Origin: Hydrolagus affinis
Lineage: Eukaryota
Assembly (NCBI GenBank): GCA_012026655.1
Contig: JAAILG010000019.1
Location: 1 to 64,000, forward strand
DNA length: 64,000 bases
Reading direction: 5' to 3'
Positions 1-64,000 of this stretch are shown here, piece after piece. Numbering within the stretch: position 1 is the stretch's first letter; the number at the start of each line of letters is the position of its first letter. A program made the translations under genes and the position numbers. The notes beneath the pieces are model-generated. The model was not told where the DNA came from. It ran no database searches and saw nothing but the letters and a program-made list of their open reading frames with translations.

Positions 1-80
1 AGGAAGAGAGGGAGAGAGACACAGAGACACACAGACAGAAAAACACAGAGATGGAGAGGGTGAGAGACACAGAGAGAGAA
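1..80. repeat. GA/CA-rich low-complexity microsatellite
   Basis: Runs of gaga/gacaca seen directly. Confidence 0.8.
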
Positions 81-106
81 ATATATTTACCTCCTGAGAA
101 GATAGG

Positions 107-174
107 CCCCGAATGCGCGCGCACCCGGGATGCGCGCGCACCCGGAATGCGCGCGCAGTCCGAATGCGCGCACA
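107..174. repeat. Four tandem copies of a 17-bp CpG-rich unit (cccggaatgcgcgcgca-like)
   Basis: Units at 107-123, 124-140, 141-157 and 158-174. Confidence 0.9.
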
Positions 175-266
175 TGAGCAGTACGAAAAAATCGATATTT
201 CGGTATATCTCGATATGAGCCCATTGATATATTTAATCGGGAAAATATCCATATCGACGTTCCCTA
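107..266. mobile_element. Probable terminus of a non-autonomous hAT-type DNA transposon (other end outside window)
   Basis: Ends ...atatcgacgttcccta (TAGGG-type terminus on minus) with repeated subterminal cgatat/atatcg motifs; CpG-rich against the background. Confidence 0.45.
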
Positions 267-489
267 GCTGATAGTAGTCTGCAGTGTTTGGCTTTAATAT
301 ATGTTTTACCATGAGAACATAATATTTCCTCATATCTGCTTTGGAACTGTTTTTGTTCTGTAACAGAAGTGTGAGAAATATCTTACAAAATCATACAATT
401 ACTTATTTTGTGAACATAACGTTGGTTACGGGCAATCCACAGGGATGCACAACAGTTAACCTGGTTCGTTTGAAGCACTTAGAGCACTT

Positions 490-885
490 TGAAGCACTCT
501 TGCCTCTGAGTGACTGGGTTCAAGTTCCATGTTGGGACTTTGAGCTCATAGTCCAGGCTGATACTGCAATGCAGTGCTGAAGAGAGTTGCAACAACAACA
601 TCAAAAATATATTTGTAATGTGCCTTTCACATCTGGAGGACATCTCAAGGCGCTGTCAGTGTTGCATTGTCAGTGTTGCTGTCCTTCGGATGAGACATTA
701 AACTGAGGTCACGTTTGCCTGCTCAGGTTAACATTAAAGATCTCATAGCTTTTTGTGGGATGTTGCTGGGTGCAAATTGGCTGTTGGTTTTGCCTACAAA
801 ATATACAGTCACTTCACTTTACAGTAATTCATGTGAAGTGCTTTGAGACATCTCGATGACATGATCAGGCAAGGATTATTATTAA
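490..885 (+). mobile_element. Deu-domain tRNA-derived SINE (DeuSINE/SacSINE1-like) with a nested minus-strand L2 3' tail (~592-660)
   Basis: tRNA-like head (gcactcttgcctctgag..gggttcaagt), Deu core gtccttcggatgagacattaaactgagg, tail aatatacagtca..gtgaagtgctttgagac..ggattattatt; insert flanked by gttgca. Confidence 0.75.
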
Positions 886-2361
886 CCTCAATTTACTGCA
901 GGTAGGAGGCTATGTTCTTGGCTAATTTCTTTACAGCACAGCAGTAAATGGACCGAAGCTCAAGGCAGGTGACTGTTGGTTAAGATGTACACATCTGAAA
1001 CTTTAAAATAAATAAGAATTCTCCTTTAAGAAAAGTAGACATAGATGGAAATGCATTGCGCCATAAATTGAATAATACACTCCAAGGCCATATTTGGCAA
1101 TAAATAGATGTAGGATTTATCATCCATCTTATTTAAAATTCAGAAATGTTAAAGGTATTCTACTCTCTTATTATAGAAATAATGGAATTCTACCTATTAC
1201 AGACTTATGGTAATTTAAAATATTGAAAAAATGCAATATATCAACAAATACAATATCTCTATAAAATGCCTTCCTGCTGATGTATAACTTAATACGTTTT
1301 GCAAAGGAATCAAATAATCGTTTTGTAAGCCTTCATTTTGCAGCTGGCTTATGTGGATTGAGAGTTAGTTACCAGGATAATTCTTTGCACACTACAGCCA
1401 ATAATCCAAATACATACTGCTGATTGAGCTTCCTTGCTTCAGTCCTATCATATAAAACATTGTGTGATCTATTAATTTTATTTTACATAAACTTCGTGCA
1501 TGTGCATTGAATTTGGTGATTGTTTCACTCTTAGTACTGATACTCAGTTCATTTCTCGTCCAGTGACCTTATCTGAATGATGATTGAAGTGTTGTACTTT
1601 AAATTTGCAATCCAATCATGATTGTGCTTGTAGATTATTTTAGTTACAAAACCTAGTGTAACTTGATTTTCAAAGGTATCTGCATAATTTTTTTAGTCTA
1701 GGTTTACCTTAACAAAATGGGGCCGATTTTATTTCTCATAACAAATTGGTTGCATTTTTTGTTTTAAGAAATAAATACTGTACTCATAGTTGTCTCAATA
1801 ATGTGACAATTTCAAGCAATCAATTTTAAGGGATATTTGGAAAAAATGCAACAATTCAATTAGCAATGAATAATGATTTGACTACTCCAATAGAGATACA
1901 ATTCAACCAAGTGAAAATAAACACAATGCATGCCTTTGAATTTTTCTTTGATAGTTGGCAGCTGAATACAGCATTCTAAAACTCTGGCAGAGATAATTTC
2001 TCTCCCTGTGTGGAATCATTAACCAATTGTAATAAGTGCTGGTCATTCTTTCATTCCAGAGAAATAACTTGTTCTTGATTTAACAGAATAAAGTTATTAT
2101 GGAGAAACTTTTCAAGGAACTCTCACACTCTGATTCATTTACTGGAGCAATAACATGTTTATCAATTAAATTAGTATGCCTCTGTTGGTTTGATTAACCC
2201 TGCAACAGGCCCAATAACAACAATTGTGTATGCTTTATTTGGTGAGTTGGCATCATGTATTTGTAGAAGCGTTCATTTTTATTATGCCAAATTGTTTTAA
2301 GCATATGGGACTGAATTATACAAGATTTTAATTGTCACTAATTTTAATTATTTTCCTTTAG

Positions 2362-2577
2362 TCACTGTGTTCTGAAATTAAACAACGACGGCGTGGGATA
2401 ATATCCGTCCTGCGTTTATGCCAACGCCTCCTTGATGACACAGATGCCTGCTGTTTGGATGCTGATCGCCAGTCAATGCAACTTATTATTGTGAACCTGG
2501 AGAGAAGATGGGAAGCGATTATCATGCAAGCAGTGCAATGGCAGAACAGACTGCAAAGGCAACTAGGGAAAGAAAAG
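2362..2577 (+). CDS. AKAP6: AKAP6 (mAKAP) internal exon, end of spectrin-repeat region
   Basis: tttag|TCA...AAG|gtaata, 216 nt, phase 0/0; SLCSEIKQRRRGIISVLRLCQRLLDD...MQLIIVNLERRWEAIIMQAVQWQNRLQRQLGKEK closely matches recalled vertebrate AKAP6. Confidence 0.95.
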
Positions 2578-4989
2578 GTAATAATTCACTGCATAACAAT
2601 AGAGTGTAACAAATGCACCCAAGGTTTATTTTTTTTTCCCCTCACCAATATGACTGTGATTCATATATGACCCTTGCTGCTATTGGGGGTGATTTTGTGT
2701 GTGTGCATGTGTGTGTGTGTTGGTGGGGTGGTGGGATTATACCTGGACTAAATCTTTTCCTCACCTGACAACTGCATACATTAACCGACCTTCCAGCAGT
2801 GGTCACTGGACAACATTTGGTACCTGAGGTCCTGGCCAATTTTCCACTTATTGAAGCCAGTTGTAGATGTGAATTATTTTTAAAGTCATGCTTCTAGTTC
2901 TGCTTTAATAATCAAAGTTAAATGGCAAGCTTACATGTTCAATATAAATTCTAAAATAAATAGTCATTGAAATAAATTAAAATAGGAATAAGAAGAAATT
3001 ATAAATTTTTATTGTTAAAAAATGCCTTCCAGCCTTCTTTCCCCCATGAGATCAGGTTTACTGTCTGAAATTCTCCTCATAGAAGAGCTCTGAGATGTCA
3101 CCAAACCCAATTTCTCCATTCAGAGCAGTTTTCAGGAACTTGCATTTCATTTATACCATCCACACCTGCTGCCAAATGATTAACTTGGTGGTACAGCACA
3201 ACCTGTCAATTCCTCCAAACAGATGGGTCATTAAGGCCTTCTACCCGCTTAATACATTCCAGTGGTTTTACTAGTTTCTGTGTAGGCTGTTGGGTCAGAT
3301 GCCAAAAAGCATTATGCTCTCTTCAGACCCCGAGGATATCTTTAAGGGTCTTTTCAAGGGCATTGCTACTTGTCCACGTTACCAGACCCCATTGTCTTTC
3401 TTTTCATACATGAAAACATTCACCATTACTGAAGAGGGAGAACAGCCAGAAGAGTTTCCAGCAGTATCATCAAAAAATCAATACAGTTATTTGCAGTACA
3501 ATGTTTTTTGTTGTGAATTGCATTATCATCTGTGTTTTTGACAAACAAATACAAAATAAGTTTTTGGAACACACATTCTTTTGTTCAGACATCTTTAAAA
3601 GATGTAACCAGCATACTCAGACATTTTTTTTGAAAAGACTCTAGAGTTTAGATCCAGGTTTATTTTTTTGTGTTTGAAAGTACCTGTGTACAAACTCACC
3701 AATGTGAAATCATATCTGTGATCTCAACTTTACCCAGCGGAAATTTTGATGGTGCTGAATAGCCTATCACCACAATTAGAGACAATACGTTTTTTCTAAG
3801 CTATTGCTGTCTAAAGGGACTTATTTGATGTACATATTCATTTCAATTTAACTTTTTTTTCAAAGGACAAATATGTGGATGTTTGATGATAACTTCAGAC
3901 AAACAACATTACAAATAATATCACTGCTTTAATTTGTTTTGCTGCAGGTTTATTTAAACAATTAATCTCTAAACACTTCAAACTTCTAACATCTGATAGC
4001 ACATATATAGGTGTGCAAAATAATTATTACAGTATTATTTCTCATATTTTCTTACTGTAATCTATTCCTTTGCTCTTTAAAACATACTACTTATGTAAAT
4101 AGCTGCAGTAGTTACATTATTTATTGCTTGTTTCACACAGAATGCAAGGTCAGCAGGAACATCGTAGAAAAAAAGTAATGTTTTATTTGATTAAACTGAT
4201 TGATTGAACTAACAGTTGTGCCTTTTATCATGCAGTAACAAACCAAGTTAGTCATTACTGTTTCCTTTATCAGCATGCAAATAATAAAACTCAATCTAAT
4301 AAAAATTCATTAAGGTAGATGTAGAACATACCTAAGCAATTGTTAAATTCTCTATTATCTCAGATTTACAGTCTTCGCATGGTCATGAGTAGACCTTTTT
4401 GCTGTGAATAAACTGAAAAATCAAATAAACCATTTAACTACTTCCCTAACCATTCTTTCCGAAATACTAGAATTTTGTTGTATTTTCCAAATTAAAATAA
4501 GTTGCTTATTGATATTAATCCTGAATGTTAACTTGGTCCCAGGCCCCATACTTATTTTATTATAAACTCATATTGTATTGCATAACAAAATAATGTTATT
4601 CTGTGTTTCAATTTATTCAACTATCTTTTTTTCCAACAATTTCATACATTAAGTGAGTCAGTCAGGATTGCAGAGATGTTTGATTCTCTTTGAGTATACA
4701 TTGGGATTGAAATATTTCTGTTATTAATTGGTCATTCAATATTTTTTATTAATACTTCCCTCCAGTCACCCCCAAACCACTGATGCATTGTTGTGTTGTA
4801 GTTTCACAAGTGCTGAGTATTCTCTCATACCTCACCAATTAAGCAGCAAACAGTCATGGATTGAGTGATCAAATTCTTCTTATTTAAAAAAATTATTTAT
4901 TGTTTTGAAGGGATTTTTATTCCTGGAAAAGTGATCCACCAATCGCCTAATAATCAGGTCCTACTTACTGCTAGGTAAACAGAGGCATA

Positions 4990-5077
4990 TGGAGTTAGGA
5001 AACTTGCCCATGGTTTCGCCCTGCCTGGGATTCAAACCCAGGTCCTCTCTCTCTTGTGAGGCAAGTGCTCTACTCCA
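4990..5077 (-). mobile_element. 5' tRNA-like head fragment of the short SINE family
   Basis: Reverse complement resembles the 5' ends of the SINE copies at 28830, 36771 and 58188 (gggcaagtttcct..ctcc). Confidence 0.7.
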
Positions 5078-5137
5078 TATAGTAAAGGAATACAACAATT
5101 TCATCAACTCTAAATCTGAATTTTTGATCTTTTATAG

Positions 5138-8100
5138 ATCTCTTTAAGCTGCATTGAACCAGGTTCAATGGATTTAAACATCTTTGGTGAAGATTCATTG
5201 GAATGGGATGAGACTGACATGAGTAATAACCTAATTGGTATCCAAGATGAGCTACCTGACCTTGCATGTGAACAAAATAGCACACCACAATTATCACCTG
5301 AACCTTTGGAAAGTATTGCTGATGAATTCATGCTCGATCGATATAGCAGTGGCCCTGGTGAATCACTGTATAGTCCTGGTGAAGCTCCTTTCTCGTCAGG
5401 TGCACACTTCTATCAAACCTACAATCTGCAGAATGTACAGTTCTATGGAAGAGATCGGATGACATGTTTCAAAAATATCCCAGAACTTCCCACCTCAAAG
5501 TATCCAAACAGTTTAGTCAGGAGTAAAAGTAAAGATTCATCATTCTCATCCACCGACTCGTTACCAGATCTATTAGGGGACTTGACACCAGTCAAAGAAG
5601 ACATACCAACATCACAAGGGCCTTCTGAGAGTGAGAGTGGAATTGTCAGTGAGGGTGATACAGAAACTACAACAAACTCTGAAACCTCTCTTCCAAATCA
5701 AGTTGATGAATCTCAGATTCACAGCACTCCTAAACCTCTGCACCCACTGATAGAGTTAAAACATAAGGATTGTCTGATTAGATCGTGCATTTGTAAAAGA
5801 CAGGGTTCTGTCGAAAAAAAGGAAGGAATGAATTCAACAATAAAACAAAGAACAAAGAATGAAGTTGAATCAACAAAAAATCTTCAGTCACTGTCTATGA
5901 GTAATGAAGGAAATTTACAGCCCCTTGATATTAATAAAATCACTCCAAAGGGTATTTCAAATGATCTAGAGGCACAATATGATGTATTTACATTTTATGA
6001 CTATTCTTATCTGCAGGGCCCTGAGCTTGAGTTAACTATGACTATAACTCACTCACCTGAAGAAAAAGCTACAGATGGCAGTATGTCCTCCAAGCCACAT
6101 TCTGCTGAATATATTTGTAAAAATAAACTAACAGCTCCAGAATCTAAACCAGACTGTAGCAAACCAGAAAGGAGTGCACCAGCGGTATCGGTAGGCAATC
6201 CTAAAACCTATTATAGTAAAGTACCTGATGTCAGAGTATCTCTAGATGTTACAAATGATAAAGAATTTACATTTTTGTCTCAGGGGTCATCAGTGGAATC
6301 ATTCTCCATTGCTGGTGATATATTCCAACTTGGACCCAGCAGCTATAAAAATGAATGTCTTCAACGCAGTGCTTCCTTAGAGAGCTGGACCATTCCATAC
6401 AAAGGCACAGAAGAGTTATTCAGTCATCATGGGTCAGGAGACATCAGTATGGGTAGTGATTCCGTAGGGGAGCTAAGTAAGAGGACATTAGATCTTTTGA
6501 AACGATTAGAAAACATCCAAACTCCAGTAAGTCCGAAAATGAAACGCAGCATTTCTGACATCACACTGCAGAGTAACTCCCAAAAAATGTCGTTCACTGG
6601 CCAGCTGTCACTTGATGCTGCATCATCTGTCAATGAAGATTCTGCTGCTTCCCTGACAGAACTAAGCAGCAGTGAGGAGCTCTCTTTGTGTTCTGAAGAC
6701 ATAGTTGTTCATAAAAATGAAATTTTAGATTCCAATGCATTGTTCAAAAAACATACCAATCACTCAGTGACTGACGAAGCTGATGTCAATATAAGTATGA
6801 TTGTCAACGTGTCCTGTACTTCTGCTTGTACAGATGAAGAAGATGATAGTGATTTGCTTTCCAGTTCAACCCTTACGCTAACTGAAGAAGAACTGCACAT
6901 CAAAGATGATGATGACTCCAGCATTGCCACAGATGATGAGATTACTGAAGAAAGTAATAACATTTTAGACGGAAACTATATGAAAAGTGAATTTCATCAG
7001 TGGCTTAAACCAAACTTTTCTGTCACAAAGGAAAAGAAAAAATTGGATCCAGGTGAAAGAGTTCAGTGCAGGAAAGAGTCAAGTACTGGGTTATCCACTC
7101 TCAAACATATTTCGAGTCTTTATCCATTTTTAAACAATTCTGGACTGATGCTGCCAGAGTGTAAAGAAAAGGCAAAGAGCACCTCACTCTGTCACAGAGA
7201 GAGACATTTTAAACAAACCAGTATGGCCCCTGTGAAACATTTCTGTACTGACAATTTAAGTGATGATGTAGAGAATGGCAATGTGGCAAAATGTCCACTA
7301 AAGAGCAAGAAAGAACTAAGAGTTTTAGACAGCAAAAGATTTTATGAAAAGGAAGAATATACTAGCAAGACCCACAATACAAAATGCTCGAAATTTGAAT
7401 TCTCTAGTCGACCAGGGCAACAAAAAAAAGATATTTCTAACACCTCGTACATTCCAGCCCAGTTTCCCACACAATCTCCACAAAGGAATGAATGTCATGC
7501 ATGTTTTGAAGACAACGGGAGTGTGAAGCAAGTTTTACCTTTGCTTGCTTTTGATTCTGATGATGAGATGATTTTCTCAGGGAAGCCTCTAAAATATGAT
7601 GTTGGTGTGTTAGATGAGAAAATAGCTCCAACATGTGAAAATAAGCGAAAATGCCAACATCACAACACTAGTGCAGAATTACTGTATAATTGCCAAGGTG
7701 ATGAATATATTACCAATGAGGTTTCAGCTGAAAAATCTGATGCTATTTTGTGCTCATCTCATCATAAATGTGAAAATAAACAGTTGGAAGAAGCTAACAA
7801 AGATGATACAAACATGTTTTCAAGTTGTATCTGCCATTCTGATATGCCTCAGACTATCGATGGCGAAGAAGACAGTTCAGTTCACAACTTTGTGATGGAG
7901 ATAATTGATATGGCATCATCAGCACTGAAAAACATCTCACAGCATGACTCTGACATCACCAGCCCAACATCAGTGGCTCAGATTAAGGAAAAAGTGTTAG
8001 AACATTCTCACCGACCTTTGCAGCTACGAAAAGGGGACTTTTATTCTTATTTGTCCATCTCATCACATGACAGTGACTGTGGTGAGGTGAACACTTGTAT

Positions 8101-8899
8101 AGATGAGAAAAGCACCACTCCACTTCCTTTGGATTTCAGTGATGAGTTCAGACCAGATAACAATGCTGAGGACGGAGCCTTTCTTGATGAAGATTTTGAA
8201 GAAAAATTTTCTGATCATCCCTGTGTATTTAGTTTTGCACTTCAAAAAGAGGCAGTTTTAGATAGAACACCATATTCTTTGACCCAACCCGTATCATTTT
8301 CTGACAGGAAAACATTGTCACTGCCAAATGACAGACTGGAAGTAATAGTGCCAAAAGTTATTCATGCAACACCAAATGATCAGAAGATATTGTGTGAAGG
8401 AAATCTAATTAAAACAAACAAAATTAGTCGTAACATAAAAACACTTTTAGGCCTCACTGGTCAAGTAGATCATAAATCTGAAGACAGTATTGTTCCCTCT
8501 CTAGAGTGCCATATTGAGGCTCCATACATAAATCCTTTGCTGCTTGAAAATCAGATGGACAATACTGAGTGTTCATCAGATGATGAATCAATTTTTTCTA
8601 CATGTAAAATTGAAATGCCTGAACCCAACTATAGTCAATCAAATATTGAAGAAACTGAAAACCGTAAGTCAGTGAAACAGCCTCACGAAATGAGAAGTAA
8701 TCTCGTGAAGGACACACAACTAAATGATAGTCATTTTGAAAAAACTGGAGACAATCTGTTTATTAGCACTAAAATCCAATTCCCACAACATGGATATCCT
8801 GAGTATGAAAATTGCGAAGATATGGAATGTGAAATGGAAGACACGCTTTACAAGAAAGAGAAAAATGGCGATTGTGGGTTTGACTTGTCTCAAGAAGAG
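5138..8899 (+). CDS. AKAP6: AKAP6 giant exon (1254 codons): LEWD motif, Ser/acid-rich conserved block, PKA-RII amphipathic helix
   Basis: tttatag|ATC acceptor in frame with ORF 5168..8920; GAG|gtaagt donor after 8899; AKAP6 hallmarks SESESGIVSEGDTE, ELSKRTLDLLKRLENIQ, HNFVMEIIDMASSALK, IKEKVLEHSHRPLQLRKGDFYSYLS. Confidence 0.95.
5198..5209 (+). other. AKAP6: LEWD W-acidic motif (kinesin light-chain-binding type, as in nesprins)
   Basis: ttg gaa tgg gat within EDSLEWDETD. Confidence 0.7.
7880..7933 (+). other. AKAP6: PKA RII-binding amphipathic helix
   Basis: VHNFVMEIIDMASSALKN vs recalled human HNFVKEIIDMASTALKS. Confidence 0.85.
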
Positions 8900-9768
8900 G
8901 TAAGTTATATGATCCATTAGATCCACCATTCAGAAATTGTTATATACTAATTCTCTATTGTGCATCTGTCTTTGCCATAACTAAAATGGAAACAGAAGAA
9001 TTAAAATAGTTATTTTAAATTGGAACCACATCGAAACTTAAATTGGAGAGTGCCTCAAATTAGTCTTTTTCAAACAATGTATTTATTCTCAGTTGTAATT
9101 GTTATAGAATATGAAATGGGATAATATTAATATCTGATGATCTAATGCAAGTCATTTATTCTAAATACCATTTAGTTAAGTATTGCTTTGAAACACAAGC
9201 ATGTTTTGTTTGTCTAAGCAGAATGAATGATTGAATGAAGTTAGCATTTTAATCCCATATTTCATATAAAGACATAGATAGCATGAACCTTTGTAAAAAT
9301 TTAAGATGTCACTTGACAGTTCCTATCTGTTTCTGTCTTTCTTGTTGTCTCTAAGAGCTGGTCATTTCTAGAATTACTCTCTTAATATTGACAAAGTGCA
9401 GATAACATAAAAGTCCACACCTACAAAACAATGACATGACTAAAACAATTCACAATGAATTTAATGGATTAAGATGCTTGACATTTTGTAGGCTATTAAA
9501 AGACTTAACATGGATTAGCAGCATTGTGTATTTAATAAAAAGATTATGGATATTCCCTGTGAATCCTATGATAGTAAGACATTCAAGAGTACGGTCAAAG
9601 AATACTGGTCATGTGTATAAAGAAGATTTACTATGATTGATGGCTTTTATGATGCTGTATAGCTTAACTAAGTGTTATTGAAACTAAGGTTGTGTTTATG
9701 TTTCATTTTTTATTTTGCTATTGGTGGAACCAGAGTAACAAATAATAATACACTTTTCTGATTTGCAG

Positions 9769-9909
9769 ATTCCTAGCTCTTCAAAATTTATAACAGGGAA
9801 ATCCAAGAAAGCTAAGAACAGCAGAACCACTGGTGATAACCTTACCGTTTGTGCTTCCCATCATAGTGAATCTCTGCATGACTCTCATGCTGCAAGATCT
9901 GTGCCCAAG
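9769..9909 (+). CDS. AKAP6: Predicted additional AKAP6 exon (47 aa, IPSSSKFITGK...AARSVPK)
   Basis: cttttctgatttgcag|ATT acceptor, open in phase 0 for 141 nt, AAG|gtatag donor (moderately weak). Confidence 0.6.
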
Positions 9910-10661
9910 GTATAGATGTGAGTTGAACAAACATTCTTTCTAAAAATGTGAATATTCAGTTGATTAAGAAATCCTGCACATTTGTCAGATGAGTTCAACA
10001 TTCTCTAAGGAATCAATGCTCTTTGGAATCAGAAAATGGCTGTATACACAGCCAATTTCACAGTTTTTTCACCATGATTGTAAAAGCCATATCTAAAATG
10101 GCAGTCTACATGGTCGGATGATTGGTTTATAATCTACCCTAGGTAAAACTACATTGTTTATATACAAATTTCCGGAATAGATAGATTAAATAACTAGTAC
10201 TGTAAAAAGATATTACTGGTGATTGGCTTTCTTTTCTGATGCAACTGCCTTAGCATCCCACAGTTTGAAGATAATATGATTTTGGGAAAGGAATGTGCAA
10301 CTCAGCACTCCCAATTCCTCCTTTCCAACAAGCTGCCTTGAAAAACAAGAATGAATTTGTATCTGGTGTAAAACAATAAGCCTTTAGTTGTTGTCACCTT
10401 GCAAAACTGCCAGTGGACAATGGAAATCTATCTCATTATGATCAGTGTGTACACTATTCTGCTTCTGTATTAAGTTTTTTAAAATATATAATTCACAAAT
10501 TCCTTATGAATAGTTGCTCTTTGAATAACTAAGCCAAAATCTATTTAATATATAGAGTAATCTTTATAAATTACTTCCTGTACCGCTTTGTTGCTTTCTG
10601 GATTCATTGCTTACAGCTCTTCTTTTACTTTTATATGTCATGTTTTTTTATATAAATGTAG

Positions 10662-10696
10662 AGGTCAGTAGCAGAAAAGCAAGATCAAAGGCAAAG
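10662..10696 (+). CDS. AKAP6: Predicted 35-nt AKAP6 microexon (RSVAEKQDQRQ+AG), phase 0 to 2
   Basis: T-rich tract, tgtag|AGG...AAAG|gtaact; purine-rich; exit phase matches the phase-2 acceptor at 11566. Confidence 0.55.
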
Positions 10697-11565
10697 GTAA
10701 CTAGCTAGATCCAGATATTTGTGCCTAATTTGGAAGGCGAATACATGCATGTCTGGAGTGCTTCCTAGAAGCTGTAGAAGAGATGTACTTTGCGTTAATC
10801 TCTTCGGCTGTATTCTGACAGTCATTTCTTCATAATCCTCATCACAAGCTCCTGCACTTTGCTGCATGGTTTAATTATCCCAGACTGACTCCTCACTGTG
10901 GAAATCAAACCCTATGGCTGGCCAGATGTTATTGCTTTCTTGCTGCCAGATATAGAAAAAACCTGAAGTTTAACATATAAATATATACAGAGTGGATATG
11001 AAATAAATTAATTTGGAAGTGCCTATAATAAATATATTTGGTCGCTACATTTAGGTCACTTACTTTATAAATAGTTTTAATAACTTCAGGTTTTTATAAT
11101 CATTTGGGGCCCAATGATTGCCGCTTTATGTATCCATTATCACTGGGCTTGCTTCAATCAATGTTGTTTTCATGTTGACATATGTAGCTGAGGGTGTTGT
11201 CTGCATATTGAAGCTCACAGATGAGGATGAATACATGAAGAAAGGTCACACATGACAGTTTACCAACTTCTCTAGTGAAGTTATTATTAAAAATTGATAA
11301 AGGCCTGAACAATAATTCAATACTATTGTAATTTATTTTTCCACACAATTTTACTGTCATTTCTTCTTTCAATATAATGTTTTGGGGCACATGCTTATAA
11401 ATAGCTCAAGTAGTTGTTTACTAGTAATCCTAGAATTCTGCTAAATAATGTAATCCTGTTTTTAAATATTTGTAATATTACCAATATAGAATGCTGACAA
11501 AGTAATGGTTTATTATTCTGTATTGTCCCTGACTACAACATGAATTTGTCTTTCTTTCCCTTCAG

Positions 11566-11845
11566 AAATCTGGCTGTATCCGTGCTCCATTTTTGTCCAC
11601 CTATTCCCAAGGTAGCCTCTAATCTTATTCAGTCATCCTCTTCCTCACTGATATCCAAGTCAAGCTCTTTCCAAATGCGAGTTTTTCATGCAGGTGTGAT
11701 AATCTGGTTGCTTCTGCTGATCCTTTGTATGGCAGTTGCTATAACTCCCTTGTTTGTAATACCATCAGATTGCAGCAAAGTTCGGCTGTTTTCTTCTTCA
11801 TGGACTCCTGTCCTAAGCTACCTCCAAGGACCCCCTCCATTCTGA
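11566..11845 (+). CDS. AKAP6: Terminal exon encoding a KASH domain (TM + luminal PPPF tail), predicted AKAP6 C-terminus
   Basis: tctttctttcccttcag|A acceptor; FQMRVFHAGVIIWLLLLILCMAVAITPLFVIPSDCSKVRLFSSSWTPVLSYLQGPPPF-stop aligns without gaps to recalled nesprin-1 KASH. KASH identity is strong; linkage to AKAP6 is inferred from splice phase. Confidence 0.8.
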
Positions 11846-12692
11846 CTTACAGTTTATTAAATGTCCTGCTTTTTGTGGCAATAGGCATTTTTTGATATCT
11901 AAAGGAATATCATAGCATTTGCATTTACAATACCAAGGTGTAATTTTGTTTCAATTTCTGTAATGGCATTTGATATGAATGCATTTGGAATATATCAGAG
12001 TAATACTTGGAAATTATTGGGGCAATGTGTCAATTTGAAATAAAACAACTTTTATCATGCATACACATGCATATGCAAACAAAAGATATTGGCTGAGTTG
12101 TGTTAACTGTGCTTCATCTGTCAAGCGGAGCCCTGGATTTTATTGGATAATTTACCTTCAATTATTAAAATATGGCAAGTAGCATATTAGTTAAAAGAGA
12201 AATCTGAAGTTTATATTGAGTATCAATTATAATATATTGATAAACATGTAAGCAAAGTTAAAAGAAAACCAACATAGAATTCATAGATCGAATCTATGCA
12301 ATACTGAAACTTTAAAAAAAATTGAACAAATTGTTGTACATTGAAATTATAGGCATTTCATTTGGTTCAGTACCATCATTTTCTTATTTGCTCTTAAAGG
12401 GAAAAAGAAAGAAATGTTTTAACAATGTGTGCCTTGCTGTATTTCTTATACCTTTTGTTAAAAAGCTGCATTTCCCTGAAGTTGGTTTAAAGATATGATA
12501 TAGCAAGGTTAGGCTGTGTGTATAATTTCTGTACATATGTACAAGAAAATGCTAACATTGATGTATATGATATACAATGCTTTCTTGTTTTGTGTTAACT
12601 TGTCCAGTGGTGTAGAAATATTAAGCCTTAAACTGTTAGATTGCATGGGTAAATTAAAGTTGGCAAATAAAAATAATTTATCAGACAATAAA
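11846..12692 (+). terminator. AKAP6: Candidate 3' UTR with polyadenylation signals
   Basis: AATAAA at 12039-12044, 12666-12671 and 12687-12692 downstream of the KASH stop. Confidence 0.45.
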
Positions 12693-13849
12693 GTGGACTG
12701 AGTTATTGGTTTTCAAAGATACAGTAACATATTTTCTAAGAAAGAGAAGCTAACAGTGGTCTATGCTTTTGGGATTTAATACTTTGTGTTAAAGGGAGAA
12801 AATAACAAATCAAATATTTAATGATATAATTGTTGTGAAACATCAACAGTGTTCAAGATGGCACTGATCGCCTCTTCTCCTTCACCACAATCAACATAAA
12901 CATTACAGTATTTCTTACACTGCTTTTTAGCACTTGGGAGCACAGCTGTGACATCACAAAGAGGTGACAATATTCTACAGTTGGAAGTCCCATTAAGTGA
13001 ACATACCCACTGTAAATCAGCACAAAAACTGTTTTTTTATTAGTAAAAAGAATTAACAACATAATTTGAATGTTTAATTTCATAACAATCTAACAGTGAA
13101 GAATTAAAGATTACTAGAAGATCAAATCTGAAGACAAATAGGTAAGATCAATATTGTTTAAAAAGATATTAGAAGAGGTTTAATACAGATACAGAAAATG
13201 AATGATTTTTAGATCTAGGCAGAATAACTGATTAATAAGATTAATTTAAAAAATGAACAACATCCATCCTTGCATTTGATGTTAGGAGAATGTCTCAAAG
13301 CATTTACAGGAATTACAGCAAAGTGTAGTGACTGCATATTACATAAGTAGATTGGCATAATGTTAAATAATATGTGAAAAATGGGAGTTGGGAGGAAAAT
13401 AATGTAATTGAAATTACGGGTAAGATTTTAAAAAATCATTCAGAAATGTTTAAACAATTAATTGACAAAAGATAGAAACTAGAGAGAAATTGTAATGTAT
13501 AGTAAAAAAAAATTGGGCCTTGAATGGAAGATTAGTTATAGTTTAATTTATGCTGATTATTTATGAGGTTATTTGAATTGATTCTTCTTAAGGAACTGTG
13601 GGATCATTACACAATGATGATTTGGGTATTGAAAGAATGTGTAGAGAAGACATTTGATTATTAAGTAAAATTACCTATGTATAAACTATTGCTATATTTA
13701 AGGCACTACTTAGAATTCATTATAATTAGATTGTATTCAAATTTGTGTGAGAAATAGCCTTATCTTTGTTATAATTTTTTGTGTTATAGTTGAGGTCAGG
13801 TTCACAATTGCAAATAAGTATGACTATTAATAGTAATATGCTATATTAC

Positions 13850-13916
13850 ACAAACAAACAAACAAAATTACCTTTATAGTGTGCCTTTCACATCAGGAGG
13901 AAGTCCCAAGGTGCTG
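13850..13916 (-). mobile_element. L2 LINE 3' tail fragment
   Basis: caaacaaacaaaattacctttatagtgtgcctttcacatcaggaggaagtcccaagg resembles the tails at 29575, 28230-28295 and 62398-62456. Confidence 0.65.
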
Positions 13917-14519
13917 ATACTGTATTAAGTAAGTATTGGAATCTGAAGTTCAGATAAATTATCGATTATTTTAAATGAAAGGTTATTCATGATCCCTACA
14001 AAAACAATCATTGTAACAGATCTACTTCTTTAGGCAATTCAACCAAAAGATGGAATTTAGGAACAGTATAGTCCAGAGATTGCCCTATTTAAACTGCTAG
14101 GTAACATTTCCATTGTTGCTTTGGTTTAATTTGTAAAACTTCACTGCCAGCATATGCTACAATTTCAGTTTATTTAGAATTTTTGGAGAACACCAAATGT
14201 TAATGCTCTAATCTTTTAATCTTCTAATATTGGATACATTGTGGAGGTCACCCAGGAATGTAATAGCATGTAATAAGGAAGTAAAAGGTAAGTAGGAAAG
14301 TTTGCTTGGAAATGTTATATTCTCATCTAGGATTAGGCAGATATCTGAGGAATTGGAATGAAAAGCCTGACCTTGGGAATTCTAAGTTAATTTCTTTGAC
14401 ATCACAAATTGATTTTTTAAAGGCTTTCACCAAATTAATAGATGAGACAATTTCATTTGCTGCTTTGCATTCTGCCTTTCAAACTATTTGACAAAATATA
14501 TTTTGAGAAAGAATATTAA

Positions 14520-14630
14520 ATGATAATGCAGAGCAAGCAGGAAAATGGGATTGGATTGGCAATTTTGGGGGAAAAAAATAACAGCACAGATTTGATGGAC
14601 AGTTGGCCTCATTCAGTGCTGTAACATTGT
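14520..14630 (+). mobile_element. CR1 LINE 3' end remnant
   Basis: gcacagatttgatggacagttggcctcattcagtgctgtaa resembles the recalled CR1 3' terminal motif. Confidence 0.55.
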
Positions 14631-16829
14631 ACAAATAGATTGTTTAAAAAAAAAGGAAGAGTTCATGGAATTAGGATGCATCAGTAATGTGCACCAAGAA
14701 CTTCATAATCAATATAAACTGGAGAATAATTATAAATTCAAACTGGCAAAAGTGACTGGTAATAATCTTCGGGGATCATACTGTTACTTTTCTCAGTCAA
14801 CAACCTACATGAGAAGATCAAAAGCACAATTATCAAGTGGCCTGATAACACAAAATTGTGCATGTTATCAAAATCTGTGTATAAAGATGTAGATACTCAA
14901 ACGGATCTCGGAAGTCTCAGAGATTTTCTTAATACAGTAATTGACAAATGGTATTTATCAAGGATGCAAACTAATTATGAGGCTGATAAATATCATTATT
15001 TTTTATTACAAGATTAATAGTTTTAGTCTAAATCAAACAGAGCATAAACAGATTTGGGACTTGGTATTACAACAGTATTCAGTCAGTTGGTATTATAACC
15101 ATGCATAGGCAATGTGACAACACTATAAACCAGACAAGAGGAATCAGAGCATTCATTTTTGGAAGCTTGAAAAGCATTCTGTAGAAGTCTGATGATGTTA
15201 TTTTACTTTTCTATAGATGTTAGTGTTGCAGTGCTAATCTACTCGGCAGAATGAGTTTTGTGCATTGAATAACCTTTTCTCTTCGCATGGACTCTTAATC
15301 ATGTCACTCTCCATAGAAAGTTGCCCTGACTGTAAATATTAAAGAAATGTTGGTTTGAATTCAAGAAAACAGCATCTATATTTTATTAAAGCCTGTGCTA
15401 TAAAGGGAATACTTGATAGCAAACAGCTGTGTACAAGATTCCTGCCACTTCATTCAAGGAATAAAAACCATTCACAGCCCTTTCTCTACCAGATAACCTT
15501 GATACATCTCAAAGGGCACGAAACTGTCCACAAGGGATTATAAATTAGCTGCCTCCATCAATTAGTATGGAGTAAATAATATTTTGATACTGTATCTAGA
15601 AGGTATGAGCCACACTAAATATTATCTAACTATAAGAATGTATTATATTAATGACTGTCAATTTGAGTTCTGATCCAATGCCTAAAAATCTTTTCAGATA
15701 TGAAACACACCTTATTCTAACAGAGTGAAATTTTAAAGTCAAACATTTAGTTATTCCTATTGAAGATTAATTTCCTAATCCCATGGAATAAATACAATAC
15801 ACAGTGAATAACAAGATATCCAGATGCAGTAATTTATTTCCAGGAATATATTGATAAGATAATTATGGAGCAACTCCTGTAAGATATTTTCCTGTAAGAA
15901 ATTTTCATTATCCATGCTATATGATTATCTGTTTATTACACAATCACCTATTCGATTCTTCTATTTATTATACTGTAGTTATGCTACTCAATTTAAATTT
16001 AACTTTTTTTTACAACCAATCAATGTAAACAGCATGGTATAAATCCAGTTTAGTGAATCCAATTCTAAGGTGCTTATGAAGTTGTTTTGTATCACTTCTC
16101 TTTGAATCCACTGTAAAATAACTCCTCCCTGACTGCAACTGATGTGGATGATGACTTTAAATTCTTAAACCATATGCATAACAGTTACTGATAATCTTGA
16201 AGCTTTTTAACATTATTAGAAAGTCAACCACACACATATGGCTGCTTAATAACATAAAAAATTAACCGGTATCAGGTATCGATTTACAGAGCTCCACGTA
16301 TACCCTTGGGTATGCATGGCTTTTTAAAAAAAAACTTAGGCATATCCCCAGGTGAGAACAATTTGGAGCTAGTGATATAACTCTGCCAGCTCCAAACCAT
16401 TCCATTTCAGGCACTGCATCAAATTGGTATCTGTAGTGTGCTGCAGCATTTAAAGAGAAAGCGTTGGACTATTTGACCCTTTTTTCCAAACAAAAATGAA
16501 TCTAAGGAAAGAAAGTTAGAAAGTGTAACCCCACAATTTTGTTTTGCTTTCTTCATGTCAATCTGCCATTTAGATTTCTTTGTTTATTGAGTGTTCCTGA
16601 CATCACCAGCAATAATGGTTTGGAAACATTGTAGATTCCAACAGTGCCAGTGAATTTACATAAAGGGTTGGTAACTGGAGGTCTTTAGGACAAATGATTG
16701 TATCTCTAGTGCTGTCAATTCAATATCCTGATGATGCTGCCCTCATAACTAATCTCAATTAATATTCCTGATGCTGCATCAGAACTGAAGATCTGAACAA
16801 ATATAATAATCATTGCATTTAATATCAAC

Positions 16830-17122
16830 CTAGCACTTTGGTGAAACATCTCAGTGTATTTGTAGATGTCAATTTGCATGCAGCAGTGTCCCACAAATAA
16901 CCAACATGTAAATGACCAGTTTTTAATCTGGAGGGATTTTTAACGTGCACATAAACAGCAATTTAACATCTCATCCAAATTACAACATGTCAGACTGTGC
17001 AATGCTCCCCAGCATTGTACTGAATGTTGAAACTAACTGAGCTCACAGTCCTGACATTGTGCTTGAACTCACAACTTTCTGACTCAGAGGTGAAAGTGTT
17101 ACCAACTGAACCAGGCTGACAC
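16830..17122 (-). mobile_element. Degenerate Deu-domain SINE
   Basis: Reverse-complement Deu core (tttaacatctcatcc) and tRNA head (cttgaactcacaactttctgactcagagg..ccaactgaaccaggctgacac). Confidence 0.7.
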
Positions 17123-20100
17123 TGTTAAACTATTAAAATGTTTTCAAAAGTATTGAAAGCCCCCAAAAATCTAATGCACAATTCTTCATAAATTGATTTT
17201 TTTTAAATGCTGTACATTGATAAGAATATATCTCTTAACTGTTCAACATACGGACATTTAGTCTAGTCGAACATGCAATTCATTAAACTACACCCCAGTG
17301 AAACCATCCCATGCTATATTATTTGTAAAATACTGTATAGCACTTTAGTCTGTCCATAGGATGATTCATTCTAATTATTATTTATTCTATATTTGATGAG
17401 ATACATGGGCAAATCATGGGGTGGTAGAACAACCTTGTTCAATATTGAAACACGTTTAAAAGTCAAAGTGCAACATTGAATTAATTTATTCCTGAAACTT
17501 GATGCCACTAACATTAATATTGTGAAGATGGGGACTAAAACTATTAAATAACCATGTGTGGAGTTTTGTTATTTAAAGGAAACGTGTAGTGCAACCCTGG
17601 TCATTTTTGGAGAAGAGTTACAAATCAGAATTACTTACCGAAGCTGTCCTTTATTGTATTACCACACCAACTTTTCATTTTCTATCCCACTTGCTCTGCA
17701 AACAAGAAAACGATGAGAGTTTTATTGGAAGTACAACACTGTAGTGCTGGATCACAATCGCTCTTTGGAGAATATTCAATTACATTCAGAAATACATTGT
17801 ATCGTGGCTACAAACAAGTGTGAAGTACCATTTTCATGCAACTAAAACAATGTAACGAGAACTGCAAATCAGGGATCAGTTTGTACCCGATTATCTTCTG
17901 CCACAAATGAAATAATAAAGAGATAATTCCAAATGGCCTATATTCTCTGAACTTTTGTTTTAATAAAACATGGGGCGCGCAGGATTTTGTGCGTTGGTGT
18001 GAAATGATCATTTCAAATGGGTTCGTTGCTCTATATACGTAACACAAAACTGCGTTGACCCCCCCCCCCCCCCCGCCCCAATATTTCAGTTTTATTATCT
18101 GCATTTCCTTGCTCCCGTCGTTTCGAACCTTTTGAATGCTCTGCTGTCCTGGTTCTGCCAGTGTGTCATTACACAATATTTTGTGTTAATGATTTTAGGC
18201 TCCGTACAACTACAGAAAACGTTATAGTGGAATAAACGGAATGCAACCGATATGCAGTCTCTTTTTAATGCACGATATGAATTGAATAGCCGAAGTAACT
18301 TTTTTGTTACGGGTAGTAAAAGTGATGTTTTTATTCAAAAGACGCATTTTCTCCGCCAGATTCAAACCGGTCTGTCTTATTCCTTGTGTTAATGGAAGTT
18401 CTACGCAAATAATAAATAAGGGAAAACAGGTTTATCGTTCGCCTTTGAACATTAATAAATGTGTTGCAAAATTAATACTGGAGCGCATAATATTCTCTGA
18501 ATTGAATTTAAAAAACTATTCCCAAAGGTGTCACACGTAATTGACTATGTAGTGAAATTATATTTCAGATGGTAGGTTGTTAGATATTAATATTATAGTA
18601 TATTCAGTTACATATTTCCCTTCCGACACAAATATTTACTATTGGAATTAAAATCTGAAGAGCAAAAAGGTAAAAATTAATATTATTTGCAGGCACTCTG
18701 AATTTACGAGAAAAAAAAGACTTCTGCAAAATAAATAAATGGTATTTACAGCTGGCTGTTTGCAGATAAACCAATGTGCAAATTAAGTGCAAGTTACTCA
18801 GCGATATTTTACCGAACTTTCAATACTGTCCTTGGCACTTTATATAAAAGGAATTATTGTTCTTACGAAATGATCTTTCTGGAACAAAAACTTTTTCTGA
18901 TGTATTAAAATGTCCAGTATCCTCAGTGTTGTCCGTGTCCCTCATACACACTCGTGACCCTTTCTGAAACAAATGGAACTCACTCCCCGTTTGATTTGGA
19001 TACTCTCAAACATGGTGATTGGTTTCAAGATGTGCCCTCCCCTCTCCCCTCTCTCCCCCCAAACTGGACCAAGAAACATTCAGCATGCGTGAGAAACAAA
19101 ATACAGCCCATCGTTGAATGGTAAAACAATGCCTTGGCATTTGCCTGATCCCGATTCCTTCCAGCACACATTACTGGGAATACAATCGCACATGAGCCGC
19201 GGACAAATGGGATGTGCAATATATGATGCACAGCAGTCAGTGAGTGAGTGAGTGGGGGGGACGAAGTGACAACCAGCACCAAACTTTGTGGTAACATCAA
19301 TCAAGAACTGGGCACGGGCGCTGCACGCGCCAGATGACACTCCCATGACAGTTACATCTCCAAACCCACAAACCAACCACCTTCTTAAACACCGTTCATC
19401 CGTTCATTCTCTGCAGGATTTTTTTTTACAAAAAATGTTTTACTGCCTGCAAAGCGTGCGAGTAGGGCCGGTTGCAACATTGAGACACGCGCAGAGCAAC
19501 CGTCGCGCACAAAATGCTCGGTTGGAGTTCGGATTTAGACAAGTTGCGATACACCGAGAACTGCTTCATATGGTTTAGAAACCGCTAGTCGGGTTACTTT
19601 AAACCACAAATCAAACAATTCCCCCCCCCCACAACATACACAGGGGGAAAAAAACACGGCGATTCTTCCCATTCATATTTCTGCACTAACCATTGGCCAA
19701 TTAGCTTACGAGAGGTCCGCACTCGTCAGAAAGAAAAGCGTGTTTGTTGTTGAAAGTGTTTATAAGGCGGCTCCCACAGGTGGCCACATGAACGCCGCCA
19801 GCCACAAAAGCAAACCAGTCCTCGGTTCCTTTTATTTTAAAACCAACGAGGACAAGTCGAGGCAGCCAAGACCGGGTGTCTAAAACAAGTTCTTTAATAT
19901 ATAATAAATACCCCGAGCAATGGAGCCGTTTGTTTTCTTCTTCAAAAAAAAATACAATCCCCTTTCAGGTCACTATTTTCCTTTCTCATTTATATACAGC
20001 AAAGAGAGAGAGAGACTGGTGTGTGTGTTACACACCCGAGGGTATGACAGAGGAGACACCGGTCTTGACCCGGGACCAGAAATTAAAAACACATTTACCC

Positions 20101-20654
20101 TGAAGTCAACCAAATAGAGTATTAGCACCCCCCACATATGCATACACACACATATACACACACACACAACGTAGCTCAATATTATACCTTGCCTACTTTG
20201 GGGTAGTAGAGCGGCCGATTTAAGGTTCAGTGCTTTTGAAATTCTGTATGGCAAAGGGTCCTCAAAATGAAGGAAGAGGCGAGGGAGGGAAACAACATTT
20301 TTTGCAGGTTTAATTTAAAAAAATAAAGGCTTTCTTTGCACGCGCGCTCGTCCAATAAAAATACGCCTGATTGGGCGTGATTGGGCGTAAAACAGCCCAA
20401 CTCTTCAACTCTTTCTCTGTTCTTCGCCCCCCCTCCTCCACCCTCCGCCCCATTCAAAAAAAACGTTCGGATCCCAACGGTCGAGAAAGTCGTGCGCGTG
20501 CACGTCGTGACGTATCCACACCCCCACGCGCGCGCGCACATACACACACACATACTCACACGTGAGGCGCGAGGTGGCGGAGCTGAGCATCACGATTGGC
20601 CGCCAAAGCGCCGGGCGCCAGAATTGCTATTAAGCGTCAACGAACCGGCAGCGA

Positions 20655-20689
20655 GCTGTACCTCGAGCTCGTCAGCTTCCAGTCCCAGG
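20655..20689 (+). other. NPAS3: Candidate short non-coding first exon of NPAS3
   Basis: Starts about 25-30 nt after tattaa (start approximate); strong donor AGG|gtaagt after 20689. Confidence 0.4.
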
Positions 20690-21019
20690 GTAAGTTGGGG
20701 AGGGGGGTGGGGGGGCTTCACTTTCTCCGGCCAAATTGCAGCAAGTTTGAAAACCGTCTTCCAATCCTTTTTCCTTCTTCACCGGATCGACATGTCGTTT
20801 TCCACCGTTTAAGCTGCGTAAATCACAGTTATCGAATAGACATACCTCTCTCGTTCTCTCTCTCTCCATATATATATAAAAAGAAAATAAAGGGAAGCCC
20901 ACCCTCACGGAGTGGAAGTTATCACTAATGGGATTGAAGTTTAACTTGATACTCAAGAGAAAACCGCAGTTCACTAAGACGCAACCGTGGAGCTGGCCAT
21001 TGGAAATCCTAGCGCGGGG

Positions 21020-21106
21020 ATGATCAGGATTTTCCCGGATTTCAGTGTGCAAGTAACGGCAGCAACTGGTGGAGGAGGCGCCGCGGTTACTGCTGCACCT
21101 GGAGTG
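21020..21106 (+). CDS. NPAS3: NPAS3 upstream alternative first coding exon (MIRIFPDFSVQVTAATGGGG...), truncated by the assembly gap
   Basis: Peptide matches the recalled N-terminus of long predicted vertebrate NPAS3 isoforms (MIRIFPDFSVQVTAA...); 3' end falls in the N-run. Confidence 0.7.
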
Positions 21107-21206
21107 NNNNNNNNNNNNNNNNNNNNNNNNNNNNNNNNNNNNNNNNNNNNNNNNNNNNNNNNNNNNNNNNNNNNNNNNNNNNNNNNNNNNNNNNNNNNNN
21201 NNNNNN
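21107..21206. other. Assembly gap (100 N)
   Basis: Run of 100 n. Confidence 1.
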
Positions 21207-23749
21207 CACACACACACACACCCCCCCCCTCAATATTTATAGCAATATGTGGCATCTGGTTTTCCAAACACACTTTTTTTTATTTTATATTCATTTGCGT
21301 GGCGCAATGGGTTTTGGTTGAATTGGTACCAATTGCCACATGTTACCAATGATAAGTTATGCACGAAAGTTAATTTTGAAATATTACTACCAACATGTGG
21401 CAAAAACGCGTTGAACATTCTTGCAACTTGTCTCAGCAGCTTGGGAAGAAATGTTAAATATTTGACAAAAACTCTCCTATTAATAGGGGGGGGGGGAGCT
21501 TTAAATATACCAGAATGCAGGAAGGGAAGATGATAAGCAAACATGTAGGCAGATGCGCTAAGCAAAACGCTCCTTAACTCAAGGCCCAGTTCTTATAACC
21601 CAAATAATTTTATCCGCTCCTTGTGATCCATTAGTTTTAATAAAACAGAAATCTTGATGAAACTCATTGACTGTTTATTTCTGCGTCAACTGTGCTTGCT
21701 ATAAGCAGTATCCGTGTGGTATCTGCCAAATTCGAATCTAAAGATCAAAGTTATTTATATACGTGTATTTTGGGATATGAAAAAAAATCATTTTTGCAGT
21801 GTTGCTATTTTCGGGTGGGGGGGTGGGGGGGGGGAGATGATTGCTTTTAAACGGTGCTACTTCAAATCTCTTACTAGGCAGGACTAAGCTAAATGTTTCT
21901 TTTCCTTAAACAGGTTCTTTTGAAATGCAACTGTTTCTTTGCTATGTAGTGTACAAAAGCAATGTTATACTTAAAATAACATAAACAAATTAATCAGTTT
22001 TGTAAACTAACCACGGGCAAATATGTAGCCATTAATGTATTGAAATAAAATATAAACAATGAAAGATGTAAACAATAAAACTATGTAGATAACGGTCTCA
22101 AAATATGAAATGCCTAACCAGGATAGTGGGATTTGAAGACTAATAAGTTCTTCTGCACTCAAAAGTGAGATGATTTTAGATATTTCCACGATTTGTGGAT
22201 AGAGTATTTAATATACTTTTACAAATCGAAACTATTCAACATTTTTGAGAATGGTAATTAGCACTTAGTTATGCAAGTAACAGCGGCTGCATCGTCAACA
22301 GTCATGATTAACTAAATCTAGGTTTCTAACAATTCACGTATTGCTTGTTTAAAAACAAGTTCAAATGGCAAGAGAGACAGGAACAACGATGTTATGTGGT
22401 TACGAGACCGACTGAACAAAATTAGTATCTCCACTGTAATTCTTTTAAATCAACACATTGTAGAGTACAATAATTATAACCTAGAGATTACTTTTAGGAG
22501 GAGTAAGGGCTCTAAAATAGTCTCGAGTGCCATTTCGGCAACGCATAGGAAACAATCACAATATGAATGGAAATTTTTCGCATTTTATGGAGCTAGATTA
22601 TTGTGATTTGTAACTAACGCAAACAATATGATATTTCATTACATAGTTCTCGATTTTTTTTAAATGAAGAGAAAGTTACCAAAATGAATATTAGTGCGTA
22701 TAATTGACAAATTCTTAACATTTATTGTGCAAGCATAATTTGCCCAGCAAAATATGAGGCTCTTGCGCTAGAACAAATACTTTATCGCAACGTAGTGTTG
22801 CAATGAGTACCATACCAATCCAAATAAGTTACTACACTTTTCAAATTTGGGTCCAGATGTTATGTTTCTTATATGCAATGAAAAACAATCCTGTTTTTGA
22901 ATCGAAAGAAAAATACATGACATTGTCTACTATTTTTGTATACTTTTTTTTAAAAAAGTCTAGCATTTTTCCAACTCTCAGACCAGGTATCAGCTGAATA
23001 ACCTGTTACTTCATGGCCAAGGATTTGTCATGTTTGTCTGCAATTTAGTTTTGGACATCGCCAAATGCCCATCTATGGTTTTGCAGCAATGAGTTTTAAT
23101 TAGATTGCCACATTTTGTATAATCGCACGTGATTGGAAAACTGCACTTCAAAGTACCTGTCACACTTTAAATCAAAATGAAACGTCCTCGTTTTGCGCGA
23201 GTGACTGTAACATTTAGGTGACACACTTATTGAAACACGCTTCACTTTTATTGATGGAGTTTCAAGTTGATTGCTTGCAGAATATTTTGCCAAAACATTC
23301 AAAGGAAGTTACAAAACACGGAACATCTTTAGATGAATATTTCATAAAACATGTAATTGCTACTGTGATCCGCAGGACACCATTCATCCTGTGGTATCTG
23401 GCTTGCGGATGCTTTAGTAAATCATTGACGAAAGGAAATCTAGATTTTAATAATAATCACAGCAATCATTTTGCCAGGAAATATGTTTTTAAGGAAACCC
23501 TACAATAATTACTGGGACATATGCCAGGAGGCTTGGGTGACATTTACAAACTGAATAGGGTTTACATTAGACCAAACCACACAGCATTTTCTTTCTAAAT
23601 AAGATCATTTGTGTTTTGAATGTCACCTATCTCTTTAACGTTATGCAATAAAGTCGAAGCTTTTAAATCCGGTTATTTAGATCCCATCTGTAATGTGGTA
23701 TTATATCAAATCTCAGCTATTCTTCATAAAGTGAATAAAATAACAACTG

Positions 23750-24560
23750 AGTGGCGTAGTTGCGCCAGTTACAGTAATGTGTCCCTAGAAAGAGAGAGGG
23801 AGGGAGAGAGCGAGCGAGCAGCCAGAAAGAGACTCACACACACACATACGCATAGATACAGCGAGCGGAACATCAGCATTGAAAATACTAAGACTTTCTC
23901 CGGCAAAGGGAATCGAAGCTCTCCGCGAAAGTGTGCAGCGGTATGACGGTCGCTGTTTGCCGGCTTGCACTTGCAGCTTCAACACCGTGCTATGTTTCTC
24001 GGATTATTTGAGGTGCAGCCAAGGCTCTCTTTACTTTTCTTGGCATGCTTGGTTGGTCCTGACTCGTGCTTTCTACACAGCGCTTCTCACTTCTCCTCTC
24101 TGATGGCTGGTAATTCCGGAGCCAGACAGTTAGACTGGACTTAACCGTAACTCCGCAATGGCTTTTCTCAAATAGTACTCGAGCCGTTTCGCCGCACCAC
24201 CGGGGCCCATCTTAGGAAAAAAAATAAAACAAAAAAAATACAAACAAAAAAAAGCAAAGTAACCGCTGACGAGAAAAATGGCGCCCACCAAGCAAGGCTT
24301 CCAGCACGACCCTTCAAGACGTGAACGGTAACGACAGCTGTTTTAGGATGTGATTCTGCATATTTGTGTGTTGCCATGGTACTTTTTTCGGAGTTTGGCT
24401 TGACCTGCCAGCTACCGAGTGCCGCCGCAACCCCCTTTTCTCTCTTCCCCCGCCCCCCACCCCCCACTCCACTCCCCGTTCAGGAGCCGGGTAAATAGAC
24501 GGCCATTCGCCCGCTCGTCCCTGCCGGGATCCGCCGTTGCGAAGAGCCACATTTTTCATT
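23750..24560 (+). promoter_or_regulatory. NPAS3: Second CpG-rich region: NPAS3 promoter/5' UTR with GA and CA repeats
   Basis: CpG-rich and surrounds the MAPTK exon. Confidence 0.7.
24278..24327 (+). CDS. NPAS3: NPAS3 canonical first coding exon (MAPTKQGFQHDPSRRE-R), phase-2 donor
   Basis: aaaATGG start, 50 coding nt, CG|gtaacg; matches recalled human MAPTKPSFQQDPSRRER; AKAP6-NPAS3 adjacency is known vertebrate synteny; no bHLH exon found in the window. Confidence 0.92.
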
Positions 24561-27500
24561 CATAGCTTTACCTGTCCCACCTTCATTTGCAAAAGAATGC
24601 ATGCCCATTCTTTGATTTTTCTAAGTATTATTTTTCATTGCATTGCAGAAACAGGGCCTATGACACTAATTGGAGAGGCCACCATTGCTCTACTGTTCGG
24701 TGTACACTAGGCCGAACTGGAGAGAAGCTTTCCTTGACAGGAGCCTGCTATTGTAATAAGGCGGTATGAGGTTAGGTTTACAAATTTGCATAAAACAGCA
24801 GAAAATAGTTGCGGACTAAAACTGAACTAAACAGATGCATGTAAAATGAAAACCTCAAATAACATTGATAAACCTACAGAAATATACAGTTAAGTTTTTA
24901 AGCATCCTTAATTTAAAATGATTAAACTTTCTAAAAGATTTCTGTTCTCCAATGCTTTACTTGGTGCAGGTAAAGTTTAAACATTGAAGTTAACATAAAC
25001 TAAATATTGGTCTTGTGGTGCATTAAATATAAAAACTGGGCCTTGACATTAAAACTAATGCAATTTTGATTTAGATAAACCGCTAAATTATAATCTTCAA
25101 TTTCTTCCATTTGCTGTGTGCAGTCTGAGGCAGAACTACCTTATTTGGGTATACTGGTTGGTTATTGTTGCTGAACAAAATCAGCCATGCAATAAATTTC
25201 AAGAGGAGGACAGTGTTATGTGGGTTAATCTTCACATTTTTAAAATTATGAGTGTCATACATTGTCATGCATTCAGCAGTAGCCCTTCTGAAGAACTCAA
25301 AAGTTTTTCTGTTAATTTTTTCTGCTTTATTCAGAGGACCTTCATTCTGCTACCAAGCCTCAGTCATGCCAAGGTATGAAATGTATGGTTATTAGAGGAT
25401 TTGCTTAAAACAGTTATCAGCATCACAGCAATGAAATATGCCAGTTTCATAAAGGCTTACATTTTATATTGATGTGTGTGTATATGTATATATTTAATAA
25501 TGGAATTTCAGAAATATGAATGTACCCTGAAATTTGGGTTGCCATAATGTGACCAAATAGGAATAACTATTTTGACAAATTAGGTACTACTTAATTATAT
25601 TTAATTGTGGTTTTAACCCGAAATGGTCACCAAAAGTCTAAAAATAAGTTAATTTACCCCAAATTAAGTGAAGAATCAGAAAAGAATGAAATTAATATGG
25701 CATAAAATATTATGATTCAGTGACAATTTACTATATTAAAATCAGCATCAAACTCTTGAGAAAAAAATGGTTGCAGTAAATTATATATTTGTTATTTAAT
25801 GTTCAATTTAGATTTGCAAAAGCTCCAGTATGACTGAAGCTTATTCCAAGTGTGCCTTTTTCTTCTGCTGAAGTAGTATTATAGTAAGTGCATTCATGGT
25901 AAGGCAGCATTACTAATCTTCCTGGCTGAGCATAGGAGTATATTTTCATGCCATTCTGGGAATTTATCAGAGATCAGAATCTTCAAGATGGAATTAATTT
26001 AGAGGAGAAACTTCATAGCTTGTGCATAAGTGCTTTCTTTATCACCTGTCTCCATTTGGCATTCTGAGAGGGTAAATCAAAGTGTGTGATTTGTTATTCT
26101 GCTCCACTTGAGAGTGGAACTAAATAACACTTGGTCAGAATTTCTGATAGAAGTTGTAGGAAGATATATTTAATTTGATGCTTCTTAATAGGTTCTTCTT
26201 TCTTTGCAGTGATGCTGTCATTTTGAAAGCTGGTGTGAATGATTTTGCTCATCAGGCAGGGAAGAAGTAATTATTCAAAATGAAATGGGGCTTGACTGGG
26301 ATCACGGAGCTGTTAGTAGCCGTAGACTATTTGAATTGTGGTTTAGTGCTCATAGGTGGGGAAAAAAGGACAAAGTGACTATCTTCATTCTTTACTTTTT
26401 CAGTGTTTGTAACTTAATTTGGGATATTCTTGAACTTGACTCACCTGGCTAGGGAGGTCATTGTATTACAAGTCTTACGTGTGTATTCTGTTTAAAAAAA
26501 ATTGTACATAATATCCATCAAGAATGTGCAATTTAACAAGTTTTGAAGTATAAAATACTTCATATTTTCTAATGAGTATTCATTTATCTTGTTTTGAAAT
26601 GAAATAACAAAGTAAATTGTGATGCTTTAAATGAATGTTTTTGTTTTGAATGTAGAATGTTTCTTTTGCTTACCATGCAAATTGACAGCGATTTGATCAA
26701 ATTGTTTTCTGAGAAATGCTGTTATAGAATGTCTTAGAATTGAATTCTCGAGATACTCAAACCATCCCAGTTGTTCATTGATTTTACACGTTCCTTAAGT
26801 AGTATTTGTAGTTTTAAAAACAGGTGCACCAGGGCTACATCTGTTGCATGCTGAAAAATGTAATTGTTGATCCTGTCTGAATTGCAGACATGTCTGTCAG
26901 ACATTTTATAAGGTGTATCTTTCTAAAATGTTTGTTTTATACAAAGTAGACTTTGAAAAAAATGAAACTTCAGTTTTTTTTTACATATTTTAAAAAAAGT
27001 CACTTAAAGTGGATGATGTCTGTTTTGTGCTTTACATTAAAGAGCACTGATACTGCACCAAACTTGTTTACAAATCCTTGGCAGCAAAAAAAAAGTGGTG
27101 CATCTTTGACTCCCAGTGAGCTGCACTTTCTGATCAACCTAGGATCTGTCCTTTATGTTCTAAGAGTTTCTGAAATTAAGCTGTAGATATTGGAAGAATT
27201 GTGCATTGCTTGTTTGTCATTGTTTTTGAGTGACTACTTGTACACCAGAATATCTCAAACCACAACTCTAAAGTTTCAGTGCTCTTGTCCTCAAATTGAT
27301 AACTGTTGCTCTTGGGTTGTTTCATGTTGGAGTTAGCATTGGTGTGAACCCCAAACTGAGTTGTTCTCTGTGTGAGTGAGAGGCAAGCATGATTTCCTTA
27401 GCACTTAACTGGTTCCAATATGACATATTTGGCAACACATTGTCTGAATCCAGCCAACCCTCTGTGGTGGTCTTGGTAATCTAGTTCATGAGCCAGGTAG

Positions 27501-27729
27501 GTCCACAGGACTTCAGGTCACTGCTGATGACTGCACAGCCTGCCTGGCTCATCAGCAGGTCTTGGAAAGGCAGATCAGTCACTGATGGCAGGGACTTTTG
27601 TCACTTGTCTCCTATTTACCCAGCATGCCAAAACCCTATTGGTTAGGGTGGTCCTAGTTGAACAAGCAGCAGGAAAGCATGCCAGAACATGCTTTTAATG
27701 GCAAACTATGCATTTTAAAATTAATTGGG

Positions 27730-28295
27730 CTCCAGCTGGACCTCAACCCACACTCTGTGGTCCCCAAGCCTCAGCTCTTGCCAAACTGCACTGAATACCA
27801 TATCTTCTCCTGCACTGGGCTCTGTGACCATATCACCCCCACCTTTGCATGACTCCACTGGTTTCCCTCCACTGAATTATATCCACATAGAGGATACAGT
27901 TCAAGATCCTGGTTCTCGCCTTCAAAGTTCCCCATGGCCTTGCTTCACCCCTAACATTGCAACCTCCTAACCCACTACCAACCTGTCCGCTCCTTCTGCT
28001 CAGCAGCCTCCGGCCTGCTTCACCCCCCACCACGCCTGCCCCACGATTGGCGGGTGGGCCTTCAACCACTCTGCTCCACTCTTTGGAACTCCATTCTGCT
28101 GTCCTTTTTCCTTGCCCCATCCCTTCCTTGCTCCTTCAACCTCTTTGACCATGCTTTCAATCAACTTCCTTCCCACTCTGCCCTCCACCCTACCCGATCC
28201 CTATCTTCAACTTGGGTTCAGAATACTGACTGTCCAGTGCCTTGGGATGTCCTTCTGATGTGAAAGGAGCTGTACAAATGTAATTTTATTGTTGT
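27730..28295 (+). mobile_element. L2 LINE 3' fragment
   Basis: Degenerate LHW.P and FKILVLAFK-type coding remnant plus tail ccagtgccttgggatgtcc..tgtgaaagg..aaatgtaattttattgttgt. Confidence 0.8.
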
Positions 28296-28829
28296 AATAC
28301 TCGCCAGAAATTGGATAAGCAGAATACATTCCTCCATGGAGAGAATGCATATTCCATTCCAATAAATATCTTTGGGAAATTGACCATGTATAGTTGGAAT
28401 GCGTTGACCTCTGTTTGGTTTGGATACTCTTGAGCACGGTAATGGGTTGCCATATATGTCAGACACCAGGCTGACCAAAAAAAATAGCATTTGGTTCAGA
28501 TTTAATCATCATTTATTGTGTTGCAATGGATTAGATGTTCCTAACTATCAATGTTACTTCACTTTGATCAGTATTTTTGAAATTTAATTGGACTTCATCC
28601 TGAATACTTCATTCTGTACATGTACCACTTAAGATATGCCTTTTTGTACCATGATAATTTTAGAATGAGTTCACTATCTGCAATAAAATCTTTGCGCTCT
28701 ACACTCATGTTGGTAATTTCTTCCATGACCTCTACATAAACTACTTGTGACCCAGCTGGGAGGTGGATGAGTTCAGCTTGGAATCTCATGGTTTCTGTCT
28801 TTTGTCCATTTGGGAATTATTTGTGTAGT

Positions 28830-29137
28830 CCTGTAGCTCAGTGAACACTTGCCTTACAAGTGTGAAACCTGTGTTCGAATCCAGGCAGATCAGGGCAAAA
28901 CTTTGGGCAAGCTTCCTTACTCCACAAGCCTAATAATAATCCGTCCAATAAAAACCACAATAATAATATTGGTAATTTCAATCCACGACTGTTTGTGGGA
29001 CACTGCTTGTGCAATTGGCAGCCGCATTTCGCTCACAAATATACAGTCAATTCACTTCACAGTATATTCTGTGAAGCTCCTTTGAGACGTCAATAAGATG
29101 TGAAAAGCGCTATATCAAATGCAAGGATTATTATTAT
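28830..29137 (+). mobile_element. Near full-length short tRNA-derived SINE
   Basis: A box gtagctcagtg, B box gttcgaatcc, family body, (TTA)n tail. Confidence 0.9.
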
Positions 29138-29278
29138 CTGAGTACCTCCTGGCGGCGGCATGTCTGAGATAGGAATTTTATCACATGGGGAAAATTGCTA
29201 AAATAAATGATACTTACCAATCCATGACAGTGTGCGTGTACAAGTGTATAAATTATTTTAATAGAATTGTGTCAATTT

Positions 29279-29515
29279 GGCTAAGTTAGTGGCACTCTTG
29301 CCCCTGGATCAGAAGGTTGTGGGTTTTACATCAAGGTTTGAGATCAAAAAGTGGCAGCTTCAACCTTGCAGACACTTTACATCACAGACCAGGATAAAAT
29401 TTCAATGCAATACTGGGAGGGTGTAACATCGTCAGAGAAGCTTTTCTTTGGCTCAGATGTTAAATTGAGGGCCTACATAGCTGTTCAGGTGGATTTTGTA
29501 ATTCCCATGACACTT
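29279..29515 (+). mobile_element. 5' part of a Deu-domain SINE interrupted by an L2
   Basis: tRNA head plus Deu core (gatgttaaattgagggcc..caggtggat..cccatgacact); tail-like sequence resumes near 30680-30745. Confidence 0.6.
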
Positions 29516-29574
29516 CGTCCTTCAGACGTCGTTCGTCCAGACCATTTGGTTGTACTTATCATGAGTATACAACA

Positions 29575-30655
29575 GTTACAATACAAAATTACATTTGTAT
29601 AGCGGCTTTCACATCAGGAGGGCCTCCCAAGGCACTGTACAGTCAGGGATTTGGACCTGGGTGGGAGGTTTGGGGTAAGGGCGGTGGGAGGGTGGCCAAA
29701 GGCACAGTTGGAAAGGAGGATGTTAAGATGTGCTTTGAAGGAGGTAAGGGAGGAGGGAGCGAGGAGAAGGGAATGTGGGATTAAGATGGGGAGGGCAGGC
29801 GATGTGCAGCAGGCTGGAGACTACTGTGTGGAGGGAGCAGACTGATTGATAAGGGGTTACCAGATCACAGAGGTAGGAATGGGCTGTGGAGGACCTTGAG
29901 GATTTTGAACTGTATGCTCTGAGGGATGGAGAGCCAGTGGAGTCTGGCATAGATGGGGCAGATTGGGTCACAGAGCCTGGTGCAGGAGAAAACACAAGCT
30001 TCAGAGATCTGGATGATCTGTAGCTTGTGGAGGGAAGAGTTGGGAAGGCCAATAAGCAGGGAGTTGGCATAATCAAGCCTAGATATGATGAATGAGGATT
30101 TTGGTGGCCTGAATGGGTGAGACAGTGTTGCAGAGATGGGGAAGTACAGAGTAGGTCATGGCATGGATGATGGATGCGGAGGTATTTGAGGGGTAAACAA
30201 GATGCCCAGGTTCCTGATTGGCTCAGTGAGGTGGAGTTGGCATCCATGGATCATGATGCTGCCAGTGCCTGAGGTGTGGAGGTGCTGACGAAATCCCATC
30301 AGGATGGTCTTGTTGGCGCTCAACTGAAGAAATTTAGCTCTTGTCGAAGACTTGATATCTGAAAGACATTCTGTTAGGACAGCAGTGGTCCTGGAGTTGA
30401 GGGTAGAGGCAGAGAGATAGAGTTGGGTGTCATCTGCGTACATGTGGAAGTTGACCTCATGTCTGCAGGTGATATGACCAAGTACAGAGCCCTGAGGAAT
30501 ACCGCATGAGACAGTGTGGGTGCTGGAGGGGAAATTGTTTGTGGAGACAAAGTGAAGTAGGTATGAAGGGTAAGATCTGAACCATTCAATGACAGAACCG
30601 TGAAGGTTGATGTCAGAGGAGAGGCGATGGAGGAGGATAGAGTGGTCAACTGTAC
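29575..30655 (-). mobile_element. 5'-truncated L2 LINE with reverse-transcriptase remnant
   Basis: ORF 30156..30707(-) has TVDHSILLHRL, GIPQGSVLG and MYADDTQLYLS; frameshifted; 3' tail near 29575-29640. Confidence 0.9.
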
Positions 30656-31829
30656 AAGTTAGTTTGTGACCTTGTGCTCCAAGTATAGCCGTTACACTTA
30701 ACAGCAATTACCTGCAAAACACTTTGAGATGTTTTGATGTTATTGATGCTGAATCAATTTCAAGAATTTTTAAAGTTTACAATGATGGAGGAATCTAATT
30801 GTAGGCCATTATTCCTGTAGTGTTTACAAATACTGGGAAATATGTTTAAATTTGGCACTTTTAGGGAAACGAGATGGAGCCTTGACATGTTTCTCCTATC
30901 AATCCTCATATTAACTATTGGGTAGACAGGATATAACCATAATATTTTCAAATACAAATAGATGTATAATATTGTTCTGTAATGTTACTGCAACCTTTTT
31001 AAATTGACAAAAGGTTTATATTAATGAAAATGAATATCTAATTTTAAAAAGCTGTGTTAAAGCTTTGGTGAACATCAAAGGTCTCATAATTTACAGTCCT
31101 TGATGCTCTTAGTAAAATGTGAAATGGGTGAAGCGAAAAGGTAAGGGAACAAAAATCAACACAATATTGTGGTTTAATAAACTTGAAGAAAAAGCAAGGG
31201 GCCAGGAGATCAATACTTTACCTCCAGAACTAATAATGAACTTACTATGTTTTGTTCTAAGTAACAATTATAATATTATAACATTATAATAATGTTCCAA
31301 CTCTGCTTTTTCTTAATGATGCTTTGCTTGTATATTCTCTTGGTTTACACAGATTTTTTTTTCTTTCCCCTGTGACCTTGAGCAATTCCATCTGCAGTAA
31401 TCGGAAAGAAAATAATTTATTGAATGAATGGAAGAAAGATTAGGCCTACTGAACTCAAAGTGGTTCCAATCAGTGTACATTTTTATTAACGTCAGATAGA
31501 TTTTGGGCTTCTCCTTAAAGGTGAAAGTAATTTTCCAAGTTTGGGAAAGTGAAAAAATGCTTCCTGTTGAAAGTGATCACCTCTATGTTAGGTACAAAAA
31601 TGAACATTTAGTGCAGCCTCGGGTTCCAAGTCCTAAGATGCTTGGCGCTCTGGTGGCAAATATTATGGGGAAGAGTTAGGTGCATGGTTGAGTTACTCCA
31701 TCCAGTTTGTATTGAGCTGACCTAAACTGACTTAGGAATTTAGCTGGAGTCACCCAATACATAGTGAGGACAATCATGGCAAGTACAAGTGCTATACGAT
31801 CCCGAGTTATCTCACCCAAACTATATATG

Positions 31830-32340
31830 TAAACAGCAAGTTGAATTTATATAGAGCCCTTTGTGCGAGTAGGGTCTTGGAGCACTTGATGGCATAGCTT
31901 GACATTGAGTTGTAAAGGGGGGAAGGGTAAGTGATGGAGGAGTGATAGTAGAGGAAGGTGTTCAGGTGTGATCTGAAGACGGCTAAAAAAGGCAAGATGG
32001 AAGGATTGAAGCAAGGAGTTCGAATGGCTGAAAGTCCTGCTGCGAGTTGTGGAACTGCGGGGACAAGGGATGTGCTGAAGGCTTAAGTCAGTTGAGAGAA
32101 GGATGTGGATAAAGGAGTGGGTGATGAGCAGATTGGAGATTAGGGAGGTGCTAGGGCACGCAGAAATTTGAAAGAGATTGAAGATTATAAACTCAATCAA
32201 TTTTGCAATAACTGGCAAAAAAAACTGGGGTGATGTGGGTATGGGGATTACTATGGGTTTGATTATGGGCAGAGTTGGACCAATTTGGTTCAGAGTTTTG
32301 AATCATTTGGACCTTATTAATGGTGAGGAGACCAGTGATG
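31830..32340 (-). mobile_element. Older L2 3' fragment
   Basis: Tail atttatatagagccctt..cttggagcactt and purine-rich body similar to the 29575 copy. Confidence 0.55.
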
Positions 32341-33237
32341 GTTGCATTGGAATACACACACATTCTGGAAATTTGGAAACATTTTCCAATTATAAGAAGA
32401 AATGGGACATTGAGAAGAATACACTTGAATTCTTAACTAGTTCATCTATGTGGTGGGTTAACTACTACTGTCAGATCACAATCTTTTTCAGCATTCAGTT
32501 TATAATTTGAATGACAGTTATAAAATGGACATTTTTGATTTTGTTAACTTTTGGTGAAACTTTCTATGTTCAGTAACTACTGTATGAAGCTAAAGACTAT
32601 TGTTGCCAATATTAACTGATCCCTGTGCACTGATGATACTGATTTGGAATCCATTTCAATGTCTAAAACAACTACATTTGTGAAGTTTTTGTTAAAAAAA
32701 ATCTGACATTCATCTATGCCTCCCTTCTTTCAAGTGCAATAAAACCTTGCAAAAGTGTCATCACAGCTATATTATCTATAGAAACTTGTGTGTAAACCTT
32801 AAGGAGATTCACATACTTATCTAATAAGTCCAGTTTTAAAGAAATCTCAGTGTATTTGACCATGAACTAGAAATTAATAATCCTTCCATTGTTTATTGCT
32901 GTCTGACTCTGTCTGAAAGACCATAACATTCAGAATTTGGCACTGGTATCTGGGTTAAAAATTGAAAACTCAACCAAGACCAATAGTTCCAGCTATAATG
33001 CTTCCCTTTAGATCAGTAAACTCATAACAGACCGAAGTGTGAACCAGGCACCACCCTGCTCTATAAGGCTCAGTTTCTCATTGGATAAACTCAATATAAC
33101 TGAACTATGAAAGGGAAAACGTTTACTCTATTGTTTTATCAAAAAAAAGTTAAAGCTTACTTTGCTACTTGAATTATGTTTTTTTATTAGTCATAAATAT
33201 ACATGCAGTAGAGTAAGATGTCTAATTATTGTTACTG

Positions 33238-33383
33238 CTTGTTGTTGGGACACTGCTGTGTGCTATTAGCTGCTGTGTTTTGCCCACAAATATACAGTCA
33301 ATTCACTTTACAGTATATTCTGTGAAGCGCTTTGAGAAGTCCAGAAGACATGAAAAGTGCGATATCAAATGCAACATTATTAT
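33238..33383 (+). mobile_element. SINE 3' fragment
   Basis: gggacactgctgtg..aatatacagtcaattcactttacagtatattctgtgaagcgc. Confidence 0.9.
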
Positions 33384-34089
33384 GAGAATATTTTGGGAGA
33401 ATATTTTATGTATCATATAAATGACTTGCTGAAAAATCTAAATTATATTGAAATACTATAATGTTTACCTGACTGAAAAAAAACTCGCAAAAGAAATACA
33501 ACTTTTATTTTAGTTATAAAAGGAAAAGTTGAGGTCCTTATTTTTTTTGCCAGACAAAGTTGGAATATTTTAATTAAAATGAAATATTACTCTGGTATCT
33601 TTGTAAATATAGATGTGAACAAACCATTACAGTTCCATCAGAAACGTTATAGAGGTAAAACGCTTCACATTTTCTTTTTAAATATGCATTTTCTAACCCG
33701 AATGCCAACCACAAAGTAAGTGTTGTTTTTTATTTGTCTTCTTTGTCATTGATGAATTTTATTTATACTATGTATGTCGTGCATCAATGAATTTACTATG
33801 CAGCAATTTAAGGACTATCGGTTTCCAGTTTGTAAATGCAAATGGAGAAAAATGAGAAAATATGTAAACATTTATCGTGTGTGATTTAAGATAATAATTT
33901 ACATGAAAGACATAGTTACTGAATTTACAAAATGTGGATCAAAAGCGTCGATTGTTAACACAGAGGAATAATCCAGATCATTACACTCAGCCTGTTAACT
34001 CAGTGCACTGTAATTAAATTGATGAGTGAATTATATATCTACATTAAAATAACATTGTGTGACTTCAGGGGCCAAAGTTAGCAAATATA

Positions 34090-34427
34090 CAATAATAAAA
34101 ACAATAAGTATTTTATTTGATATAGTACCTTATTACGTCTTGGAGACAACTCAAAGCGCTTCAATAGATGTACTGTAAAGTGGATTGACTGTATTTTTAG
34201 CAAATGCAGCAGACAGTTGTACACGGCAATGTCCCACAAACAGCCAGGAAATTCATGACATTTTATTGGGAATTGTTTGACCAGGACAACACTCTGACAA
34301 AGCATTCCCCCTCCCAGAACTGCGTTGGATGTCAGTTTGGACTATGTGATTCCAAGTCGTGATGTGAGGCTTCAATGACAACTTTCTTACTCGGAGATGA
34401 GAGTGTGATCAGTGAGCCAGGGTGACA
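34090..34427 (-). mobile_element. SINE (older Deu-type family)
   Basis: Reverse-complement tail (caaagcgcttca..tactgtaaagtggattgactgtattt) and degenerate head. Confidence 0.7.
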
Positions 34428-34909
34428 CAGCAACCTATAAATGTGCAAACTTTGAGTTGGGTTAACAATTTCCAAATGCACATGAGTGCCTTCAATTATG
34501 TAATTAAGAGCCAATGTGAAGATTACAAAATCATCTATAAACTTTATCAATGGTGGTTAATTGCATAATTGAGGGCACTTGTAAGTTTCTTGACTCGATT
34601 GATTGAGGAGCCTACAAGAGGGAAGATGTTGAAGAATGCGATCTGTTCCTCTGAGGATGCCAAGGTTAAAGTGCACCTGGAAAGCAGTAATAATGTACTG
34701 TACTGTAGTTAAATAAAAAATCAGAAAGGAACAGCTGGATACTTTATTGGGGATTAGAATTATTGAAGAAAAGTAGAATTATTTTAAAAATGTGTTACTC
34801 CAGACAAGACATATCGAATGGGAAGAGGATAGGGGGGTGGGAAGGAAAGGAAGCCAAGAAGTGGGAAATGAAACTAATACACCCTTCTCGCCAAGTAAAC
34901 CAGAAGTAT

Positions 34910-35100
34910 AACAAGAACTACAATTGCATTTATACAGTACCTTTGGGTCTGAAGGATATCCCAAGCCACTTGAATAGTCCAAGATTTTCACCTAAGTTGG
35001 GGGTTGGATTTGTGGGAGTGGTTGGGGGAAGATGGTCAAAAAGGAATGTTTTGAGGAAATCTTTGAAGGAGGTTAGGGAAGGGATGAGGAGGAAGATGCA
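34910..35100 (-). mobile_element. L2 3' tail fragment
   Basis: acaagaactacaattgcatttatacagtaccttt..gatatcccaagccact. Confidence 0.55.
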
Positions 35101-36770
35101 TTTGGATGTAAGCTCAGCCAAGATAGAATAGAAAATTTGATTCCAAGAGGGATTGCAAGAATGACTGGTGGGATTCAATGCAGTTTTATGAGAAGCAAGT
35201 TCTATTTAACTAATTACAATTTTAATAAGGAACGACATAGCTGGTGGATAAGGGAAACTGTTTGGATATGATGTATGTTCTTTGATTTCAATAAGGCCAT
35301 CAACAAAATGTCACTTAAGAGATAAGAAACCATTTTCTTATATCAGATTTGAAACATTTGCTATTTTCATTCATTTCACGTTTGATACTGAGCTGAGGAG
35401 AAAGGAGAGGAGACTGAAGGCAGGGTCTATGATGAAAGTCTTCTGGTTTGATTTGAAGAATGGCTAGAAGGGGGAAATGGAAGGATTGTGGCTGGGAGTT
35501 CCAGAAGCTAATGGAGTAGTGACGGAAGGCATGATCACTGATTGTGTTGGATTAAAAAGGAGCTGCATCATATAAGAGAGGCCTTGGAAGAAAAATGTGT
35601 ATTTGCTTAATGCAATTAAGGAATTATTCATGAGACAAACGTACTTCTTTCAAGTCCAATGAGAATTTCATTTAGCTATTTAGCTTTTTCTTATGTTTTT
35701 CAAATGATGTTAAAATATCAAGAAAATGTTCTTGTAATCCCCTGACTAAGGTATTAAGTATGCTCAGCCCCTAGAGGGTAAATGTGTGGTTCAGGATCTA
35801 TTAGGTGAGTCAAAGTGAAAATGGAGAATATGGAAAAGGAAAATGTTTAGGTATTCACATAAATATAGAGTCACGACACAGTAAATCCTGTGAAGCACTT
35901 TCAGATAATCTGAAATGTGCCGATGTGCTTTTTCAAATGCAAAGATTATTATTTGTTATTTTGCAGTAACTGCAAGACTGCTTTCTAATTTAATAATTTT
36001 GATGTCTGAAGCTTGGGCCAGGTTTGCATGGATCATTAATTATTTTAACTCTGAAATTACGTTTGTATCATAAACTCTGACATATATTTAACATAATGTA
36101 ATGATTGCATTTATGTGCAGTTTTATTTAGTTGGGGTCTATTTCTGCTAGTTGCAGCTGATGTACCCATTGTTGTTATTCTGTGATGATCACATTAAAAA
36201 CAATTGTATGAAAGTTGTCACTTCAGATCCATCAATAAATGATGTAAAGCTGATTACTGCAGGAAAATAGGATAATGCAGTGCATTACAATGTGGTAACA
36301 TTAGGGGTCTGTGAGAGCAAAGATTAAGTAATTTACTGATGTCATTTTAACTCTGAGATGTGTTAATACATTGGAACACACTAGTGTGTTATTTGGAATA
36401 ATATTTAGTAACTTAATGATTTCTTGTTTTATTCAGTTTTCCTTCGCTTCTGTGCCTGTCATGGTGAATGGCAACAGATGGGAGACTTCTGCAACCTAAT
36501 CACGTGATCTGACAAGAAGTGATATTGTAATTTATGTGAATGATGCATAAGAATACCATAGCTTCTGTGTATTCTAAATGACTAAACCCACTCTTGCTGA
36601 ACAAATTACTGAAATTTACTACTCTTGTAACTTGACATTGTGCCAAATTATTCACCAAAGTGCAGATGGAGAAAGGTGGAGAAAAGAAAAACTACTGAAA
36701 TAAGTGGTGGAATGAAAACAGATAGAATTGATCTAACTAACATTTTCTTGTTAGTTAGATCAGTTTCTCG

Positions 36771-37047
36771 GAGACCTGTGTTCGAATCCAGGCAGGTCAG
36801 GGTGAAACCTTGGGCAAGTTTCCTTACTCCACATGCCTAATAATAATCCGTCCAAAAAAAAACACACAATAATAAAATTGGTCATTTCAATCCACGACTG
36901 TTTGTAGGACGCTGCTGTGTGCAATTGGCTGCCGTGATTCACCCACAAATATACAGTCAATTCACTTTACAGTATATTCTGTGAAGCGCTTTGGGACATC
37001 GATAAGATGTGAAAAGCGCTATATCAAATGCAAGGATTATTATTATT
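36771..37047 (+). mobile_element. 5'-truncated short SINE, well preserved
   Basis: Highly similar to 28830-29137; ttgttagtt repeated at 36748-36756 and 37050-37058 as possible TSD. Confidence 0.9.
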
Positions 37048-40000
37048 TATTGTTAGTTGAAACCTTGAACCTCATGGATGTCAGATGTGATTTAGATGTG
37101 ATATGCTCAGCATATACATAAGGTTACCATACATAATTTTGCACAAATTGTGAAAGCATTCTCTATGCAAGGTTCAATTTAGTAGCAAGCTCAGAATGAG
37201 TTAAGCTAAGAGACCGAACCTGATGATATGAAAATAATAGTATAATATCTGTTGTCTTACCTAACTTTACACTATTGATTGGATTCTTGTCGACAGTGCC
37301 TCTTTGTTTCAGAATTCATTTCATCTTGCTAAAAGTTCTTGCAAAAGAAAAGTTAATTTAGAAAAAAAAACTATTTACAATTGTTGAGTAACATTTTGCC
37401 ACTGTTGCACTTCTTCAAATATACTGTGTTAAGAGATAATAGTGATTCACAAGTTATCTTTTCTCAATCCTAGAGGTTTTTTTTTCATCAAGCAAAGGAT
37501 TTATGTTTTTTCTTCTTGGACAGTTATTTACTATCATTGCACCGAGATGTTTTCTTCCTCTATCTAACATTATAGATTTTTGTTGGTAGAAAAGCCTGAT
37601 GGATTAAATGTATTTCAAAATAAAATCATTACTTTGTTTACAGTTTTAAACATGTTTAGAATTGCTTTATTGTTTTTTTACAGTAGTGGAAGTGCCAAAT
37701 GAAAAATGGAAGTAATAGAAAATGCAATTACAGTGCAGTTTTATCTATAAAGCCTATCTTCAACTGATGTTAGATGAGTCAAATGGCAAGCGAATGGCCA
37801 ATTATAGGTTCATGGCTGAAAAAATAATCTTTGCTTATTTTTTAGACTGATGCATGATTGTCATTTTATATAAGGAGCTTTAGAAACAAGTTTTATTTGA
37901 AACTTATTTATACTAATTTTATTTATTTTTATGTACTTTTGGCTAGAATAGGAATATTTCTCTGTCAAATTGTGAAAGTTAGGGAACACAAATTGGAGGT
38001 TGTTTTCTTCTGAAGTGATGTCGCAGCCTCAATTGGATTTTGATGTCAGAAAATTATTGCTCTCTCAAGTATTGTTAATCTTTATAGTGTGGCAAAATGC
38101 TAGTGTAGTAAGTGACTAAAGTTAATAATTAAACTTGTATTTACTGCAGTAGTTTGTCCATAATTTCTAATATATTGGTCTTTGGTTTCTGAAGTCTACT
38201 TGAGTATGTAATAATGGTTTTGTCTTTGGGCATTGCACCTAAGTGTCAATATTTTAGTACTCTGGGGGAGTCTATTTGTATTCAGGTATCTACTAACTCA
38301 CTGCAATGGACATTTTGAACAACGTCAGCAAATATAGAACGAGGACTGTTGCTTTTGAAGCTTTTATTATCCTGATTGTTATCAGTCTTTCTATTAACTA
38401 TCAACCAAAGATTATAGTAATAAAAAAAACTTACTAAACTGTTTTTTTTAGTTGTTTAAAATATTTGCTTATAGAAGCAGAGACTCAAAATAGCGAGAGA
38501 AATGTAAAGAGTGTTAAACATTTGTAGAAAATGCTTAGTTTTATGTTGTAGGAAAATAAACAAAATTAAATGTATCCTAATATTTACATGTAATTTTGCT
38601 TTTCTGAAGATTGAATAATATAGTTTCAGGCTCATGTAGCCATCTTATTTGTTTAATAATTGTTTTCATGTGAATGTAGCCTTCCCTATGAAAGTGTAGG
38701 TCAATAACAATGGGTGCATTCCAAATTTCATGATCTGTGTAGTGGAACAAATTGAAAGCAAGGCCTGTATCAATCACGATGAAGGGAGGGTTAATTGTTG
38801 CTGCTTCACAAAGCTCTGGACAGATAAACCTGTAATAGAATAGTTATGTCTGTGTATTTTTTGGACACTCAGGAATAAAACAATTTAAGTGGAGAGATTG
38901 TATGGAAATTAAAATTGAGGGATCAAGAGACAATGTAAGTAAACTGAGTTCTGTATTTATATACATTTGTATACCTTATACATATATGAAGTGCATTGTC
39001 TTTTAAATTGCATTGTGTTGAGCTTGTTTCCTCCTACCAAAATGGCAGCTTAATGGATTTTGCTTATTTACTACAACAGCAGTAACAACAAATTACATTT
39101 ATATAGAACTTTTCTCGTAGAATCAATGTCTTGAAGTACAATATGATTTTGGAAGAGAATTCAAGAGAGCAGAGTACAGTGTGTGAAAGTTTGTGTTACT
39201 CTATGTTCATGGACAAAATTGTAATTAAGAAGTTAATGGATGTGGGTTTTCCCCAATTTTGTCAATCTTGGTCTTGCTGTAGTGAGAGATACCAAAAGGT
39301 GATTATAAATTACCTGTTTTATCATGAGTGGAGGACTGAGATTAGGTTAGTTATGACCGTTCTTTGAGACCGAACAACAAAGCTGACTCTTCTGTTTTAA
39401 AATAAGTGTATAAATTCTTGATTCTTGCAAATTATTTGAAATTAATATATAATTGAATTCTAGGTGTATATTTATGATTATTTCTGTAACTTTAAGCATT
39501 TTTAGTCAACTATATCTTTTAATGGTATGCATGGATTTATTAATGGCTTTCTTTTTAAGATCTGTTATTCATTCAATTTTTTTGCACAAATTAATGGCAT
39601 ACAAAACAGTTACTTGAGAGACAGGTAAAATGATTGTCATCAAAATGAAAAATATGCGGCCCATTTAAGTAAATGGAACTGTAAGGAAATTGGTTTTAAA
39701 AATGAGAAATGAATGCTACATTTTATTTAAAATAGTATTTCTAGGTTATAATTTCTGCTTGCATTGAATATTAAATTTGTGTGTGGGGCAGTTGAGCATA
39801 AATATCTACAGAATGATTTGCTATAATTGTAGTTTTAGGTTTGTCAGCTATCATAGCACAGTCAGTAGTTCTGAAAATTAATAAGGATGATGATACTTTA
39901 AAGACTGTTCCAGAGTTTGCCCAAACTCATTAGGTTAGCCTATCTTTAAAATGTCTGTTAAAGACTTTCTAATAGAGCAAACACTTTCCTGCTCTACCAG

Positions 40001-41641
40001 CATCTCCATGATAGTAAATGTATTTCACTCCAAATGTGTATTGCACTGAAATCCACAAAACATTTTATTGAATCAAAATTAATCAAAGCCATCATTATGA
40101 GTTCTGCTCTTTGAGTATTTTTTTTACATTCATAAATTAAGAACACATGTATATAAGCAATTGATGTAAAACTTGAACTATCAAAAATATGAATGGTAGA
40201 GAAAAACTGCTAGGTAAAATATAACAAAAATAAATTAGGAAATGCACTATAAAATGACAAGTAAGTGTCTTGGAAAAAATTGTTATGTTTGGGGTGTGAC
40301 TCTTTGTTGCATGGACATTAAGGTACAATTTGTTGTTGGTTGCTGTTTGACATACTATGCATAAACAGCATTTTCTGTTTAATGTAAAGTTTCCAGTAGT
40401 GTTGTTTTATTGCTAAAATAAAGCTTCTTTTGTAGCCTGCTAGGAAATTGAATAACAATTGAATTTCAGTATTTTCCAACTAAATCACATACAATTTGTT
40501 TTTAAATATCTACACATGCTTTAACATTATAGATAACTTATGGAATAACTTAAAATAGAACTTCCAATTTTCACTCATGCATAATTTATCAAATTTATCA
40601 ATTTTTCTAAATGTTTTCACTTGGAAAAGAAAGGATGGGAATTTTATTACATTTGGGGAAAGAAATTTCTACAAACGGTTAAATTGCATTACAAATATTG
40701 TTGATATTGGCTGCCATGGTATTGAAGTATTAATGTTTATAACTTAATTGCAACCATTTTGATCTCCCAAGTAATTGGTAATATAATTTTTCAAACATTG
40801 CAATTAAAATTAGGCTCTTCCAGCCAGACTACTTACCTTGGTTTTACTCATTTGAAACCTAATTCATTCCTCCTGTCATTACCATTTATACCTGTCTGTC
40901 TTCATAGAATTTTAGTTTGCAGAAAGGAAAGGAAAAACCAAATGACAAATAGCAGGACCAATAGAGGGGAAATAGAAAATTACCTTAGTATAAAGCAAAG
41001 CTTGTTTGTATCGTAAAGCCATTCTTTTTTTTTTGCTTTTCATCCAGGTCTTCTTTGCAAATTAAGTTATTGTTTTAAACTGTCTATGAAAATGCCCTCT
41101 AACTCATTTAAATTTATACTTATTCTACATGTTTAGTAATTCTGTTTACTGTTGAATCGCCCAAAAATGCAGAATTTTTTTCCATTTACCTTTGCTCTAG
41201 GAATACCAAGCTCTTTAAGAGAAATTAAATACAATGTATACTGTTCATTTTTAGTTGTTTTTCAAATGCAGTTTTTTCAAATTTCTTTGTGCCTGATTTT
41301 TGTCCATGTTAGAGAGTAGAGTGGGAGAAAGAGTGGAACAAAAACAACAACTTGCATTTATGTAGTACCTTTCAAGCAGAATAGCATCCCAGAGCACTTG
41401 ATTCCAAATACCTGAATCAAATAAAACAAAAGTTGGGAAGATATTTCCTTGCGTCTGAACAAACGCTCATCTGTTCATGAAGATTTTTCTTCCAACTGTA
41501 GTGGCGGTTATAGAAACTGCTTAATTTTCTTTTCATAAACAAAACAATGATTACATGATAGAAAATGCATTGGATTTGAGTATTCCCTCAGTAACCTTGC
41601 ATTGACCTTTTGGATGAGATAGCGACATTCAGTGAGAATAT

Positions 41642-41740
41642 TATAATAATCCTTGCATTTCAAATAGCGCGTTCCAATGTCTTTCCGACGTCTCAAAGAA
41701 TATACTGTGAAGTGAATTGACTATTTTGTGGGCAAAAGGC
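41642..41740 (-). mobile_element. SINE 3' fragment
   Basis: ataataatccttgcattt..gaatatactgtgaagtgaattgac. Confidence 0.85.
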
Positions 41741-42639
41741 GGCATTACGTTATATTGTTTTGTTAAAATAAAGAGAAAATAAAATAATAATCAAAACTTT
41801 TGTTTAAAGAACAAACCAACATTTTAAAATTTACTTTCAAAATATATTAAAAGACTTGATTAGACAAGCAAAAATAATCTTAAACAAAATCGACAGCAAA
41901 AAAATGTTTTAGATTTTGAAGTTAGAATGCCTCTGGCTTTCACTTTGATCATAAAGTCCATCTACTCCCATCAGTCTCCAACTGTGTAACCACGTTTGGT
42001 GACTGGATATCTTAGCAGGTTGTTTATATATGACTGTTTTGGTGTGAATGTTGAAACCTGATAACGTTGTTAAAATTTGAATTTATTTTATAGTTTTAAA
42101 TTTAAAAAAAAGTTTATCAGCATGTTTGGTTTGCACAATGTAGCACTTATGTATGCTCAATGTGCAAGTTATTTCAAGATTAAATGACAATGTCACTTAT
42201 TTATCAAATCATAGGGAATTATTGTCTGTTGATCACTAAAAGTAGATACTGTACCGTGGTAGAATCTTTGGATTTTTGTCCAAATCTTTGGATTTTTTCA
42301 CAACAATGAAGGGATTTTAACAGGAATATGGCAGCATAGGTCTGAACGGCAGGAAGAAGACCAAAATTGTTAAGGAATGTTTATTGGACTGGTAGGCATA
42401 AAATAATGTGTGTAGATATTTTATATGATATGTATAAATAATTTGACCTAAATGTAAATTTGTATACATTTGGAGAAAGGACGATAAGGTCTTGTACATG
42501 TATCTAAATCTTTTAAGAGTGGAATCTAAGTATAATTCCCTCAAATTTTTGTGAATGTTTTTGATAGGATACATAACAAGAAACTCTTTACACTGTTTGG
42601 AAAGTTATTATGTAGAGGTCTTAGATTGAGTTTTACAGT

Positions 42640-42810
42640 ATTACCGTAAGTGAGGGAGGTTGCAATTTTTTTTGCACGAAGTTTGTTACAATATGGAATG
42701 CCTTGCAACAAATGTCTGTTGAAGCTGTGTTTGTTAAACATTTAAAATGGAGCTAGATAAATTCTTGAGGAAAAATAACATGAATAAGTATGGGGAAATG
42801 ATAGGGGAAT
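42640..42810 (+). mobile_element. CR1 ORF2 C-terminal remnant
   Basis: Degenerate WNAL..VEA..FKMELDKFL motif typical of CR1. Confidence 0.6.
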
Positions 42811-42845
42811 TGCATTGCAATAATAATTTGATCACTCAATTCACA

Positions 42846-42986
42846 GCTGTTTGTGGGACACTGCTGTGCGCAATTGGCTGCTGCGTTTCTCCTACAAATA
42901 TACAATCAATTCACTTTACAGTATATTCTGTGAAGCGCTTTGAGATGTCTAGAAGCGCTATATCAAATGCAAGGAATTACTATTAT
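42846..42986 (+). mobile_element. SINE 3' fragment
   Basis: Family body and tail. Confidence 0.9.
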
Positions 42987-43234
42987 CATTTTGTCTTCAA
43001 ATTTCAAATGGATTCAGCCTTAATTTGGAAATTGGTTCATTAAGATTGATATGTAATCAAAATACTAACACAAGGTGGAATATCAGGACTTCTATGCAGA
43101 ATACAGTATCAAATGCCTTGTATCCATGGTTACAAATGTCTATGTTCAGTATGTTAATAATGTTTGCATTTGTTATACCATCTAATCACGTTGTCCAAAC
43201 ATTTGACTGTAACCTGTAGCGACTATATATTTGT

Positions 43235-43385
43235 AATGATAATAATCCTTGCATTTGATATAGAGCCGCATCACGTCATTGAGATATCTCAAAGAGATTC
43301 AGACAGGACATACTGTAAAGCAAATTGACAGTATTTTATGGGTAAACATGGCAACTAATTTGTGCACAGCAATGTCAGACAAATA
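43235..43385 (-). mobile_element. SINE 3' fragment
   Basis: aataatccttgcatttgatatagag..tactgtaaagcaaattgac. Confidence 0.8.
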
Positions 43386-43599
43386 ACCATCCATTTTTTA
43401 TTGACACTTATGAAACTTAAGACATTTGTACTTTGCAAGATAAAGGACATGCTTGTGTTTCAGTGTAATTTTCTTAATTGTACTGAAAGTTATGTATATT
43501 TGTGATTTTTTTTTTCATGTTTATTTCTGTCTCTTAGGTTTTCGACAGGTTGATTGCCTGACTTTAAAGTAACATTAGTTTACTTGACGAGTATGCTTG

Positions 43600-44760
43600 G
43601 CAACAAGAGTGATTGGTTTGAAAGCCAGTGAAAGCAATCCAGCACCAGTACACATTTTGTGCTCTGCGTTTCTGAATGCAGAAAGTTGTGCAACTTTTTT
43701 ACAAACCTATTCTAATGAGCATCGCTATATAATGTCCTGCATTCATATTATTTTATTGGACCGTTGACAATTCTAAACTTGTTGTCCTATTGCACAGTGG
43801 TCCAGCAGACTTCCTTTCAATTGCTTCTCCAATGAATACTGCTCTTGAGCTGGTCTCCAGGGAACACACAAGAATGCACCTTTGGTGACTTGTACTATGA
43901 TTTACCATCCCCCTGGAAAAGCCTCTGAGATTTACTCAATACATCCATAATAAAACAGCTGAGATTAGTCTCAGCAGTTGGAGAATTGTGAATGTGACCC
44001 ACTTCCTCTTGCTCTTTCATACATGATGTTGCAGATACTGCCTGCTGCATAAAATACTACTCCCTGCAAAATGTGAGGATACGGTAAATCAAATATGAGA
44101 AGCAGGTGGAGAGTGTTTGATTACAAGTCAGAACAAGAACTATCAATGATGTACTCTGGAATGTAGTTTTTAGATTTAGTTACGAAACTTCATGCAGGAT
44201 TCAGATAGTACTGATTCTTGTGACATTGTATTAAGAAAGCATTTAGCAATGGGTTTGCTTTTCTAGAACAAAGTTTAAATCCTGGATCAAAATTGGCAGT
44301 TGGCACTTTTTATATTCTCTTTTTTTGTCCCTCCCTGTAGGGAAGCACCAAATCTCCATTTGACATTTCCTACTGATGTTGCATCTGTGATTAGACAGAC
44401 TTCACTCAGGGCTCTCTTGAGCTAAGGCCTATGTTTAACTGTCGATGACGTGCTGTATTATGGGATAGCTGTGCTATTCTATTCTGAAGTTTCTCAACTC
44501 TTCTTTGTTCTGCACTGCAAACTTTTCTTTGCAATCCTCCGTACAGTGATGGCAGATTAACCTGTGTGTTTCTATAGTAAAATCCCTCTGTTTTCAGCCA
44601 ATGGGTATTTCAGTTGATAACGACAGTTATTCAGTAAATCCACAATGAGATATTCTATTGAGGTGAAAGCCGATGGCGCTCATGTTCAGGTGACAAAATC
44701 AACTGTTCGCACTGCTGACAATTGGCAGTTTGGAGAGTATAGAATGTCGCATGTTTATTG
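43600..44760 (-). mobile_element. Highly degenerate Penelope-like retroelement relic
   Basis: Hand translation of the minus strand with frameshifts gives ordered fragments ATFYTL/PIVSS, EELRNF..SYPII, LVLPYREG, CAIGQ, CIQK resembling PLE RT and GIY-YIG C-terminal motifs. Confidence 0.45.
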
Positions 44761-47700
44761 ACTATTATTGTTAGGATTCAGGTAATTTTGCTCAGCTAAT
44801 TACCGGTAATAGAAATTGTTTCATATTGTAGTTCTGCCTTTGATTGCTTCCCAAACTACTTTTTTTTCACTCTTCTATAAAGCTTCTGCAATTCCAGTAA
44901 TCTACCATTTTAAAAATAAGGCATTTTTTTAAGGGTGGGAAGATTAATAAAAATCTAGTTAGAAAATATTTCCAATATGTTGTCCAAATAAAAAGGTACT
45001 TGAGCATTCCTGTCATTTCAACTGAAACAATCTTGAACTCTTAAGGAAATTTTTTTTAAGGTCAATCCCAGTTGTCAGAATTATTTGAATGGAAGTGATA
45101 TGGAGATTTTGATTTTCTTTATATGAATATCTCTTTGGGACTGCAAACTTGTGGTGAACATCATCACGTACAAGTAGATTGGCTTTATTTCAAAAGAGAG
45201 GCTCGGATATAAAAAGCTGGGGGTCTGGGTATGTGTATACACACTAGTATGTACAGGGCTTGATGTTTTCTTTGATTGGTATGCATAGAGATACGCTGTT
45301 GTTGAAGCTCTGTACTTCCAACTTTTGGAACCACAGTCAATGAGTAGAGTGAGGGTAGGACGATGGTGAAAATGCTTTAACAATTTCAGGATTAAGAGTT
45401 CCTTTTACCTGTTACCTACTCAGAGGGCTCAAAGCAGTGGAAGCTTGTTAGATGGTGTGAGAGATGGCAGGGTTTAGACTCCAGCACTAACGCACACTCC
45501 GGAATTCCCAAGTCTTGGCTCTCGCAACCCATTCTTTCCAGGAGTGTGCACTCTATTCCAGATGAAGGGAAATTTCCACGCAGAGGCAACATGCATGACT
45601 CTGGTTTGGACATTCTTTAGCACAACTATGGGTATCCATGTGTTGCTGAACAAATAAGGAAGAAAGCATCTTTTCCCATTTAATCTAATTCTTCCAGAAT
45701 ATCAAGCCTACCTTCTTTCCATTACAGCATCAAACCATTTCTTTATCAATAGAATGAAGGTCAAAAAGTAGTCGTCTTTATTGCAATTGCTATCAATGTT
45801 TTTTTTAGCAAACCGAGATCTGATACCCCTTGAGGAGGTTTGAATAATTGACTAGAAAAATTCTGAACGTTGCAAGAGAAAATAATGTCACAAAACAATT
45901 TACTGTATCGTCTCTGGTTTGGACTGAAACGTGGAGTATCCTGCTGCTTTGTAATCATGCTAATATTTTCAATTTGTTTAATTGCTTACATGGTCCATCT
46001 CTGGAACAGTGCCTAAATGTTCTTACCTCATTCCTTCTGCTATCGAAATCCTCGTTAATGTTTTTTGTCACTTTGAGAATAGACTTCTCCAAAGTTCGCA
46101 TCACTGACCTCCCTAGCTTCACCCTCCAGAAGCTCCAATTCACCCAAAAATGCAGCTATCATTCTCTCCTGCACAGGACTGAGCAGTCAGTCACTGTTGG
46201 ACTCTCTTACAAAATGCCTTTGCCTTGCTTCCTCTCTCTTTAGCGTCACAATTTTCTTTAATATCTAAACCTTTGATTGTGTATCCTTAAATCTCTTTTC
46301 TTTCTCCCCGCTTGATTTTTCCTATAATATTTTAAGCAATTTAATTTAAACAAGTGCAATTTTTATGTTATTTTTAGAATCCTTCAGTATTGCTGTGATT
46401 TTCAAAACCACAATTATGCAATATTAAAAATATTTAGATTTTTTAAATGCCAGAAAAGATAATGTATTCCAATACATTATATAACCTCTGTAGGCTGGGG
46501 TATTGCTATTTGACCTGGAATTTTAGAATAATTAATATCTACATTGGGAGCAAATGTATACATTTAGGCAGTTTAACCATTTTATAACCATGGGCATTCA
46601 GGCAGTTTACGAATATGAAACCAATTGGCTCTGAAAGAGTGAACAAAATTCGGTGCATAGCTCCAAGGACTTCTGTGTGCAGTTAACTGAATTTGGCAGT
46701 GCTAATTTGTATTAAAGTTGTTGTTGCATGACAGCAAGGAAAAAGATTTAATGCTTGCCACCTGAACCAAGCCATGGAACATTGGTTTCTTCAACTGCTG
46801 TGAATTTGAATCAAGGCCAATATTTCTAAATATGAATTCAACTGTAGCCAGGCTTAGAACATACGTGCATTGCACTTGAACTTTTTTTTAAAAAAGGATA
46901 AAGGAAGGGGTCATTAATAGTCAGAAAGTTTGTTATATGCGGCTTGAATAGCATTCAATGTTCCATTTTGTTTAAAAATTATATACTGATTTATGAATAT
47001 TTTAAAATTTACTGTGAAATTTAACATTTTATTTTTTCTCCATGATTCTAAACATGCTTTTTTTTTTAAAAAAGTGAATTAATTCCAAAACCAATGTTAG
47101 GCGAGTTGCAGTTGAATTTTCTTTTCATTCACCAATCTTCCTCAATGCAGTAATATTGAGGTAGAAATTGTTTGCTTGATGAAATAGACAATATCTTAAA
47201 CGTTCTTGCAGGTCATCGTTTCAGTTTCTAATAATGGTTCTTTTATCAAGAGAATTTGTGATCAGTTTAATATTTTAGCTCAGACAGAAGTGTATTGTCA
47301 AGGACATGAGCTGATGTTTAGACTGAAAATAATTGCTTTATAAAGCGTACACTTTTGCTAAAAGTATTCTATGTTGCATTTATTGGTTCTTCTTTCTGTG
47401 CTGCTTGTATCTTAAAAATTACATTAATTTAGCATATACTGTACATCTAACATGTACTTTTTGGCAAAATGAATAATCTCAAACAGATGACTCATTGCTA
47501 CAGCAATTAAAATATTCTTTTAATTTTTCTTGTATGCATTTTTGGTTGCAAGTAACTTTTTCACCAATATGTGTGAACAAATCATTAACCCTCTTACAGA
47601 ATTATTTAAGTTTATTTACCACAACAGAAGTCAGTGTAGTAGTTTGCGGTTAGCAATAGGATTTGAATATAAATCCTAAATGCAAATATTAATAGCTGTT

Positions 47701-50700
47701 GTGCAGATATTATTTGGACTTGTGGGTGGAGAAGTGAATGAGGTGTGTGTCTGGGCTTGCAACCTGGGCTAAGCGGTGGTATTTGTTCTGATGAAACTCA
47801 TTAACTGGGAGAAGCTTTTCTCAGTAGCTGCCCTACAGTGCTGAATATAAGTTATGAATGCTGTACTGTTCAACTGTAGAATGGTTTGCCTAGAGGAAAG
47901 CTGCATGCATGGGCCCCTGCTATTGAGAGCATGCCAGTCAAGGATGAAAACGTCTTTTCATGAACTATGCTTTACCTCTGTCTGCTAATGTACAGTATGT
48001 CAAACATTTTTTTTATCAGAGGCATGCAACACCCATTCTACTATATTGAAAGTTATACCTCAGTTATGAACATAGTGTAGAAAATTGTAATTATTTAAAT
48101 TTTTTGTAGATTAAATTATCTTGGAAAAAAACAATCTGTGGCCCATCAGTATTTTACGCAAAAATGTGCAAGTTGTGAATGAGACTTGGTGTTTAATGTA
48201 GATAACTGGTTTGAAATAATTGAAAATACAGTAGTAGAAAGTCTGGATGGCACTCTTGGTTGAAATTTTTGCCGAAGCATGTAACTTCACTATGTTCTGT
48301 TAAGGGAAGTTTACTAAAATTCATGTGTGATAGACATGGTAGTGTGGAAACCAAATTGTTTTCACATTTGCTGTAGTCTTGATCTGGAATGTTAACTTAA
48401 TTACTGAAATATGCTTTTAAACAACAAGTATGACATTAATGTACCATTGTACCAAATAGTTTCTTCATCTCCAAAGATTGTTCAAATGATATTTATTGGG
48501 AGAATGCTACATTTCACTGCTAATTTATCAACTGCATGTGGATATTATTTGTTGCAAAATTATCTGCTTTATTTATAAAACATTCCACTGTTTCCTTTTA
48601 TTAGCCTTTCCAAGACAGTTAGTAATATATCACCTACATCATTCTTGAGAATGGGATTATGTGTGTGCACTTTTTTTAATGCAATTTTATGATTGGCGAG
48701 CAGGAGCAATTTTTAACCACTTTCTGGATAGAATTACTTCACTCAATGAAATGTTATCTTGTGGTCTGGCTCAGAACAGTCATTGCTAAAGTTTTCATAA
48801 ATATGATGTGCCCTGAAAAACAGCTGGCACTCTGCAGGATAAAGTTAACATGACACTTAAATACAAATGGTGTTGTAGGGATTCCAATGCACATTAAATT
48901 GTATTGGGAGATTGAAACAGATTATTTGTCTAAAACTGTGACAAATCCATGTTTTATGCTACAGTCAGTTCATGTTTTGTTTGTATTGAGTACTATTTTT
49001 GTTTGAAATCAATGTTTACTTTCAAATAAAAATACATTTATGTGAAAACTGAATCGTAGAGTGTTCCCCTGGGTATGTTTTCTTATCAAACAGTAAGATT
49101 ATGAGTACATGCATGAAAGTCATTATGCCTAGAGCAAAATGCATGTTTTTGCTTCCCTATGTTGCCATGAAGAGCATGTAAGTGGATGAGATAACCTTTT
49201 GAACATGCTTTGAAAATATAAAGGTACATTTTCATCATAATACATTGATTTTGTAGGGTGATCTTTGTGTTCATCATGTTGCTAGATGTTAACGATAGAG
49301 GGTAATCCCACAGATTACCTCAATGCTTTCGAAACTCGAACATTCAGTGTGTTAGCTTCACACCAGTTGTGGTAAGTTTAGGTAATGTAAGGCTGAAGTA
49401 ATACAAAACCATAACATAGTGTACCATTTTAAAATAAATTATTCCATGCCCAGTGCTGAATGATAGTTGTTTACACTGCATAATTTTACATCTCTGTAAA
49501 GCTGCAATTACTTTGCACTGATGCAAAATATTCTGTGTTATAAAATAATTTTAAAAAGATGAGTTTTACTTTTTTGTTAAAAGTATTATTTTAACTAAAA
49601 ATCCCTAATTAAACAATTGAAGCATGACAGTGTTTTGCAGCTATGTGTCAGACAATATTTTTCGTGCTATTTTACTATTTCATCGCAAAGTACTTACTGG
49701 AATTTCTCTGACCAAAATCTTAATTGATTTTGGCCTAATTCAATAAAATTAAACATTAAAATGTATCTAGCTAATATTGTCTCTACTTATTAATGCAATT
49801 TCATAGTAAACATAGTTTAAAATAACACTGTGTGTTACAATACTGTGAACATTTTTTATCAATTTGAGATGGTCAACTACACAGTTAAAACTATGTAAAA
49901 TGCAACAATTCCTCAAGGTAAATTGAGTATAAGATTTCTTCGAGTATGTATAGAGTTACTGAGGTGTGATACGGCAAATTGAACTTGTTGCCTCAGGCGA
50001 GAGCAATCAAACAGATTTTTTTTCCCCAGAGTCCAGTTGTGCATAATTACTGGCAGCAGTATAAATAGAAAACTTATTGAATAAAAGTGCTTGGATTTCA
50101 ACCTTTTTCAGATTAAAAAATAGTTTCAATAATTTTTGTTTACATCATTCCCAACGAGAAGTCCATGCAAACTAGTTCAGCCATTGTTCAAGGGATAAGG
50201 CACTTTGGGGATTATTTTTTCCATAACTAAATGTTTAAATCTCTTAATTTGCTAATTTGACAGTACTGGCTCTTTCTAGGATTAAATTCTGGGAGCATCC
50301 AGCAGTCCATCAAGAGCTTTCCATGGTAGCTGCTCTTGACGTCTGCTATATTTGACCTTGGAGGGCACCACATGTCACTTTTCAGGTGGGGTTTCTGACG
50401 GTGGAATTTTGTGGGGCACCTCACTTGTTAGAGAGTACCACAGCTGAGTTCAGGATCTTCCTTTCTCTTCCACATCTTATGCAATTTAATGGGGAGCATT
50501 GGACATGAAATAAGATTGAGAATTCTTGCGAATCCTAGGGATGATTAGTAGTATTTCTATTGTGTTTTCCTTACTAAGAATGCCCAAATGGGTACAGGTA
50601 GAAGATTGAACCTTCATGATCTGTGCCTCTCAGTACCACTCAAGATGGGGTATACATACTAAGCGTTCAGGGGAACTTCTTATATGTAACTTGGAAGCTG

Positions 50701-51519
50701 AAAAAAATCTCAATATATGAACTATATTAGTAATGATTTGATGTTTAGACTCTTCTAATGTTCTGGTATGTTGCCATAGGGGTCTAATGTAAACCAACAA
50801 GTTATTTTGGTGATTGATGTCTTGTGCAAATGTGACATTCATTTATACATTTTATAAATATTTTTGAATAAATAATGTTAATGATTTATTTATCTGCATT
50901 CTAAAATGGAATATACCTTCTAATAATATTTTAAACTGATGCTGATCTAGACCTTGAGCAATTTATCCGAAATTCTACATTGATTGATGTGGAAATTCAA
51001 CAGTTATGTTCTGTAGTAATATCACTGATGTTTTTCCCAACAGTTTTGAAATTGGCTGTGACTCAGTTTTGAAGAATAGCTACCTGTTAGACTAACACTT
51101 GAGTACTGTTGTAAATCAATATACAGTCTGATTGTCTACTGTAGAACAAGTGAAGCTGCTAATACGCTATTGGATTTTAAACTTATTGCATGTATGCATT
51201 TTTTTTCTTGGAGGATTTTCTTTAAGATTCAACCTCAAAATAATTATTGCCTCTGATATAATACGTGTAATGTTGAACATCTCAAAGTTGCTTTATAGGT
51301 AATTACCATTAAGTGTGGTAACTATTTTTGCAGGCAAATGCAGCAGCTCACAGCAATATGTTACAATAGGATTTCCAGTTAATCTGCAGAATTAGTGCTT
51401 GGCATAGTGGGAGAAATTCCCACCGCCTTAACAATAGTTTCATAGGATCTTTTATACCTACCTACCTGAAGAGGCAGTTTTTCCAGATACTGAAATCCCA
51501 ATTACCCATTCTTGGACAT

Positions 51520-51750
51520 TAAATAACCCATGATACTATTAAAAGAAAGCAAGTCTCTCCCTCTGTACTGGCTAATAATCCTCCAATTAAATTCACCTCC
51601 TGGCTGTTTGTGGATCCATGCTGTGCGTAAATTACTTGCTGCCTTTGCCTACAAATGCACTGTTACTACAAATAATAGCAACAAGTGTGAAATGCTTTGA
51701 GATGTTTCTGCGTGATGAAGCACAATATCAATCGAAAAGATTATTATTCA
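51520..51750 (+). mobile_element. Deu-type SINE 3' half
   Basis: cccatgatactatt..gctgtttgtggatc..gtgaaatgctttgagatg..agattattatt. Confidence 0.7.
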
Positions 51751-52082
51751 TGCGTGGAGGTGTTGGGGAGGCAGTGATTGTGGAGAAACCGAGAGGAAAG
51801 TCGCCAATATTTTGCAGTTATGTGTCTTGAATTTATGGACTTCTGATTTAGAGCTAGTCTGTAAGTTTTCAGGAAATGCAAAATACTATGTTTTTCCAAC
51901 TTTGGGTCATTTTCCGCTGAAGGGATATCAAGGTAATTCATTCATCTGTGGACTATTGTCTGGTTCAAACTGCAAAAAGGAGAAAACTTTTAATAAAAGC
52001 TTTGATTTACCTCACAGTGAATACATCATTGTTAGCTAACTTTTATTAAATGAATTGCCAGTAGATCAGCTTCAAAATTAAC

Positions 52083-52260
52083 ATAATAAACCTTGCATTT
52101 GATATGCAACAATATGACTTTGTACGACATTGCAGTGCACAATTGGCTGCTGCATTTCATCCACAAAATATACAGTCAATTAACTTTACAGTATATTCTG
52201 TGAAGCACTTTGAGAAGTCATTATGACATAAGACCATTTATCAAATGCAAAGATTACTAT
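52083..52260 (+). mobile_element. SINE 3' fragment preceded by an inverted copy of its tail
   Basis: 52083-52105 ataataaaccttgcatttgatat is the reverse complement of the SINE tail motif; body 52117-52260. Confidence 0.8.
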
Positions 52261-52362
52261 AAAATGTTTAATATAGACACACAACATATTTATAGTTTTA
52301 GAGTTCAATAATAAAAGTGAAATGGTTCTACGGACTGGTCGGAATGCTCATTAGGCATTATA

Positions 52363-52578
52363 CAGTAAAAACCCGTTTATCCAGCACCCTTGGGATCTAG
52401 CCAATGCCGGATAAAGTGCCTGCCGGATATTCGTCCGAAAACGCAAAAAAAAATTAAATAAAAATTTTCAATGCATTTTTCCGGATAAATTCCGATTAAT
52501 TGAATGTGAACTTTTTTTGCGATGCCTGTTCTACGGAAGTTATGGTTGATTGGGTGCCGGATAGTCCGGCTTTTACTG
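52363..52578. mobile_element. Tc1/mariner (pogo/Tigger-type) MITE A, 216 bp
   Basis: TA-cagtaaaaacccgtttatccagcacc ... ggtgccggatagtccggcttttactg-TA, imperfect 26-bp TIR. Confidence 0.85.
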
Positions 52579-52580
52579 TA

Positions 52581-53375
52581 CAGGTAGACCCTGCTTAACA
52601 ATGGGGTTAGGGACTTTAAAACCCTTCGCTAAGCAAGAATTTCTTTAAGTGAGAGCTTAACTATTACTGTATTTGGCCGCACCCAAAACGCTGCCCCGAC
52701 CTGAGCCTTCCTGCTAAAATCAGTTTAGTTCCTAGCGGTTCCTAACGCTAAAATTTTTGGTGTACAGATTGAGCGGCCAAAATCCGGAGTTCCGGAATGT
52801 GACAAAAATTGAAGAATAAAAATGCCAATTCTACCTGCTCCAGGCCAGGTCTTCATAGTCACCACACTGAAATATCGCAACCTGAGCCCAGGCATTTCCG
52901 GACACGTGACACGCTTCTGGCATTCCGATTTGTCCGGAAATACCCAAACCTGGCCTTGGCTACGGGCCCGAATTCAGGACGATCAACCTGTACTAGCGAA
53001 GGCCTAAGGTAGATATAACTGCTATTGAAGGCTACACAACTTTAAATACAATAATAAAATATTAAAATGTTAGTAAATACAACAATAAACCAAAAAAAAG
53101 ACAGTCCTTGACTTACTGAAGCCACGAAGCATCCTGCTGCTTATGCTGCACTGCTTAACTGAGGCACGCTAAAGACTGAGCATGTGTTGCTGGGGCAACC
53201 GGGAGAGACGCTACCAAATGAGAAGCTGCGCACGAGAAGCCCTCGAGATTTAAAGTGTGTGTAAACATTCGTTATAGCGAAAGCAGCCTTTGTTAAGTGG
53301 ATAAGTGGTAGAAATAGAAACCCTCGTTATAGTGAACTTTTGTTAACCAGGCGTTTGGTAAGCGGGGTCTACCTG
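52581..53375. mobile_element. Tigger-type MITE B, 795 bp including nested C
   Basis: TA-caggtagaccctgcttaacaa ... ttggtaagcggggtctacctg-TA. Confidence 0.85.
52765..52990. mobile_element. Tigger-type MITE C nested in B, 226 bp
   Basis: TA-cagattgagcggccaaaatccgg ... ccgaattcaggacgatcaacctg-TA, imperfect TIR. Confidence 0.7.
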
Positions 53376-53409
53376 TACTTGCTAGGAGACAGTTCAGGTG
53401 AACATGTAT

Positions 53410-53825
53410 GTCAGCCTGGCCCAGTTGGTAGCATTCTTGCCTCTAAGACTGAGGGCTGTGGGTTCAAGCCCAACATCAGACCTTTAAACACACATGGTCT
53501 AGGCAACCCTGGGGTGATTGCAATGTTGGTAGTGACATCCTTCAGATAAAATTTAATATCCAGGTCCTATCTGCCTATTCAGATAAATGTTAAAGATACC
53601 ATAATACTATTTGAAAAGAGAAGGTATTTTCTCCTGGTGTCCTGACCATTAATTCCCCAAATAAAATTGATCATTCACTTCATGGCTATTTGTGTGACAT
53701 TGCTATGCACAAATTGCTACATTCCCCTACAAAATATGCAGTCATTAGACTTTCCAGTAAATTCTGTGCTTTGAGATCTCCCCCTGACATTAAAGGTGCT
53801 ACATTGTGTCTAAAAATTACTATTA
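53410..53825 (+). mobile_element. Full-length degenerate Deu-domain SINE
   Basis: gtcagcctggcccagttggtagc A box, gggttcaagccc B box, Deu core, tail. Confidence 0.8.
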
Positions 53826-54704
53826 ATTACAGCTAATCATGAAAAGAAGAGTGTTAGTGATGTTATACATTAAAAAAACACAAACCGTGCCATTAACCTT
53901 GGTATCTGTTGAAGTAATTCCAAAAAAAGGAGTTAATGCTTAATACAATTGTTGCACAGTTGAGTAAATTGTATAGTTTTATCAACAAAAAAGGTGTAAT
54001 TTGAAGTGTAAATTGGTTGGCAATTCTGAGATGGTCTTGTAATTCCACCACCCAAACCCCCATTTATCAGTCTTAGTGTCAAGTACCTTCCCTGACTGAT
54101 TGACTTATATCCAGGATTGTTGTGTAACTGGTATTCTGAACAAAAAAAGCCACAAAGTTCAATTTTATCCGATTCTTTTTTCTTTGTGCGGAAACTTCCA
54201 ACTTTTAATCAAAGACCTCAATTAGTTTGTTTTCATTTTATTACTGTATGTTTGAACAAATGGCACAAGTATGTTTTTTTGTTTCTTCAGTCCATATATG
54301 AACATAACATATACAACTGGCAGTGTGATTTGATGTTATTGAAAATTAAATGGATGCAAGAGAAGTAACGAGATGGGATACATGCTATGATCCTTGAGGA
54401 AAGAGTCGAACCCCTGATATTTTCAGAAGCCCCATAAATAGTGAACTATACCTGAGGACTGGAGCATAACCAGCACTAATTCTTATTCAAAAAAGAGTAA
54501 GGCATGAATTTGGAAGTTAAACCAAGTAACCTAACATCTGTAGTGTGTGTTTTTTTAAAAAAAAACTTTGGTAAAACTTGTATGATGCTCCCAAAGTTTA
54601 TCGAATGCTTCAAAGAATTGGAATTGTTTAAGGAAGCAACAAAACGATTATGTTGGTATTCAGCTGTTAATGTAGGCATCAATGCAATGCTATCTCTTTA
54701 AACA

Positions 54705-55070
54705 ATATTAATCCTTACATTAGATATAGTGCCTTATCAGTGTCAATTTCTCCAACCTATTTACGGGATTTTACTAAAAGGTTTACCAAACATGGCAGCT
54801 AATTTGTGCATAGTAATGTCATACAAACAACCACAATGAATTACTGATTCTATCCGGGGATGGTTGGCTAGGACACTGGGAGAAACACCCTTCTTTCAAA
54901 TAGTGCTATGAAATATTTTAGTGCCAATCTGAACAGATCTGGCCAATCTGGATCTTGGTTTATTATCTCATTTGAAAAATGGCACCTCTGATAATGCAGC
55001 CCACCCCCACCCCCCTCCCCCCCACCATTGCACTGGAGTGTCAGATCAGACCACGTGTTTAAAGTCCAGA
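54705..55070 (-). mobile_element. Degenerate Deu-domain SINE
   Basis: Reverse-complement tail and core (ggctaggacactgggagaaac..ttcaaatagtgctatg..ggtttattatctcatttgaaa). Confidence 0.7.
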
Positions 55071-57779
55071 GGCACTTAATCTAGACTAAGCCCTTTTCCA
55101 CAGAATTTACCTGATTTCAGATCTTGTCCAGCGAACCACAATTACTGGTTTTACACCATTCCCCTCCCCCCCCATCCCTCTACCACCCAATGGGTCATTT
55201 TCCCATCAGTTTACTGCACAGTCTGACCCATTACTTAGGGTTAGACTTGCAAACTGCTTTTTATCACAATTTTTAAATTTTGCCTCTAAGTTTTTTTAAG
55301 GAAAAGCATGCAGCATACTACTAAGTGACTTTTTTCACCTCCCCTCCCCGTATATGTTTGGGTAAGACGGTTTGTGCCCCCCTCCTCCAGTTTTACATTT
55401 TTGTTTTCTCTCCCCCACTTTTAGGTCCCCCGAACCATGCACCTGGCTGAGATGGCAGGCAGGTGACCTGCTCCCAGGCCTCTGGCATTGCTGCTGTGTA
55501 AGTGGCACACTGGTATGTGCATGAACATGGTTTGGGATGACTCATGATATGGGGAGTTACTGACAACTACTATTCCATGATACAATGTCTTTGAGTACTA
55601 GTTTACTCTACCACCAGGGAACGATTACACCAGTTGGAAGATAAAAATCCTAACAGTCTACTGTACCCAATTACAACCTGGGTGAAGATGAAAGCAACAC
55701 ATGCTGATCGGGACTGCCATGTTTCTTCAGGTCACTGTTGCTATGACATTTGGGGGGTGGGGAACGGTTAAAAATCTGAAAATGTGTGAAAAGTCACAGG
55801 TAATTGTTTACTTCAAATGTATAGTTTTTTTTAGTGTAATTTGTTTTTAAAAGGTAAAATTTTAAAACATTTGCTTGTGAAGAGGTTCAAAAAGCAAAGA
55901 ATGTAAACAATTTGTTGCATTCAGACTTTTAAAAAAGTACAACAAAATGCACTATATTGCAATATCATTCCTGTAGGAATTTTATATTAATATTTAATTC
56001 CCTGGGACAACTTAAAATTTACTTTTTTTTGCCTTATTGGCTACTTCTACTGGTAAATTCTTGGGAAACATATTTCCATTACCTCTACTTTTAACGATGA
56101 CTGGCTGTATGATTAAAAAAATTGTCAGAATGTATACACTCATTCTGCATTGTAATAATGCTTTGATGGATATCAGCTGTTCATCCTAATCATATGCAGT
56201 GTATCATAACAGACAAAAATAAAACTCACTTCAGTATAGCCCTTAAATATTCTGCTAATGTCCATGTTGAATAGTGAGGGTTATAAATATCAGTGGAGAC
56301 ATGTTATTGCCAAAAAATAACCTATTTTATGAAAAGTTTTGTGAAGTACAGTACTTGATTTCTTAGTTCATTATTTTGATTCAGCACAGATGTCTATTCC
56401 AATTTTTTTAATTAAAATTTAAGTTTGCCCTGTTATTCTTTACTTTTCTCCCCATTGGCATTCCTCTCAGCTCCTGGTCACCAGCCTCCTTTTCCTGAGT
56501 GTGGTTACAAGGGTGCTGGTACCTCATCCAAGTGCCTTTTGTTAACTTGTGAGCCTTTGCAGGCAATTGTCAGGTGGAGGGCTTACACATTCCACACACA
56601 GCTGCCACATATACATGCCAGTGATCTCCAGTGCTACTGCTGTATTGAGGAAAAAGCTTATAAAGTACATTTATCTTAAAAAGGAAAGGTTACAACTAGA
56701 TTGATTTTATTGAGAATGTAATTTATTGATTATTTTGCAGCTCTGAATTTGTTTCTTTGTATGCAGCGAAAGCACTTAAAATAATGTTTTTATTATTACT
56801 GACAAATAATGATTCTGTGATAGAATAAATGACGATCATAAGTGGAGTGATCCTATTGATAGATACTCTGTTGTGATCTTTTTTAGGAGTATAAAAATGT
56901 GGGTATGAAGACCTCACGTTCATGTATTTTAATCACTCAATTCTGTTTTGGGGCTGAATATAAAAATATTTTTGATGTCTTCTAAAATCTTTTTATATAC
57001 TCTTATTAAATTACGAATATGTGCAATTTTCTAAAGTATTTTAATGAAAGGCATCACTCCACTGATAATAGGTAAAAGCTTCCTTGTAAAATTTCCTCAT
57101 AGCAATATTCAAAAAGATGGAATAATTTTTGTTGCTCTTTGATGAGTTGCTTTCGTGACATCTTCTGCCCCAAAGAATAATGACCACAGTTGGTCTGGTT
57201 ATTTCACATATTCACTTACTGATTCTTATAGTGCATCAATGTCAGTTTATTAGAATTTATATTTTATATATCAATATTTTATTTACCATGACAGTTAATG
57301 TTTGGTCAAATGTTACACCAAGAACTGTTTTCCTAATCACATTATTTAGCTATGCTATTGGAAATTTAATAACCATATGTACTATCTTATTTGTATTATT
57401 AAATTACACATGTGAAATCATTTGAACAGTTAAGTTGTGTTCCTTTTCTTTATACACCATTATGTTCCAAGGCTAAGTTCCACACAACTTCAGTGACATC
57501 TTAACTTAGACATTTTCTCTATGTTCCCATCATGATCTTTTAAGGGAATGATAGAAATGCACAATTTAAAACTATTGTACTGTAAAGAACAATATTGAGA
57601 GTGCAACCTTCAAGAGTAATAGAATCTGAGCCAGTGGCATAGAGGTGTTGGCAAGTTGCAAATGTAAACACCTCCACCAGCAGGGCCGGATCATAACCTT
57701 TGAGCAACCAGCTTCTTAAAAATAAATAATAAAGGGAAAAGCCGATTTGCATTATGTCACCAAGGTTAAAATAAGTAGA

Positions 57780-58140
57780 AAAGAAGTTGAGACAGCATCT
57801 TATCAAATATCATCATTAAACATTATTTTACATTCTTGTATTACAACAAACATTGGGAATGAATGATTCCTTCTGCAAATGCATGGCGGCTTTAAATGTG
57901 GCTTTACTCTTGTTAAATGTGCTTGAATTGCCTCCTTTATAAAATACTCCAGCGTTTCCTCAACTATAAATGTCAAGCTAACAGACCTCCAGTTTCCTAC
58001 ATCTATCTATTGACCTTTTTGTAAAATATGAAACATTAGCTATTTTCTAATCTGCTGCTGCTACTTCTGCATTCAGACAGCACCTATTTACTTCTTCATT
58101 TAATTAAATATTCTGAGATGCATGGTTTTTCCCTGGCCTT
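57780..58140 (-). mobile_element. CR1 RT remnant
   Basis: Minus strand reads D*KIANVS.F.K and GNWRSVSLT, cf. CR1 DWKxANVTPIFKKG...GNYRPVSLT. Confidence 0.6.
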
Positions 58141-58187
58141 GTTTATGGACAAAAGAAATTGCAAAGTGGAGTGCAAGCTACATTTAG

Positions 58188-58480
58188 AATAATAATCCTT
58201 TCATTTGATAAAGAGCTTTATCACGTCTTTGAGACTTCTCAAAGTGCTTCACAGAATACACTGTAAAGTGAATTGACTGTATTTTTGTTTGCGCACAGCA
58301 ATGTCCTACAAACAGTAATGGACTGAAGTGACCAATTGTATTGGGGGGTGTCGTAGAATTGTATTCTTGAGGCATTATTATCACTGTAGTAAGGAAACTT
58401 GCCCAAGGTTTTGCCTTGCTGGGAATCAAACCCAGTTCTCTTGCTTCTGAGGCGAGTGCTCTAACCACTGAGCTGCAGTA
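58188..58480 (-). mobile_element. Near full-length short SINE
   Basis: Reverse complement of head (gcagctcagtggttagagcactcgcctc..gggtttgattccc) and tail. Confidence 0.9.
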
Positions 58481-59594
58481 CTCCTACCTACTGAGCTTCA
58501 GGACTCCTATAGGACTAGTAATGGCATACCAATGCAAATCAGCCTATTTGGTTAGATTATACAGGAAATTTGGGCATAATATTCTTGCTGCTGTTCATAT
58601 AAGAGGGTTGATCACAGAAAGATTGTTTTTTTTTGGTGGTGGTGGGGGGAGTCATAGCTATGCTACCACCTAAAATATATTGTGTATTAAAAAAAGCAGA
58701 ATAGTAGATGGTAGATTATTTCCTATCGGAGTATAGGAATTCAAACTTTTGGTACATGTATTTTGTATTTATTTTGAAACAAACAATTTGAGGTATGGCT
58801 CCTGCCAGAAAATAGGTTTTATTTCTATTCATTGGTAATAATTAAAGTAAATAAACAATTGCATGTAAACTCTGAGATAATAATCCATCATGGGCATGTA
58901 GCTCATTGATAAAGTTGTTGGGATAGGTCATTTTGGTGGAAAATTGTGAGGGAATTTAGAGTTCATCCAAGTGTACATGGGATTGTTAACATGTTAAGGC
59001 TTTGTTAAAGTCAATTACCTGCAACCCTCTGCAGTTTTCATTTAGGCATAATGTACAATTGAATAGTTACATAATGTCACTTGTGAGCTGCCTTTTTAAG
59101 GCTGGTAGTTGATGATCAAGTGGTTTGTGTGAGACATTACTAATTTGTCACCCTAATACTATAATTGTTTTACTTTTCAGTGTGGGAGCTACAGGGTGTG
59201 GGTAGAATTTTGCTGAAGTAGAATACAGAAAGGCCGGGGAACAAAGACTACTCGGCAATGGAATCCAAGGCAAAGAATATATAGGGTGAGGGTCATGTAC
59301 CTAATGTCAGAGGAGCATTGTGTACAGAGGCCTGTGCCTCGTAGGAGAGCCAGTAACAGAGCTGTGGTACCTGATAGAGGATAACCTGATGGCGTTTCAA
59401 ATGTCAGCACAGCTTTGTTTGTTGCACTTAAAGTGACATCTGCATTAAACTTTTATGCAATTGGTTCCCTTTTGGCACCAGCAGGGGACAATGCGGGCAT
59501 AAACTAGTTCTCAGGTGTTTTACAGGTACTTTCATTCGAGAAAAAAAATTGGAAAAGTAACTAAGGAGGCAGTAAAGACCTTTCAGGTTTCCGT

Positions 59595-60352
59595 TAGGTG
59601 TGTAAGACGGAAGCCATACTCTTTGGCTTCCATCGACGTCTTCTGTCCCATGGTTCCGACCTCCTCAACCTACCTGACCTGTCCTTAAAATTCTCCAAAA
59701 CTGTGCACAACTTAGGTGTCAGGTTTGATCCCCAGTTATCCTTCCCCGATATCCGGCCCATTACCAGAACCACTTTCTTCCATCTCCACCACGTTGCAAG
59801 TCTCCGGCAGTAATTCACCCCAACAGCTGCCAAAACCCTGGTCCATGCCTTTGTCACCTCTCACCCTCCTCGCTGGTCACCCCCACTCCACCATCCACAA
59901 AATTCAGCTCATACAAAACTCCACCATCTGCACTAAGCTTCTTACCCTGATTACCCCAGTCCTTGTCAAACTGCACTGGCTCCCTGTCACAGAGCAGATC
60001 GATTTCAAGATCCTCACTCTTGTATTTAAATCTTTCCGCTCCTTTGCACCCTGTTACCTCACTTAACCTCCTCTCCCCTCACTGCAGGGGCCTGCCTCTG
60101 CTCTACTGGGTCCAACCTCCTCCTTGTCTCCGGAGACCTCCCCTTCACCATCAGCAGCCGTGCTTTGAGCCACAACGCCAAGAAATTTTGGAACTCCTGC
60201 TCTCAACCCCCTCCTTTCCCATCTTCAGGTTGCGCATGAACACGTTTCTCTTCGGCCATGCTTATGGTTACCTTCCCCCTCCCACTTGCTCGGCCTCGGG
60301 CAGTTCGCTCTTCACCTGGTGTGAAGAGCTCTATATAAAGTTTTGTTGTTGA
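59595..60352 (+). mobile_element. L2 LINE 3' fragment
   Basis: KTEAILFG..VHNLGVRFDPQLSF and ITPVLVKLHWLPV..IDFKILTLVFK; tail ctctatataaagttttgttgttg. Confidence 0.88.
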
Positions 60353-61999
60353 TTGACTAATAACCAATGGAAAAGGAGCAGCTTTGACTGATGGGGAAGG
60401 ACAAGAACTGTTTAGAAGCTTTTAGCTTCACAGGTTCCACAGGAGAAAAATGTCTAGAAGCATTTGATACATTATTTTTGCATAAACTATGATCGTAGTG
60501 AGCTCATGAGTTTCATTTTTAATTCACATTTATATTTCTAATCATACACAAATTATGTGAATAGGAATGTTGAATGCACCTTATTTAATTATTTCTGACC
60601 CATATGAGTTGTGAAAATAGTGAAACAAGTCCAAAAGCGTATGCCCGTAAAAACTCAGATGAACATTTAGAAAGATCACACAGAAACATCCAACATACCT
60701 GCAAACAATCATGGTCATTGAGGTGTTTGAATACAGTAAATCATGTTTCAAAGGCAAGTTCAGTCTGTTCTCAGTAAAATGAAGGATTGTGGAAAAACTA
60801 CTTCAGTGCTAATTACCTATACATTCAGTAATTGTACTTAGGTGGTTTCTGTATTTTAAATTAATAGAAATTGTTGAAGTGCAACAAAAATAGATCTAAA
60901 TGTGCACAGCTAGAAATCTGTTCAGTAAACTTATATTTTTGCCATAAGATACACATATTTATTCGTTGCTCCAAGGTTGAAGCTTTTTAAAAGACCGCTA
61001 AAGTAGTTTCCACACTTTTTTTTCACCAAATAGTTCTGGAATATGCATGCCAAAGTCAGCCTTAAACGTGTCGTGATAATGTACAAGAAACCACCGTTTT
61101 AGGAACAATATATTCAGATTGTACTGGTTTTGTTTACAAAAGGCAGCAATCTGTCTGGTTGCACTGTAATTTTATCTGTTCGTTACTTCTGATAGAGCAA
61201 TGTTGGTGTCAGGAATGAGTCGCAAACTGGAATGCATCAGTCCAGAATTCATCATTATTCAGTGTGAAAACCACTCACCCTTTGATCCCACTCTTGAATT
61301 GGAATGAAATGTGCCTTAAAGTAAAGTGAAATGCATCACATGTGGTAGCATTGGGCCTTTGCCTTGGCTCTATTTCTGGTGTGAAATCAATACACTATCT
61401 TTCCTTGTGACCTGCTCAGTGACCTCGATTGCTGCATTCATGCTGAACAGCAATTGGTATGAACAGCCAAGGTCTGCTGTGGCTCACTGGATTTCATACC
61501 TACTGTGTAAAGCTGCTACAAAAAGCTTATCAATAATTTGTGTTTAATGTACTTTCACTAACATTGCAAAGATTTTTAAAAACATCCTGGATTTCTCACA
61601 GCTATCCTCTTAAAAATTCTCATAAGTGGACATATACTAGCTGATGTGGCTTAAATGGTTTTACATTAGATCATTTATATTTTTCTAAATCAAATAGTTA
61701 AGTTGATTAGTAAAATAAACAATTTTACATACAAAACCTAGTTCCTATCAATATTTTGTCTTTTTTAACAAAAATGGTGCTTTAGAATACAATATTTGGA
61801 AGATGCAAAAAGTGCATCTATAGCTTAAACCTTCTTTATTTGTGTGTGTGAACGGTTGATAGCCTAAAAGAAACTATATATTGTCAGAAAATATATAAAT
61901 TATGTTCTTTCTCATATTAGTACATGCAATTGGTTATGCTTTGAAGAATTCAGACAGTGAAGGACAATAGATGTGCTGTGGAATGAATGAGGGGGAGAT

Positions 62000-62110
62000 A
62001 TTCGCCCACAAATATACAGTCAATTCACTTTACAGTATATTCTGTGAAGCTCTTTGAGATGTTTAGAAGGTGTGAAAAGCACTATATCAAATTCAAGGAT
62101 TATTATTATT
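62000..62110 (+). mobile_element. SINE 3' fragment
   Basis: Family tail. Confidence 0.9.
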
Positions 62111-62234
62111 GTACAGCTTGATGTATGTTTTCAGTTTGTATCGTGATAAGCTTTGTCAAAGCTTCGGTCCAATGTCTAATTTTTATGGGGATTTGCATTC
62201 TAAATCATTATAATAATGTTTAATTTACATACTT

Positions 62235-62456
62235 ATATCTATCTTTGCTTCTTGCTTTGCTTCATCTCGTTTCCTCCCTTGCGTGCTTCAAGGCTGGTCT
62301 CAAGACCCTCCTCGTCGATTGTGCCTTCTGCTTTCCCCAATTCACTCCCTCCCCTACATTGCCCCTCCCCCTTAATCAGGTCCGAACCTGACTGTTCAGT
62401 GCCTTGGGACGTCCTCCCAATTTGAAAGGCGCTCTATAAATGTAATTTTGTTGTTG
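62235..62456 (+). mobile_element. L2 3' tail fragment
   Basis: cagtgccttgggacgtcctccc..tgaaaggcgctctataaatgtaattttgttgttg. Confidence 0.8.
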
Positions 62457-64000
62457 CTCAAGGAGTCTCATGTAGTTCATGATTTGGTCTTGGTCTAAAT
62501 TGAGGTGTGAGAAGATGTTTTGTCCTTATCTTGACTGAGGATTATCAAAGTGATCAAGTAGCTCCTGTGGTTTTGGTATATATCAAGCTATTTCCTTGAG
62601 CAACTCTGAGTAACAGACTAATACAATCCTTAATGGAGCTGTTGATTGTTTTTATACAGTTTCAGTACCACATTCCCTTGGCCACACTTACACTGCACCA
62701 GTTGGAAATGTATAGGATCTTGAGAAACCTCAATAAGTCTATTTGGAAATAAATAGGTTTCATTGTGTCTTTGATGATTAAGATTGCCTTTTACATTTTC
62801 CTTTATTTTGGGATTATTTTTCTTTATATCCAAATTCAAGGGTTATTTCAGACCTAGACAATGATTAACTCTGAATCTGAAATCAGAACAGTTTACTCGT
62901 GCCAAGACTGATAAATGTCACATGGAGCTACAGTTATTTACTCCAACCCTATCAACAGTGGTGAAACCCTGTAAAGAAAGGACATCTGCGGTTTATTCCC
63001 TAAAATTGTAACAGGATACACTGATAGATTTGGCAAGCCCTGAATTCCCTATTCTTCAGGTGCCTAAATATGTACCTATCTGACAAAGAGTCACACTATG
63101 AGTACAGTACAGTAAAGATCTTGTTTGTAGAGGTGTATCAATTCTTGTGGCCTCGTCAGCTTTCCTAATTTATGCCTGTAGGGTCTTCGTGCAAAAAATA
63201 TTGTATTTTGCTTTTTGAGTCTTCAGAGAGATGTGTTATTTTGTATCTCAAGAGTATTATGTTGCTCAGGTTATAGGGAATCTTGTTTTCTATTTGCTAC
63301 TCCTAGTCTACCCTTTCATTCTTCTGTTGAGATGCATATTTTATTTTGAGAAACTCGGGTGAAGGGTCAATCGTAAAATTGCTGCCACAATGTTTCCACA
63401 GGCGAGTGTGCTATCATCTGAGCCAAACTAACACCTGAGGCTCACGATCCCATCTATCCCTTGCCGTCAAAGCATGTTGTATAAAAAATGAAGATTGTGC
63501 AGATTTGTAGAAAATTCCGTCTCAATTTGGAATTGAATAATTTTTAAGAAGAACTTTTCATAGTTTTGCACAATCTTAAATTTAATGATAATATGATCTT
63601 ACAGGCTTTGACAGGATGGAATTTCAGGTTGAGGGATGGGTATGATTAGAAGAACTTCTCTTACTATACACACACGTATACAGTACTGTATATAAAAACA
63701 TTCTTGTAAACAAAAACATTTCTTGCTGTGTTGATAAACTGCTCCGAAAGGAGCTGGATAAATATTTGGTTAAAACAATATTAACAATGATGGGGATAGA
63801 TTGATGAATGAATGTTGTCTGTATAGGTTTTAATTGTAAGAACGGATGAAATTCCTGAAAGTTTTGCTTTGTAAATTGGAGTTGGAGAAATACAGAACTT
63901 TTTTCCAGGAGATAAATTTTTAGAGTCCATGAACTTTTGTATCTATGATAGAAATGGGCTTGATAAGCCAAATTACTTTTCTCATTTGATACTTTATATG

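Follow-up and report, generated by a model that had tools for sequence, protein, structure and literature searches.

A KASH-ended splice form of AKAP6 predicted from the genome of the chimaera Hydrolagus affinis

Introduction

AKAP6, a PKA scaffold, is described as reaching the outer nuclear membrane by binding nesprin-1alpha, and by that route only, in a 2026 review (PMC13632692) and an eLife article from 2021 (PMC8523159). The locus analysed here raises the question of whether this protein may also carry a nuclear envelope anchor of its own, as a preliminary description of the sequence had suggested that AKAP6 ends in a KASH domain. The window, that is, the whole stretch of DNA analysed, comprises 64,000 nucleotides of Hydrolagus affinis (contig JAAILG010000019.1, positions 1 to 64,000, forward strand). 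We consider it very probable that it holds the 3′ end of AKAP6, that one splice form of the gene would end in a SUN-binding KASH tail while others would end without one, and that the KASH form is older than the split between jawed and jawless vertebrates. The domain, the exon phases, the conservation of the tail and the matching public models are all shown by the data.

The locus and its exon chain

Coordinates are positions in the window, and all features lie on its forward (+) strand. Each exon was translated and compared singly in all searches, with Callorhinchus milii (C. milii) as the closest relative available for comparison. The DNA comes from a holocephalan that is near to C. milii yet different from it. 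As for public sequencing sets, there were four possible RNA sets with 5-10% of the sampled words, one DNA set with 0.67 and three single-cell RNA runs.

A tblastn comparison with C. milii AKAP6 (P0141) places an upstream exon, from the spectrin-repeat part of the protein, at 2368..2655 (residues 1195-1293, 76.8% identity, E 3.7e-42), and the giant exon of AKAP6 at 5138..8899 (91.7% over 1257 aa; 91.8% identity to C. milii in a separate comparison of the exon). Most of the latter is spanned by an open reading frame at 5168-8920 in the ORF list, and its donor, GAG/gtaagt, follows position 8899. No Pfam family of its own was found in the giant exon by Pfam scan. A protein search with this exon, which covered proteins up to 2177 aa, produced 271 matches; among the 120 matches listed, the named ones are mostly called AKAP6 and none ends in PPPx. 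The full-length cartilaginous-fish models are absent from this search because of the limit on protein length. Judged by homology, the protein body is orthologous to AKAP6, as both the giant exon and the upstream exon at 2368-2655 match.

Downstream of the giant exon, the chain continues with the penultimate-but-one coding exon, which has 141 nt and 47 codons, runs from phase 0 to phase 0 (9769..9909; 79.6% in tblastn with P0141, E 1.6e-19) and lies between an acceptor AG at 9767-9768 and the donor AAG/gtatag. It is followed by a 35-nt microexon (10662..10696), identified by its AG/GT flanks and its phase, that encodes RSVAEKQDQRQ plus 2 bases and is bounded by an acceptor AG at 10660-10661 and the donor AAG/gtaact. 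The terminal coding exon (11566..11845; 95.7% over 93 aa with P0141, E 3.4e-49) has its acceptor AG at 11564-11565, preceded by a long pyrimidine tract. The 2 leftover bases of the microexon and base 11566 form an Arg codon, after which 92 codons in the KASH frame run from 11567 (NLAVSVLHF...SYLQGPPPF) to the TGA stop at 11843-11845; the ORF list also holds an open reading frame at 11540-11845. A candidate polyadenylation signal, AATAAA, lies about 195 nt past the stop (12039..12044; pattern scan, a motif match alone).

The GT-AG path originally proposed, from 8899 to 9769-9909, then to 10662-10696 and finally to 11566, agrees with the sequence at all coordinates, and its phases are consistent. 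An alternative acceptor at 11612 had also been put forward; it does possess an AG (11610-11611), and the KASH frame would be kept if it were joined from 9909, but it is used by none of the 15 KASH-ending models described below. The AKAP6 exons and the KASH exon would, presumably, share one mRNA expressed in Hydrolagus affinis.

The KASH domain of the last exon

The Pfam scan of the 11566-11845 peptide, suggested in the preliminary description as a check, places the KASH profile PF10541 above its cut-off (E 4.3e-10, 40.2 bits against a cut-off of 23). The match covers residues 37-92 of the exon peptide (11675..11842) and profile positions 3-58 of 58, and ends at the final residue. Within it, the most hydrophobic 19-residue stretch, VIIWLLLLILCMAVAITPL (mean Kyte-Doolittle 2.84), marks a transmembrane helix predicted from hydropathy (about 11696-11752). 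The 30 residues after it make up a predicted luminal peptide ending in PPPF. The stop codon comes directly after PPPF, so the KASH domain lies at the extreme C-terminus.

Numbered backwards from the C-terminal residue, positions -7, -11 and -23 are Y, P and C, respectively. The Cys of the tail aligns with that of nesprin-1/2 in the PDB entries 4dxs, 4dxr and 6r15, the position that we take to be “Cys -23” of the nesprins. Among PDB sequences, the matches at E<1 are nesprin-2 and nesprin-1 KASH peptides alone (4dxs_B, E 0.26; 6r15_B, 0.61; 4dxr_B, 0.87), weak values that are explained by the shortness of KASH peptides, and no KASH3-6 peptide was matched up to E 10. The gap-free alignment with nesprin KASH that had been described is also recovered, as 20-23 of 58 residues, aligned ungapped from the C-terminus, are identical to those of three nesprin-like proteins from the library scan described below (“nesprin-like” is a label given in this analysis; the protein library entries are unnamed). 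By its residues, the last exon encodes a true KASH tail.

Comparison with nesprins and mammalian AKAP6

KASH-domain proteins make up the outer half of LINC complexes. Cruz et al. (bioRxiv 10.1101/2020.06.19.161265) list six human KASH proteins and describe the domain as a C-terminal transmembrane helix with a luminal peptide of about 20-30 residues behind it. This peptide has a PPPX end and Tyr -7, and in one class also Pro -11, with which it turns toward Cys563 of SUN2; KASH3-5 lack Pro -11, and their mode of binding SUN2 is a different one. The tail encoded in the window has PPPX, Tyr -7 and Pro -11, as well as a Cys positioned for a disulfide to SUN2 Cys563, and it would belong to the KASH1/2 class, since Pro -11, missing in KASH3-5, is present. 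KASH5 (CCDC155) and KASH6 (LRMP) provide a precedent for KASH tails on proteins other than the classical nesprins.

The likeness to nesprin-1/2 (SYNE1/SYNE2), especially to the short muscle isoform nesprin-1alpha, includes spectrin repeats, after which come a linker rich in Ser, a single transmembrane helix and some 30 luminal residues, in addition to the aligned Cys and to the Pro -11, Tyr -7 and terminal PPPX. Additionally, Pfam finds Spectrin and KASH in the same models, with Spectrin above its cut-off of 29.9 bits in P0144 (30.8) and below it in P0141 (24.3) and P0243 (26.6). By contrast, the protein body is that of AKAP6 and not of a SYNE gene, and the luminal core, FSSSWTPVLSY, is unlike that of the nesprin-like tails. 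Orthology to SYNE is not what the comparisons indicate, as the named homologues of the giant exon are mostly AKAP6 and the KASH identity to nesprin-like tails is the 20-23/58 given above. Nesprins make KASH-less forms by alternative splicing, whereas the switch in AKAP6 would be a 35-nt frame-shifting microexon. KASH-less forms of nesprins are mentioned in PMC4284225 and in bioRxiv 10.1101/2020.06.19.161265. The KASH-ended AKAP6 may, then, work like a nesprin without being a SYNE orthologue.

With mammalian AKAP6 (mAKAP alpha/beta) the window shares a homologous giant exon and the spectrin-repeat region. The mammalian, bird and reptile AKAP6 proteins examined differ, however, in that they end in ...NMHR or similar, without KASH.

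Matching models in cartilaginous fishes

The proposed chain joining KASH to AKAP6 is also the one found in RefSeq AKAP6 models of C. milii and 8 other cartilaginous fishes. In total, 15 RefSeq models named “A-kinase anchor protein 6”, from 9 of 23 cartilaginous-fish species, end in KASH, and all 15 contain a near-identical 12-residue microexon stretch. For instance, C. milii XP_007891570.1 (P0141) ends in KASH through the same four-exon chain, with identities to the window of 91.7%, 79.6% and 95.7% for its successive parts. The Pfam KASH profile (cut-off 23) scores 33.4 bits in C. milii, 34.3 in Carcharodon, 23.1 in Hemitrygon and 29.9 in lamprey, and precomputed Pfam annotation gives PF10541 for three KASH-bearing AKAP6 models.

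Since RefSeq models are predictions, for which the NCBI pipeline can draw on the proteins of relatives, the nine species do not constitute fully independent proof of splicing. Among the cluster members examined, a KASH-ending model is absent in 14 of the 23 species, namely all 5 orectolobiform sharks, Pristiophorus and 8 of 9 batoids; the UniProt C. milii entries A0A4W3GP00 and A0A4W3GRR5 are also KASH-less and end in ...SVPKV. Hemitrygon, the sole ray with KASH, stands at 23.1 against the cut-off of 23 and has an Arg inside the helix as well as changes at several luminal positions.

That an old model of Chiloscyllium, P0001, shows a different true C-terminus was considered and rejected, as its last exon begins in the KASH frame but is cut off at an apparent cryptic donor; newer Chiloscyllium models end in the short tail described below or in PKV. 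A search with P0001 residues 2020-2075, which hold the pre-KASH linker, found the query alone among 15 candidates, a blank that reflects word sharing and not absence, because homologous stretches occur in P0134, P0136 and P0141.

The preliminary description was not aware of a described KASH-bearing vertebrate AKAP6. This holds for the literature searched, where no description of a KASH domain in AKAP6 was found, but not for databases, where XP_007891570.1 and others were already public; the KASH-ended AKAP6 is consequently new to that literature only.

The lamprey gene and the ancestry of the tail

When 1.84 billion representative proteins were scanned with the exon peptide, 7 matches were obtained, the best being a 1600-aa lamprey protein that ends in KASH (E 3.4e-07), ahead of every nesprin-like match. 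No cartilaginous-fish representative is among the 7, and the cartilaginous-fish models probably sit in 50% clusters with a tail-less representative. In the lamprey AKAP6-like gene, 2 of 5 isoforms end in KASH, and the gene is collinear with C. milii AKAP6 along its length: identity is 32.5% over 283 aa for the spectrin region (E 2e-38), 62.6% for a block of 91 residues within the C-terminal half, and 50% over 58 aa for KASH (E 5.9e-12). The earlier suggestion that the KASH tail is possibly ancestral thereby gains support, and its presence in sharks, one ray and a lamprey suggests that AKAP6 already had a KASH end before jawed and jawless vertebrates diverged.

It could instead be proposed that cartilaginous fishes and lampreys each acquired the tail on their own, or that exon shuffling brought it from a nesprin gene, so that it is not ancestral to vertebrate AKAP6. 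In line with this, the lamprey and window KASH share 14 of 58 residues when ungapped and need a 1-residue gap, the lamprey tail ends in PTPV and not in PPPX, and KASH was found in none of the 213 other AKAP6 proteins examined, mostly from bony vertebrates. Nevertheless, no match in the library scan, nesprin-like ones included, is closer to the window exon than the lamprey tail, both share a luminal core (FSSSW.PVL.Y..GP.P) that differs from the nesprin-like one, and the collinearity just described concerns the entire gene, so that we regard a separate origin as improbable. An ancestral tail would imply loss of the KASH exon in bony vertebrates. Homology of the teleost (...PVCKP) and coelacanth (...LPSKP) ends to ...SVPK(V) was considered and discarded, as the resemblance is too weak on protein alone.

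Alternative ends and conservation of the KASH frame

The last exon can also be read in frame 0. If the microexon is skipped, it encodes an 18-residue KASH-less tail, KSGCIRAPFLSTYSQGSL, followed by a stop (11566..11622, by translation), and because this skipping shifts the frame, the 57 nt from 11566 to 11622 are coded in two frames. Readthrough of the 9909 donor adds Val and a stop (GTA TAG, 9910-9915), giving a KASH-less “...SVPKV” end, and 16 cartilaginous-fish models end in ...PKV. Readthrough of the 8899 donor adds VSYMIH, with a stop at 8918-8920. Thus, the claim that AKAP6 ends in KASH is upheld for one isoform, but KASH is not the sole end of a gene with at least 3 isoforms switched by a 35-nt exon. 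Since the KASH end is lost when the microexon is skipped or when 9909 or 8899 is read through, the gene could produce the scaffold with and without an anchor.

A homologous short tail, KSG...QGSL/QGNI, is the commonest end, closing 34 of the 76 cartilaginous-fish sequences compared against 15 with KASH. This predominance, and the 14 of 23 species with no KASH model, would fit a different reading, in which the KASH frame is a relic that is never translated, the short tail in frame 0 is the sole product and the remainder of the exon is conserved as 3′ UTR. The way in which the exon has changed makes this very unlikely. The KASH tail of the window is identical to that of C. milii at 57 of 58 residues and to those of seven shark species at 50-52 of 58 (86-90%), with no stop and no frameshift, while the coding giant exon reaches only 63-66% between the window and sharks; the changes in the KASH frame are conservative (V/I, L/F, S/T), and its 92 codons are open in the window and in 9 species. 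Furthermore, Pfam KASH scores above the cut-off in distantly related lineages (chimaera, sharks, ray and lamprey) that split hundreds of millions of years ago.

Over a greater distance, the giant exon is 46% identical to primate AKAP6 (P0226) over 736 aa and 68% over a 109-residue C-terminal block. This block of ~90-110 residues, which includes ...FVMEIIDMASSALKN..., is its most conserved part (62.6% in lamprey, 68% in primate, 64% in cyprinid), and is presumably the region of the PKA RII-binding (anchoring) helix.

It is equally hard to believe that the KASH exon is mainly transcribed alone from a promoter in the last intron, yielding a small KASH-only protein from the ATG at 11540 with the AKAP6-KASH joins as prediction artefacts, for although the open reading frame at 11540-11845 has its own ATG, this ATG sits within the pyrimidine tract of a strong acceptor, the 35-nt exon, whose sole purpose is setting the KASH frame, is kept in all 15 models, which range from chimaera to ray, and lamprey models likewise join AKAP6-like sequence to KASH.

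Proposed mechanism and meaning

The preferred reading, an AKAP6 with alternative anchored and soluble ends, may be summarised as follows. In one splice form, the giant exon would be joined to the 141-nt exon, the 35-nt microexon and the last exon, which would provide a Ser-rich linker, one transmembrane helix and the 30-residue luminal KASH peptide ending in PPPF. This isoform would be tail-anchored in the ER and the outer nuclear membrane, and its luminal peptide would bind SUN-domain trimers and so retain the isoform at the nuclear envelope, much as nesprin-1/2 are retained. SUN binding of the AKAP6 tail is expected from Pro -11, Tyr -7, the terminal PPPX and a Cys at the place of that of the nesprins. 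The PKA scaffold itself would then form part of the LINC complex. When the 35-nt exon is skipped, the last exon would be read in another frame and the protein would receive the soluble 18-residue tail.

A broader history is, in our opinion, somewhat favoured. AKAP6 would have started out as a KASH protein of the nesprin type, representing a seventh KASH family in vertebrates, that placed PKA signalling directly on the LINC complex, with the conserved 35-nt frame-switch microexon choosing between anchored and soluble forms. Bony vertebrates would then have lost the KASH exon and kept envelope targeting second-hand, through spectrin-repeat binding to nesprin-1alpha.

Two points temper the weight of these proposals: the gene models entered public databases years ago, and function is, so far, inferred. 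If they are correct, chimaeras, sharks and lampreys would possess, beyond the six vertebrate KASH proteins counted in work on the LINC complex, one with a kinase/phosphatase scaffold and not a cytoskeletal linker on its cytoplasmic side, which would account for the spectrin repeats of AKAP6 and for its presence at the nuclear envelope. The gene would also offer a natural experiment, in which one microexon sets whether the scaffold is made with or without its own anchor.

Organization of the KASH-encoding exons

In the window, the giant AKAP6 exon ends at 8899 on the plus strand, with the donor gtaagt directly after it. It is followed on the same strand by a 141-nt exon at 9769-9909 (opened by the AG at 9767-9768), a 35-nt microexon at 10662-10696 (opened by the AG at 10660-10661) and a last exon that starts at 11566, after a long pyrimidine tract and the AG at 11564-11565, and terminates with a stop codon at 11843-11845. 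The preliminary description had proposed this chain, with matching phases, for the exons leading to a KASH domain. Its coordinates proved exact in the sequence, and the phases fit in exon-wise translation: the giant exon and the 141-nt exon both end in whole codons, and the two bases left over by the 35-nt exon form an Arg codon with base 11566. After the microexon, the last exon is translated in the KASH frame as NLAVSVLHF...FQMRVFHAGVIIWLLLL...CSKVRLFSSSWTPVLSYLQGPPPF-stop. All protein comparisons were run exon by exon, with separate translations.

A protein search with the giant exon returned 271 matches, and the named ones among the best 120 of these 271 are mostly AKAP6; by its sequence, the giant exon is assigned to AKAP6. 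In Callorhinchus milii, the nearest relative with a protein on record, identity over this exon is 91.8% over 1246 aa (91.7% over 1257 aa by tblastn), which places the window in a holocephalan close to C. milii but distinct from it.

Identity of the KASH domain

The 92-residue peptide of the last exon matches the Pfam KASH profile (PF10541) over residues 37-92, with an E of 4.3e-10 and a score of 40.2 bits, above the cut-off of 23, so the earlier KASH call on this tail is borne out by the Pfam HMM. The match covers profile positions 3-58 of 58 and reaches the last residue of the peptide. Additionally, the 19-residue stretch of highest hydrophobicity, VIIWLLLLILCMAVAITPL (mean 2.84), is found directly upstream of a 30-residue tail. 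The sole PDB sequence matches with E<1 are KASH peptides of nesprin-2 and nesprin-1 (4dxs, 6r15 and 4dxr), which are weak (E 0.26-0.87) because these peptides are short; the Cys, the aromatic residue, P, L, Y and GPPP are aligned in them.

Excerpts of Cruz et al. (bioRxiv 10.1101/2020.06.19.161265) state that SUN binding needs PPPX, that the Tyr at -7 is the register-setting anchor and that peptides with Pro at -11 (KASH1/2) turn toward Cys563 of SUN2, with which a disulfide is formed. In the luminal peptide of the window, Tyr occupies position -7, Pro -11 and Cys -23, and the end is PPPF; with all of these present, the peptide is of the KASH1/2 class as judged by sequence.

Public models in cartilaginous fishes

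PF10541 is precomputed for three full-length models, those of Heterodontus francisci (P0134), Heptranchias perlo (P0136) and C. milii (XP_007891570.1, P0141). At its C-terminal end, the last of these reads ...NLSQEE / IPTSSKF...ARSVPK / RSVAAKQDQRQ / RNLAVSLLHF...GPPPF, matching piece for piece the four-exon link between KASH and AKAP6 that had been claimed from the window.

The cartilaginous-fish set comprised 76 sequences of 23 species, gathered via cluster members. The short KSG...QGSL/QGNI tail is the most frequent C-terminal form (34 sequences), followed by ...PKV (16) and KASH (15), the other 11 sequences having other ends or being fragments. The KASH-ending models, all 15 of which carry the microexon peptide RSV..KQDQ.QR, span nine species: C. 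milii, Heterodontus, Heptranchias, Carcharodon, Cetorhinus, Mustelus, Scyliorhinus canicula, S. torazame and Hemitrygon akajei. No such model was seen among the cluster members compared in the remaining 14 of the 23 species, namely all five orectolobiforms, Pristiophorus and eight of the nine batoids. The orectolobiforms, for which no KASH-ending model was seen in any of the five species, may have a KASH part that has decayed or goes unused. Both UniProt entries of C. milii terminate in PKV.

RefSeq models are predictions, and the nine species do not represent independent proof of splicing, because the NCBI pipeline may draw on proteins of related species as evidence. The sequence conservation of the KASH tail is independent of this model-building.

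Conservation of the tail

In an ungapped count over the 58 C-terminal residues, identity to the window is 57/58 in C. milii, 50-52/58 in seven shark species and 44/58 in Hemitrygon. For the giant exon, identity to the window is 65.5% in Heterodontus, 63.4% in Carcharodon and 55.9% in Hemitrygon. The lineages compared here split about 400 million years ago. It could be proposed that the KASH frame is an untranslated relic, but a relic would not retain an open frame of 92 codons, in which most changes are conservative, over such deep splits.

The sole batoid KASH tail seen, that of Hemitrygon akajei (P0144 and P0282), scores 23.1 bits against the Pfam cut-off of 23. It has an Arg inside the transmembrane helix and several luminal changes, with SSLWILVL replacing SSSWTPVL. 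In rays and skates, KASH may be under relaxed constraint.

Alternative C-termini and frame switching

When the microexon is skipped, the last exon is read in frame 0 and yields the short tail, KSGCIRAPFLSTYSQGSL-stop. Consequently, the first 57 nt of this exon (11566-11622) are read in two frames, as the linker of the KASH isoform, NLAVSVLHFCPPIPKVASN..., and as the short tail; both frames are kept in shark models. The ...PKV end is produced by read-through at the 9909 donor (AAG GTA TAG in the window), and read-through at the 8899 donor adds VSYMIH-stop. Additionally, if 9769-9909 were joined at 11612, behind an AG at 11610-11611, the KASH frame would be kept with the microexon omitted (...SVPK then VASNLIQ...). 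This acceptor, which the preliminary description offered as an alternative, is used by none of the 15 KASH-ending models.

In a 2018-era model of Chiloscyllium punctatum (P0001), the last exon is at first read in the KASH frame and is left directly behind ...FQMRVLQA; the matching place in the window, at about 11690-11699, has a donor-like CAG/GTGTGA.

Lampreys and bony vertebrates

Compared with 1.84 billion representative proteins, the last-exon peptide gave seven matches with an E of 0.001 or better. The top match (E 3.4e-07, with an alignment reaching its final residues) is a 1600-aa 'uncharacterized protein', isoform X1 of Lampetra fluviatilis LOC144943219, for which Pfam KASH gives 29.9 bits; the remaining six look like nesprin-type tails. 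Three blocks of the lamprey protein line up collinearly with AKAP6 of C. milii: the spectrin region (32.5% over 283 aa, E 2e-38), a block in the C-terminal half (62.6% over 91 residues, E 2.6e-31), which we take to be the site of the PKA-binding helix, and KASH (50% over 58 aa, E 5.9e-12). Its KASH tail has a one-residue gap and a terminal PTPV.

KASH ends are found in two of the five members of the lamprey cluster and other ends in three. The tails of the lamprey records P0129 and P0131 look like a frame-shifted reading of the pre-KASH region of P0121. The lamprey tails hint at a frame-switch mechanism, either independent or shared.

A small HMM built from KASH tails had no match in 213 other annotated AKAP6 proteins (many of them fragments) of coelacanth, ray-finned fishes, reptiles, birds and mammals, and no PPPx ending occurs among the best 120 of the 271 giant-exon matches. 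This absence applies to annotated proteins, and the KASH exon may have been lost in bony vertebrates.

Other features of the window

On the minus strand, 29723-30707 holds two overlapping ORFs (174 and 183 aa) with a reverse-transcriptase-like motif (...MYADDTQLY...), which are probably a decayed LINE fragment. Two overlapping Ser/Pro/Leu-rich ORFs of 116 and 129 aa on the plus strand, at 59716-60352, look like repeat-derived sequence. The G-rich region at 20200-21600 contains numerous short ORFs that overlap, on either strand, around an assembly gap of 100 N at 21107-21206.

Standing of the finding

Nesprin-1alpha is described as holding AKAP6 at the outer nuclear membrane in portions of a 2026 review of the AKAP6 field (PMC13632692), a 2021 eLife article (PMC8523159) and a 2015 LINC review (PMC4284225), and the number of human KASH proteins is put at six in the excerpts of Cruz et al. 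(bioRxiv 10.1101/2020.06.19.161265). Full-text literature searches found no description of a KASH domain in AKAP6. The KASH-ended form is absent from the literature searched; public RefSeq models already contain it, and its Pfam hit there was assigned automatically.

The preliminary description regarded AKAP6 here as itself a KASH protein, possibly in the ancestral state. What it saw in the sequence is confirmed, and its interpretation has partial support. Overall, an AKAP6 isoform with a KASH end very likely exists and is probably old. It would be a spectrin-repeat KASH protein working in a nesprin-like manner, although its descent is that of AKAP6.

Follow-up and report, generated by a model that had tools for sequence, protein, structure and literature searches.

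A predicted KASH-domain ending of AKAP6 in the chimaera Hydrolagus affinis and its proposed control by a microexon and two alternative splice donors

The 3′ end of AKAP6

The window analysed here, the whole of a 64,000-nucleotide stretch of Hydrolagus affinis DNA (contig JAAILG010000019.1), contains the 3′ end of holocephalan AKAP6, and its start falls within the gene. The open reading frame at 5138–8917 is 92% identical to Callorhinchus milii AKAP6 (XP_007891570) and 55–68% identical to the proteins of 14 sharks and rays, and annotated AKAP6 proteins provide both the best and the full-length similarity, which identifies the locus as an AKAP6 orthologue. The stretch 9700–10000 has a single match in its own genome. 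The exons that follow the big coding exon are laid out in Table 1, and every coordinate quoted in the initial annotation of this DNA agreed with the sequence when checked letter for letter. Donor strength is given throughout as the number of matches to the nine-position consensus; the donor of the big exon, GAG/GTAAGT at 8899/8900, matches at 8 of the 9. AATAAA motifs at 12039, 12666 and 12687, beyond the region aligned to RNA, are candidate signals for the gene's usual 3′ end.

Table 1. Features at the 3′ end of AKAP6, in window coordinates (X9 and X1–X3 are the sequencing runs described below)
Feature	Position	Strand	Evidence and remarks
Big AKAP6 coding exon, 3762 nt	5138..8899	+	Strong phase-0 donor at end; 92% identity to C. 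milii; acceptor context; junction 8899–9769 in 4 of 4 runs
Read-through of big-exon donor, VSYMIH then stop (TAG 8918–8920)	8900..8920	+	Sequence only; unsupported as an isoform
Hexamers ATTAAA at 9000 and 9495, AATAAA at 9534	9000..9539	+	Background level; no depth step after them
Coding exon of 141 nt, donor A AAG/GTATAG, phase 0	9769..9909	+	Acceptor at 9768; open frame; donor A joined to the last exon by 8 X9 reads
8-nt extension to donor B GAT/GTGAGT	9910..9917	+	In-frame TAG 9913–9915; protein ends in PKV; 15 X9 reads
Intron, often retained or read into, which likewise stops the protein at PKV	9918..10661	+	X9 depth; X2 and X3 contigs
Microexon, 35 nt, phase 0 to phase 2	10662..10696	+	Sole candidate of the scan; 5 X9 reads in, 6 out; X3 contigs
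Two TGCATG motifs, RBFOX-type	10746..10868	+	At 10746 and 10863, downstream of microexon; candidate inclusion enhancers
Last exon, coding part	11566..11845	+	KASH frame 11567–11842, stop 11843–11845; loose ends at 9909, 9917 and 10696 match this acceptor
Last exon, shifted frame	11566..11622	+	Hydrophilic tail of 18 residues and stop when donor A skips the microexon
KASH domain	11675..11842	+	Transmembrane helix ~11699–11761, luminal tail of 27 residues, PPPF end; Pfam PF10541

The KASH domain of the last exon

In one of its frames the last exon encodes a C-terminus that matches the Pfam KASH profile (PF10541) with an E-value of 4.3e-10 and 40.2 bits, against a cut-off of 23. The best 21-residue stretch has a hydropathy of 2.92, and the topology is predicted to be a single helix with a luminal tail that stays within the limit of about 30 residues. 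KASH peptides of nesprin-1 and nesprin-2 share a register of Tyr at −7, Pro at −11 and Cys at −23 from the end. The AKAP6 tail has the PPPX type of terminus and the same register, with Tyr at −7, Leu at −9, Pro at −11 and Cys at −23, and an ungapped, weak alignment to nesprin-1/2 peptides of known structure (PDB 4dxs_B, E 0.41; 6r15_B, E 1.3) agrees with it. Judged by its sequence, the long form of AKAP6 is a KASH protein, resembling the mammalian members of this group in its C-terminal transmembrane helix and short luminal tail and nesprin-1 and nesprin-2 in its spacing.

Six mammalian KASH proteins are recognised, nesprin-1 to nesprin-4, KASH5 and JAW1/LRMP, and AKAP6 is not one of them; the article that names them contains the term “AKAP” nowhere (PMC10827754). 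The name “KASH6” in the literature refers to JAW1/LRMP and not to AKAP6. No report of a KASH-bearing AKAP6 was found in the openly accessible literature searched, and the accessible portions of three further articles added nothing on AKAP6 as a KASH protein (PMC9471154, PMC4284225, PMC11853192). The isoforms themselves are already present, unremarked, in the automatic annotation of RefSeq and Pfam, and their splicing logic is a trick known from the nesprins.

Reading-frame logic of the two donors and the microexon

Access to the KASH frame is set by phase. The last-exon acceptor at 11566 is strong and requires two carried-over bases; donor A carries none, so joining the two directly misses the KASH frame and meets a stop after 18 residues. 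When 9940–11560 was scanned for internal exons, a single candidate passed, the microexon at 10662–10696, which restores the KASH frame and agrees with the public KASH models. The initial annotation had overlooked this exon. Among the eight paths in our frame table two give KASH, and both contain the microexon and bypass donor B: one runs from donor A through the microexon, and the other, a path not seen in RNA, joins 8899 to the microexon with the 141-nt exon skipped. Donor A without the microexon yields the 18-residue KASH-less tail, and donor B, with or without the microexon, yields the PKV-stop, as does run-on into the intron. The microexon is required for KASH. Phase-0 acceptors at 11612, 11633 and 11660, within the last exon, were considered as a direct route from 9909 into KASH and ruled out, as 11566 was the site matched by every loose end listed.

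Donor A matches the consensus at 5 of 9 positions, and a GT(A/G)AG motif within 10 nt of a donor is expected by chance at about 1.4%. Given this low chance frequency, and given that both donors are used in RNA, we regard the pair as a real switch. It is not the switch that was first described. The initial annotation had proposed a two-state toggle, with donor A keeping the frame toward KASH and donor B stopping the protein; there are indeed two donors, both in use, and 9917 does stop the protein, but 9909 alone does not keep the KASH frame, and all eight listed reads from it joined the last exon out of frame.

The lengths of the extension and the microexon, 8 and 35 nt, both leave 2 modulo 3, so that donor B lies in the KASH frame save for its TAG. 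Donor B joined to the last exon could for that reason be a hidden KASH route that needs no microexon, the TAG being read through or removed by A-to-I editing. The TAG also sits within a predicted 9-bp hairpin at 9897–9917, which spans donor A as well (−8.9 kcal/mol, pair probabilities 0.87–1.0). Such a frame match is, however, expected one time in three by chance, Narcine has lost the stop and the frame together, and an equally closed structure occurs at 18 of 300 random GT sites, so that the hairpin is not significant; we find this route scarcely credible. The context of the TAG at 9913–9915 is not known to favour read-through. The same hairpin was considered as a means of hiding donor A and rejected, since donor B is equally hard to open and comparable scores come from 20 of 300 shuffles as well as from the random GT sites; it is a weak lead, a model prediction that is not significant against its controls. 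The residues encoded by 9897–9917 are the best-kept part of the 141-nt exon.

Downstream of the microexon, the two TGCATG motifs begin 50 and 167 nt past its end. Two or more such motifs occur in 2 of 319 tiles of 200 nt (Poisson P 0.005, a post hoc value). A downstream GCAUG usually boosts exon inclusion, according to the available part of PMC11874969. A third TGCATG lies within the 141-nt exon, at 9875–9880.

Splice choice in RNA

Four of 11 listed sequencing runs were aligned to 8000–10790. Run X9 consists of stranded poly(A) raw reads from one sample, about 27% of which was read; it gave 801 aligned reads. We take its source to be the same species or a close relative, because 581 of these reads are at least 99% alike, with a few fixed differences from the window. 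X1–X3 are contigs, which we guess to be RNA, from a relative with about 93% similarity; rare variants are dropped in them, and they show presence, not absence. Junctions were reported only with at least three reads. Because the alignment ended at 10790, joins to the last exon were recognised by loose ends that agree with its opening 30 letters (one differs).

Expression of the 141-nt exon, on which the initial annotation had depended, is established by 32 joint reads and 8 loose ends from the big exon in X9, together with contigs in X1–X3. Both of its donors are used. Of the 23 X9 reads listed from them, eight run from donor A to the last exon, ten from donor B to the last exon and five from donor B to the microexon; the donor B share is thus 15 of 23 (95% interval 0.43–0.84), a figure based on small counts. 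A further six reads join the microexon (10696) to the last exon. In the contigs, X1 and X2 connect 9917 to the last exon and X3 connects 9917 to the microexon, and only donor B appears, with no join at 9909 listed. The earlier proposal that KASH-less forms arise by splice choice is therefore borne out by reads from both donors: all 23 listed X9 reads drop KASH in the manner of nesprin delta-KASH splicing, as do the X1–X3 contigs.

The junction that would make KASH, 9909–10662, stayed below the three-read threshold in all four runs. With none of the 23 listed X9 reads on the KASH path, the upper bound on its share is 0.15, or 0.26 if two unlisted reads exist. KASH-less messages dominate in the RNA checked, and it is the public gene models and conservation that argue for the existence of a KASH-coding transcript.

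Read-through of the big-exon donor

The initial annotation had also described a second way of losing KASH, in which reading through the donor at 8900, followed by polyadenylation at 9000 or 9534, yields a KASH-less protein. The sequence permits read-through and a stop exactly as described, and in one Mustelus model the big exon is followed by a short tail of another kind. Stops make up 7.3% of the intronic triplets in the window, however, and one within 7 codons of read-through has a probability of 0.41; both hexamers are present in 20 of 59 tiles of 869 nt elsewhere in the window. As the stop and the hexamers occur at chance frequency, we consider this arrangement ordinary. The donor it would have to ignore is strong, and the read-through peptide is not the same in the skate and sturgeon open reading frames.

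The RNA points the same way. In X9 the depth across the intron 8900–9768 is 1.4–4.2 and flat across the hexamers, about 5% of the 42–74 in the exon, with neither a pile of 3′ ends nor a drop in depth. None of the four runs shows raised depth that then falls or ends in a pile, and the X1–X3 contigs cover the distal part of this intron and are absent right after the donor. An intronic polyadenylation isoform at this site is unsupported in these four runs and highly improbable.

The intron after the 141-nt exon

The following intron, 9918–10661, behaves differently. Over the initial 375 nt X9 depth is 22–27, or 45% of that in the exon; it keeps to this range up to 10349 and is down to about 10 by 10631. 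An X2 contig extends through to 10696, and an X3 contig joins sequence like 10120–10142 (matched by eye) to the microexon, which suggests a further donor near 10142 in the relative; a message spliced there would likewise end at PKV. The run-on depth in X9 may be retained intron or unspliced precursor.

This profile, in a poly(A) library, could also be produced if the main KASH-less product came from an alternative 3′ end in 9918–10661, as in nesprin-2 delta-KASH2, and not from splice choice. An ATTAAA at 10185 and variant hexamers at 10483–10651 would be available to such an end. Yet no site with many molecule ends is listed, the intron contains no AATAAA, the X2 contig continues past it, and the 23 spliced reads mean that splicing makes at least as many KASH-less messages; we judge this origin unlikely. 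Intronic polyadenylation, if any exists, lies in this intron rather than in 8900–9768.

Endings of AKAP6 in cartilaginous fishes

We classed the ends of AKAP6 models in 23 cartilaginous-fish species, which are automatic models from related species and not independent of one another, setting aside fragments or partial rows (P0131, P0140, P0141 and P0145) and open reading frames (P0169–P0173). The frameshift tail is found in 18 species, the PKV-stop in 15, KASH in 9 and another end in 2, and all three main ends occur together in 6 of the 23. The peptide of the 141-nt exon is identical at 42 of 47 positions in C. milii and 47–62% identical in eight sharks and rays. Where a KASH model exists, in eight sharks and rays, identity to the window is 82–91% for the microexon and 75–89% for KASH, against 39–62% for the two preceding exons, and 9 or 10 of the 11 microexon residues are kept in all nine KASH models. 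Since the microexon and KASH are better conserved than the exons that flank them, we infer that the anchored form, although rare, is under selection.

Some lineages end the protein in other ways. In Narcine bancroftii (P0181–P0184) the 141-nt exon carries a 9-nt, three-residue extension that leads into the shifted frame of the last exon, which reads as a site like donor B that has no stop and still gives no KASH. Three skates (P0011, P0013, P0167, P0168, P0179) have models that lack the 141-nt exon and pass from the big exon to the last exon in the shifted frame. Of 9 rays and skates 1 has a KASH model, and of 5 carpet sharks none has. The one ray example, from Hemitrygon (P0165), scores 23.1 bits, just above the cut-off of 23, and its helix contains an Arg. 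The small number of KASH models in rays and carpet sharks may reflect decay of the anchor or a gap in annotation.

These comparisons bear on whether there is a switch at all. The splice sites may simply be weak and leaky, producing a fixed mix of ends in which KASH-less forms are tolerated noise; the poor match of donor A to the consensus fits this, and the roughly 45% run-on and the further donor near 10142 look sloppy. On the other side, 15 of 23 species (related, not independent) share a stop at the second codon past donor A when about 7% of intronic triplets are stops, the Narcine extension has changed and the product is nevertheless KASH-less, and two TGCATG motifs lie downstream of the microexon. 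Unregulated leakiness is a somewhat unlikely account of these data.

A probable splice gate for a membrane anchor

We think it likely that the 3′ end of AKAP6 is a conserved splice gate, in which KASH is in frame only in messages that contain the 35-nt microexon and bypass the stop-carrying donor at 9917. The KASH-less product dominates in the RNA checked; the anchored form is likely a minor one, and probably regulated by tissue. The anchor would then be a switchable option that is mostly off, with the RBFOX-type sites possibly increasing microexon inclusion in some tissues. Under the 50–55-nt rule of nonsense-mediated decay, the three spliced KASH-less messages should be spared, with stops that are either 2 or 37 nt upstream of the final junction or within the last exon. 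Retention of the intron or use of the donor at 10142 puts the stop 781 or 262 nt before the last junction, and these messages would be targets of decay. The KASH form is predicted to enter the outer nuclear membrane, with SUN proteins as its binding partners, and the KASH-less forms might reach the envelope indirectly through nesprin-1alpha, by analogy with mammals.

The KASH-less forms had initially been called soluble, a term that is doubtful. Mammalian AKAP6 (mAKAP) is the orthologous scaffold; it is equally without a membrane anchor, and it is still held at the nuclear envelope, through binding of its SR3 region to nesprin-1alpha, according to the accessible portions of the articles concerned (PMC13632692, PMC7725499). 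It differs from the chimaera gene in having no KASH, in ending inside the big exon and in lacking the residues of the 141-nt exon.

The comparison with KASH-less nesprins holds up better. In the nesprin-1 delta-KASH form, as described in the available part of Rajgor et al. (2012, PMC3388047), cassette exon 145 is skipped and the frame of the last exon shifts. The AKAP6 event is alike in that skipping of the next-to-last exon shifts the last-exon frame, keeps the 3′UTR and gives a short new tail without an anchor (PMC3388047). It differs from what that text describes in the gene concerned, in having a 35-nt cassette upstream of the entire KASH domain, and in a second gate in series, the stop-carrying donor 8 nt away, with KASH-less messages in the majority in the RNA checked. 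The KASH-less nesprin-1 protein moves off the envelope, as the same text reports (PMC3388047). Two KASH-less routes in one gene, a frameshift and a truncation without a new tail, have a parallel in nesprin-2 delta-KASH1 and delta-KASH2, forms that the accessible text describes as tissue-restricted in human (PMC3388047, PMC3981789). While nesprin-2 truncates there through an alternative 3′UTR beside exon 115, AKAP6 does so through a shifted donor, an intronic 3′ end being only possible.

Lamprey, bony vertebrates and amniotes

A search with the last exon among 1.84 billion representatives returned four hits. The best is lamprey LOC144943219 (P0231), and the other three are fragments that by eye have nesprin-type ends. 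The lamprey protein matches AKAP6 in three blocks and carries a KASH profile match (PF10541, E 6.9e-7). The same gene has KASH-less models, and the tail of one fits the shifted frame over 22 residues (maximum in shuffles 11). A separate search for KASH-bearing AKAP6 gave four hits among 179 candidates, all cartilaginous. Taken together, the KASH domain of AKAP6 in cartilaginous fishes and that of a lamprey relative point to a KASH-bearing gene in the ancestral vertebrate.

Bony fishes gave no KASH-bearing AKAP6 in either search, among the 179 candidates or the 1.84 billion representatives, both being weak negatives. Among the best 120 of 338 matches, none of 105 full-length bony-vertebrate proteins has a C-terminal hydrophobic helix, and 103 of the 105 terminate in MHR or MRR. 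Among the shorter rows, many of them partial, 1 of 107 (of 120) passed the hydropathy cut, and it lacks a KASH ending. A Pfam scan of human AKAP6 detects no KASH.

The initial annotation had presented the KASH-less forms as mammal-like and the two switches as a simple route to the loss of KASH in mammals. Measured from a shared point in an alignment, the inferred end of the big exon is 42 residues further on in chimaera, coelacanth, sturgeon and teleost, and the amniote stop 20 residues further on. As the amniote stop falls about 22 codons inside the big exon, ahead of its donor and without all downstream sequence, neither switch is the mammalian route, and neither places its stop at the amniote position. 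Coelacanth and teleost models continue beyond the donor and have no KASH, which suggests, from a weak negative, that the membrane anchor was lost before the amniote truncation.

A broader reading can be offered tentatively, as a possibility somewhat short of probable. In the ancestor of vertebrates AKAP6 may have been a LINC-complex KASH protein, the product of a seventh KASH gene that lamprey and cartilaginous fishes have retained. Its anchor would be controlled by a two-step gate that is off by default and opened in particular tissues by RBFOX-type inclusion of the microexon. Loss in one step, perhaps separately in carpet sharks, most rays and bony vertebrates, would have left the protein to ride on nesprin-1alpha. 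AKAP6 is studied as a signalling hub in heart hypertrophy and as an adaptor that builds the microtubule centre of the nuclear envelope, and the accessible text of a review has it always held at the envelope by nesprin-1alpha (PMC13632692). If AKAP6 does carry a SUN-binding anchor switched by splicing, the mammalian arrangement would be a derived one, and cartilaginous fishes would keep both states in one gene, offering a natural experiment on what a kinase scaffold gains from direct LINC coupling. It would also provide a concrete one-exon path to the loss of a membrane anchor, where loss of the microexon removes the anchor in a single step.

The remainder of the window

Beyond AKAP6, the region at about 19000–21600 is richer in GC, contains simple repeats and a gap of 100 N, and possibly holds the promoter of the gene that follows, presumably NPAS3, which we take to be the neighbour of AKAP6. 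Broken open frames at about 29700–32300 (minus strand) and at 59700–60350 resemble, by eye, fragments of LINE reverse transcriptase.
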